Assembly: GCA_048213135.1 (NCBI GenBank)
Contig: PS015022.1
Span: 333,004 to 397,003, forward strand
Length of the DNA stretch: 64,000 bases
DNA from: Reclinomonas americana ATCC 50394
Taxonomy: Eukaryota
Reading direction: 5' to 3'
The translations under genes were made by a program, and so were the position numbers. The notes under the pieces are model-generated. The model was not told the origin of the DNA, searched no databases, and was given only the letters and a program-made list of their open reading frames with translations. Below, one piece after another: positions 1 through 64,000 of the stretch (the first letter of the stretch is position 1; each line of letters begins with the position of its first letter).

Positions 1-425
1 AAGACGATGGCGAAGAGATGGGGGAAGAGATGGGGGAAGAGCATGGGGGGAGGCATGGAAGGAGACCAACGCAGACTGCACACTCGGTAAGCACGCAACT
101 CGGTTCGGAGAATTGGGATCAATAGCCGACTCAAAGTCAATATTAAACCCATCGGTGAACTCTGCCACCAACGCATAAGCGACAGACAACAACTCATCCA
201 CGCCCAAACACACACACACACACACACAAACCGCGCTCCGCCTGCGACACCCACTGCTCGACCTGCTCCGCTCGCGCAGTCGCATTGGCCAGATGCGCTT
301 CCGGCATCGAACCACTATACACAATGCGTACATTGTGCGCATGAGCCTGAACGAGAAAAGAACACCAAAAAAAGAGTGAGCAAAAGAGCAAAACCAGTCC
401 GCACATGCATGAAACACTCACTGCA

Positions 426-456
<31 letters not shown>

Positions 457-849
457 TCACTCACTCACTCACTCTCTCACTCTATCACTCACTCACTCAC
501 TCACTCACACTCACTCTCCCTCTCTCTCACTCACGCACACTCCCTTCCCTTCCTCCCTCTCTCTCCCTTCTCTCTCCCCCATCTCTCACTCAACATAGCA
601 CAGCTCCGCAGGATCCAACTGCACAAAGAGCGCCACTGTAGTCAACTGACGCCAGTCGTAGTGCTGCCAGTTGTTGTTGGAGACCTGAAAGGCGTACTTT
701 TCACGACGCGGAGGCAACTGCAGTGGGCGACACAGTGACGAGTCACTGCAAGGACACGCAGAGGGCTCACTGAGAGAAGAAGAGGCGTGTGCAACACACG
801 AGGCCGACACGACGAGAAGCACGAGAAGCAGCAGCAAGAAGTGCGTCAT
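1..849 (-). CDS. CTBS: Di-N-acetylchitobiase (GH18), multi-exon, 3' end runs off the window
   Basis: Signal peptide MTHFLLLLLVLLVV, then CPCSDSSLCRP..WQHYDWRQLTTVALF..PAELCY|AHAHNVRIV, and a later exon with the GH18-type DGFNIDFE motif. Confidence 0.88.
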
Positions 850-920
850 TGCAACAACAACGAAGTGACTGCAGAGATGTCCTGTGTCACCTTCTTCTTT
901 CGACGTCGTTGTTGTCTCCC

Positions 921-2018
921 ATGTCCGCGGTTCACCTCCGATGTCTGCACGGGCACTGCGGTGAGGTGGTGACAGTGGCCGTTACTCCCGATTGCCGACA
1001 TGTTGTGAGTGGTGGTGGTCACGACGGCATGGTGTTTGTGTGGTCACTGGCGAGTGGCGAGCTGGTGCACCAACTGGAGGGGCACGATGGTGTTGTGTCT
1101 GTTGTTGTTGTTGTCGCTCCCGATGGGCAGCTCGTTGTGAGTGGCAGCTGGGACTGCACGCTGTGTGTGTGGTCACTGGCGAGTGGCGAGCTGGTGCGAC
1201 GGTTGGAGGGGCATGAGAGTGCGGTGTCGGTTGTCGCTATTACTCCCGATGGACAGCATGTGGTGAGTGGCAGCTGGGATAACAGTGTTCGAGTGTGGTC
1301 GCTGGCGAGTGGCGCGCAAGTGCGACGGATGAGTGGGCGCGCCTCTGAGTTGCAGTCGCTTGTCGTCACTCCCGACGGGCAACACGTGATCACGAGTCAC
1401 CGCAACGACAAGGTGCGCGTTTGGTCGCTAGCGAGTGGGGAGATGGTGCGAAAGATTGACTATACGGACGAGTGCATCCTCTCCATGGCAATCACTCCCG
1501 ACGGCCGGCACATTGTGCTCGGGAGCGCAGACATGTTGCAGCGCGTGTGCTACCTGACGGCTGGACACATGCACCGTGACGACTGGGTGCGTAGTCCACG
1601 CACTACGCACAAACACGCTAGTCACTGCGTTGCCGTCACTCCGGACGGTCAGCATTGTGTCAGCGATGGTTTCGACAAGACCGTGCGTTTGAGCTCTCTC
1701 GCCACTGGCGAGGAGGTACGACGGTTCGCTGGCGCTGGTATAGTGCACTCTGTTGCTGTCAGCTCAGATGGCCAACACATTGTGTGCGGGAGTCACGACA
1801 CGCTCGTACGGGTGTGGTCCACATTGTGCAGTCTGGCGTGCTGGGAGCTCCAGTCTGCAACGCTGGCAATGCACGCGGTCCGCGAGATGCAATCGCCACT
1901 GCACGAGGAGGACAGTCACGAGGTGCGATGTCTGGCGGAGATTGTGATGCGGTGCTTCATGGTGGAGGAGGCGCAGGTTGTGGTGCACAAGTGCCAATAC
2001 TCGGCGCAGTTTGTGTGA
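921..2018 (+). CDS. Intronless WD40-repeat protein with a short non-WD C-terminal domain
   Basis: Repeated LEGH..V..VAITPDGQHVVSGSWD..VRVWSLASG units. ATG at 921 (MSAVHLRCLHGH), TGA ending 2018. Confidence 0.9.
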   Translation: MSAVHLRCLHGHCGEVVTVAVTPDCRHVVSGGGHDGMVFVWSLASGELVHQLEGHDGVVSVVVVVAPDGQLVVSGSWDCTLCVWSLASGELVRRLEGHESAVSVVAITPDGQHVVSGSWDNSVRVWSLASGAQVRRMSGRASELQSLVVTPDGQHVITSHRNDKVRVWSLASGEMVRKIDYTDECILSMAITPDGRHIVLGSADMLQRVCYLTAGHMHRDDWVRSPRTTHKHASHCVAVTPDGQHCVSDGFDKTVRLSSLATGEEVRRFAGAGIVHSVAVSSDGQHIVCGSHDTLVRVWSTLCSLACWELQSATLAMHAVREMQSPLHEEDSHEVRCLAEIVMRCFMVEEAQVVVHKCQYSAQFV

Positions 2019-2032
2019 AGGGGGGCGTAATT

Positions 2033-2073
<41 letters not shown>

Positions 2074-2511
2074 TGCGTCGTACGGACCGAACGGACGGAG
2101 TAGGTACGGTACGACGACGACGACGTACGGTAACGACGACGACAACGTACGCGTACGACGACGTACGACCGAACGGACGACGACGACGGGAGTAGGNNNN
2201 NNNNNNNNNNNNNNNNNNNNNNNNNNNNNNNNNNNNNNNNNNNNNNNNNNNNNNNNNNNNNNNNNNNNNNNNNNNNNNNNNNNNNNNNNNNNNNNNNNNN
2301 NNNNNNNNNNNNNNNNNNNNNNNNNNNNNNNNNNNNNNNNNNNNNNNNNNNNNNNNNNNGGTACGGGTTACGGTACGGGTTACGGTACGGGTACGGGTAC
2401 GGGTACGGGTACGGGTACGGGTACGGTACGGTACGGTACGGTACGTACGTACGTACGACGTACGTACGTACGTACGGTACGGTACGGTAGGTAGGTAGGT
2501 AGGTAGGTAGG

Positions 2512-2552
<41 letters not shown>

Positions 2553-2873
2553 AGGATTAGGCACAACGATTTGCGATGTTTTTTATTTCCCCCCACGAAG
2601 CCGCATCAGTGTACCTGCGGTGTATGGTTTCTCTACTTCACGAGCAAGAGATGAGAGATGAGCTGATTCGAGTCTGAAAGACACCGATCGCAACGCTGGT
2701 GTCTCACGCCATTGCATAACTTCTGATTTCTTGTCACATGCGTGAGCAACAGCAACATTCGTGATGACCAAGCCCAGCCAATATCATACCATCAACACAA
2801 ACACACCCATCATCTTTGCAGCATCAGTATTTTCTTGGTTTGTACATTCACGACCTTCTCCTTCTGCATCTCA

Positions 2874-3338
2874 TCATCCCCGCCCCTTAAACTTGTACCC
2901 CACTGCATCGCAGTGACAGCACAAGCCGGCGAACCATCGCACGGTGGCGACCGGGAAAGCAATCGGGCAGCACAGCACCTGGCAGGTGCCAATCACCTGA
3001 ATGTCGAGCCCGTGGCACCCCTTCACTCGATCGATCGTCACGATCGATGGCTCCGGCACGCCGATGCAACAGCAACAGCGTGGATCCGAAGCCGACATGC
3101 AGCACTGACAGCAGAGGCCGGTGAGGCCGCAACAACATGAGTACGCGCGGGCGCACTTGTTGCCGGCGTCGCAGTCTTGTCCGCACGAGCAGATGAGACG
3201 CTCACAGTCGACTGCCACTGTGTGGTTGTCGTAACAGCAGGTTACTTTGGCAGCCGCCTGATCAGAGGCGTTGTGCCTCGTGTCTTTGCCCGCACGACCG
3301 GCGGTGCCACAGCAGCACCAAATGTCACGCAGCTCCAT
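2874..3338 (-). CDS. Small cysteine-rich protein with C-terminal hydrophobic segment, copy 1
   Basis: MELRDIWCCCG...QVLCCPIAFPVATVRWFAGLCCHCDAVGY. Aligns over its full length, in frame, with 19157-19609. Confidence 0.75.
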   Translation of the reverse strand: MELRDIWCCCGTAGRAGKDTRHNASDQAAAKVTCCYDNHTVAVDCERLICSCGQDCDAGNKCARAYSCCCGLTGLCCQCCMSASDPRCCCCIGVPEPSIVTIDRVKGCHGLDIQVIGTCQVLCCPIAFPVATVRWFAGLCCHCDAVGYKFKGRG

Positions 3339-3343
3339 GAAAT

Positions 3344-3374
<31 letters not shown>

Positions 3375-4149
3375 GAGGGGGAGGGGGGAGAGAGCAGCTC
3401 GTCACCTTGGCTCACAGAGGAGTGCTTGTTGCGTTGTGAATGTTGTCGTGATTGTCGGATTTTATGCGTGCGTGCGCGGGACAACACGGTGACAGCGAGC
3501 TTCTCGAGCTCATGCAACGTGGCACGACTCCATCGCTGTCCACTGCATCAGTACATCCTCTGTGTACCATCATGATGCAGTCGAACAAGTGAGGAAACTG
3601 TGATGCAGAAGTACTTGTCTATTTCGCGATATCGATGTGACCGAACACGTGCATGAGAGGGAGGGGAGAGAAAGGGAGAGAGAGAGAGAGAGAGAGAGGA
3701 AGAAACAGCTGAACACGCGACTGCGACTTCAAGTGCCCAGATGTTACAGAAGGCGTTTGCCTCTTCGCGGTGAATTCGAATGTGGTAGCAGTTCTCTCTC
3801 TCCCACCCACTCCCATGGCCACTCACTCACTTGCTGTCGAAACAAGGGTTATCTTCACCGAGCACACAACTGAGTACGTTCAGCCAGCAAGCGTCGAAGG
3901 GAACAAAGAAACTCCTCATCCGATGATTGTTCCAGCTCAGGCGCGGTGGGATCGTGCTGTACATGTGGTGTGGCAGAGTTGACGATGCGAGTTGCTCGAA
4001 GTGACACTTCGGGCCACGGCTCCGTCGAATCGTCGCCGCTGTCTCTTGCCACACGTGCAAACACCATCCACGTCTCAGTGGCCCGTCGGAAAGGCAGAAT
4101 GGTGAATGCTGCGATATCTCCGCGCCGACGAACGTCAGTAATTGACCAG

Positions 4150-4440
4150 GCAACACCGAGAGCTCGTAGGAAGCGCGCAAACCGGGCCGTCTTGTGGCAC
4201 ATGGACGAGTCTGTTGGCTGTTGCACACTGACTGTTGAGATGCTGGCGAGTAATCAAGCAGGATCCGAAACTCTCATGAGCTCACCTCCCTCTCGAGCAT
4301 GTACAGCATGTGGATCTTTGTAAAGGCCTTCACCTCTGTGCTTCGTTGTACGTGATAGCAGCCGTCCGAGTCGTCAACAAGGACGAACAGGCCACCACGT
4401 GGAAACGGCCTCTGTTGCAATTGATGACTGGGATTATCGT
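4150..4440 (-). pseudogene. Possible decayed Ulp1/C48-like cysteine protease fragment
   Basis: Minus-strand motifs in the expected order (IIPVIN..FHVVAC, LYKDP, VQQPTDSSMC), broken by a frameshift and an in-frame TGA. Confidence 0.3.
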
Positions 4441-4889
4441 TCGATCTCGCCACATGCTTTCGCAGACTTCCTTCGCATCAGATGCTCACCCTGAGGAACA
4501 CACACACCACTTCCCAGGGCTCCGGATCCGGAAGGTCACACAACAAATGCGCCAGCTCCTCTTGATGATCGTCCACGATGCATCGCGAAACAATCCACGC
4601 GCCATCGTTCTTCGAAACAGCTAACCGTTGTCGGTCTATGGTGCGTTTGACCTCGGTGGACACTGCCTTGCGCCACACATCAGTGGACTGGTCGAGAGAC
4701 CTGGAGAGTGTGTGTGTGAGTGCCGAACACACACTCCATTTTCTCTCCCTTCGCGAGGACAAGAACACTCACAGGCCAAGAAGCGGGAGAGCAGAGTTTA
4801 CGTCGGCAGAGGCCATGAGAGGTGGCACTGGCAGTGCGCAACACCGCAGCGCTCAAGAAACCGTCGTAGGGTACTGTAAACAAAGTCCA

Positions 4890-5038
4890 GAAATGCAATG
4901 CTTCCTCTGCAGTGAGGAGGGGGAAAGTGAGGGCGACGTACGGTGCCTGGTGAACATTGTGATGCACTACTTCACGGCGGAGGAAGCGGAAGTTGCAGAG
5001 CACAAGTGAAATGTTCTCGCTTCGCAGTTTGTGTGATC
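4890..5038 (+). pseudogene. Remnant paralogous to the C-terminus of the WD40 gene
   Basis: EMQCFLCSEEGESEGDVRCLVNIVMHYFTAEEAEVAEHK* versus EMQSPLHEEDSHEVRCLAEIVMRCFMVEEAQVVVHKCQ. Both end in cgcagtttgtgtga. No WD repeats upstream. Confidence 0.7.
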
Positions 5039-5207
5039 ATGAAGCATGAACTTGAGCGCAGTGATCGTGAGTGAGGACGATCGATGGTCAGCGAATGATT
5101 ATGCAGCTTCGTTGTTGCTACTGGTCGTGGGCACGAAGCATTAACTTCTAAACATTCAGTCTCCTTCACTCTCTCCTCTCCTCTCCACCTCCTCTCCTCT
5201 CCAGCCA

Positions 5208-8200
5208 TCATCTCCTCGTCGACGTCCGCGACTCCTGCTGCTCTTCTGAGCTGAGGAGAGGCTCTCCAAGCGACCCCGGTCTGACAGGGAAAGAGGAGAA
5301 CATGAATGAGCTCACACGGCGAGGCCGCCCAGCGGCAACGGCGGCGCCTGCAGTTTGCTCGTCTTCTGACTCTTGACGCTGCTGTGCAGGTGTCGGCAAC
5401 GGATCGCCGAGTTCACCACCTTGCGTGATCGAGAAGGTGGCAGAAGGAGAACGCGGGTTGTCGAACATTGAACTTGAACGCGGGGACGACGGCCACACTG
5501 TGGAATCGACGCCAGTGCCTCGTCGAGAGCGCATAGAGTGCATCTCCACTGCGCCGTTGGAGTCATCACCGCTGACCCTCTCGTCGTCCTCTCGATTCCC
5601 GACTCGAGAGTCTGCGGTAATGCATAATGATTGGTGGGACGGTCAACGCCAGCAGCAAAGGCGATGCGTCACGAACCTGCGTCTGTGTCGGATCCAGAGC
5701 TGTCGGCGTCGTCGATTGCGTACCGTCGACGTCGGCACCTCCGAATACACCGACGACGGAAACACACGAAAAAGGCACGAATGAATCGCACGGCGATCGG
5801 GCTGGCCAGCACGACGGCCGTCAGAACGAGAACCGCGATGGACATGTTAGATTTGAAGGAGTCGTCCACACGCGATGCAAATATCGTGGCAATGACCACG
5901 AGACCGCCGAGACCGATGGCCTATATGCAACGAGAATGTGAGACACTTCGTTTTGCTCACACGTCCGTGAGAGGAGCTGACACTCACAAACCTCTAGAGT
6001 GTTGTTGTCAATGAATTTGACGTAGAGGCGATTCTGAAAATCGTACTTGTGTTGCTTCCTCTCATACGGTCGCACAAAGATGTGAATGGCCAAAAAGGCC
6101 ACGCAAATGGCCCACAGTGCCATGGGCAGTGCATCGAGGTAGCCACGGGCGGCCAGCGGATACAGGGTTCCCAGCAAGATGAAACGACGACTGAGCTGGT
6201 ACGCTGTGAACACGACAAGGCTGCGCAGTTAGCATGTGCACAAGAGGGGGTGCGGAGACATGTGACCAACCTTGAAACCAGACAACGGACGGCCGATACT
6301 GCTCGTACAGCGAGCCGAAGATACGCATCGGCTGCACCGACGCTGATGATTAGATGGCCGGACACATAAAAACAAATTCTGCGCCACGAACATGCTACCT
6401 TTTCATCATTCAGGCGGCGCTGTCTTCGCAGTCGCAGCGTCAACCAGACAATAAGCACTGGCACGGCAAGCGTGACGATCAAAACAATGCTGAACAGCGG
6501 CAGCAGATGCCACCATCTGAATGCAAACTCCATTTCGTGAGCGTGTGCGTACGAATCATCGCAGCGATGCACAGCAGCGACAGCTGTGAAACGCAACTCT
6601 CCTGCGTAGCACACGATACTGGGAGAGAAGAGCACAACTTGACTCTGACCCACTTGCGAGCACGTGAAGAACAAGATGGCCGTGTCCGCCTGGCCCTCGT
6701 ACGCCGCCAGCAACGTGATGACCATGGTCAGCGTGTACCCATACGGTGATGACGACCTGACAAACCACTGCACGAATCGCCGCCACAAGTATCGCCATAA
6801 TCCACGACGATGCGAGCGAGTCTCGCAAGCGCACAACCGTCGAAGCGGGAATGCCAGCAGTCGGTGCGCGCCAAACGTGGCCCACAGCAGCGCCACATAA
6901 ACAAAAGGCAAGATGGTACGCGACGCAAGGTCGCCGGCAGCATTGAGGTTGATTGGGCACCCTGTCTGGAAGAGCTGTGGCACCCAAAATGTGAGCAGAC
7001 GCTCAAACGATAGCAGTTCCACGTTGGGGTAGAACAGAAGAGTGGCAGTCTGAAGCGTGAAGATGATCATTTCGGCAGACTCTGGCAGTAGAGAGAGTCA
7101 AATGCATAAGTGTCGCGCAAGGCAAAAACGCACACATACTGTAGTTGTTACCTCCAGCACCGCCCACTTGGAAGAAGGCATGGACAGCCATGACGTAGAG
7201 CCACATTCGAGACAGAATCCACAATCGGGCAACATTTGACGTGCCGTTGCGGCACGGAATACACTCTCCCTGCCAGTGCGAGAAACCCTCCTGTTGGATG
7301 CAATGTGGTAAGTCAGGGACGTGGGAGAACTGAAGTGTCGGCATATACGTCAGCGTACCAGACAGGCACCACAAAGTGGTGACGTAGGGTCCCGATTCGA
7401 GTTGCTCTTGCAGTAGTCCGTGCCAGCAGCAAACCTTGTAGAGTACGTCGTGTTGCTGACAGCTTGCTGACAGTAGTCGTAGGGGCAAATGTACGTGGTG
7501 ACATTGCCATCAGCCGGCGGCTTGATACTCGTCCCGGTCCATCCACGAGAGAGCACTGGTTCAACGGCCCACTGCGGCGACACGGGAAAAGTCCAATAAT
7601 TGGACTGGATGAAAATACTGTTGCCGCCCAGACAGTTCACATGCGATGGACACTGACGGCACTCTTGCCCAAACGCCGGCAGGGAGTACTTGTCTTCCGA
7701 GCACTCCTGACAGCCGAGCTTGTCCTTGTAGAACAGGCCAGCTGGACAAGCAGTGACATCGAGTTGCACGCTTGGCGTCGATCCAACAAACGACCCACCA
7801 AAGCTCATGCTCACGGAGATGTTGAGCAGCGATGTTGAATTCGAACGCGCAGCGGCAGCAATAGACAATGATGACATCGAGGAGCCCCGCTCAACCACGT
7901 ACAGTGGAAAGCTGGCAGTGCCATTCACCGTGGCTCGCCTGAGTTGCTGTAAATTCATCCAACAAAAAAGTATGAGGTCAAAAGGAAAAAGTAACAGGAG
8001 AGCGGTGGTCACTTCGCGCACCTGCTGAATGCAACCGAGACACTCAACGACGAACACTGTCTGGTCCAGCGTTGACATGAATTGGTCAAACACGTCGGTC
8101 GCATTCACCACAATGTCACGTGTTTGTTCCGCCGTCGGATACGTCGTAGCGGGGACTGGAGACCAGCTGGGACCGCCAGTCACCGAAAACAGGGCTGCCG

Positions 8201-11200
8201 CGTGTTCTGAGTACGCTGCACCGTGTTGACGACTGCACAACAAGATCAAGATGCAAAACGCAACTGCTGCCCACGTTGCCTGAGGCCGAATTGGTGGCCT
8301 GATTGCCGACCGTGGTAATGTTGCGTGCTCCCGCAAACAGTGCCCAGCCGCCCGCGTTCTGAATGGCATCTCGCAGCGGCAGCAACAATGCAGGATCGCC
8401 CTTGCCGTCCCAGAAAATGCCGCCTCCGCTGCCCTCACCAAGGATGTTGACGTCACCGTTGGCACTCGCCTTGTTCTGCAGGAATTTGACGTTCAGCAAG
8501 ACCACGGCTGCGGAGTAATCGGCAGGCGGGGGCGAATTTGCAATGCTGACAACCAGGCCACCACCGCGAGACGAGCTGGTATTATTCACAAAGGTGGACT
8601 GCACGAACATGACCAACGCGGAGCTGACTGTGGATGCGCCACCACCGTCTCCGCCAACTGCCGTGTTACTGGACAAGATGCACGACGTACACGTAAATGT
8701 GCTGTTGTCCAACATGGATAAACCACCGCCATCGGATGTCGACGCCACGTTTCCCACGATCGAAGAAAAACTGACGGTCACCACGCTCTGATCTGCGCAC
8801 AGCAACGCACCACCACCTAGTGCTTCGTTCGCGAGCAGTTTGGCCTGCGTCATCGACAAATGGGAACTCGATTGCACAGACACAGCACCACCATTTCCAG
8901 CCTTCACAGCGTTTGCCTGAATCACGCTGCCGTTCAAAGTGGCATTGCTACGATCCGAGATCAGGGCACCACCACCGGCGAGCACTGCCGTGCCACTCGA
9001 AAGCGTGCTGTCAGTGTCATTCCACACTCCGAGACCTCGCACAGTCACATGCCCGCCCGAGGTCGCAGCTTGGTTGTGAGAAAACAGCGTGTCACGAGTC
9101 GTCAACTGGCCATGCTTGTCCACGTACACTCCGCCGCCGGCAAGAGTCGCAGTGTTCGACAACACAAAGCTGTTGATCAAGGTGACCGAGGCAAGGTCAT
9201 CAATGTACACACCACCACCATGAGCGTCCACAGCGTAGTTGTTGATCAGCTGCACGCTGGTGAGACTATGTAGGCTCTCCGAACCAGCAAAAATACCGCT
9301 GCCAAACGACGCCGTGTTGCTGTACACATCCACAGAGGTCCACACGACATTTGCATCGCCATCGCTGTAAAAGCCACCCCCGAAATAGCCGGCAGAGTTG
9401 CTCGTCAGCTGCGACTGTTGCGACAATGTACACGTGGCGCCTTCGGTGGCGTACACGCCACCACCATGCCGAGTGGCGTTGTTGTTTTGGATGACCGACT
9501 GGACGACATTGAGAGTGGCAACATCGGCTCGCACGGCGACCGCACCGCCATAGTACGCAGTGTTGTTGGCCAGCAATACTGACAGCAGTGTCACAGAGGG
9601 GGAGACGGCCACAAGCGCAATCCCTCCACCAAAGCCGTTGCTGAGGTCAGTGTCACCAGCGGAGTTGCCAGTAATGTTGGTGTTCCGAAGCAACACCGTG
9701 GCTCCGATGATGCCGACACCGGCGCCCGCAAACGCAGCTTGATTATTCCGCAGCACACTCTCCGTCACGTTCGATCGAAATCCAACGAGTACTCCACCTC
9801 CACTGGCAAATGATCCGGTCACAGAATTCGCAGAAAAAGTGCAGTTACTGGCCACACTTTGCGCATCTAGGAGAAGACCGCCACCTCCTGATGCTTGACT
9901 GGAGGAGGTGCTTTGTGTTGTGAAAACGGCAGTGTTATCGGTGAAGATAGAACCGAACAGCTGGACCCTCTGAAAGGCCAACACAGCGCCTCCACCACAC
10001 GCGTCGCCAGAAGAGTACAAATTGGATCGGCTGGAGCCAGCAGCTCCAGGATTCACCACACGGTTCCAGCTGAATGCACATCGATCAATGACCAGATTCC
10101 GCGCGAGCACGGCACCACCACCGTTATGACGACTCCCATTGCCGTCCACATCGTTATCGTTACCACCGATGCCGTCTTCCATGGAGATGTTATTCGTAAA
10201 CGTGCAGTTGGAAACAGCAAAAACACCACCCTGTGCGCAAGAATGAGACATGAAAAAACAGTATCCATGGGCACCGCGCGCGTGCACGCAACATTTTTCT
10301 TGGGACCAAAGAGAAGCAGTGCACCACCGCCGTTGACTCCCTGCGTAGACCCGACATTGGTGTTGTTGCCACCAATGCCGTTGTACAAGGAGCGATTGCC
10401 GTCCAGTAAGCACTTGTCTATGCTCTACGTGTCGACTGGCACGGTGAGACAGCGCCAGCAGCTGCATGTGAGGCGAGCGACAACGCCCTACTCACCAGCG
10501 ACACGGTGGATTCAGGTGAGGTGTTCAACAGAATGGCTCCACCGCCGCAGTTAAGGGCCGCACTGGATCCGGACACACCATTGTTGTTGCCGCCATTGCC
10601 TGCGGAGACGGTAGTGAGGTGCTGCGCACGCGCAGTTGAGCTGTTGGCACTACTTGTCGGACTCACAGTTGTGCACAGCAGCATTCGAGCGAAATGAAGT
10701 ACCAATGATCTGTTCGTCAGCGCGTGAGAAACCAACTCTGGAGTCTGGAAAATTACACCTACGCACAGAGACAGAGGACGTCCAGGTCGAATTCGTAGTG
10801 AGAATTGCGCCACCTCCACTTGCCAGTGCTTTGGTATCGCCAGAGCCAATGTTGCTTGACCCGCCGTTGCCGTTGAGTGCAGCCATGTTTCCATCAAATG
10901 TGCAGTTTGCAAACACAGTCTGCACACGTGCATGGCCACAATCAGCGAACGAAAGAGAGAGTGTGTGTGTGAGAGAGAGAGAGAGAGCACGAATCTCTGC
11001 AGGGTGATGATCAATACCACGCAACAGAGTTCGCCAACGGATACAACAGTATTGCTCCTCCGCCGTTGTACCCGCCGCCCAGATTGCTGCCTTCCGCTCC
11101 CCCAGTACCTCCATTTGCGTTGTTTTCCGCGATATTGGCGGAAAACGTCGAGTTGACAAGAAGAATCTGTTCGCGTGCCGCGGCCTTTTGAGAAAGAGGG

Positions 11201-13549
11201 AAATCAAGAGCGCGGCGGCTAAAACTCACAGATTGCAGGGAACCAGTGAGCCAGACTGCTCCTCCTCCGGCCTGTCCACCGAAACACGCGGAAGATAGAG
11301 TGGTATTTGTCGCTGCGCGCACACGTCTGAGCCACACGCGACGCGGTACGCTGACCACGATGCAGAAGAATGCGCACCTCCGTTGCTATTTCCACGTGCA
11401 GCGTTCGCAAAGAACGAACTGTCGACGATGGTGACACTCGACGGCTGTCCCTGTGGAAACTGCGACCACAGAGCTCCACCACCGCCGAAACCACTCCACA
11501 CATCGCCAGCGGTTGTGTTTGTTCCTACCATACTTACAGAAGTGAGAATCCGGGTGTACACAACAGGCAGAACTACCTCCGCCCGGTACCTGCGCTGCCG
11601 TTACCGAGCGCCGAGTTTGACCTGAACGTCGAGTTGAGTATGTTGAACGAAACCTAATTCCGCACAGCCACCAATATTATACGACTGGTCGCGAAGTCTG
11701 GGTACAAGTGGAGTCGCACGCAACTGGAACATCGAGATACATGAACATGGCGCCACCACCGTTGTATCCGCCATACACAGAGGTGTCGCCGGCAGTATTG
11801 CTGCCGCCCGATCCATTGGCGATGGCAGAGTTGTTGAGGAAGACACACGAATCGACCAAGAACGGCACTGCCGGCGTCTGCTCCCCAGATGGATGAGCTC
11901 ACACGAAAGCACGCTGACAAAAACGGACGAGCCGCAACTGGAGCTGGTTCGGTTGCGAACCACACCACATGCAATGCACCGCCACCATTTTGGCTAGCGG
12001 AGACCGAGGCGTCGCTGCCTGGGCCACCGAGGCCTGCAGAGTAGGAATGCGTCAAGAATTAGATCTTCTTCCACATGGGACAAAAGTACTGACCGGAGCT
12101 TCCATTGCCAATGGCACTGTTGGACGTAAACACTGCCCGATGGAGGCTGAGCGAGCTCTGGGCAAGAAGGGGATACTGTAAAACACATGACGAGGAAAGA
12201 AACACGATCGCGGCAAGAATTGACCTGACTTGTTGCGAGTCGGAGGAGAATAGCGCCACCACCAGTTCTGTCCGAGGACACAGAATATCGTGTGGAGCTA
12301 CCAGTAGGACACTTTGCTGCTGTGTGGGTGAGTAAAGCAGCCGACATTGACACACGTTTACAGACGATACGGACCTGAACTGCCATTGTCGAGTGCCTGG
12401 TTGCGCTGAAAGCTTGTGTCGTTAACGACCACCGTTCCAGCCCCACCCTGTCCATGATTGGTGAGACATCGTGGCGCATTACTTCGCCAGTGCGATTTAC
12501 CAACCGAACCCAATTGCAGCAACAGCGCGCCGCCTCCACAACCGAGACTTTTCGCGGAGGATTTACCCGTCGAGCAGGTCCCTGCGAGAAAAAAGTGCGT
12601 GGCTTTATCTTTAGCAAACAATCATTCACATTCCAATGCGCGAGATCGATGTACGAACCGCCTTGCCCGTTGCTGTCGGCTCTGTTTGCAACAAACAGTG
12701 ACTGATTTGTAATGGTGAGCGACTGTAGACGCACTCCAACAAGTCAGTCGCGACGTGAGTCGAACCAGCAGTGCAGATACTCAATTACCGAATATCCGTA
12801 TGCGCGAACGAGTAGAGCTCCACCACCACTGAAATACGAATAGCCGTTTCCGTCACCATTGTTTCCGCGCCCTGTGTGCATGTTGAGTCTCCACGTGTGC
12901 AAACAAACAACATGTAGTGCGTGCTGCGTGCATACACACACACCACCGACACCGTTGAGCACAGCCGCATTGCCGACAAAGGTACTGCTGCTGACTGTCA
13001 CCTGCAATGTACGCTGACGATAAGCAAACATGTTTAACACAGCGCAGAACTCACACACGAAGCGATTACGAACAGCTACGTCGTTTGACAAGATAAGAGC
13101 AGCACCGCCGCCGTTGTAGTCTCCAAAGGACTCGTGGGTGCCGTGAGTGTCGGTCACGTTTACATTTTTGTTGAATGAGCCTGCGATCGATAATTGTCAC
13201 ACGATGCACCACTTGTAGAATTCACGGACAAAGTGGCTCTCACCTCCACAGCCACATGCGCGACTCGTATTGTTGAGGAACTGACTGTTGACAAATGAGG
13301 TGGATACCATCTAACACGTGCGCACATAGACACACGCAAGTCGTGAGCAACACGGAGTGAGTAAGCCACGCACTCAGTCCATGATTCACGAACCGACAGG
13401 CTTGCGTACGCAAGCACAGCTCCTCCACCGTTGCCGCCACCATTTGATGTAGTGAAGAAGTAAAAATGGCTTGAAGACTCTGAAGAAGAATTGTCGAATC
13501 TGTAGGTATTGTAACTCCCTGCATGAGCATCGAGGTGAGCTGACTGAGT

Positions 13550-13604
<55 letters not shown>

Positions 13605-14180
13605 TTTACCGCCAACCCCACAGTCGTGTACGCTGTTGTTGACGAACAGGCTACCGTTCACGGACAATGTCTGCGGCGCACGTCAGCAAAAGTAATTATA
13701 TTGGTGGTCGCACGATGCGTGCTGTCCTCTCACCATTGACGACAAGGAGTGGAGCGAAAGAGCACCGCCTCCGTTATTTGGTCCGTTACTCTGCGCGTCA
13801 AGATAAAGATAATTGTAACTGTTTGGCAACGACGCAGTAAAGTTGTTGTGATTGCCTGTACATACAACGCACATTAGGGTTGAGTGACTTTAGATATCGA
13901 ACGCACCAGCGAGGCGCAGCCACACACAAACCTCCGTTGCCCACACGTTCGGCCACATTGTCTAGGAACTGACATTGTTGAACAGCGGTGTTCAGCTGTG
14001 TGGCATGCATAGCACAGAGGCTCATAAACTCGGGATCGGTAAAGCCTAAGAGGGGCGAGATAACCAACCGACGCCGACGAATACGTCAGCCACGCCCCGC
14101 CACCATGCCGGCCCCCCTCACTGGTAGCTGTCACAATCCCGTTCGATCCGCCATCTGTCAATGGTGTCATACAGTGCATG

Positions 14181-14216
<36 letters not shown>

Positions 14217-14292
14217 NNNNNNNNNNNNNNNNNNNNTACCGTACCGTACCGTACCGTACGTACTACGTACGTAGTACGTACGTAGTACGTAC

Positions 14293-14345
<53 letters not shown>

Positions 14346-16715
14346 CTTGAATTTCGCGATCAGCATGAATACCTCCACCGTTGCCTGAATCACTCGCGAC
14401 ATTGCCGACAAAGGAGGTGTTGTACATGGTCTGGCGGATCGGCTATCTCTCGTTGAAGTGAGTCCAACATTCGATTGACTTCTTCAGTGGGAGCCACAAT
14501 CAATACTCACGGATTCAGCACTGAAGTATGTGAGCACTGCGCCGCCACCAGCGAGTGCACTTTGCGAACTGAGACTGGTCCCGATTCCAGTTGTGTTCCT
14601 CCCCCCGTTTCCGCAGTCTGACACCGCATTGCGTGCAAAGGTGGCATGCGCGACCTGCGCGCGGGAAGTCATGAATCAATATGATGATGATCAGCGCGAT
14701 GGCGGCCAAAACAGAGAACGGGCTGCACCTCCACTGCTTGTTGAATCGAGATTGCCGCGACGGCGCCGCCGCCACACGCAAAACATGTTGCGTCGCCACA
14801 CGGGAAGCCTATTGCGTTGGCGCCGGACTTGAAGGTCCCAAGCCCTCCGTTGCACGCATTGGAGACCGAGTTGCCGTCAAACGTGCCCTCGGTCACCTTC
14901 GTCGCCAGTCAGCCCCAGTCAATTACGTGAGATGCCTACAAGCAGCATACCTGCATAGAAGCGCCATTCTGGAAGCGAACGGCTCCGCCAGAACACATGT
15001 AGCCCGACGTGCCGCTGAATACGAACGAAGGACCGTTGCACAAGTCGGTGATACTGTTGGCAGAAAACGTGCTGCGTTGGAGCTGGCTTCAAGAGTGAGA
15101 AGGCGCGGATGACTGCAAAAACTGTGAGCTCTATGCTCACCAACATGGTCCTTTGTGCAGATGCAGCCGCTACCGCCCACACCGCCCCACCACCGCTGTT
15201 GACGCCACCCGTGCCAACACCAGTACATACTCCTTGGCCTGCTGGGCACGAGAACCCGTTGGAGCTCGACGACACCGTGTTGTAGGAGAAATCCGATCCC
15301 ACGATGTTCAGAACGTCAGACTGAGCCACGTACAGCGCACCGCCGCCCACTTGACTGGAACCGAAAGTGTTGTTTTGGTTCCCATTGCCGCAATTCGTCA
15401 CTTGATTGTCGGACCACTTGCTGTTGGAGACCGTCACGTTCACTCGGCTGCCGTCGCTGACGGACACAGCACCGCCCCCCACATTGTCACGAAGTAGACC
15501 CGCAACGGCATTGTTGTTGAAGTCGCAGGTGTCGAGAGTCACGTTGAGAGATGTCGAGCTCGCTCCGAACACGTACACGGCACCGCCACCAACACCACCT
15601 GTGGATGCCGTATAGTTTCCACTTCCAGTCACAGTGTTGCCGACAAATGAGGAGTGCGTGAACGTGATAGCCGACGAGACGCCGGAGGAGAGCACAACGG
15701 CAATCGCAGCACCAGCAGCGTCGGTACCAGATTTGCTGCAATTGAAGAACGTGCCATCCGCCACGCTCAGGTGCACCACTTGTCCCTGCACAAGCAGTGC
15801 CGAACCCGCATAACGAGTCACCACGGCTGTGGTGGCCCGGTGGTTCCGGAACGTACAGCCAGAGATTGACACAGTGGTCGATGTGCTGGCCGTGAGCGAC
15901 ACAGCGCCGCCCGACAGCGAGTTGACGAACGAGCAGTTGGTGAGAGTCACCGCGTTTGCACCAACAAGGGTGTTCGCGGGAGCGGTCCACACGACGAGTG
16001 GTGCCGTCTGTGACCCTCCGTTGATGCTCACGCCTGTCATGTGGAATTCGGCGGCCCCCAGGACGCTGAACACGCTGTTGGTGGTGGAGGAGGGCGATGC
16101 ACCCACCAGATTGATGGTGACTGCACTGGCATTGACAGTGACATTGCGATCTGTGTGCACGTGTGCGTGTGCGTGTGCGACACGTGAGACAAGACGAGAG
16201 GAGCGCACGAGGACCACGAGAAGCACCTGCGCACAGCAGCTGTGTCGTCGAATCGTACTCGCCACTCGCCATCCACACCACGAGAGACCACGCGGGTGAG
16301 TTTGCAGGAAACATTTGCGTCGTCGAGCAGGATGATACTGCCTGCGCAAGGGTGCATGGTTGCGAGACGATCGCACCACATGTGGCACTGCCGCTGCCAC
16401 TCGGTGACACAAACACTGCGCAGCGTGTGCGTGAGTGCGTGCGTGATAGATTTGACAGAACACAACGAATCCGACGACAGTGAGCACCACCGGAGCGTAC
16501 GGAGCGCAGGCGTGTCCTCTCTCCATGCAACACGTACAAAGACACTGCGACGTACCTTCACACGTGGTTGGTGAGCTCATCGCTTGCGGTGCCGCCGCGA
16601 GTTGACGAGCCCAGCCAACGTCACGAATTGCGAGGCCGAGTCCAGCGCACCACATTAACACCAAAATCGGCACCACGCACGCCAGTCTGCGCCGTGGCGC
16701 ACTTGGCGAAACCAT
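5208..16715 (-). CDS. Very large surface protein: signal peptide, Pmp-like GGA(I/L/V)/FxxN beta-helix repeats, Cys-rich linker, multi-pass TM domain, cytoplasmic tail; many exons
   Basis: MVSPSAPRRRLACVVPILVLMWCAGLGLA; VFVSPSGSGSATCG..PC cap; many FxxN..GGGA motifs; CPAGLFY..CQECSEDKYS..CRQCP; several hydrophobic helices at 5750-7200 (e.g. FGSLYEQYRP). Last exon joins in frame to TGA at 5208. One gap (14217-14236) lies inside. Confidence 0.85.
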
Positions 16716-16934
16716 GCGTGGTGGTGGCTGCAAGTGGACACACGCGAAGCAAGGCGGACAATGCATTGGAGCAATGCATTCTGGCTGCGCATGCAAATGC
16801 AAATCGCAGCGCTGCGCGCATATGCTTTCTTTCAGTGGAACGAGCAGTCACCAACAAACGGGGGCTTTTACTCAAACAAAACAACAACAATTCATTCACC
16901 AACTAACAAGCGACAGCTGTCTTAAACACTTAAG

Positions 16935-16956
16935 CTTCATTCACCACATTCCAATA
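16935..16956. repeat. Left arm of 22-bp inverted repeat CTTCATTCACCACATTCCAATA
   Basis: Exact reverse complement of 19057-19078. Confidence 0.95.
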
Positions 16957-19056
16957 CTTGAGTTTGGAATTTTCGCCTCGTCGACTCCAAACCCAGTCAG
17001 ACAAGGATGGCGACGAGCCGCCGGAGATCCGCCCCTGCTCCACGACGCCCAACACGTGCAACACAACGCCCCCCACAACGCAACACACACGCGCGCGGAT
17101 GAGTGTGGTGGTGGTGACGAAAGTCGCCGCCCCTGCAGCCTTGCCAGCAGAAGCAACAGCCGACGCTGGACTATTGCCTGCAGGAGCCCCACACGCACCC
17201 GCCAGTGTGCACATGGCCGCGACCCCAGGATCCACCTCTGACAACTTACCCGCCAAATCTGACCGTTACGCGCTTGCCTGCGTTGCAATGGTGCGGTGGA
17301 CCCCCTCGCCTGTCGCCGACGACGCCTTGCCGAATGCTGTGCATGGCCACTCCGACAACAACTCTGTGCCAAGTGCCTCGAGCCCATCGACACTCCGTGA
17401 GCCTCAAATCCGCTTTGCCAAGGATCCCTCCATCTGTGTTCACGTATCCGCCTTTGCTGATGATCGCCACGTGTGTCTCTCATCGGTGCAGCAAGCGCAG
17501 ATNNNNNNNNNNNNNNNNNNNNNNNNNNNNNNNNNNNNNNNNNNNNNNNNNNNNNNNNNNNNNNNNNNNNNNNNNNNNNNNNNNNNNNNNNNNNNNNNNN
17601 NNNNNNNNNNNNNNNNNNNNNNNNNNNNNNNNNNNNNNNNNNNNNCCGCAGCCACACTAGCAGCGAAGCACAGATTCAGCGTAGACTCCTACACTGATCC
17701 AGTCACCCAGAAGATCACCACGATTGGCCGTCTCCCCGACAACACGACTGTCTTTCCGTTCACTGAGAAGTTTCTGAAGTCTGTCAACAAGTTTCAAGGA
17801 AAACAGAAGTCCGAGAAGTGGAAAGAAGAGGTGGCAGAAGAAAACGGAGATGTGCACCCGAGAAAGTCAGGTCGCTTTGCTTTCACTTACCGTCACGGTG
17901 CTGGTGCACACGACTGCTTGAAAATCGGTCGTGGTCTGTACCCGAAGCAACAGTCTTTCGCCTTGAAACTGCGCACCAACTCCCTCTATCTCAACGCTAC
18001 ACGCGCGAAGAATAGCCAGAACTATACCCCTCACATGGCTAGCTGCAAAGTGTGTAACAAGGGACAGGAAGAGACAGTGGCGCACCTCTTGTGCTGGTGT
18101 GAGGCACAGAAAGACAATGTGACGAGTCGGCACAACAGAGTGGCAACGATCTTGCACGAGGAACTCAGAGACTCAAGTGTGCACAGCGAGGCAGTCTTCT
18201 ACGCCGAGAAAGTACCGCAGAATTTGTTGCCAGCAGGAGAAGACCAGTTGGCACAGTTGAAACCAGACATTGTGGCTGTGACTCGAGCAGGTCCAGGTGT
18301 CGATGCACAGGTGACGAAGGTGCTGATTGTGGAGCTCACCGTGGCGTATCCCAAGGACGAAGATGCGCTGCAGAAGGCGTACGACCGCAAGTTGGTGAAG
18401 TATGCCGAGCTGGTGGAGAAGATCCGATCGCACACTGAANNNNNNNNNNNNNNNNNNNNNNNNNNNNNNNNNNNNNNNNNNNNNNNNNNNNNNNNNNNNN
18501 NNNNNNNNNNNNNNNNNNNNNNNNNNNNNNNNNNNNNNNNNNNNNNNNNNNNNNNNNNNNNNNNNNNNNNNNNNNNNNNNNNNNNNNNNNNNNNNNNNNN
18601 NNNNNNNNNNNNNNNNNNNNNNNNNNNNNNNNNNNNNNNNNNNNNNNNNNNNNNNNNNNNNNNNNNNNNNNNNNNNNNNNNNNNNNNNNNNNNNNNNNNN
18701 NNNNNNNNNNNNNNNNNNNNNNNNNNNNNNNNNNNNNNNNNNNNNNNNNNNNNNNNNNNNNNNNNNNNNNNNNNNNNNNNNNNNNNNNNNNNNNNNNNNN
18801 NNNNNNNNNNNNNNNNNNNNNNNNNNNNNNNNNNNNNNNNNNNNNNNNNNNNNNNNNNNNNNNNNNNNNNNNNNNNNNNNNNNNNNNNNNNNNNNNNNNN
18901 NNNNNNNNNNNNNNNNNNNNNNNNNNNNNNNNNNNNNNNNNNNNNNNNNNNNNNNNNNNNNNNNNNNNACTGTTGGAGAAGATTTATCTATGTGTTTTTA
19001 TATTGTTGGTGTGCCAATGGTCATCGCCGGCAAGGGATTTGTGGACATTTGCGCAT

Positions 19057-19078
19057 TATTGGAATGTGGTGAATGAAG
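19057..19078. repeat. Right arm of 22-bp inverted repeat TATTGGAATGTGGTGAATGAAG
   Basis: Exact reverse complement of 16935-16956. Confidence 0.95.
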
Positions 19079-19156
19079 TGTTTTGTTTGTAGTAGAGTTG
19101 TTGTTGTTGTTGCTCCATTTATGCCATCTCCCTCACTCTTCGAAGCTTCTCTCTCC

Positions 19157-19609
19157 CTACCTATCATACCCAATCGCATCACACGTGCAGCACAGACCGC
19201 CAAGCCACCGCACGCTGGCGACCACAAGTGCAACGGGACAGCACAGCACCTGGCAGGTGGCCACCATCGGCAGTGCCACCTTGTCGCAACCCTTCGTTGT
19301 GTCGACTGTCACGATGGATGGCTCGGGCACGCCGATGCAACAGCAACCCCGCGGATCGGAGGCCCCCGCACACAGCATGCAGCAGCAGGCGACAGGAGTA
19401 CCCACACAACACGAGTACGTCCGCGCACACTGATTGCCATCGCATTTTTGCCCACAAAAACAAAAGAGGTGTGCGAAATCAAATGCGATGGCGCCATTGT
19501 CGTAGCAGCATGGTACGTCGGCTGCATCTGCCGAAGAAGTGTAGTGTCTATCGTCCTTTCCCGCACGACCGGCCTTGCCACAACAGCACCAAATGTCACG
19601 CAGTTCCAT
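19157..19609 (-). CDS. Small cysteine-rich protein, copy 2
   Basis: MELRDIWCCCG...QVLCCPVALVVASVRWLGGLCCTCDAIGY, paralog of 2874-3338. Upstream 19800-19910 also matches about 3455-3580. Confidence 0.75.
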   Translation of the reverse strand: MELRDIWCCCGKAGRAGKDDRHYTSSADAADVPCCYDNGAIAFDFAHLFCFCGQKCDGNQCARTYSCCVGTPVACCCMLCAGASDPRGCCCIGVPEPSIVTVDTTKGCDKVALPMVATCQVLCCPVALVVASVRWLGGLCCTCDAIGYDR

Positions 19610-21061
19610 GGAAATGCAGCAGATGTCTGCACTGCGCGTGTGTGTGAGAGAGAAGCACAGAGAGAGAGAGGGTGAAAGGGAAGGAGGAGGAGGAGAATGA
19701 GGAGGAGGAGGAGGAGGAGGAGGAGGAGGAGGAGGAGGAGATGATGCTGGCTCGTTACCTTTGCTCACACTCGACAACACTATGAATCTATCGCGTCGTT
19801 CGTCGGATTTTATGTTTGTGTGTGCGCAGGACAACATCGTGACAGCGTGCTTCTCTCGAGCTCATGCAACGTGGCATGTCCACTGCATCAGCGCACCCTC
19901 CATGATGCAGCAACAATACAAGTCGGTGCGAGGCGAAAACTGCTTGAAAGGACGATGTTGTCCTCCAATCGCGCGTTTCATCATTCAGCGACCATGGGCG
20001 GAGGCCACTCACAACCGGCGACGCAGACCTCCACTGAGATCTTGACGGGTGTGTGTGCACACTCATCCATGCTCACTCGCTCTCACTCGCTCACTCGCGT
20101 CGCCACAAGTCACGTCATGCCCGATCCTTGAGCAGGTTCGACACAGTGCTTCCTCTCTCTCTCTGTCTCTCTTTCCACTCATCGTGAAAGCTCGCAGGTG
20201 GATCCCAACAGTGACACGCACGACGACCAGCAAGCAACGGTGAGCGACACACGTCGCGCGCTGTATTGTGTTGTTGCTTTTTCACTCACACCATACACAG
20301 TCGGCTGCCGCAGAGGGAGCAGACGCACTCAAGTCATTATGAAAAACTTGTTCTCGCAGTGCACTCCCACACAATAAAAGGCCGCCGCAGCAGTGTGAAA
20401 CATGAGCATGAGGGGAAGAAGAAGACGTCGTCGTTGTTGTGTTTTCACAGTCCATTTCATCGCGTTTTCTTTCGTGAAGCATGGGGAGCTCGCACTCGCA
20501 ACATGGTGACGGCTGGATCGGGCCAAACCAGATCCAAGTAGGTGCGCGCAGACAGAAAAGAGTGAGCTGTGCAGCTGTGCCTTTAGATGATTGATATCGT
20601 GCGCAGACTGCACGGCGACCTTCCGCCAGACTGACGACAAGGTGCGCTGCTTGTGTGTCAGTTGTTGAGTGGCAGTGTGTGTGCGCGCTCAGTGGTGCAT
20701 GTGCAGGTGGGCTGCGGTGGTGAGCAACCAGCAGTGCCGGTGAGTGATCGAACATGCATAATGTCGGTGCTTGTGCGTGTTGCGGATCACTGACATGTGC
20801 GTATGTGTGTGCGTGTGAGTGAGCAGACGGCGGCAACAGAGGATGCTTTGTGAGACGAATAAACACCGACTTCTCGCAGTCTCATTTGTTGTTGTTGTTC
20901 GCCGACGTGTTGTCTAGTTGCATGAACACAGTGGGAGAGACTGTCGCGCCTTCAAAGCACTATGCCATTGTAGAGGGAAGGTGAGGGAGAGAGAGCTGAA
21001 ACGAACGACTTCCGCACAAGCCTGTCCTACTCTTGTGTTGCTTGGATCGTTGTTGCTCACC

Positions 21062-21130
21062 ATGGGCAGCGAGCAGTCGGCACCGGGCGACGTGACCGCT
21101 GGTGACATCTCCACTGGTGTGTGTGTGTGT

Positions 21131-21200
<70 letters not shown>

Positions 21201-21560
21201 GTGTGTGTGCGTGTGCGTGTGTGAGAAGTGTTGTATCACTCCCTGCTCTCATCTCTCTCTCTCTGTGTTCTCACACTCGCACAACAGCTGGTCTTTCGCT
21301 CGCCATGACTGCGTACGACGAGACGGTGCGAGGCTTGCTCTTTGTCTGTGTGTTTCATCGCGTCCTCATTCGTTCAATGCTTATCATCATCTTCATCATG
21401 TCAGCCTCCTGCAATGCGCGACGCGGCTGCTGTGCATGATGCGGATGCGCTCCGAGCTGGTGAGTGTGTGAGAGAGAGACACACACTTAGAGATTGGTGT
21501 GCGTGTATGTGTGCTGACTTGTGCGTGTGTGAGTAGATGACGCTGCGCACCATCGCATGG
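21062..21560 (+). CDS. Short multi-exon hypothetical protein or pseudogene with an N-myristoylation-type start
   Basis: MGSEQS (MGxxxS) followed by in-frame GT-AG exons AGLSLAMTAYDET and PPAMRDAAAVHDADALRA. 3' end unresolved. Confidence 0.4.
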
Positions 21561-21669
21561 TGTGATGGTGATGGTGATGGTGGAGCAGGCGACTGTGTAT
21601 TGGCCTGTGTAAAGAAAAATGAGTTGCCCGTGTCACTGCGCGCGTGTATGTGTGCTCTCTCTTCTGCGG

Positions 21670-22320
21670 TGTAGGTATACCTCTTCAGCTCTGCCCACTC
21701 GCTGGTCAAGCGACTTGAGTAGTCGGCTGATGTTCTTGCCAGGCCGTTCATGCACTGATCAACAGATGATGTTGCTTCCTTCAGCTGACCACATGTCCTT
21801 CTTCACGCTGATCAAGCGGGCAGAGCAGCTGGCGCTCCGGTTTTCTTGCCAGACTGTGTTGTGCTAGGCAGCTGGGGATGCTGCTCTGTCCACTCCTTGA
21901 TCAAGCAACCGGAGTGCTCGCTTGCACTGAGTCGCAAAGGATGTTGTGTACTTGGTCAGCTGACGTTGTCCGCTGGTGCACTTCTTCAGGCCTGGCCACA
22001 CGCTGATCAAGCAACCAGAGCAGCTGGCGCTCTGGAGTGCTCGCCTGTACTGAGGATGTTGCGTTCTCCTTCAGCTGGCCACAGGAGTTGATGCCCTCCT
22101 TCAGCTCCAGCCACACGCTGGTTGGTGTTCGTCCCAGTCCCATGTTTCGCAGAGTCGCTCTGTTCAGTTCTTGTCGCCGGCTGGCCACGGGAGCTGGCGC
22201 TGTCCACTCCTTGTCAAGGAGCCAGAGCAGCTAGCGCTCCGGAATGCTCGCGTGCTCTCAGTCGTCGAGGATGTTACGCTCTCCTTCAGCTGGCCACAGG
22301 AGTTGATGCCCAGTCGCCGT
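21670..22320. repeat. Degenerate tandem repeat array
   Basis: Recurrent blocks ctccttcagctggccacaggagttgatgccc, (ct/tt)gatcaagc..agagcagctggcgctc, tgtccactccttg and ggagtgctcgc. Confidence 0.75.
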
Positions 22321-22692
22321 CTGGTACGGGAACTTTCATGCAACTACTCAGTTCAAGACAAGCGGTTACAGCAGCTTGTGTTGTGTGCAACGCGGTCTGG
22401 CAAGCCGTTTGATCAGGCAGCGTCCTTGGCTGGAGCTGATGACGATCACAGCATCGTCGGCGACTCAGCGAGACAAGGAATGGCAAGAATACCAGAGTTG
22501 AGAAGGACGCTGGGCTGTTGTGCAGCTTCTCCGCCCTTGCTGCGCTCTGCAAGTCTTCCTCCCAATAGAGATCCCGTCCGCCATACTTCCCTCACTTCTT
22601 TTGAGAGACCGGAACGAAGGAAGTCCTTCAACCACAGGACGATCGCTGCGCCATTTCGTTTTGCCCACTTCTCTCCCTTCTCCTCCTTCGCG

Positions 22693-24271
22693 ATGAGCCT
22701 CTCCACCTCCCACCCCCTCCTCTTCTTCGACGAGGCCGCTCTATCACGAGTCGCCGACTCACTGATCGGGTCATGGTGCCCATCTGCATACTACTCACCC
22801 TACTGGTGCGCGTGTGTGTGCACTCATACACAGCGTGACGATCGCCCTCACTCCCTCACACTCTCTCCCCCTCCCTCTCATTCACTCAGGCTGATCACAC
22901 TGTTTTCCATCGTGTTTCACGCCGCACTCAACGTGGTATCGCATTACGTTTCCTGCGCGCTCATGCCACAAACGTACGTGCACTCGGTGCACCACAAAGT
23001 CGAGTGGAACACAAGGTAAAACACGCACACACACTCACTCTCTCACTGATCAACACTCAACTCCCTCTCTCTCTCTCGCTCTCTGACAAAGGACGGTGTC
23101 ATCACTGCACGCGGCACTCACTGGTGCCGGCAGCCTGATCGTCTTTGCCACTGACCCCAGCTGCATGTTGGAGCTGTTTGTGCCCTCGTTCCTCGCGCGC
23201 GTTCTCATGGCCTTCACCATTGGCTATTTTATCGTCGATTTCGGTCCGTTATGCAAGTCACTGTGTGTGTGCGCGCGTCAGTTGCCTTATGCTCTCTCCC
23301 TCCTTTGTGTGCAGTGATCGTGGCGGTTCTGCTGCAGAGCATGTTGCGTGTGACTGAGTTGGGTGATGAGTGGTTTTTTCGAACACATGTTTCATGCTGC
23401 TGTTGTTGTACATACAGGCCTGGGTTCAAGGCGACTCTGATTCATCACTTCTTTGCCGCCTGGGGCTTCCTCGTGGGACTGGTGTGTCTTTATGTTTGCT
23501 TTCATGCGTGCTTCTTTCCCGTGTTGTCTCTGACACGATTGGTGGCCAGTGGTATGTGAACGACATCTCCACCGAGGTGGCAGCCATGGTGTGCCTGTCG
23601 CACGAGTTGAGCACGCCGTTTGTCAATGCGCGGTGGTTCTTGCTGGAGAGTTGCGTGCGCTGTGCGTTTGGCAGAGACAGACAACAGAGGATGCGTAACG
23701 AATGAGGCTGCCCAGCAGCAGCAGCAGCAGCAGCAGTATAGCGAGATCCTTTTGTATGTTGCCCACACACACATGACGTTATCCAATGGAGATTGCTGAT
23801 ATTACCGTGTGCAGCCGGCCACAAGACGCATCGCATCACCGGCATCACCTCCGTGGTCATGGCCGTGGTATTCTTCGTCGTGCGCATTCTCGGCATGCCG
23901 TACTTTATCTGGGTGGCCATTTCAGGTGCCACATTCCCCTGCTACTTGTCTTCTGCTCCCTCTGACTCCCTCGAGCAGTATGGACACCGTTTTACACGGT
24001 CAGGGGCATTGTGCTGTCGAGTGCCATCTCCTTTGGCATGGGTGTTGGCGTCTGTCTCAACTCTGTTGCGTCGTCCATCATATGTTGCATGCACCGCCCC
24101 TGCGACTCACCACCGCCACAACAGTACTGGATGTACCTCATGGTGGTGGCTGCGCGCAAGTTTGTCCTCTCTGTCTCTCAATCGCCCTCCCATCTGCAGA
24201 CTGCTGCTCACCCCTCGCCCTCCCACAGGATGCGCAAGCGACCAACTCCCGACACCAAGAAGAGCGACTGA
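22693..24271 (+). CDS. TLC (TRAM/LAG1/CLN8) domain membrane protein, TMEM56/TLCD-like; multi-exon
   Basis: EWNTR|TVSSLHA, GYFIVDF, LIHH, ELSTPFVNARWFL, FFVVRI motifs. Terminal KKSD resembles a di-lysine ER retrieval signal. Confidence 0.88.
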
Positions 24272-24339
24272 GTTTTTCCATCCCCCCCTCTCCGCCCTTG
24301 CCCAATCAATATACTGCAGACACACAATCGCACACTTCA

Positions 24340-25101
24340 TTATTGCTGCTGGCTCAGTCGAGTGGCAGATGCTGAGCGCACCGGAGAGCGAGAAGTGTTT
24401 CTAGGTGGGGAGGAAAACAGAATACTGGTTCTGCTCGAGGACTCACGAGTGCCGTGCGGATCCTCTTGCACATTGATCGAGACACTCTGGAAGGCGGCCA
24501 GTCGTGCCGAGGCCGCCTCGTGCGACAACGGTAACGGTAGTGGCACTGGGACGGCCACTGGCACTGTCGCCGCTCCCTGTGAAGCCTGCAGTGCGGCTGA
24601 GGCGGCGGCGGCCGCAGCGGCCCCCGAACGACGATTCCGCAAAATCTCCTGGTGGTAGTACGGATCTCGCCAGCGCGCATGCAACAGGCCTCGCTTCATG
24701 GCCGCGTAACCGTTCTCGTGGTACGCACGGAACAACTTGCGGGTGAAGCACTGATTGATGGTGCCGTGCTTGGGGAACGTGCCGCACAGTGGCCGCACGC
24801 AGACGCACCACGGAACCCGGCAGCAACCTGGTCAAGCACCAATAAGAACTGAAGAAAACAAAGGTAGACGGCTCCATCGAGCTTACCAAGATTGACCCGA
24901 CTGTGACAGCAATCGCAGCAGCAGCCGTCGAGATTGTCGAGATCGCCCTGTCGCACGTTGCCGAACGACGACGACACCGAGTTGGCCGGATCCGACGGCA
25001 TCTCGTCCGGCTGCTGAGCAATGCCACGCGGCTTCAAGTACGTGATCTGTGTGATAAGGGAACGCAAAGCATGACTTTAGTGACCAAGAAAACACGCTTT
25101 C

Positions 25102-25147
<46 letters not shown>

Positions 25148-27198
25148 TCCCTTTCCCTTTCCCTCATCTTTCCCTTTCCCTTTCCCTCGTCTCTCCCTTC
25201 TCACACACACCTTGCCGCGCTTGCCGTTCTTGTACTCGACCCAAAAATGAAAGGCGCGCGGGAAACGCTTCTCCTGCTCGACGGCGTCCCACTTGTGGCC
25301 AATCACCTTGTACTTGAAGCACCGCTCGAATGCCACCTCCACCTCCTCGGTGTCGGGTGGGAAGTCGGGATTCTCCAGCACCAGCTCCTCATCCGCCGGA
25401 CGACGCGGCGTCTGCACCGGCGTTCCCGCCTCGCTGTCGTCATTGCGCGGCAGAATCGGCGTCTTTTCCTGCAAATTGCGCAAACACAACTCATGTCAGC
25501 GCACGCATCCATGAAATAAACACAAGTGCGACGCAACGCCAGCGGCGTCGGCGGGATCAGGCAGCCAACCGGGGTTCTCATGGCGGAGAGCGTAGAATGA
25601 GCAGCCGAGGGTCTTGCGCGCGTGCTGCAGGGCAAACATGAGGCATTCGTGCAGCTGTCCAGGGTCGGTGTACATGTCGGCCACGATAATGTTCTCCTTG
25701 TTCTTGACCAGCAGCGGGTACAGGCCGAGATTCTCAATGTGGCCACCGTCGGAGAGGTAGACGCGGTCGGGCATGTGGCGATTGGTCTCCACAATGCCGA
25801 GTGAGTTGCGGAAGCTGTCGTACACCGACGGCATGAGCCACCACCACCGACGCATCATGCGACGCGCCCACGGCGAGTCCACGTGCGGCAGCGTGCCCAT
25901 GCCCACCGCGAAAAGGCCGAGAATGCCAAACACAGTGTAGGCCAACCAGTGCACGTTGTAGATGGAAATGACGAGCACGGAGGCGCACACGGCAATGTGC
26001 AGAATCAGTGGCACGGCACGAATCCACAGTGGCGGGCTCGGTGTGGTCGGCTGCCAGCGGCCCATCGACAGACCGGAGAGCGTGAGAGCCAGGGAGGCGC
26101 GATCGCCACCGGGAGTGCCCAGACGGCCCATCGAGTTGGCAATGGCGGCGCCCGATGTGGCCATGACCTGCGACCAAGCATCAGTCAATATGCAGAGAGG
26201 GCGCAACAAGGAAGATCGAGAACAGCTTCTTGCTACATGCAAAGAAGAAGGTCCTCGGCAAGCACGGGGAGTGTGATGTCTTCCTCAGCCACCATTCGTG
26301 CCTCCTCCACCCTTCTCGCAGAGAGCGAGATCGAGGACTGCGATGTCTGCCTCTTTCCCTCCCAGTGTCTATCACGCTCATTCAATCACTCTCCTCTCCA
26401 TTTCAGTGTGTTCCTCTTCCATCTTCCTCGGCAAGTGAGGTGAACCTCAAATCACTTTCGGCACCCTTTGAGAGCCGTCTCTCGACGAAAACAGACTACG
26501 GAGAGTTGTGCTATCTGCCACTATCAATCTTTTGCTCCCTCTCGTACCTGCAGTGCATTCTTCCCCAATCACTCTTCACTTAAACTAACATTCTCATCTT
26601 CACAGGGAGAAAGTGTCTAGCTGTCATGTCTGCCTCCTACACACTCCTCATCTTCACGTACCATCACGAGAGCTGCACATACCACGATGAGATTGTCCCC
26701 ACACGATTTTATCCCTCCTCTCTCTCTCTCTCACGCACGCAGATACACATATTTCGCTCTCTTGTTTCTCGTTCATCCTATCACACTTCTCGTGACCTCT
26801 CTCTCTCTCTCTCTCTCTCTCTCCTCCCTCGTCTCGTACCGTACTACTCCGTCCGTTCGGTCCGTACACGCACGCGCGACGAGTTAGCGCGACCGCCGTC
26901 GACGACGTCGACCGAACGGACACCACGGAANNNNNNNNNNNNNNNNNNNNNNNNNNNNNNNNNNNNNNNNNNNNNNNNNNNNNNNNNNNNNNNNNNNNNN
27001 NNNNNNNNNNNNNNNNNNNNNNNNNNNNNNNNNNNNNNNNNNNNNNNNNNNNNNNNNNNNNNNNNNNNNNNNNNNNNNNNNNNNNNNNNNNNNNNNNNNN
27101 NNNNNTTCCTTCCTTCCTTCCTACCGACCGACCGACCGACGATACTACACTATTCTTCTCTCTCTTCTTCGTTCTACTCTACTCTCACTCTCTCGTCG

Positions 27199-27230
<32 letters not shown>

Positions 27231-29558
27231 CCCTCCCCCCTTTCCCCTATCTCCCCCTTTCCCCCTTCCCCCCTCCCCCTTCCCCTTTGTCCTTCCCTCT
27301 AATCACCTCTGAAATCGTCATCGGGTCCATGGCCTTGGTGGGTTCACCCACATCCGAGTCCGTGGTCTCCTCCCCCCGCCGATTCGGCTCCATCTTGAAC
27401 GTCACCACACGCGCACCAAGACGCGAGCCGAGTGGCTTCGGGCCGCTCTCCACGGTGAACACGGCCCACGGCGGGTCCACCAAGTCGTTGTGACCGAACA
27501 GCTGCGAGCCACCAGTGAGTGACACGGGGCGCGGTGGATAGCGACACAGCCACGACGAACTCTCTCACCTTCCAGTTGTTCACCGTCATCGCCCCAATGT
27601 ATTGAGGCGCCTCCGGAGGCACATCCGCCATGGTGAATCCACCAGAGCGCTGGCAGTTGCCGAAAAAGTGCATGGAGCTTCCCTGCATGCGTGTGTGGAG
27701 AGAAAATCAGAGAATGAAACGGGCAGAAAGTGTCTCGGTGCACACGCAACTCGGTTGCGATAGAAGGAGCGCTGAATGCGCCAGCGGAAGCAGTGATGCA
27801 AGAAGCGCTGCTTGAAGGGTCCGGTGAGCAGCGGATTGAAGGCCAGCAAGAATGTCGACACAATGAGCATGGCCAGCCAGGCGTCATCGTGGTAGGGAAT
27901 CTTGAAGACGGGATGCCGGTACACTCGGTACTCGAGAACCAAGCCAAAAATGAACAGAATCAGTGCCAGACCGGCAAAGCCCTGCATGCGTGCATGCATG
28001 TGAGTGTCGCCGTTTCCTTCACATCACGAGAACGAAGGTAATCACCTTGGCACCGGGAATGGGAATGATGGGGAGCACGCGCAAAATGATAATGACACCA
28101 ATCAAGGCCGCCACAATGCCCTGACTGACCAGCTGGTTGTGCCACTGTGTGCGGCCGCCGAGGAATGCAATCGCCGTCACAATGATTCCCGCCGAGATCA
28201 GAAAGGCCAACGAGGACCAGATTTGCTGCGTGCGGTGCATGTAGCTGCGCGTGTTGCTCGACACCACCATCTGCGCGCCAGTGCGGTCAGCCTCGACACA
28301 CACCCCTTTTCGAACTTGGTGGCGAACGCAACTCCAGAGAGAATGAAGAAAAAGATGGCAATGCCGATTCCAATGCCGACAGTCAGCGCAAAATCCTTCC
28401 AATCGGGACTCGTCAGCACGTCGGCAATGAAGGTCTTGTCGGCAAGCGACACCGCAAATATGCACGCCGGAATCAGTGTCGCCAGCGACAAGACAAACAC
28501 GGTGGTGAAGATGACGGTCATGATGATCGGATCCAGCCACCAGCAGCTGCATGCGGAAAAGTGAGATAAGTACAATCGATTCCAAAGGCATTCGGCGTAC
28601 CGATGATTGCGCTGGCAGTCGCACACGTAGCCGACGTGCTTCTCAAAGTGCTCGAAAAACTCGCGGCCGAGGCGGTCGCGCTTGGCAATCTGCCCCATCT
28701 CCAAGTCCGGCCCCGCATCGACTGCAGCACACACAAGTCAGGCGCGTGCACAGACCGCGAAAAAAAAAAGACAACAAAAAAACGCAACGTGGCACATTGA
28801 TGCGATTGGGTCGCCCCAGCACATGCTGCTGCTCATGATCCGACTCGGTTCCACTCTCCTCCTCGTCGCCATCCTCCTCACCCTCCTCGCCCTCCTCCTC
28901 ATCGCCACTGCTCGAGCCCGACTCACTGCGCTCACTCTCCCCAGCAGCCGCTGCACCATTCCCCTCTCCTCCCGCGCCTCCTCCTCCATTCACCGACGAC
29001 AGTGGCGTCCGCGCACCACGCAAACGCACTCGATCCCCCGCCGCAGCCTCATCCCGCAAGTGCGCTCGAGCTCTTCTCGCACGCTCCTTATGCCGAGCTG
29101 TCAACCACTCCACATAGGCGCTCCCCACGAATCCGCCACCAGACACACACGACAGCGTGTCAATGTCCAGTCCCTCTGCACATCATGAGAGAAGAGACAG
29201 AGACACACACATAGATGAGCACACACATGCATGCACAGTGCGCATCATGTGTGAGACAACTGACCATCAAGTGCACATGCCAACACTCCACTCGCAAACG
29301 AGGCTGCGCGGATGCCTCCTCCCGAGAACGCCAGTGACACAGAGGGTTGTGGGAGAGAGAGTGGCGACACAGACAAGTCGCCCTCAGGTGGAGGTGCCTG
29401 AAACAATCTAATGAGGAATCGATGCACGCGCGTGACTGTGAGAGACAACACACACGCACTGCTGAGGAGGAGGCAGTCTCGTGGGTGAGTGCAGGTCGTG
29501 GAGGCAACAGGCGAGTGGAGTTGGCCACTGCTGCAGAGGCAGAAGGTGCGCGTCTCAT
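24340..29558 (-). CDS. Patatin/cPLA2-like phospholipase with internal TM segments; multi-exon, spans a gap
   Basis: LAFSGGGIRAASF, SGGGFVGS, MATSGAA, LSDGGHIENLG and FPKHGTINQCF..FRAYHENG motifs. The start codon is less certain. Confidence 0.82.
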
Positions 29559-29714
29559 TGCACACACTCACACACACACACACGCACACTCTCTCTGTGT
29601 GATGCCACGCACTCGCTCACTCTCTCACACACAGACAAGCACGCGCGCGAAAACGATTGCAACGAAGGACAGGTGTCCTCTCACTCTCTCTGTCTCTGTC
29701 TCTGTGCGCGCGCA

Positions 29715-30217
29715 ATGCAGACTCTCGACTGGTTCCTCATGTCACTGACGAGTCAGTGCATCACTGTGCAACTGAAGAACTCCACCATTGTCACGGGCTT
29801 TGTCGCAGAGGTGTCAGAGCATGGAAAGTTGAGTCACACTCACTCACTCTCCGCTCTTCTCCAGCTGCTCATTGCGCTGCGCATAGCATTGTGTTGGAGA
29901 CTGTCGAGTGTACAACTGCACTGGTGAGTGTTTGCTTTGCTCTCTTTCTCCACTCTTGTTGTTCACAATGACAAAAAGGGCAAGAGCGAGTCACTGGCGG
30001 AGCTCAACATCGCCGGTCGTTCCATTCTCAATGTCATTCTGCCGCACCCGTTCGATCACGATGTGGCCTATGGCGAATTTGTTACGCACCTTTTCTGTCT
30101 TTGGTCGATGAATTCGCTGTTATTCTTATAGAGGAGCGATAGGTGAAACGCATGGTGCGAGCTCGTGCCTCGGGTCGGAAGAAGCTACCGGCGGGAAAGC
30201 GCGCCAAACGAGCGTAA
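29715..30217 (+). CDS. Divergent Sm-fold protein, SmD1/LSm10-like; 4 exons
   Basis: MQTLDWFLMSLTSQCITVQLKNSTIVTGFVAEVSEHGN|IVLETV..|GKSESLAELNIAGRSILNVILP, giving Sm1 and Sm2 motifs, then a basic tail. Confidence 0.8.
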
Positions 30218-30231
30218 CAAACAATGCTGTT

Positions 30232-33182
30232 TCATTGCCAGTGCTGGGCGCAGCTTTGCACGTCGTCGTTCTGCTTGCGGAATAGGTCGTCGAAATCGGT
30301 GTGTTGAGGCAGAGTGCGCTGCGCGGGGCCGTGGGCGCGGTGACCGGCGAGTGTGGGCACGGCCAGGTAGGTTGGTGGTAGGGCGCGCACGATGCTCTGC
30401 TGGTAGAAGCCTCGGGTGTCGAGCAGGCGGATCTGGAGCATGGCGGCCAGACGGCCGAACCACACATCGGCCGCGTCGTGCTCCTGCGTGGACCACCAGT
30501 GAATAAACCCACGAATGCTGCACGTGCGCCTGCTCTTTTGTCTCACCTGCATCTGGCAGCCGAGATAGTCGTGGCGCACACAAAACAGGGCGATGCGCTC
30601 CACGGCTCCGCGACTCAGCAAGTACTGCGGAGTGGGTCAGTGAGGAGAGGATGTCGAGCGGTGCGTGCCGACACGCCACGCAACTCCCGCTCCACCCGTC
30701 GTGTAGCCGTGCCCGATGCCCGAGTCGTACTGCTGACCCACCATTAGTGGTTCGGTCTCGTCAAAGCCGGCGAGCAGTTGCAACAGTGCCGGCATGTTGA
30801 AGGCCGAGTCGCTGTCGGCCAACAGATACCACTGCGCGGAAGAGTGAGTTAGAACTCAGATCGATCCTTCACATCAGGGTTCAAGAATGGCACCTTTTTC
30901 GGTTCAGCCAGTGGCTCGGCGTCCTCGGTACCGAAGCAATTCTTGGCATTCTTGCGGCCGACAATGGTCGTGCGGATGAGATACCAGAGACCCATGCGGA
31001 ACTTTTTCTGTGCCTCCACACGGCCGCTGTGCACGGTTGGAATCCACAGCACCTCACATGTCGTCGTCGCGTCGGTCGCCGTAGATCCTCCTGCCTTGCC
31101 GACTGCAGCTGGTGGCAGGGCGCTCTTGTCGACCTCCAACTGGTGGTGGAATGAGTGCACCGCACAACAGGTATGGTAGGTCAAGGGCATGACACAAACC
31201 TCCGAAGCGCAAAGGGTAATGAGGGGATACTCGTTCTCCTGCTGCTTACGCCACGTGACACGCCTTCGCAAACACCGGCTCAGCTCCTTGCCGAGATCGG
31301 CAGAGGCACGACGGTCGCGTGAGTCCTTCTTGGGCACCGGGAAAATGTCTTCCATGACAAACACCACGTGATGCAGCTCACGGGAGCCCCAGCCCGACAG
31401 AATCACATCGGCCTGATCCAGCGTCGAGTGTGACGTCACGACCACCACCGCCAGGTCGTTCACCTCCAATCGCTTCTCCCATGTGTGCACCGCCTCTGCA
31501 GGTACCTGGAGATGGGAGACAGTGAGAGGTTGAGTGGATTCTAGGGGAAGGATGAACGGCTGTTGTGCCAGCACGCAACCTCGCGACCCGCCAGCTTGTA
31601 CATCATCGGTGCAGGGACCTCGCGCATCGAGTACACCTCGTCCATCTTGGCGCGGATCGAGTACAAGAGGGCTGCAAAGACAGAGACCACATCAGTGCGA
31701 TGCTCCAGTCGTGGAAAAATAGACTACGGTACCTGGTGGGCGGCACAGCTCGGGAAGCACCACACCAAAGCCGGGCAGATTCACAAACGGAACCTCCAGA
31801 GTGAGCAAGCACCCACCATACCGCACATCGTTCAGACCGTACGGTGTGCACAACGGGAACGGCATGGGACCGTAGCCGCCGTTGCCGTATCGCTGCTGCA
31901 CTTGCGGAAGAGTGTACGTGCTGGCGTACTCCAGCGTGTCGAAATTGGTCAGGAAGCCTCCAGACACCATGCCCACCTGCACCACGATCCACATTCAGAA
32001 GCCATGCAGAGCGATACGAAGAGCACGTGGCGCGCCGAACCATCTTGTTCACAGGAATGCCGACCTTGTCGGGCACGGTGAACACAATGCCTGCGACGAG
32101 AATGATGACGAGAGAACACACAGCGCATCATGCGTCGCCGCGACTGCGCACCTGTGCCACCGTAGAACATCACATCGCGTTCCTTGTTGCGCAACAGCTC
32201 GTACACACGCTCCACGTTGACGTAGGTGTCGTCGGTGCAAATCAGCACCCACTCGAATCGCTTATCCTGCACGCTCTCTGTGAGACGAAAAGCATCGCTC
32301 CCCTCCTCACGCCCCCACCCACCCACCTCCATGCGTATTCTATCGATAAACTTGAACACATTCCACAGCTCCTCTCCCGAGAACAGCAACGGCACCGTGG
32401 CTCCCCACGTGTCACGAATGGCCGTCCGTCGCGTCGCATGCTTCGCACCCGCACCCGACATGACAGCCACCAACAATCGCGTCGCTCTTGGCTACCACGC
32501 ACGCGCACACGGTAAGAAGAAGAAGAAGAAGGAGGAGGAGGAGGAGAAGATGCAGGAGAAGGAGAAGGAGGAGGAGGAAGAGAAGAAGAAGAAGAAGAAG
32601 AAGAAGAAGAAGAAGAAGAAGAAGGAGAAGAAGGAGGAGAAGAAGAAGAAGATGAAAACCGAGGACAAGAACTAGAAGGATGAGGAGAAGCAGCAGCAGC
32701 AAGAGGCCAAACCTTGTCGATCTTCGGCATCTCGACCTCGAACTTTGGCACTGGCGGTCGCTTGAGTGAATCCAACGACGGCAACTCATCATCGCTCGAC
32801 GCGCCTTCCTTCCCATTCGCTGCTGCTATCACTGCTGCTGTCGCTGCTGATGCGCCAGAGTCACCAGTCACGCGACTCTTCCCCGGCGACGATGGTCTCT
32901 TCGACGATCCATCCACTGCACCGAATGAGCCACGCGAGGAGACAAGAAGAAGACACTGCGCTCATACCTTGCACAGCAGTTGGTGGCGATGGCGCCGATC
33001 CAAACGCCATGGAGAACGCAATCTGCATGCAACCACATACATCGATGAAAACCACAGCAAATCGACATAATAACAACACAGACGCGCGCGCGCGCAACGA
33101 ATCCAATGCTGAGCAGCACCACTGTGCCCAGACACGCGCGGATGACCAGCGATGAGGAGACTCCACGCGTGAGTGATTGCAT
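30232..33182 (-). CDS. Type II membrane glycosyltransferase with two GT31 (galactosyltransferase/Fringe-like) domains; multi-exon
   Basis: N-terminal TM segment; RRTAIRDTWG and WVLICTDDTYVNV in domain 1; WYLLADSDSAFN..EPLMVG..YTTGGAGVA and ADVWFG in domain 2. Confidence 0.8.
32513..32690. repeat. Intronic (GAA/GAG)n trinucleotide microsatellite
   Basis: Near-pure purine triplet run inside an intron of the glycosyltransferase gene. Confidence 0.9.
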
Positions 33183-33202
33183 CGATGAGAAGGACAGTGG
33201 AC

Positions 33203-33277
33203 AACCGTGCTCGCTCGTGTGATCGTTGTGTGACGCAGAGGAGAGAACCGTGCTCGCTCGTGTGATCGTTGTGTGAC

Positions 33278-33283
<6 letters not shown>
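33203..33283. repeat. Two exact copies of a 38-bp direct repeat (period 43)
   Basis: aaccgtgctcgctcgtgtgatcgttgtgtgacgcagag at 33203 and 33246. Confidence 0.9.
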
Positions 33284-33375
<92 letters not shown>

Positions 33376-34330
33376 TAGGTAGGTAGGTAGGTACGGTACG
33401 GTAACGGTACGGTACGGGTAACGGGTACGGTACGGGTACGGGTACGGTACGGTACGGTACGGTACGGTACGGTACGGTANNNNNNNNNNNNNNNNNNNNN
33501 NNNNNNNNNNNNNNNNNNNNNNNNNNNNNNNNNNNNNNNNNNNNNNNNNNNNNNNNNNNNNNNNNNNNNNNNNNNNNNNNNNNNNNNNNNNNNNNNNNNN
33601 NNNNNNNNNNNNNNNNNNNNNNNNNNNNNNNNNNNNNNNNNNNNNNNNNNNNNNNNNNNNNNNNNNNNNNNNNNNNNNNNNNNNNNNNNNNNNNNNNNNN
33701 NNNNNNNNNNNNNNNNNNNNNNNNNNNNNNNNNNNNNNNNNNNNNNNNNNNNNNNNNNNNNNNNNNNNNNNNNNNNNNNNNNNNNNNNNNNNNNNNNNNN
33801 NNNNNNNNNNNNNNNNNNNNNNNNNNNNNNNNNNNNNNNNNNNNNNNNNNNNNNNNNNNNNNNNNNNNNNNNNNNNNNNNNNNNNNNNNNNNNNNNNNNN
33901 NNNNNNNNNNNNNNNNNNNNNNNNNNNNNNNNNNNNNNNNNNNNNNNNNNNNNNNNNNNNNNNNNNNNNNNNNNNNNNNNNNNNNNNNNNNNNNNNNNNN
34001 NNNNNNNNNNNNNNNNNNNNNNNNNNNNNNNNNNNNNNNNNNNNNNNNNNNNNNNNNNNNNNNNNNNNNNNNNNNNNNNNNNNNNNNNNNNNNNNNNNNN
34101 NNNNNNNNNNNNNNNNNNNNNNNNNNNNNNNNNNNNNNNNNNNNNNNNNNNNNNNNNNNNNNNNNNNNNNNNNNNNNNNNNNNNNNNNNNNNNNNNNNNN
34201 NNNNNNNNNNNCGACGGTACCGTACCGTACCGTACGTACGTACGTACGTACGTACGTACGTACGTACGTACGTACGGTACGGTACGGACGACGACGCGAG
34301 AGGGAGGGAGCGAGAGAGAGAGAGAGAGAG

Positions 34331-34956
34331 ATGGAAGACGGTGTTGATGCGGGTGGTTCTGGGACCTCTGGAGATGCGGGCGCAAGTGCGTCAGCGACCG
34401 GGTTCATTGACTTGCAGATGAGAGCGTCGATCATCCGCGACAAGCAGCAGCGGATACGAGAGGTGTTCAAGGTGTTTGATCGCGAGAACAAGGGCGTGTG
34501 TGAGGAGCGGTGAGTGCTGTCTGTATGTCTGTCTTTGGCGCGCGCGCGCACAGTCACCGCTCATTGCGTTTGCGTGACAGTGAAATCCCCACAATCATCT
34601 TTGCGCTGGGACTGAACCCGTCGCTGGAGCAACTGCAAAAGATCATTGAGGACATCAAGGAGGACGAGCCGACGAACTCGGTCGAGTATGAGAAGCTGGA
34701 GCGTGTGTTGCTGATGGTGCTGCAAGGCGAAGTCACACGACGCGACTCGGAGGACACGATTCTGCGCGCGTTCCAGGCCCTCGACACGGAGAAGAAGGGC
34801 TACTTGTCGGAGGACGAGCTGCGGCATTACATGCTCAACTTTGGCGAGGCCTTCACCGAGGACGAGCTCGATATGTTTCTCGGGTCGGCGCTCGACCCGG
34901 AGACAAGGCAGGTCAATTATGTCGAATATGCCGCCATTCTCAGCCTCGATCGGTGA
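34331..34956 (+). CDS. EFCAB2: EF-hand protein, dynein regulatory complex subunit 8; 2 exons
   Basis: RIREVFKVFD..REIPTII.ALG, EDEPT, EDTILRAFQALD..KKGYL, GEAFTEDE..FL.SALDPET..VNY match the EFCAB2/DRC8 pattern. GTGAGT..CAG intron at about 34510-34580. Confidence 0.85.
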
Positions 34957-35190
34957 AACGGCGAGCGCGCGGGGAGACAGAGAGAGGCAAAGGCTCAATG
35001 AATCACAGCATTGCTCTTGTACACACACCAAGCTGGCGCAAACAACATGCACAGTTGTCCTGTCCGCGATCTGACAATCGTTCATTGTTGAGACGCGAAA
35101 GAGAGAGAGAGAGAGAGAAAGCCACGCGCGTGTTGGTTACTACTGCAAAGACAGCGTAGAGTCCACTGTAGAGAGATAGAAGAGAGAGAA

Positions 35191-36548
35191 ATGTCGACTA
35201 GTGGAGCAAATTATGTGTCACTGACACCTGACGGAGGCATGCGGAAACGACTGGAGTTGACTGGCATTGGTGCACGACCATCTCCGCGTTCACAAGTCAC
35301 TGGTGTGGAGAGGCACAGTGTGTGTGTCTCAGAGAGATGTGTGTATTTCCGCGTTGTGAAAGGCTGACAACACCCTTCTCTCTCGCTCTCAGTGCGCATC
35401 GATGCACGCGCAGTGAACTTTCCCAAGATGCTGCTGTTGAACTTTGATGAGCCACTGGAGAGAATGTTGGGCTCGGCAAGTTGCGCGTTGGAGTTGTTTG
35501 GAGTCAACAAGAAGGTTCGGATTGCTCATTTGCTTGTTTGTGTAAAAACAGCACCGGGGCCCACGGGTTGGTTTGCGGCATTGGACACGGCGATACGTAC
35601 GATGCGGCTGGGAGAACGAGCGTACTTTCTCATTGCGCCCAAGTATGCTTTCAGTGACAAGGGCTTGGTGCATCCACCTACGAAATTCGGTGTGTATGTG
35701 TGTGGCTTGTCTTTTGTGGCTGTTGGCTGTGGCTGATGTGCGGCTGTGACAGGGACGATGTTGGTGCCGAAGAACTCACCAATCGAGGTGCAAATGGCAC
35801 TGTCGGCCATTGATGGGGTGACGAGTGATGAGCTGCGAGCGATGCTGGCGGTGCGCCCTACACCTTCTCCTCTGTCTTCCACCGCACCGCCAGAGCTGAC
35901 CGCTTGCTGCACAGACCGGCAATATGGTGGAGGAGGCGAGCCGAGCAAAGGGCGAGTGAATGTGGCTGTTGCTGCTCGTTGTATGTAGACGCTGACTGTG
36001 GTGGTGCGCAGAGCGAGGCAACGAATTCTTCCGACGCAACACCGCCGATGATCTCGAGCGGGCACGCCGCGAGTACACACTGGTGCGTCGCGTCCACTCG
36101 CGGCAACGCCCTCGTGTGACTCACGTCTCTCCGTTGCACAGGCATCACATTGTGCGTTTGCTGCCGACGACACGGAGCTTATGATTGTCGCGCTGTTGAA
36201 TCTGGCTGCGACACACATTCGACTGAAGGAGTCCATTGCGGCGGTGGATCGATGTGAGCAGGTGTGCATGCACGATTGTGATGGAGAATATGTGTGTTCG
36301 ACTGCTGACTCGTAAAGGGGCAGGTGCTTCGGATCGATCCCAACAATGTGAAGGCGCTGTTCCGCCTCGGACAAGCGTATGCGCTGCAAAAGGATTTTGA
36401 GCCCGCCGTACATTCACTGACGCGGGCATGCGAACTGGAGCCCTCCAATGCACCTGTGCAGGCCGAGCTGCAACGAGTGCAAGCGCAGCGGCAACTAATG
36501 CGCGACAAGGAAAAGGCGGCGTTCTCGAGAATGTTCTCGGACGACTGA
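35191..36548 (+). CDS. FKBP-type peptidyl-prolyl isomerase-like protein with C-terminal TPR domain; multi-exon
   Basis: LTPDGGMRKR..G.GARP, TMRLGERAYFLIAPKYAF, VPKNS, GNEFFR, LNLAA, DPNNVKALFRLGQA, EKAAFSRMF. Confidence 0.88.
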
Positions 36549-36644
36549 CCCGGCGCCCAGCTTCTTGCGCGGAGGTGACCGACTCGACACTATTGAAGCC
36601 GTGAACAACATGACGAGACCACTACATTATGTTTTGAGAGAGAT

Positions 36645-38452
36645 CTATTTCAGAAACGGGGGAGGCGGTAATGGAGTCCACGGCTGCGGTCGAGGTGCGA
36701 TTGCTGGCGGTGCAGGTGGTGGCGGTGGTGGTGGCGGCGGTGGTGACTGCATACCAAAGGGCGCGGCGACGTAGCCGAAGCCTGCTGGCGCAGTCGGAAA
36801 CGCAGCCGCTGGATTGGTATAATACACAGGAGGCGATTGCACGTGGCCGACATTGGCTGGCAGGTGCGTCGGCGGCAACAACAGGGAGGCTGGGAGACCA
36901 ACGAGAGTGAGCGACCGGGGTGAAAGTTAGTGCATGTGAGATTACGTAACCTCCAGTTGGATTCTCGGTAAACACGGGGGCAGGATTGGCGTGGCTCAGG
37001 TACTGCGTGTAGCCCGGCGGTCTCCGCAGCGGTGTGTATCCGTCGCCCGCAGCAGCCGACGGCACCGCAGGCACTTGTGCGCCACCGCGGCCACCGCGAC
37101 CTCGTCCTCGACCACCACGTCCACCACGACCTTCGCCTCCCGCACGCTCACCCTGCGCCTGCTGTCTCTTCGAGCTGCACACAATCATTCAGTCTCATGA
37201 CGAGAGTCAATCATCATCTCGTGCACACGGAGATCACTCACCGCGCCGCCTGCTTCTTCAAGCTCTTCGCCGCCGCCTCCTCCTCGTCGTCGCTATACTC
37301 GACCACATCGGGTGGTGGTTCGTCGTCGTTGAGCCACGAGGCATCGGTGCCGCGGTCCTTGCGCATGCGCGCCTCGGCCAAATACTGCGTCCGTTGTGGG
37401 CAGTGGAAGACCGCGGCCCCCGCGCTGCGTGCGAGAATGAGAGGTGCAGTTCCACATACAGGTCATGGTACGTGCACACACACACCTGGCGGCCGCCGGA
37501 ATGTCCTCTGCCGTGTTGTACCGCAGCGCATACAGCGGTCTCTGCACCGGTCCAAACACCTCAAACACCTTTCCGACGACGCGCCGATCCGCCGTGAACA
37601 GCAAGCTATCCTCGTCGGCAATCGCCGCATCAAACGCACTCTGCACCACCAGCACATTATTCATGCGCGACAACACCATGCCGAGCGGCTTCAGCTCCTC
37701 ATCGTCGCGCAGCGTAATATCCGGGATCTCCACGGGCGGAAGCGCCGCCGTGTCCAGGGACGTGCCTCGCACCCCAGAACCCGCATTCGCGTCGTCCTCC
37801 TCGTCCTCGGCCAGGTTATACGCCATCCCACTCATGTCGAGCTCCAAGTCCGAGTCATCATCGTCATCATCATCGTCGTCGTCTTCATGCAGGTCGACTG
37901 ATGCCTTCTTTTCGTCGCCGGTGCTACTGGCGACGGTTTGCACAACGGGCACATGACGTGGCTCAACCGCCACTGGCGCCACAATGTTTCTCGACTGCCG
38001 CAATGCTGCTTCTGCATCGTCAATCAGTTGATCGCTGCCAACAACTTCGCCATCATCTTCGTCCTCCTCGTCGCTGTCATCATCATCACTGGACGACGAA
38101 GACGATGAGGAGGAAGAGGATGATGATGGCGAGGATGCAGAGTCGACGGGAGCTGGGGCCACCTCTGCGTGGTCGTTGTGAGTGCTATGTGCAGATGCAC
38201 ATGGCCTGCAACACAGAAGCGCGTACCACTCTCATCGATCGCAGCGGGGGCATCCATCGCGGGAGGTGGAGCGGGTTGCATCGACGAGTCGCCGTCGACA
38301 TCGACCACAGCAGCAGGGGCTGGAGTGGGAGCAGAGGGAGGCGACGTCGCTGTCTGATCAACTTCATCGACCTCTGCGAACGCGCACAGACGCACAGCGT
38401 GTAAGCTTTCACTGATGATCGCATCAGTGGGCTGCACGCGCTTCTCACCCAT
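36645..38452 (-). CDS. NAF1: H/ACA RNP assembly factor NAF1; multi-exon
   Basis: Acidic Ser-rich N-terminus, Gar1/Naf1 core VGKVFEVFGPVQRPLYALR, GTDASWLNDDE..EYSDDEEE, Pro-rich tail. Confidence 0.9.
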
Positions 38453-38512
38453 CGCAATCACACACGTCGTTCTTTGAGAGTGTCATGCGGGACACTCAGC
38501 GCAACGTTCGAA

Positions 38513-39047
38513 ATGACGACCGTGCAGGTGCGTGTTTGATCGCTGCTGTCTCGTTCTCAGCCCACACACTAACAATGTCGCGCACAGGAGATTGACAAGA
38601 AAATCAACGCGGCCATGGCGAAACGAGCGGCCGCTGAATTCCAATTGGTATTTGCCCTTCACCGCTTTTTCTCTCTCCCTCGCTTCTCACACGCAACGGC
38701 GCAGGAGGTGCTGAGTGAGATCACTGCGCGTGGCATCAACGCCGGCTACTACAGCCAACAGCGCGACAGGACCGGCTTCAGTGAGCTCGTCATTGACAAG
38801 CGCAAGCCCGAGTTGTTGGAGCTGAGAAGAGATCTCGACGATGAGATTGAGCAGCTGCGTGAGCGACGCATCGATCTCGAGCGCGATGTCAATGTCGGTG
38901 AGTGTGACCACACTCTATACCGTCTTCTTCCCTCACGATACACGCACTATAGGCTGGCGAGGTCATCCCATGTACGGTCCGCATTGTTCGCGGAATGCCT
39001 CCAGTCCGAGACCACCGCCCTCGCGCTTCAGTCCCGGCAAGCAGTAG
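38513..39047 (+). CDS. Small hypothetical coiled-coil protein; 4 exons
   Basis: MTTVQ|EIDKKINAAMAKRAAAEFQL|EVLSEI..LERDVNV|GWRGHP.. joined in frame through GT-AG introns. Confidence 0.65.
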
Positions 39048-39078
39048 TAGTGAAGAGCGTTACACAAGCGTATTCTGT

Positions 39079-39719
39079 TTACAGAGCCTTCTTCTTCTGC
39101 AGGCCGCGCAGCTTGGCCTTCTTCGCCGCCTGTTCCCAAAAAGAGTCATAAGTGACGCACCAAGGACAACACACGTAGACTTCTTCGCACCTTGTCTCTT
39201 GTGCGCTTGCTCTCGGCTTGCTCCAGTCGTTCGCGCTCTGCCGCCTTCAGTCGACGCGCCTTCAGTCGCTCATTGTTGGCGTCGACCTCAGCCTTCTTGG
39301 CCGCCTTCAGCTGTCGTTCGAGATCCTTCATCGACTTCTCCTTGGCTCTCTTTTGCTCAATCTCCTCCCACGTGCGCACATGTGCTCGGATCTTGGGTCG
39401 CAGCGACGAGAAGCGTCTGTGTGTGTGTGGTGTGTCAGCGGCCATGTGCACATTCACATCATCCACTCGCGCAACACCAACAACCCCACAACCTCGCAGT
39501 CCTCTCTAGCTATACACCACCCAGACATACGCACCACCAGCAGCTCTCACTCTCACTGCCTCCCTCTCTCTGCGTCTCCCTGAAATAGTCTCATTCACGC
39601 AACGCTTTCAGAGGCTTCCAGTTGCGCCCGCTCTTTCGTGAGCCCTGCGGCAGCAAGTTCTCCGTGTCCAGCACACTCTTTGGCTGGATCACCACATTCG
39701 GCAGGCCTCCGGCGCTCAT
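39079..39719 (-). CDS. CCDC86: Cgr1/CCDC86-family nucleolar protein; 3 exons
   Basis: GSRKSGRNWK..|RFSS..TWEE followed by a K/E/R-rich coiled coil. Confidence 0.8.
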
Positions 39720-39835
39720 GATTGAATAATTGATTGATGCGGGACAGCATTGACGTCGGAGCCTCATCCCTTGACCCTCTGTTGGTACTATGCAAACACT
39801 TCATTCATAAACAGATAGGTCACGCCCACGCGAAA

Positions 39836-41026
39836 TCACGGCACCACCCCCATTGTGCCCACCACGTCGGTCATCTTGTCGCCAATCACCGACAGCCCGA
39901 GGTCCTTCACCAGCGGCTCGGCGGCGCTGAATTGCAAGCGTCGCACGCCCGCCAGCTCGGCCACCAGCGCCTGATCCCCTGCCGACGACGGCAGCGGTAC
40001 AATCAGATCAGGCAGCTGCGGCGCGCCACCGACATACGCGATCGGTCCGCGGTTGAGCAGCGGGGCGGTGGTGTTGCGTGGCTGGTACTCGAACAGCAGC
40101 AGCGCATTGCCCTCGACCGAGGCCACCACAGCTGCGTTGTTGAAGGGCGAGCAGTACACCGACGCGGGGTCGTTCACCGGCAGCACCTGCACGCGCGTCA
40201 TGCTGCGCTTGGCGACGTCCAGTCGCACAGACGCCAATCGCGTCATGACGCCAAACTCGTTGTCGTCCAGCACCACCAAGTGCTGCAGATCGGCCGTCAC
40301 ACACGCCGCCGACACAATCGCGTCCGTGTCTCCCGGCCCAAACGCACTGTCCAGCGTGGCCAGCACCTGCGGCTTCGCCACCTGCGACCAGTCCACCAGC
40401 AGCAGCGAGCCGCCCCACGCCGCAATCACCACCGTGGTCTTGTCGATAAACACCAGCGCGCCCGGCGACTTGACCGGCAGCACCCGACCGCCATCCACCA
40501 GTCGCGCACTCTTCGCATCCGCCTCAACGCGCAGCGAATACACTCCACCCGTGCTCGTCGCATCCTGATCGAGCACCCACAACTGCGCCGAGTCACGCGG
40601 ATCGGCGACAATCACCGACGCGTAGCAGCCACCGCGCATCGTAAGCGCCGCCGTCACCACCTGCACCGACACCTGTCCCTGCGGCCCCTCCACCACCTCA
40701 AACACGCCCACCGTGCCATTGCCCTGATCCAGCTGCGCCACAACACCAAAGATGCGCGCTCCCACATGCGCATACACGATTTCACCCTCGTCGGAGAATT
40801 GCATGGAAAATGCGGCCAGACGATCCACGCTGGCAGAGGAGGAGTAGCGCAGCAGCTCGTATGCGCGTGCGGGGTTGCCTTGCGCGTCGAACGGATGCGA
40901 CACTGCAAACAGGAACTCGCTCGTGGCAGCGGCGTCATCATGCGCAAGGACACCGAATGCGCTGGTGAGTGTGAGTGCGCAGAAGCACACCACCAGCAGC
41001 AGCAAGAAGACGCCGGCGCGTTGCAT
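39836..41026 (-). CDS. Intronless secreted, probably beta-propeller protein of bacterial appearance
   Basis: Single uninterrupted ORF with signal peptide MQRAGVFLLLLVVCFCALTLTSA; beta-rich segments; ends VVGTMGVVP. Confidence 0.8.
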   Translation of the reverse strand: MQRAGVFLLLLVVCFCALTLTSAFGVLAHDDAAATSEFLFAVSHPFDAQGNPARAYELLRYSSSASVDRLAAFSMQFSDEGEIVYAHVGARIFGVVAQLDQGNGTVGVFEVVEGPQGQVSVQVVTAALTMRGGCYASVIVADPRDSAQLWVLDQDATSTGGVYSLRVEADAKSARLVDGGRVLPVKSPGALVFIDKTTVVIAAWGGSLLLVDWSQVAKPQVLATLDSAFGPGDTDAIVSAACVTADLQHLVVLDDNEFGVMTRLASVRLDVAKRSMTRVQVLPVNDPASVYCSPFNNAAVVASVEGNALLLFEYQPRNTTAPLLNRGPIAYVGGAPQLPDLIVPLPSSAGDQALVAELAGVRRLQFSAAEPLVKDLGLSVIGDKMTDVVGTMGVVP

Positions 41027-41095
41027 CGATTGTGGGTGACAATGGACAGATGTGGGACAGATGCTCGCTCGTGGATATCGCAAATCACTGTCATA

Positions 41096-44000
41096 ATGCG
41101 GCGGCCGCCGCGGTTACAAAGGCCACTGGTGACAGTGCTGTTACTGCTCGCAGTGGCATGCGCTGTAATCGCAGTGCGTGTCACTGATGATGTGCAGGTG
41201 AAACATCGTTGTCTTTCACTACCTTTTGCACTATCCGCGACAGCTCACTCCCACCCGCAGAACGCTCCACGTGCGCTCATGTGCGTGGCTGGCAAAACGT
41301 GTGTGTTTGAGGGCGAGCTGCGCATTCAGAGTGGATGGAACACGCACACGTCGATGGTGGAGAAGCCGCCACACAAGTGCGACTATCGCACGGTGAACGC
41401 CATGTGGCAGGTGGTGTCAAAGGAGGTGCGGGGACAACAACAACAACAGCAGCAGCTGTGGTGGTGGTAGTGATGCTTACATGACATGCAGGAGACAACC
41501 GAGGGCACGATGCTGTTCGATGTGCAGTTTCTGTCGGCCGAGTCGCGCCAGGCGTGTTTGCTGGACGCGGCCAGCACCACGGAGATGGAGCAGTTCTTGC
41601 TGCGGCGTGACAGGGACTCGCCCATTCCCACGGCGGTGGTGTTGACGCAGAATATCAGCAATGGTGCGGTGCTGAAGGCACAGTTCCGCGCCGACATTCC
41701 GCAAACGGTGCAGGCCATGGTGCGTGCGTTCCTGCGCTCCATCAACGCGCACGTTACGGCCATTCCGCGCGACACTGGCAAGGCGGCGCCCTCCACGATC
41801 TTTGTCGACGTGCAGAGTGCCTCGCATCCCGTTCTGCGCTCGTTGCGATGTTGTTGTTGTTGTTGTCGCGTGACTGTTACCACATCAACTCACCATGCAC
41901 GCGTGCGTGCGTGCTGCAGCATCACGGCCCAGCTGGACGAGGAGAACGAGGGTCACGTGTACTACACGCACGAATTCGTCAGTGTCAGCGATGGCGACGA
42001 TGACGGCAAAGTGAAGCCGGCGGACGGAGTGCAGACACCGCCCAAGACAAGTGTTGAGCACTCACCAAGCACATTCTCCAAGGACTTCCAAGGCACCGCC
42101 GCCGGTAAGGAGATGGTGTTAGTCACGCCGGAGCGAATCACCAAGAAGGCCAAGGGCACCATTCAGGTTTGGCTTTCAGCTAGAGACGGTGTGTGCACAC
42201 TGTTGCTCATCACGGGAAATCGCAGATTGGTCTCGGCGACAAGAATGCCATGGGTCGAGTGGGTGCACGACAGGACTCTCAGGCCGCCATGGCCGCACTG
42301 GTACTCATCCGCTCGGCTGAGCACGACGAGCACTTGGAGCAAGGTTCCATCCGCGCTTCACTCATGCCACGTCCATTTGCTTTCCGTGCTCAACCCGTGG
42401 CGTGCACGAGCAGTTCTCGCGCAAGTGACCTCGATGGACAGAGAGGAACGACAGCAGGCGACAGAAGTTCGCGAGGCTCTGACTGGTGGCGCTGTTGCGT
42501 GCTCACTGCTTCACGCAATGTGCACATCCAACAGTGCCAGCAGCTGACACTTTGGTGTTTTCTTTGGTTTGCAGCCACCCGGTCTCCAAGTCGACAACAT
42601 GGTAAAGTACAAGGTGCGGTTGGAGAACATCAAGACCACCGTGGTGCCCAAGTACAAGGACGACAAGGTGCCGAGTCAACTCGCTCTTCTTGGACTCGAG
42701 GTCAGGCCAATTGTGTTTGCGTGCATTTTGCTGGCGGAGATGCACCGTCCACTCATGTGTGCGAGCGTGCAGGAGGATTTCTATCGTTCCTTGTCGATCG
42801 ACGAGGCGGCGCATGTGTCATTCGCAGTGATGGAGCAGCAGGAGGCCACTGATGTGGTGCTGCGGGGATGTGCTGGCGAGCTGTCGCCGGTCCAGGTGTC
42901 GCATGATTTGGCGCTGCATGCGTTTGACGAGGCATTCATCAGTCACCTCGTGCGACTGGTGTCGCAAGTGAAGGACCACTGCAGCGAGCGCGGCATGCAT
43001 GCAGTGCGTAGATGTGCCGGTGTGTGCACACGGAGGTGTGGTGAAGCGCTGACTCGATTTCATGCAGCTGCTCGACGTGATTGGCTCGCACAATCACCCA
43101 CTCGCGCAGCAGCACCTGGTGCAAGTGGCTGCATCGCATCCACGATTCCACCCCACTCGCTCCTCTGCCCTGATTGCTCTCGCACATCCGCCCCACATGT
43201 CGCGCGTTGGACTGCACGACTTCTCTCGGTCGACTGTCGACGCGTTGCATCGGATGTGGCGACGCGACAATGATCACGAGGTGAGGCGTCGCCGGCACAC
43301 ACAGACAACATGTTTGTGTGTTCCCAACTCATGCACCACTCGCGTGCACACAGGCCTTGTTTGCTCTGTCGGCGGCCATTAGCAACACGCCAGACCCCAC
43401 CGATTATGATCATGTGGTGGCGGAAATCGAGGCCGAGCTGCAAGCAACGCTGCTCACGGAAGGTGAGCGTTTAGTGAACACACGAGGGGGGGGGGCGTCG
43501 GTTGTTGAAACCAACACTGGTGATCGACCACGCAGTGAACACGGTCGAGCATGTGGATCGTGCCACTCTGTATCTCCAGTCGCTGGGCAATGCCGGCGCG
43601 CCGCGCTCACTGTCTCTTGTCGAGACTTGCGCGCACGAGCACCCGAGCAATGCAGTCCAACAAGTTGGGTGGCCTGCCTCATGCTACAGTCGCTTTTTCG
43701 ACTGCGAGCACTCACCCAACAGTGCGTTGTGCAGGAGGCCGTCTCAACCATGGCAAAAATCGGCACGGCTCCTGCCCGCATGGCGCTCTTGTCGGTGCTC
43801 GCCACAGACAAGTTGAACATGTCGGTGCGCGCTCTGGCTCGAGATGCACTCATCAGCTTGCCGCTGACGCGAGGCGAGCTCACCATGCTGCAACGCACTG
43901 CCGATGCACTCGGTCCGTCCCCGCTGTTCCCCTTTGCCTTTGCTGCCGAAGGTGATGACGGTGGTGGTGGAGGTGGCGGTGACGGTGGTGGCGGAGGTGG

Positions 44001-46146
44001 TGATGGCGGAGGCGGTGGTGGTGGTGGAGGCGATGGTGGTAGCGGTGGAGGTGATGGTGGTGGCGGCGGTGATAGTGGCGGTGGTGGCGGTGGTGGTGAT
44101 GGTGGCGGTGGTGGTGACGGAAGCAGTGCGTTGTTCCCTTTCTCCCTGGCTGCCGAAGGTGATGAAAGTGAGGGTGAGGGTGGCGGTGAGGGTGAGGGCG
44201 ACAAGGGTGGCGGTGGCGGGGAAGGTGTTGCACTCGAAAAGTTGCGCGAGTGCAGTTGTCGTCGCACTGTTCTCCCCCAAACTCATCGTGTTCTGTTGGT
44301 GATGCAGAACATTCAAGACGCAGAAGTTTGGCAAGGTCAGTCATTCATCTTTCACATTTTGGTGTTGGGAAGTGTCGCGCCTCACATGCTTATGTGGTTT
44401 AGTCGCAACTCAACGGCCACCTGCAATTCGACATCAGCCTGAAGGGCAATCTGTTGCGTTCCCACTGTATTGTTGCGACAATACCGTCCAATCAGTCTCT
44501 CACTTCGGTTTTCTCGCCTCCGCAGATCTGCAGAGGGTGCCAAAGCGTTCGTGTTCATTGTTGCTGCTCCTCTTCTTGGCGACTTCATGTCCTCATACAT
44601 TGCACTGCAGGGAGGGAACTCTGTCGGCCAAGCTGCCAGTGGAGGTGTGGAAGTTCAAGAAGGTGGCGTTCGAGGCTGTTGGTCGGGCGAGCTTGGAGAA
44701 CACCACACCATCCATGGACTTCAATCTGAAGGCACGTCGATCGTCGACAGAAGATTGAGTGCGTGATTGTGCGCACCTGACCATCATCACATACAGTTCT
44801 TTGGAGTGAGCATCTTCAAGAAACGATTCGGCAGTGGCGGCGAAGGTGGTGGTGAAGGAGACAGTGGTGGTGAGGGAGAAGGTGGAGAAGGCCAGCTCGG
44901 CTATTTTGTTGCCAGCCGCGATGAGGAATCGGAAGAGGGCGGTGGCGAAGGCGGTGAAGGTGGTGGAGGTGGCAGTTCCTGTGCACTGGGTGACGAGCCA
45001 GGCGAAAAGGTTGGTCTCAGTCTTTTTTAATTATGGCTTCGATTGTTGGTATGAAGCTCACTAACGAGTTATCACAGGAGCAAATCGGCCAGAAGCAACT
45101 GAGCAAGAGCAAAGTTGTCCGCAATCGCTTCTGCATCAGTTGCGTGCGCTCTTTCCCTCTGATTTCCCCCTCTGTCGGCTTTCTCTCACCAGTCTGCGTG
45201 TGCTGTCGCAGTGGGTTCTGTCTGCATCAATGTCCGTCTGGCGCTGTCGGTGGAGCTCGGTGCAACGCTGTGGCTCGGTGTGGCCTCTGACTGTTCTCCT
45301 GTGCTGCTGTCGGCCGGCATCAAGCCAGAGGCCTCTGTCAAGGTGTGTGTGGGTCTGCTGCTGTGATGTGGCTCACCGAGTTCATGATGGATTCACGTGG
45401 TTTGTCGATGTACCAGATCAACGTGGAGGCCGCAGGTGGCGTCAGCAAGGTCAAAGGCGGAGTAATTGGTCACGTCACCTTGGTCGACGTTAGCGTGCCG
45501 GTGTTTGGGCGTGTGTCGGCCGAGGGCAAGAAGTGCATTCGCGGCGACATCAAGATCAACGCCGGTGGCGGCAAGCTCGTTGGATTGTTGCGTGTGGTGT
45601 CACGCACTCCACGATGGTGGCTAAGTAGGATGCTCATATTTTCTGATGCTCCAGTATTGGCAAGCCACCTGCCGACGATGGTGAAGGAGGAGGTGGTGGT
45701 GGAAAAGGCAAGCGAGGTGGTGGTGGCGGCGGCGAGCAGGAACTGCTTGCGCTCTACAACGACGTGCTGGAACGGGCGACGCTGGTGGAGCGTTTTGGTG
45801 GTTTCGGCGGTCTGGCCAAGCGAGCCAAGGGATTCGCCAAGAAGGGTCTGAAGAAGCTCAAGAAGAATGCCAAGAAGTTGCTGAAGAAGGTCGGAAAGGG
45901 TCTCCTCGGCATGATCAACCTGAAGAAGACTCTGTGGGAGTGGAAGGTGAGAGCGCCGTGTCCAGCCGGCGCTATTTTTTCTGGTGTACTGAGATGAGAA
46001 CGTGTCTTGGTTTGCAGGCTGCGGAGAAGAGCATGAGCCTGTTCAAGGAGGGCGAATGTGAGGGCGGCGGCGGCGGCGGCGGTGGCGGCGGCGAGGAAGA
46101 GGGTGGAAGCCAGCTTTTCTCGCGGTTGATGCTGACGGAGAAGTAA
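41096..46146 (+). CDS. Large secreted protein with a vitellogenin/MTP-like (LLT) region, Gly/acidic linkers and a cationic C-terminal helix; multi-exon
   Basis: Signal peptide; helical region with QALFALSAA, LYLQSLGNAG and MSVRALARDAL typical of the lipoprotein N-terminal domain; GGD/GGE tracts. Confidence 0.65.
43950..44220 (+). repeat. Coding Gly/Asp/Glu-rich repeat with a duplicated LFPF(A/S)(F/L)AAEGD motif
   Basis: (GGT/GGC)n with GAT/GAC codons. The motif occurs at about 43920 and about 44130. Confidence 0.85.
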
Positions 46147-46337
46147 ATTTGACTTTGCTGTTGTTTTGTACGTGGGTCGCTACGACTCGTCGGGGCGGAG
46201 GGGGAGGAAGAAGCACGAGAGGAACGTACGACTCGGTCGCCCTCGAAGTCATCAATCGAAATGTCCCATGTCCGCAGTTTGCCATTCTGTGCTCTCATCT
46301 CGTCCGTGTCACTGTTGTGCGACCGTGAGTAGAAGAG

Positions 46338-47482
46338 ATGAGCAACGCAGGAGTATCGTCGAAAGAGTTCCTGGAGCTCGTACGGTTCGTGCAACGCAAA
46401 TCGCTTATTCCGTCTCTTTCTTCGCACTGTGCAGTCTCTTTCTCTGCTTCAGTGTCGTCTGTATACTGTGCCCATTCAATGAGAGGTCACGCGTGTGCAT
46501 GTGTGTGCTTGTGTGCTTGTGTGCGTCATGGTCATGTCCACACACACACACGTGTGTGAGAGTATGCACTCACTCTCGCTCTCACTCTCCCTCACTCTCC
46601 CTCGCTCCCTCACAGCTCCATTGGAGAGAGCAAGGTGAGCTGTTGTTTCTCAGTGTGCACATGCAGTTTGGTGACTGACTGACACTGTTTTTCTCACCCT
46701 CGATTCCGATGACTGCCACAGTCAAAGCAGGTTCGTGTGTGTGCTGCCTTTCTCACGCATTCTCTCTCGAGTCTCACGCACCGATGACTGCAGGAGGAAG
46801 ATCGTATCATTGAGCACGAGGTCCATCTGCTCAAGTCGCGCTTGGCAGAAGTCAATGTGCCTCCGGTGTGTGTGTGTGTGTGTGCCTCTCGCTCCTGCTT
46901 ATGTGCCCATGCGTTGCTGATGTATGTGTCTTTCCGCCTGCACAGAAACGCCGCAAGGAGTACCTCATTCGCGCGCTCTACTGTGAGATGCTTGGGCACG
47001 AGGCCAGCTTTGCGTACATTCATGCGGTCAATCTGACCTCGCACACCGCCAGTCTGATGGAGAAGGCCATTGGTGCGTGTGGGAGGCGTGGTGTGTCTGT
47101 GTCGGCACATTCGCAATCGTCGTGCTCACACGCGCGGTGATGATGATGATGATGCAGGTTACTTGGTGGTGACTCTGTGCTTGGATCCCAGCAGCGAGCT
47201 GATGCTTTTGCTCGTCGCCGCCATGCAACGAGTGCGTGCCTGCATACTCTTCCGTTTTATAGTCAACTAGCTTCTCACGCTCTCCTACTCTTCCTGTCGA
47301 CACTCGTGTAGGACATGCAAAGCACCAACTTCCTGCAGAACGCCATTGCGCTCACTGCCGTTCGCACGCTGGTGAATCGGGAGACCATTCCGGCTCTGCT
47401 GCCCAACATTACACGACTGCTGTCGCACGAAAAGTGAGGCGCACTATCGCATCACTTGTGCATGCTGCACTGCCGCATTCTC

Positions 47483-47543
<61 letters not shown>

Positions 47544-48382
47544 CTCGTACTACTACTACTACGTCGTACGTACGTACGTACGTACGTACGTACGTACGTA
47601 CGTACGTACGCGTCGACGNNNNNNNNNNNNNNNNNNNNNNNNNNNNNNNNNNNNNNNNNNNNNNNNNNNNNNNNNNNNNNNNNNNNNNNNNNNNNNNNNN
47701 NNNNNNNNNNNNNNNNNNNNNNNNNNNNNNNNNNNNNNNNNNNNNNNNNNNNNNNNNNNNNNNNNNNNNNNNNNNNNNNNNNNNNNNNNNNNNNNNNNNN
47801 NNNNNNNNNNNNNNNNNNNNNNNNNNNNNNNNNNNNNNNNNNNNNNNNNNNNNNNNNNNNNNNNNNNNNNNNNNNNNNNNNNNNNNNNNNNNNNNNNNNN
47901 NNNNNNNNNNNNNNNNNNNNNNNNNNNNNNNNNNNNNNNNNNNNNNNNNNNNNNNNNNNNNNNNNNNNNNNNNNNNNNNNNNNNNNNNNNNNNNNNNNNN
48001 NNNNNNNNNNNNNNNNNNNNNNNNNNNNNNNNNNNNNNNNNNNNNNNNNNNNNNNNNNNNNNNNNNNNNNNNNNNNNNNNNNNNNNNNNNNNNNNNNNNN
48101 NNNNNNNNNNNNNNNNNNNNNNNNNNNNNNNNNNNNNNNNNNNNNNNNNNNNNNNNNNNNNNNNNNNNNNNNNNNNNNNNNNNNNNNNNNNNNNNNNNNN
48201 NNNNNNNNNNNNNNNNNNNNNNNNNNNNNNNNNNNNNNNNNNNNNNNNNNNNNNNNNNNNNNCCACTACTACCGTACGCGTCGTCGTCGCCGAAACGTAA
48301 ACGGTAAGGACGGCCGACCGTAACTTACGTCCGACTCTACCTTACGTTGGTCGTACTAGTTCGTCGCACTCGCGCCTCTCTA

Positions 48383-48430
<48 letters not shown>

Positions 48431-51400
48431 TCTCCCGTTCACCACTGCAGCGACTATGTGCGCAAGAAGGCGGTGCTGGCGCTGCATGCGTTCCAGCGTG
48501 TGGATCCCGACTGCGTCGCCGGTATGGACACGGCGGTGCGGAGAGTGTTCTGTGATCGCAATCCGTCGGTGATGGCCTCCTCCCTGGGCCTGTACTACGA
48601 CATGGTGCGCCGGAGCCCGTCGACCAACAAGGACATGGTGGACTCGTTTGTCAGCATTCTGGAGCAGATTATTCAACAGCGATTGCCGAGCGACTTTGAG
48701 TATCATCGAGTGCCGGCTCCGTGGATTCAGATTGCGCTGATGCGCATTCTGCAAGTACTCGGTCGTGACGACGAGCAAGCCAGCGGCCGCATGTACTCGA
48801 CCATTGGCAACGTACTTCGCAAGACCGACGTCGGCATCAACATTTCGCACGCCGTGATCTACGAGTGCATCCGCACAGCGACCACGATTGTGCCGCAAGA
48901 GTCGCTGCTGGGGTCGTGTGCCGCACAAGTATCACGCTTCCTCATGAGCGAGAATCCCAACGTCAAGTACCTGGGCATCAAGTCGCTGACGTGTCTGGTG
49001 CGCGTCAACCCCAAGTTTGCCGCCGAGCACCAACTGCGTGTCATTGACTGTCTGGAGAGCCGCGACGAGACACTCAAGCGCAAGGTGCGTGTGGAGAGAG
49101 AGGGAGAGAGAGAGAGAGAGAGGAGGGAGAAGAAATGAGCATCGTGCAACGTGAAACTCATTGGTGGTTCTGGCCGGCGCAGACGGTGGAACTCTTGTAC
49201 GGCATGACGAATCCGGCCAACGTGAAGATCATTGTGGAGAAGTTGTTGGACTTTTTGAAGGTGACACGAGATGAGGTGCTGCGCAAGCAGTTGGTCGAAA
49301 AGATCTGTGCCCTTGCTGAGCGGTGAGTCGACTGTCACGGGGGGGGATGGCTGTTGCATTATAGCTGAATGATGTGAGCATTTAGGTTCTCGAGCGACAA
49401 CATTTGGTTCATCAACATGATGAGCGTGGTGTACAAGATCGGCGGATCGGTGGTGCAGACGGCCAACATTCAGAACCTGCTGCGCATCGTCGCTGAAGGT
49501 GGCGTTTCATTTGCTCAAATCGAGTCTTCTTTGTGGAGTCTCTGACTGCTGCTTGTGTCTCGTTAGGTTCCGGCGATGACGACGTCGATGAGGCATTCCG
49601 CGCGCATGCCGTGGATACATTTTACGACTTTGTGCAGCAGCCTGGTCTGAACGATGCACTCATCCAAGTAATTGCGTGGACTCTGGGCGAGTTCGGCTAC
49701 GTGTCCAAGTCGCGCGGCGACTCGAGTGTCATGTCGGCGCTGTGCGATCTGGCGGAGCGACGCGTTGAAAGTTGCGCTGCGCCGCGTCGAGCTCCTGGCA
49801 GAGTGATAGAAAGAAATCTGAAAAGGGCAACCCGGGTTGTGTCGCGTGTCGCAGATATTGAGGTGCGCAGTTGGATCATCAGCGCTCTCCTCAAAGTGTG
49901 CACACGGCTCGGTCGCGTGCCGGAAGAAGTGGAGGAGTTGATCGACAAGTACGAGGACTCGAAGAGTGTCACCGTGCAGCAGGTGTGTGTGTTTTCCCCA
50001 TCGCCTGTGCTTGCGCACTCTTCTCGGCTAACTGAACTTGTCGCGGCAGAAATGCGCCGAGTTCCTGCAACTGAAAGATGACATGCGGCTTGTACGGCGC
50101 GTGTTGGAGGCCACGGAGAGTGTGGAGGTTTGCAGTTTGTGGTGCACGTGTGGGTTTGCTTGTGCTGATGCTTTGCGTCGAGTAGGTGGACGCGGACTTG
50201 CCTTTCCTCGACAAGTACTGCAAGCAAGCTAGTGGAAAGCGTGCTGCGCCCTACAACCCCCACGGCACTGCGGGGTCTGCTGCCGGTGCAGCCGGTAGCA
50301 AGAGTTTCGTGCGCGCCATGTCGTGCACGTGTGTGTGTATGTGTGCACTCAGTATTCACTCGCTCTCTTGTATTTGTTCCCTGCAGCGAGCCGTCGCCTC
50401 AACTTTACGGCTTACGATGCGCCGCGCGCCGCTCCAGCAGGCGTGGTCGCCTCGCGTCCGGGTGTGAGCAGCAGTGGTGGTGGTGGCAGCAGCGGTGGTG
50501 GCAGTGGCTTCGCAGTTGCCGCGCCTCCTCCCATTCCGTCGGGCCCAAATCCAGTTGCTTCCGCCGACTCCAGGTTTGCTGCAGCACTGCCAGTCGTGAC
50601 AGGCACTCTCCTCGCACTCATCGTCCGTGTGCGGTTGCAGTTTCGGATTGTCGCGCACTGCTGGGCGTTGGGGTCGCGGCAGTGCGGCTAGCGCAAACGC
50701 CGCGGCTGGAGGATCGTCGTCATCCTACGCCGCTGCGGGTGCTCCTGTGCAGCCGACAGTGACGCAGGCGGGTTCACTGACGTGGGATACACCGGGTGTT
50801 GTGACGGATAGTGCGTGGAATGCAGCAAGCACCGCGATGGGTGGCGGCGGCGGACACGGTGGCTCTGGCGGCTACGGTGGCGGCAGCGTCGCTGCGCCGG
50901 CGGCCCCCAGCCGTCCTGCAGTTTCGTGTGCGCCAATGCCCCTGTCAATTCGCATTCGTGAATGCTCACTTCTCCTCTGTCGTGTACGCGGAACAGATGT
51001 CTGCGGAGCAAGCGGAGCGTTCCGCCAGATTCGAAGGCTTGTTTGATGGTGTTTCATCACCGACCCGCGGTGGCGGCAGCAGCAGCGGTGGTGGTGGTGG
51101 TGGGAACAGCGGTGGCGGCAGCGGCGGCAACTCGCTCATGTCTATGCTGGCGGGCGGCGGCAGCGGTGCTGCACCGGAATCGCGCACCGGCAAAGGTGGA
51201 GAATCCACTGTGACTTGCTGTATGGGCTAAGTTCTTATCGTGTAGCAATCACAGGCAAGAAGGGTGGAAAGAAGGGCACCAAGAAGGGGCAAGGGAAGAA
51301 GGAGAAAGCGCTGGCCGCCAAGGAGCGCAAGTACGCCAACATGGTGGCGGATGACGACGACGAAGAGGAGGATGCCGGCGGCAGTGGCAGCGGAAGCGGC

Positions 51401-52067
51401 AGCGCCAGCCACATTGATGACTTTTTCGGCGGCACTGCCACACGAGTTGCGGCGGCGTTGTGAAGCAGTTATCTTGCTTCTGTAGCCTTATCTGTTCTTG
51501 TGCGTGTGCAGCCAACGGCGTCTGCGACGGCGGCCGCCAAGCCTGTTGACTTTTTCGACGACTTCCTGGGTGGCGGGAATCGCTCAGCCCCACCACCCAA
51601 GCCAGCCAATGGTGCTGGTGGCGGAGGGCGTGCTGGTTCCGGAGGAGATTTGTTTGACATGATGGGCACTGGCTTTGGTACCGCTGCTGCGGCACCTGCC
51701 AGACCGGCCGCTGGTGAGAGAAGACTGCGTGCGTGCTAGCTGCATGTGTCACTGTATGGCTCACTGCTGCGCGCGTCGCAGGCGGCGGTGGAGCTGATTT
51801 GTTTGACCTCAGCGACATTCTCCCGTCTGGCCCGAAGACGGCTGGTGGCAGTCGGTCTGGCGAGTCGGCTGTTGATCGCGAGGTGCGTGATGATCCATCT
51901 GTGATGATGTAACTGGCAACATAATCACTCACCGACGACGTGCCCACCACGCAGTGTGGCAAGAATCCAAAGGTATTTACCGCCAACCAAATGGTCTCGG
52001 CACACGAGCAGATGCAAGTGACCTTCAACAAGATTTACCGAGTTGCGTGGTACACTCGCGTGCGTGC

Positions 52068-52146
<79 letters not shown>

Positions 52147-52531
52147 GTACTACGTAGTTACGTTACGTTACGTTTCGTTAGTTAGTTCGGTCGGTACGGA
52201 ACGGAACGGGACGGACCGTACGGTACGGTTACGTTACGTTCGTTACCGTACCTACCAACCGAACGACGACGACNNNNNNNNNNNNNNNNNNNNNNNNNNN
52301 NNNNNNNNNNNNNNNNNNNNNNNNNNNNNNNNNNNNNNNNNNNNNNNNNNNNNNNNNNNNNNNNNNNNNNNNNNNNNNNNNNNNNNNNNNNNNNNNNNNN
52401 NNNNNNNNNNNACCGTAACCAACTAACGTACGTCGTCGCGACGACGACGACGAGAGTCGACGTAGTACGTACGTACTAACGAAGTTAACGTACGTTAGTC
52501 GTCGGTCGTACGTACGTCGTCGTCGTGCGTG

Positions 52532-52610
<79 letters not shown>

Positions 52611-53529
52611 ACTCAAGTATTCGATTCTGTATTTGCGTTGCAAAGGGAGCCGACACGGTGTACCTGTTGTACCTCACCAACAGCAGCATCACGGAGCTGT
52701 CGAATCTTGCCGTCTCTGTGCAGGGACCATCCAAGACCGAGGTAAAGTGGAGAAACTGCAGAGGAAGAGTGTTGTCACGATCACGTCGTTCTTAACTTGG
52801 AGGCGCATTCGCAGTGGCGCTCCGTGTGTGAACCCGATCCGATGGGCAGCCAGGGCAACTCATTCACCTTTGGCACTGTGCGAAGTCGAGGCATTGTTGC
52901 GTGGACATTTTCCTCTCGCTAGTTCATACCCGCCTCTCCTGCTCCGGCTCATCGCACACACACACGTTGCATGCAGGTCACGCTTTGCTTGGTGGCCGCC
53001 CCGCAAAGCTCGCAGTCTGTGGGCGACGCGTTCACTGTCAATGTCATGTACCTGGATTCGACGGGCCGCACGCAAAAGTTCAACTTTGGCGTCCCCGTGA
53101 TCATCAATGACTTTGTGAGGCCATCGGCCACCTCGGTGGAACGCTACGGCTCGCTGTGGCAGACTCTTACCGGTACGCACGAGAAGAACGAACAGGCGCA
53201 CCCTCCACGACCATTGGCCGGAGCCGATGCGATGGTGGCCGTGCTCAGCAGGGAGACCAATCTGGCGCACGTCAAGACCATTGGTGTGTGTGTGTGTGTG
53301 TGTGACGAGAAAACTGCTGGCACTGTTGGAACGTCAAGAGCTGACACGCACATGCACAGGCACCGAGGCGATTTGGTGCGGCTCGTACATTGGCGGCGCG
53401 GAGCAGTGGGTGCTGACGCACACGCGCTTCTCAGCCTCCGAGGGCAAGGTCAGCTTCAAGGTCCGCTCCAACGACTCGGCCATTAGCCAGAAAATGGCAA
53501 CGTTCCTGGCGCAAGTGTTCCGCGATTGA
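46338..53529 (+). CDS. AP4E1: AP-4 adaptor complex epsilon subunit; many exons, spans two gaps
   Basis: SKEFLELVR|SIGESK|SKQ|EEDRII, KEYLIRALYCEMLGH, RLPSDFEYHRVPAPWIQI, VIDCLESRDETLKRK, WTLGEFG, Gly-rich hinge and ear domain. Confidence 0.93.
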
Positions 53530-54358
53530 TGAGAAGAATGGTGGTGGTTGTGGTGGCGGCTGGTTTGGTGAATCGTGCGTTTTGAGTGTGTGTGGTACGA
53601 GTTGTCGCTGGTTACCTGATGGGGAGACGAGGCGGGAGAGGGAGAGAGGCGGTAGCGCGCCCGGGCACTATAGCGCTTCTTTTCGAACACACCAAAAAGT
53701 TCTTCCGCAGTGACCGTCAATCTTGGACACGCTTTCTTTTTGTCGCGACTCGTGTGAACGGGCAACCACCCTCTCGTCTGTGTTCCCCGTTAATAGTCAA
53801 CACACGTACTCGCCGCACCGAGCACACATCACACACACATCACACACACACGCACGTACACACCAGCGAACGTGCAGTTGTGCTGTCACCAACAGTCCAT
53901 CGACAAACGCAGTGTTGAAGTTTGGTGAGTGCGTTTACGTTACTGCACACACACGCACACACACACACACAGGCAGTCTTCCTCCCTCTCGCGTTCGTGT
54001 GTGCGCCTGAGTGTGTGTGCTGTTCGCTCACTCTGCATGCATGACACACTCAGTCTGATCCGCACACGAACGATCGATCGTCGTACTCGCGAGAGGATCT
54101 GCAGCAATACACACGTCCTCGCACAATACACACGAAGGCACGCAACACGCTTATCCTATGATGGCCGCACCACAATGTTACGTTTCTGTGTGTTGATATG
54201 TCCCGTTTGCCCTTCGGTATTTGGCTGAAATTTTTCCGGTCTGTCTCGTCCTCCTCCTCCACACAGTGACCCATCAAGGCGGGCTTCCTGCTGTCGCCAC
54301 CACCAACAGCGCCTCATGTCCGTCGTGGAGTGCAACTGTGCAGTTGCCGCGCACGGAC

Positions 54359-55698
54359 ATGGAGCTGGAGGCGGCCATGGAGGAGGCCGGCGTCATGTTT
54401 TGTCGCCGATTCACCTCCTCCAAGCCCGCTGGTGTGCCCAAGAAGACCATCAACCCAGTGCCACTTGATCTCCACTTGCACCCGTGTTGGATGGTGCCGT
54501 CGCCTGACCGCGACGAGTCGAAGAGATGCCGCAAGATGAAGGCGCCGCGCAAGGCCATTATCGACATTCTCAATGCGTACCTCGCCTGCCGCCTGGCTGT
54601 GCGACCATTTGCGCGTCTCACCATGCACTCGCCACTGTGGAAGGTGTGTGTGTGTGCGTGTGTCGCCAGAGATGCCCTTTCCTGCCCTCCTGTGTCTCAC
54701 TCTCATGATCACAGGAATTCGTCCGTCGCCACCGCATCACCTCGAGTCGCCGATACTATGACCAGCTGGACTGGATTCTGCCGGCGTCTGCCTTCCCCAA
54801 GGCACCGCCGAGCCAGTCCAAGAAGCGACAAGCGATCGAGGACGACGATGGCGACGACGACGCCGACGACGATGTGGATGCCGCGGAGTCATCCGACGAG
54901 AGTGTGGCCAGCAGCCCGGCGCACCTTATGAACAAGGTGCAAGCCGGGTTGGTCGATGCACGACGCACCATTGCCCTTCCACCTCTGCCGCAACCGCGCC
55001 CGCTTCCAGCACTCCTGCTGCTGTCGTCATCGTCATCGTCGTCGTCGCCCATGAGAGTTCCGGCTTCGGTGGCGCGTCTCCCACTACCACCGCGGGCGAT
55101 CACGGTGTCGTCGTCGACTGTCGTAGCCATGGACCTGGATCCGCTCTCTCGCTCACCATCGGCATCACCACCGGCCGTGTCGAGCTCGGCTGCCCCGCCG
55201 AAGCGTCGCCTGCAACTGGAGATGCGTCAAAAGTTCAACACGTCGTCGTCGTCGTCATCTCCGCCCTCGTCACCATCATCGCCGCCACCACCGCCACCAC
55301 CAACTCCATCAGCAATGGCGACGGCGGCGAGCATGCGAGTGTTGCTGAACTCAGCGGCGGGAATGGAATCCCGGCAACAACAACGACAGCAGCAGCAGCA
55401 GCAACAGCGACAACACCAGTTCGCGGTGCCGTCGTCGTCGACATCGAGTCCCGATCGTGAGCAGTCGAAGCGCATGGAGGAGGACGGAGACGACGAGGAG
55501 TCGCGTGTAATGACCATCCACAGTCGTTCTCCCGCGGGCATTAGTGGCCACGGACACGCTGCGGGTGCGTCGGCGTCGGCCATGCCGAGTGGCGCGCCGA
55601 GAGGCAAGTCGCCCGACAGTCCGTACATTGGCCTGCCGTCTCTTCGCTTGCTCCTCGAGGCGGCACTTTGGCGCGAGAGTGCCGACCCCTGTGCCTAA
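54359..55698 (+). CDS. Hypothetical protein with a small N-terminal domain and a long Ser/Pro/Gln-rich region; 2 exons
   Basis: ORF 54221-54931 joins ORF 54874-55698 through a GT-AG intron at about 54644-54714. Start codon uncertain. Confidence 0.65.
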
Positions 55699-55845
55699 TC
55701 GCCTTCCTACTGTGTGTGTGTTGTTGCTGTCTGTAGTATTAGTGTGCTGCTGTTTGTGTTTGTGTTGCAATCGACGCCTCTTTGATTATGCCAATTGAAG
55801 GGAACTGCGTCATCGATGTATATACTGTTATGGTAGTGGCAATCT

Positions 55846-57406
55846 CTAGTGCTCGAATGCCTGATAGCAGTCGGGATTGGTGGGCACAAACGACTGGGAG
55901 GCGCGTGGGTGCTCGCCGGCATATTCCGTCTGAATTGACGGCGCCTCACGATCGCCTCTGTAGTTTTGCATCAGCATTCGTGTGTACAACTCGCGATACT
56001 CCTCCACTGGTGATTGGTGGCAAGTGAGTGACAACCGGCAGCGACAGCAAAGTGCACACAGGCGATCGTGACGCAACGAGGATCGGGCGACGGATGCCGA
56101 AGGACAACTGTGAAATCGACAATGCATATGATCGATAGTATGAGTACGCTTGTCGCGACAGGGGAATCTCTGCACGGGTTGGCGACGCAACATTGGCGCG
56201 CCTCTGGCAGTTGGCTCCGACGCGGTGCCTCGAGGACGGCCTGCGGGAACAGCTTGTGAAAGGCAGCGTGTACTTTTTTCACCAGTCGCATGATGAGCTG
56301 GTCGTTTTCGAGAACGGCACGCTCGTCGTGGATGGCACTCTGCGTGAAACAAAAAAAGGCGCCGAGACAGAGAAGCCAGTCAACACAACCTGCATGGGCG
56401 GGGGAGGTAGAGTGCGCGGACACAATGATACGCACTCGGAGCATTTGTTCTCGGAAAAACTGACGCGCCTGCTGCTCGAGAAGCGGATTCATGGCTTTCT
56501 CTGCGAACAACTCCATGCTGTCCAGCACCTCCATCGCCAGCTCTGCATTCCAGTGATTAGACACCGCAGTGAGACGCCCCCGTGCCAGCTGGCATGTTAC
56601 TCCACCGGCATCGACAACGAACCTGCCGGCAAGCCCTGTCGCATGAGAGCGACCACGAGCGCATCGCGAGGCATTATTCTCTCGCGCCGCAGTTCATCCG
56701 AGCCGTCCTCATCCTCATCCTCTTCCTCCTCCTCCTCCTTGCCTCGCCTCTCATTGTCCATCTCGTCTGGGTCCTCCCGCTCGTTCTTGCATCGCGACGA
56801 GGCCTCCCTGCCGAGAACCACACCTCGCATCCGCACGGCTGCATCTTGCCGACCGCTCCGCTCGTTGCACTCCGCATTGTCCTCGCCTGCTCTCCTCCTC
56901 CTCATTCGCACGCTGCGGCTGTTGTCGCTCCTGCTGCAGTGGCGTGTAGTGGAAGGCCGCGGCCGCGGCGGCGAGGAATACGAGGGAGAAACCAAAAGAT
57001 CCTCAAAGTTATCGCGATCGGCGTCATCCACGTCGATGCCGGCGCGGCGATGCCCACGGCCGATCGACGATGCTCCCACAGTGGCCCCCAGCACCACATC
57101 ATACGCTCCACCGGCGCCGGCATGCACCAGTGGAGCGTTCCTCTTGGGCGACAGCAGCCCCGACGATGACGCCGACGGTGGAGTCGACGAGGACGCCGAG
57201 GAGGAGCCAATGACAAAGCCCCCATCAGCACCCACACCACTGCTCCCACGCACACGCAGCCGCCTCCGCTTGCCAATCGTCGACGATTCCACAGGCGAGA
57301 GCAGTGGCAACTGACCGTGATCCTCCAACATCGGCAGCAGCGAGTCATACGTCACCAGCAGATCCACCGTCGACGACAGCGTCGGCGTCGATCCACAGCA
57401 ACCCAT
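55846..57406 (-). CDS. Hypothetical protein with an N-terminal dual-acylation motif; multi-exon
   Basis: Starts MGCCGS. Later in-frame helical exons include NHWNAELAMEVLD and SAIHDERAVLEND. Confidence 0.65.
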
Positions 57407-57596
57407 GTCGAGGGGGTTGTCTTTTCTCCACGGGACAAAGAAATCCACAAAATATCATTGTCCGCGGCTGTGCTCGCGCGAGATATCTGCTCACCCAACA
57501 CACTTGTGATTTTCTGTGTTGCGCGCACGCGTTGTGTGTTGTGTGTGCGTGAGAGTGCAGAGAAAAGCAAACAACATACACGGTGGAAGTGTGAGG

Positions 57597-60500
57597 ATGA
57601 GGAGAGGCGTGCTGGCAGCGCTGTTGCTGCTGCTGCTGCTGTGCCTGCTTGCTCTGGCCTCGGCTTCTCCGGTTAGGCAAACGTGTTTGTTTGTGTGTAA
57701 GCAACGCAGAGACTTACACACGCTCTGTGCGTGTGTGCGTGTGTGTGTGTGTGTTTGTGCGCGCCAGCTGCTGTCGGATGATGATGCCGATGTGGACCTT
57801 GACACGAGCGTGGACGACTCGTTGGCCGACTTGGACTCAACAACAGCGACGCTTGGCGATGCGAGCGACACTCTTGCCGACAAGGATGTGCTTGATGACT
57901 CGCTGTCCATGGCGCATGCGCTCACAAAGTCAACGCAACGTGAGGCTCGACTCGTGAGCATTCCGTTGAAGGTGCGGATGCACACGCACACTTCATTCTC
58001 TGCGTGCCCGCTCGTGTTGATGTGTGCGCTGCAGCGTCGTGATTTGTCGAGCAAGCTGAATGCTGTTCCGCGAGAGTGCCGTCGCCGGTACCTGCGGTTG
58101 CGCGAGGTGACGGCGCTGGCGCGCACTGTGTGTGCCCATGAGGGTGTGCATAGGCACTCGGACATGGCGGATCCGCTGGGCTCGTCGACCACGCGCCGCT
58201 GTCTGGCGCTGAAGAACCGCGTCGGCTTGCACAAGGAGCTGTTTGCTGACTGCCGGGCCATTGCAGTGCTGGCTCATGCCAATGGTGAGCGTATGTGTGG
58301 GTTTGTTGTATTATCTCCCTGGCGAGCGCTCTAATGTTCCCTCTCTCTCGCGCGCGCGCTCAGCGGATAATGTCAACGATGTGCAAGGTGAGACGCACTC
58401 GGTTGTTGCTCTACGCATGCTCGTCTCGGCGCTGACCTCCCCTGTTTGCTTGTTGCAGTGGAAACCGAATCCGGAGTGGCGAGACGCCATAACAATGGGC
58501 AGCCCCACAAGTCGCGCAAGCAGGTGGAGGCCGAGCGACGCCGCATTCTGGAGGAGCAGGATGAACTCGACATGGCGCACAGCAAGGTGGACAGAGTCGA
58601 TCTGGAGCCACTGACGGCGGCCGCGACCGAATCCAACGCCGGCGACGACGACGTGCTGACCAGCACTCTGCGAAATGCGGAGGACGAAAACTTTGATCAC
58701 CTGGAGCCTGACGATCTCACCGACGACCCCCTCTCGGCCGCATCCTCCTCAGAGGAGGATCTTGGCAGTCTCGACGGCTACAGCTTGGCTGAGCGCGCTG
58801 GCGACGATGCCGATTTCGGTTGCGTCACGCCCCTAGTTCGCCGTTGCAAGAAAACGATGCAGATCGCGCTCACTCTTTCCTCTTCAACGACAACAGGTCT
58901 TGCGGATCCCAGGGGCGGAGCCGATTTCAAAGACGGTGCCGACTTCAAGGGTGGTGCCGATTTCAAGGGCGGTGCCGACTTTAGGGACATGCCTGGCTTG
59001 TCTTCTGGTCGGAATTCCTCTCAACCCTTTGGAGGTACGCACTATGCACTGCCATCGGGTCGTGGCGTGCAAACACACTACTCATCTCCTGTTTCACTGG
59101 TCTCCGTGCAGGCGACTACATGAACGGTGGCCCCCCACGGCCGCCCAAGCCAGTGATTCCGAAGGCGTCGCCGCCGTACGATGTCGAAGCCGGCTGCTCC
59201 GCCACCAACGAGGCCAAGTACGAGCAGAAGCGCACGGAGAAGATCCTGCAGAAGCGCGAGGAGGGCTACGAGCGGCGCACGGAGAAACTGGAGCGCATTC
59301 TCGACCAGGTGCCCTCCGGACCAGTGGAGCTGCCGAGGATCCCACCGCCGGACTATCCGTCGTGCCCGTCACCGAGCAAGATCGCCAAGGAAGCCGTGGC
59401 CAGAGCCAAGGCTCAGTTTATGCTTAGGGCAAAACTCGGCCTGGCCGGCTCCAAGAGCAAGGGCTTCGTTAAGGACGGCTCGCCCCGTCCATGCAACTCG
59501 TTCTGGGACGACAAGAAGAGCGGCGGCAAGGGCGATTCGCTTCTTCGCGCCTTGCGCACCGTGGTGCGTCGTTTGCGCCGCGTTGTGGGCGGCGTGGTGC
59601 AGTCGGCCGACAAGAAGTGCGAGTTCAAGACCAAGGAGTTCCGCCGCAAGCTGTTCAAGCTGGTGATGAAGCGAGTGTCGCTGGTGGCCGACGAGCACGA
59701 CTTGAGCGACGATGTGGTGACGCGTTTGGTGAAGCGCATTGTCAAGCACCTCGAGCTCATCATCAAGCGCAAGATCGCCAACGGCGACATTGAGCTGACG
59801 TGCAAGAGCCAGCCCAAGTCCAAGAGGGCGAGGAAGGCCACGAGGAAGGCTCGTCGCAAGCTGGCCAAGCTGCAGCGCAAGCTGGAGAAGTTGCAGGCCA
59901 AGTGCGAGGAGATTGAGGACGTGGACGAGAGGGACGAGTGCGAGGAGAAGCTGGCGCGTCTGAAGAAGAAGATTGCCAAGGTCCAGGCCAAGATCAAGGC
60001 CAAGGCCAAGGGCAGGGGCACTGGCAAGGGCAAGGACGGGGACGATGACGGCGAGAAGAGGAACAACACGTACTTGCCGGCCGACTCGCCGTGCCATCGC
60101 ATCATTGCCGAGCTGCAGCGCCTGCGTCGCGAAGCCGATACTGCCTGCCAGCACCAGTTGCGCTCGCTGCTCGACGAGGCCAAGTGTCACGAGGCCAAGG
60201 CCAGCATCGGGTTGGGACAAGTTGCGTGCTGTTGCTCTGGCGCACACTTTTGCAAAAAGAATACTGAAGTTGTGTGTTTTGTGCGTGCAGGCCAAGTTGG
60301 CGAAATGCCTTGGCATTCCGGCCAGTGCACTCGGTATGTTTTCTGTGGTTGCAATGTCTTGCTTGCGTGCGTTGCACCTGTCGCTCACCGTGTTGTCCGT
60401 GTGTGTCACAGCTCCGCTGTCTCCTGGCGGTGGCAGGCGATCTGCTGCTGCCGCCGCCGCTGCCGCCGCCGCTGCTGCTGCTCGTGGTGATGCTCGTGGC

Positions 60501-62303
60501 GGCGCACGTGGCGGCGCACGTTTGCCCGACGGGGGTACGGCAAGTGTGCCTGGTCTGCCGGATGCTGCGGGTTGGCCAAACATTCCTGGCTGGCCCAGCA
60601 TCCCGGGTTGGCCCGCTGCCTCCGGTGCTCCTGGTGCGCCCGGTGCTCCTAGTGTTCCTGGTGTTCCTGGCGCGCCTGGTGTGCCTGGCATGCCTGGACG
60701 ACCACTGGCCGCCGACAAGATGCGTGCCATGGGCGCCGTGCAAGCTGCCAAGGTGCAACGTGCCGTCGCCAAGGCCACCAAGTACCAGCGCAAGGCCGCC
60801 AGCTACCAGGCCAAGGCCGCCAAGTATCACGCCAAAGCAGATCGATTGGAGGCAGAAGCTGCGCGGCTGCGTGCTGCCGGCGACGAGAAGGGCGCTCGCC
60901 GACTGGAGCGCAAGGCTCGCCGGTTGCGCAAGAAGGCCAAGCGAGCGGAGCGCAAGGCTGCCAAGTACAGTCGCAAGGCTGACCGTCAGATGGCCAAGGC
61001 CAACCGCTATGCGACTCTCGAGCGCAACGCACAGGCTGCCAGCAACCGCCTGCGCAATCGTTTCGTGTCCCATTTTACGACCCTTTGCACCCACTCTTGC
61101 CTCACATTCATCATTTCAGCCGACTGGCGCGCCACTCTTCCCCCGCCGCCTCCGCCTGGCACCATGCGTCGCCGACTGCCACCGCCACCGCCACCGCGAC
61201 CGGGCACAGATCCGTACGATCAGCCGCCGCCGTACCGTCCACGCGGTTGCCGTCCGCGCGCTAGATGCCCGACACGTGCCGGCTACGCTGCCGCCGGTGC
61301 GCTTTCTGTTTGTCACCATCTCTCTCTCCAATAACCTCTGCTGACCTTTGTGCTTGTACAGCTCGTGCGGCACGTGCCTGGCGCCGTGCTCGTCACCACG
61401 CTCACAAGGCTCAGCAGTTCCGCGACAAGGCGCAGTCGATGCGCCAGTGGGGCCGACTCAAGGAAGCCCGCCGGTTCGAGCGACTGGCAGCCTGTGGCGA
61501 CCGCGCATCCGACATTGCGCGTCAAACGGCCGTGCGGGAGACCGACATGGCGCGCTACCTCGGTTGCCGCATCCCCGGTGAGTTCTATCGCCACAGTTTT
61601 CCTTCAGTGTATTTGTGATTGCTGACACCTTTGGGGGAAAAAGGACGCGGCCCGTACCGCCCGCGTCGAGTGCCGCCGCCGCCACCGCCACCGCCACCGC
61701 GTCAGGTGGCCCGATATGAGCCGCCGCCACCACCACCACCACCACCATTCGCCGACGCCGACTACTACCGCGGCAATGGTGGTCAGTACCGCCGTCGCTG
61801 GCGCCGTTACTCTGGCCGACAAGGGCGCAAGTGCCGACGTGGATTCGGCCGCCGACCTCGTCATGGTGTGTTTGTGTGTTTGTTGCTTGACCTCCTCCCC
61901 TTTCTTTCGACAGCGGTCACTGACACGCGCGCGCGCACATGCAGACAAGGGACCGTATTCTTTTGAGAGTTACCAGCCCACGCACTACTATCACGAGCAG
62001 CCAGCTGGTACGTCGAGCCAGTTCATTGCGTTTCCCTCACCGCTGCGCTTCCTCACCGCGAACGACACAGGTGGCTACAACAACGGCGTCGGCCGTGCCA
62101 ATTACTGTTGCGTGCACTTGCGTCGACACACCATCACATTCTCTGTTTGCTCACTGTTTCCCTCTATCTCGTTTGCCACAGATGGTTTGCCGCCGATGCT
62201 TCACCCTTCAACGTATGCTTGTGTGCCGCGTGTCTCACTCCCTTTTCTTCTTCACACAGACGCGGCCCCACCTGTACCGTACCAGCAACCCGGACGCTGG
62301 TAG
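57597..62303 (+). CDS. Large secreted modular low-complexity protein (acidic, GGADFK, Lys-rich coiled-coil, GxP and poly-Pro segments); multi-exon
   Basis: Signal peptide MRRGVLAALLLLLLLCLLALASA; long codon-biased exons at about 59110-60200 and 60410-61060. Could be two genes; 3' end tentative. Confidence 0.65.
58914..58988 (+). repeat. Four 18-bp coding repeats, (G/D)GADF(K/R)
   Basis: GGADFKDGADFKGGADFKGGADFR, with mostly synonymous variation between units. Confidence 0.9.
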
Positions 62304-62515
62304 TTCGCTCTGTCGGCCGCCACCTCTCTCTGTTGCTTCCTTTCTCTCCATGCATCTATGATATAAAAAAGAAAGAGGCGGTGGCTAGATAGTGCATTGA
62401 ATGAATGTGCTTATGTGTGATTTCACATTCATATTCGCAACATTTGTTGCGGCGTTGTCTCTATATTTCTCTCTCCGTCAGGCAATATATGATACTACTG
62501 CTGCATCCCCACTGC

Positions 62516-62961
62516 TCACAGTGGTATGCACAGTCGCACCAGCTCGGCTGGCGAACCGGCAGACAAGAGCACCAGGCGACGACGATCGACCTCCGAGGAT
62601 GCATCTGTTGTTGTGCGTATGAAAAGGCAAGCGAGTGAGCATAGGCACAACAAAACAGAGGAAGAGCCGAGTGGACGAGACGCAACGAGAGGGGTCAATC
62701 AGACCCTGCTCGGCAAACTTGTCCACCAGACTCAAGCTTTCACTCTGCGTGAATGAGCCGACGCGCACAATCTGCGCTCCAGGGAACGACTGGGTGGGCG
62801 GAGAAGAACGTGAGTGAATGTCCTTTGTTATCGGTGCACGGCAAGGCCATTTGCGCAACTTGCTTCAGCGACGGCAGCGTCTTTGGCAAGTCCCTCGCGG
62901 TGTACGACGTGGCGGCGAGCACGCTGCCGCGACGCTGTGCGATGGAACGTGAATGAGAAGA

Positions 62962-63013
<52 letters not shown>

Positions 63014-63128
63014 GCTCACCAGTGGGTGGTGGTGGAGGGAGGGAGTCGCGACGACCACTCACGACGACGCGGCGACGCGTGACGTGGCGACGGCCGACCG
63101 GGCGCACCNNNNNNNNNNNNNNNNNNNN

Positions 63129-63173
<45 letters not shown>

Positions 63174-63858
63174 GCTCACCATGGGTGTGGTGAGGAGGGA
63201 TCGCAGACCCATCACGAGCGGCAGCTGACTGGCAGGCACCGGGCGCACAGGCGGCGGGAAGCTGGTCGCGCCCGACATGATTTCCGGCATCAGGTAATTC
63301 ACACTGTCCATGACAACGCCGACCGGCTGCTGTTTCACCAGCGGCAGCAAGCGGCACAGAGCCAGAACAGCAGCCAGTGCATTGTCGCGATGCACAGCAC
63401 CGAGCTCGGCCACGTCCGTCAGAGTCGCAAGCAGGCGCTTCTTGTCGCTATCACGACGGCGCTTCACAATCGCCGCCGACTCCACGTCGGTCTGTGCCGA
63501 GGGTGTCAGATACAAGCGCACAAAGAGCATGCTGTCGACCGCACAACAACGCACCAGCGCAGCAGGCAGTGGAATGGGATTCGCACGCTGCAGCTCCGGC
63601 ACCCAGTGTCGCAACAAACGCAGTGCATCATCGTGCTGCAGGTACCGATCGCCCTCACGCGTCCACGAGTCAGGCGCCTTGACGAGCTCACGCACTAGCA
63701 CACACTCGCGTGAGACCACACAGCGCAGACAGAGAGAACGAAGGTAAGGCCACACCATTCGGCACCGACAACAACAACCACTTTTCATGCTCAGCCTGCG
63801 CCGCCGCAAACGCCAGTGCCACCGACTTGCCACTTCCCTGCGGTCCATCTGCAAGAAT

Positions 63859-63895
<37 letters not shown>

Positions 63896-64000
63896 ACGCA
63901 CTCAGCACACACACATGCACAGAGACAGAGAGAGCTGCATACACACACACACACACACACTCACCAAACACGAGTGGCAAGCCTCCCGAGGTCGTGCGTG
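62516..64000 (-). CDS. DAP3: Mitochondrial ribosomal protein mS29 (DAP3); 5' end outside the window
   Basis: DGPQGSGKSVAL..WLLLSVP P-loop, Y.Q..A..LL, PVGVVMDSVNYL, terminal LSAGSPAEL. Confidence 0.78.

Follow-up and report, generated by a model that had tools for sequence, protein, structure and literature searches.

A defective retrotransposon copy with an R2-superfamily endonuclease module beside an exact 22-nt inverted repeat in a draft eukaryotic scaffold

Degenerate copies of Genie 2 (GilD) of Giardia, which represents a non-LTR lineage with a restriction-like endonuclease (RLE), are said to be flanked by inverted repeats; these repeats reportedly reach up to about 170 bp and are found in many copies. 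In the case of L1 elements, 5′ inversion takes place by twin priming, a single event in which priming on both strands gives rise to an insertion whose left part is inverted with respect to its right part. A search of open-access text returned no description of RLE elements bounded by terminal inverted repeats (TIRs), and the accessible portions of two articles (PMC2875222, PMC1950533) are silent on inverted repeats of Genie 2. Elements of the NeSL, Utopia, HERO and CRE clades carry a single ORF, in which the reverse transcriptase (RT) is followed by the CCHC knuckle and the RLE, and RLE elements are described as being mostly target-specific, with microsatellites serving as the targets of some families [available sections of Kojima and Jurka (2015), PMC4640811]. 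The CCHC (IAP/gag-like) zinc knuckle of RLE elements, located at the end of the linker, has been given as CX2-3CX7-8HX4C in the excerpted text of PMC5678591, and an extract of PMC13580325 presents 5′ truncation as inherent in cDNA synthesis that starts at the 3′ end of the RNA.

The window considered here, i.e., the whole 64 kb stretch of DNA that was analysed, belongs to a draft eukaryotic scaffold with a GC content of 57.4% and nine N runs, and the region of interest is made up of three contigs (A, B and C), linked through stretches of 143 and 529 N. Contig A ends at position 17502 and is followed by gap 1 (17503-17645), contig B occupies 17646-18439 (794 bases), and gap 2 (18440-18968) separates the latter from contig C, which starts at 18969. 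A preliminary description of this DNA had placed a continuous ORF between the two arms of an inverted repeat. However, the frame in question, given as 16934-19072 in a mechanical ORF list, crosses both N gaps and hence three separate contigs, and as the gaps are of estimated size, the common frame of the three pieces is an accident of N-run lengths. Both repeat arms sit in the long flanking contigs, which also contain host genes. To the right of the element, a Cys-rich ORF is found on the minus strand (19157-19612), with a paralogue at ~2896-3340; to its left, a beta-helix repeat ORF, also on the minus strand, runs from 14919 to ~16100, with the gene end near 16100-16766. When this beta-helix ORF was compared with the ESM Atlas, the matches were bacterial clusters of the beta-helix/PMP-like type. 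Note also that a WD40 gene at 921-2018 has generic WD40 matches only, the best with 42% identity, and that these are mostly bacterial or unnamed; no identical sequence exists in the protein collection. The element copy occupies the intergenic spacer between the two minus-strand host genes.

An Rfam search of the whole window at gathering scores gave 0 matches (no rRNA, U2 or spliced-leader RNA), and ARAGORN predicted 0 tRNAs in the window. When the Rfam search was relaxed to E ≤ 10 for the interval 16500-19500, Prion_pknot (E 7.1) was the sole match, and no HDV-like or other ribozymes and no structured RNAs were found in this interval. As these searches revealed no RNA gene anywhere in the window, the copy lies in an intergenic spacer and has not entered a gene for rRNA, snRNA, spliced-leader RNA or tRNA; a U2, spliced-leader or tRNA gene as 3′ flank, which is a trait of Utopia, CRE-SLACS and NeSL elements, is likewise missing from the window.

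On its plus strand contig B is stop-free over 264 codons. The CCHC and endonuclease motifs reported in the preliminary description are all present in its translation, and FADD (17453-17464) is present in contig A. The linker ends in KLRTNSLY (17966-17989) and is followed by a knuckle of the form CX2CX9HX4C (18044-18100) and by RHN (18128-18136); the endonuclease motifs are KPD (18260-18280), IVELTV (18326-18343, containing E229) and K..KY (18374-18403), all on the plus strand. When 1.84 billion representative proteins were scanned with HMMER, 30 matches were obtained at E ≤ 1e-3, the best of them with an E-value of 5.8e-15 and 36% identity. One of these relatives is a turtle protein named 'uncharacterized' and the others are unnamed metagenome proteins, and the clade of the element cannot be read from the names of the 30. 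Fourteen relatives were scanned with Pfam, and in eight of these RVT_1 lies N-terminal to the stretch matching contig B. A word-based search among longer proteins yielded 2014 candidates, none at E ≤ 1e-3, and a single-protein scan of viral contigs found no relative.

Contig B was aligned with 19 of the shorter matches, and C133, C136, H146, C151, R161, H162, P206, D207, K248, K251 and Y252 are invariant in all 20 sequences. These residues belong to the CCHC knuckle, to the RHN motif and to the PD...K..KY core of the restriction-like endonuclease, and the catalytic residues of contig B are intact. The Pfam zf-RVT family matches at E 0.0047 with 18 bits, under its cut-off of 27.5. In a PDB sequence search, R2 proteins alone fell below E 0.05 (9nl2, 0.0071; 9nl3, 0.032; 9dou, 0.044). 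The AlphaFold2 model has a mean pLDDT of 72.8, with 10-residue blocks at 71-95 from residue 101 onward (knuckle and endonuclease), and a Foldseek comparison of this model with the PDB placed R2 proteins as the top five matches (E 2.6e-5 to 2.4e-2), the next match having an E-value of 0.92. Because of its relatives, the invariant residues and the PDB and fold matches, contig B is therefore the C-terminal module (linker/CCHC/RLE) of an R2-superfamily RLE element. The designation of the locus as an RLE-type non-LTR retroelement is thereby borne out for contig B, by the RVT_1-bearing relatives, the invariant residues and the R2 fold matches, and contig B is the only part of the region that is demonstrably retroelement. 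As the relatives continue beyond the point where contig B ends, the final tens of ORF codons should lie in gap 2, together with the first part of the 3′ UTR; the beginning of contig C (18969-19056, plus strand, 38-40% GC) is presumed to be the end of this UTR.

The sole RT-like feature is the FADD tetrapeptide, encoded in the terminal part of contig A on the plus strand, which is the correct one. Among 3000 dinucleotide shuffles, [FY]ADD occurred on the plus strand in three and the looser pattern [FY][AVIMLC]DD in 14, and the neighbours of FADD (VHVSAFADDRHVCLSS) match the pattern of the relatives; FADD is probably not a chance occurrence. Pfam found nothing in 16934-17500 at E ≤ 1, neither RVT_1 nor a Myb or zinc-finger N-terminus. 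When the 30 relatives were compared with the locus by tblastn, 29 matched contig B and none matched 16934-17502 with an E-value better than 0.12, that one being on the opposite strand; a second copy of the element is not present in the window. An RT profile built from the eight RT-bearing relatives recovered only 20 residues around FADD at -4.1 bits; in a six-frame search it found nothing upstream of FADD and nothing in the five other frames. A tblastx comparison of 16934-17502 with the window produced short low-complexity matches only. The contiguous sequence lacks the motifs that are due 35-100 residues ahead of FADD, and the copy is therefore defective and immobile on its own. Whatever the gaps hide, it is either 5′-truncated just before FADD or internally deleted.

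The part of the RT that is due downstream of FADD would fall in gap 1. If FADD and contig B were colinear with the relatives, this gap would need an estimated ~700 nt instead of 143, a mismatch that argues for an assembly artefact: contig B could be a collapsed repeat placed at the wrong locus, or contigs A and C could be misjoined or misoriented, in which case the arms would not enclose a single element. The presence of two gaps within 2.2 kb (and of nine N runs in the window), together with the shortness of contig B, which holds the sole clear element homology, points in the same direction. Nevertheless, we consider such an artefact improbable: both arms are embedded in long contigs that carry unique host sequence, the 22-mer pair described below is independent of where contig B belongs, and FADD at the end of contig A is upstream of the RLE part and on the same strand.

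The 22-nt inverted repeat is exact, just as had been claimed, with 2100 nt separating its arms at 16935-16956 and 19057-19078. Even when three mismatches are allowed, the 22-mer has only these two matches in the window, and two matches were obtained in 0 of 100 shuffles. The previously noted third copy of the motif is also genuine: TTCATTCACCA occurs three times in the window (at 16891, at 16936 and, on the minus strand, at 19067), compared with an expectation of 0.06 and with three occurrences in 0 of 100 shuffles, and permitting one mismatch reveals no extra site. The inverted repeat and the third copy of TTCATTCACCA are real and beyond chance, although the membership of the repeat in the element cannot yet be shown. 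The proposed outward extension of the match holds in part. Five more bases (AAACA) do match past a 6-nt insertion (CTTAAG), but the extension is weaker than claimed, as gapped local alignment of the arms scores 45 compared with 44 for the 22-mer alone (500 shuffles: mean 18, maximum 33). A second alignment, to 16879-16901, scores 34, just over the shuffle maximum. The 33-mer of the right arm (19057-19089), which has no other copy in the window, is represented on the left by 11 nt (16873-16883) plus 22 nt, 51 nt apart. Searched against metagenome assemblies, the 22-mer was found to be exact in two contigs (L001 and L002), which are 94% alike over their best 620-nt stretch and carry a bacterial GH10 xylanase gene (PF00331, E 2.4e-25). 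In this gene the 22-mer codes for YWNVVNEA, and no more than 22-25 nt, or 9-11 residues, resemble the window; we judged it a chance match in a very large collection.

The three copies of the motif differ in their surroundings. Copy 1 (16873-16923, minus strand) is composed of AAGACAGCTGTCGCTTGTTAGT, TGGTGAATGAA (16901-16891) and a T/G-only tail, TTGTTGTTGTTTTGTTTG; it is unique in the window and sits inside or beside the tail of the left arm. The left arm (16924-16956, minus strand) consists of the exact 22-mer, with AAACA (16924-16928) and the CTTAAG hexamer on its outer side, and includes copy 2 (16946-16936), which is followed by GCTTAAGTGTTT and then directly by copy 1. In the right arm (19057-19113, plus strand), the 22-mer with its TGGTGAATGAA at 19067-19077 (copy 3) continues into a T/G-rich tail, GTGTTTTGTTTG..(GTT)5. 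Each of the three copies of TGGTGAATGAA is thus followed by T/G-rich sequence on its own strand, and copies 1 and 3 have GTTTTGTTTG in common. Upstream, copies 2 and 3 are alike over 11 further bases and then diverge immediately (CTCAAG vs. GCGCAT), so that the sequence immediately inside the 22-mer differs between the two arms, and the upstream sequence of copy 1 is unlike that of either. This pattern is the one expected of retroelement 3′ ends that carry, or enter, a simple T/G-rich repeat. In agreement with the preliminary description, reading of the sequence beside the possible boundaries revealed neither poly(A) nor a direct target-site duplication, none being seen for the boundary pairs 16924/19086, 16935/19078 and 16873/19113. 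As regards the features of TIR DNA transposons or MITEs, a TIR-like 22-mer is present, a target-site duplication and a transposase are lacking, and the RLE is the only recognisable domain.

As to whether the sequence between the left arm and FADD (16957-17400) is element or host DNA, the evidence is divided. Along the inner end of contig A (16957-17502, plus strand), which is free of RT motifs upstream of FADD, GC content ranges from 53 to 70% per 60-nt bin; more precisely, it amounts to 58-70% in the bins of 16994-17413 and to 53% at 17414-17473, compared with 40-58% in the bins of contig B. This GC contrast and the lack of homology of 16957-17400 fit host DNA. On the other hand, the FADD frame (16934-17502), whose first ATG is at 17099, is open over 189 codons as far back as a stop codon (16931-16933) that immediately precedes the left arm, which happened in 26 of 3000 shuffles; such a frame agrees with an element ORF beginning at the arm.

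Further evidence comes from a rhizosphere metagenome (run X1), in which 0.05 of the sampled words of the window are present; it was the one sequencing run listed, and no RNA data set was listed. At 80% likeness, 12 short contigs of depth 2-3 matched the window, and the following are among the eight listed; they are single metagenome contigs of low depth, whose reads may be cut at masked simple repeats, and are taken as hints. One contig matches 16193-16353 with five differences, and the endonuclease region 18346-18439 is matched with ten differences and two gaps. A relative of the organism, with a related element, is present in this sample. In addition, a 151-nt contig contains 16881-16923 (43 nt) with two differences and has unlike sequence on both sides, a hint that the 43-nt unit around copy 1 acts as a separate unit there. 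Finally, 18990-19044 is matched with two differences and one gap, after which the sequence is unlike for 97 letters. The match to the 3′ piece stops at 19044, i.e., 12 nt before the right arm, which hints that one copy of the 3′ UTR in this sample does not extend into that arm. None of the 12 contigs bridges either gap and no joint was reported, although neither a lack of cover nor a missing joint counts as evidence.

The stop at 19044/19045 is what would be seen if the inverted repeat predated the retroelement, being either an inverted duplication of host DNA or the two ends of a MITE-like element of ~0.5 kb (about 16924-17390 plus 19045-19086). In such a nested arrangement, a 5′-truncated RLE element would have inserted inside this repeat, and would extend from a 5′ junction near 17390 to a 3′ end near 19044. 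The drop in GC from 58-70% to 53% at 17414, to a value near that of contig B, is in line with this, the missing RT motifs upstream of FADD are expected under 5′ truncation, and both arms do lie in long contigs with host genes. We nevertheless hold a nested insertion to be unlikely, as neither candidate boundary shows a target-site duplication, the 22-mer and the 33-mer have no other copy in the window, the GC-rich interior is devoid of a transposase, and the FADD frame would have to be open through supposed host or MITE DNA (26 of 3000 shuffles).

The same open frame, which starts right at the left arm and contains FADD (three of 3000 shuffles), would suit a true TIR family, namely RLE retroelements in which the two ends of the RNA (22-33 nt) are reverse complements of each other; this copy would be an internally deleted member with both ends preserved. 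The arms do bracket all of the element-like sequence, and Genie 2 is said to offer a precedent. Such a family appears very improbable to us: a single copy is seen, an in-frame internal deletion of RT motifs 1-4 would be needed, the composition of 16994-17413 is unlike that of contig B, the relative's copy in the metagenome diverges before the right arm, and the third partial copy and the common T/G tails would call for a separate explanation. The view that the element is bounded by terminal inverted repeats is likewise unproven, as the arms belong to the flanking contigs and are known from one copy, no RT lies between the left arm and FADD, and this arm is found 690 nt upstream of the first demonstrable element homology (17646).

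The reading that we prefer, with a probability of roughly 0.4, is that the inverted repeat corresponds to opposed copies of the element's own 3′ terminus, those on the left being very short, and not to TIRs of the transposase type. The locus would accordingly hold a defective non-LTR retrotransposon of the R2 superfamily (RLE type) within a host intergenic spacer. By analogy with the family, insertion presumably proceeded by target-primed reverse transcription, in which the endonuclease nicks the target and the RT copies the RNA from its 3′ end; because copying starts at this end of the RNA, copies would always retain their 3′ end and often lose their 5′ part. The 3′ terminus of the element is presumably ...TATTGGAATGTGGTGAATGAAG followed by a T/G-rich tail. 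It would be present three times at the locus, once at the end of the long plus-strand copy and twice on the minus strand at the left, where the pieces would be as short as 22 nt and about 11-33 nt, and the 'terminal inverted repeat' would then be two outward-facing 3′ ends. Such an arrangement could have originated from separate, extremely 5′-truncated insertions into one T/G-rich target, or from abortive priming on the opposite strand within a single insertion event.

Opposed 3′ ends are suggested by the T/G-rich sequence behind all three copies, by the divergence of the arms just inside the 22-mer, by the lack of a target-site duplication and of poly(A), and by the 43-nt unit of the metagenome, which has unlike flanks as a separate repeated unit would. 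In contrast, the stop of the metagenome match at 19044 speaks for an end of the element short of the 22-mer, or for different ends in the relative's copies, the FADD frame that is open up to the arm better fits an element body that reaches the arm, 22 nt is very short for a truncated copy, and a single locus is seen, with an undefined 3′ boundary. The second option put forward in the preliminary description, an element that copies or targets a TTCATTCACCA site in inverted fashion, comes nearer to opposed 3′ ends than the TIR option offered beside it.

As it stands, the locus contains a defective retrotransposon copy of an ordinary kind, within an assembly that is fragmented. The endonuclease module is intact and no relative with more than 36% identity was found among 1.84 billion representative proteins, which points to a little-sampled RLE lineage in a microbial eukaryote. 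We also would like to point to a more general possibility, namely an RLE family whose insertions would all have their own 3′ terminus repeated in inverted orientation at the 5′ edge. The existence of such a family seems rather improbable; in it, the RNA would already contain the inverted copy, or else the latter would be produced anew whenever the element inserts, with target-primed reverse transcription proceeding on the two strands of the cut target. If this were true, the family would be a retroelement that regularly gains TIR-like ends, a second case beside what is reported of Genie 2, and inverted ends that are regular in the family would bear on second-strand synthesis and 5′ joining in early-branching LINEs.

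How does this locus compare with the known systems? Differently from the repeats reported for Genie 2 (about 170 bp, in many copies), those found here measure 22-33 nt and are known from one copy. The insertion resembles the product of L1 twin priming in that its left part is inverted relative to its right part. However, the inverted piece of L1 comes from the interior of the RNA, whereas here it would be the extreme 3′ end, and the minus strand of 16957-17502 is without element homology. With the R2 proteins (9nl2, 9nl3, 9dou, 8ibz and 8iby) the element shares the C-terminal linker helices, the CCHC knuckle and the PD-(D/E)XK-type endonuclease, although identity in the fold alignments is only 17-22%; in addition, strict members of the R2 clade are inserted in 28S rDNA and possess a zinc-finger/Myb DNA-binding domain at the N-terminus, whereas the copy has neither an rRNA gene nor any other RNA gene beside it and no Myb or zinc-finger N-terminus is detectable in 16934-17500. 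The NeSL, Utopia, HERO and CRE clades are defined by their RT, and as this domain is missing here, a clade cannot be assigned. The knuckle, CX2CX9HX4C, is one residue longer than the form CX2-3CX7-8HX4C, and the motif KXRINALP appears here as KLRTNSLY, both published forms being those of the excerpted text of PMC5678591. Finally, the T/G-rich, (TTG)n-like sequence found by each copy of the motif would fit a microsatellite target or tail, in keeping with the microsatellite targets of some RLE families described in the available sections of PMC4640811.

On one strand, the exact 22-nt inverted repeat of the retroelement region (left arm 16935-16956, right arm 19057-19078) encodes YWNVVNE(A/V). 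In the metagenome collection, this 22-mer is matched exactly at two places only (L001, 905-926; L002, 835-856), both within a bacterial GH10 xylanase gene, where the matching stretch reads YWNVVNEA. Since neither contig bears any similarity to the window past this stretch, we judge the likeness to the xylanase gene to be coincidental.

The first of two Cys-rich ORFs with CC/CCC runs lies at 19157-19612 (minus strand), and the right arm is found about 80 nt downstream of its stop codon. Its paralogue is found at about 2896-3340, likewise on the minus strand; the best BLASTN stretch between them is 78% identical across 94 nt, and further similarity is seen on reading both sequences. No Pfam family was found for either ORF.

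Contig B, which carries the R2-like endonuclease module, shares 13 of 14 nt near its end (18410-18423, CTGGTGGAGAAGAT) with the start of contig C (18970-18983, CTGTTGGAGAAGAT), and the two diverge afterwards. This likeness, placed exactly at both edges of the 529-N gap separating these contigs, is probably due to chance. The assembly is probably fragmented in part because of long simple repeats: (GGTAC)n/(GTAC)n/(GGTA)n/(GA)n at 2360-2552, adjoining a gap; a (GAG)n run at 19640-19742; and (CA)n/(GT)n at about 20960-21235.

Several host parts of the window (16193-16353, 16643-16743 and 20482-20672, among others) are matched, with only a few differences, by short contigs from a rhizosphere metagenome run (X1). 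That sample therefore seems to contain, at low depth, a close relative of the source organism.

Among the other ORFs, an intron-less WD40 beta-propeller ORF of 365 codons (921-2018, plus strand) matches WDR3/WDR5-like Pfam models, its closest database relatives being just ~42% identical and mostly bacterial or unnamed. The ORF at 14919-16100 (minus strand) contains repeated GGGAV/FxxN-like units and has no Pfam match; introns are suggested by the sequence upstream. Its ESM Atlas features point towards right-handed beta-helix / Chlamydia-PMP-repeat clusters (score 0.91-0.92), which we take only as a lead.
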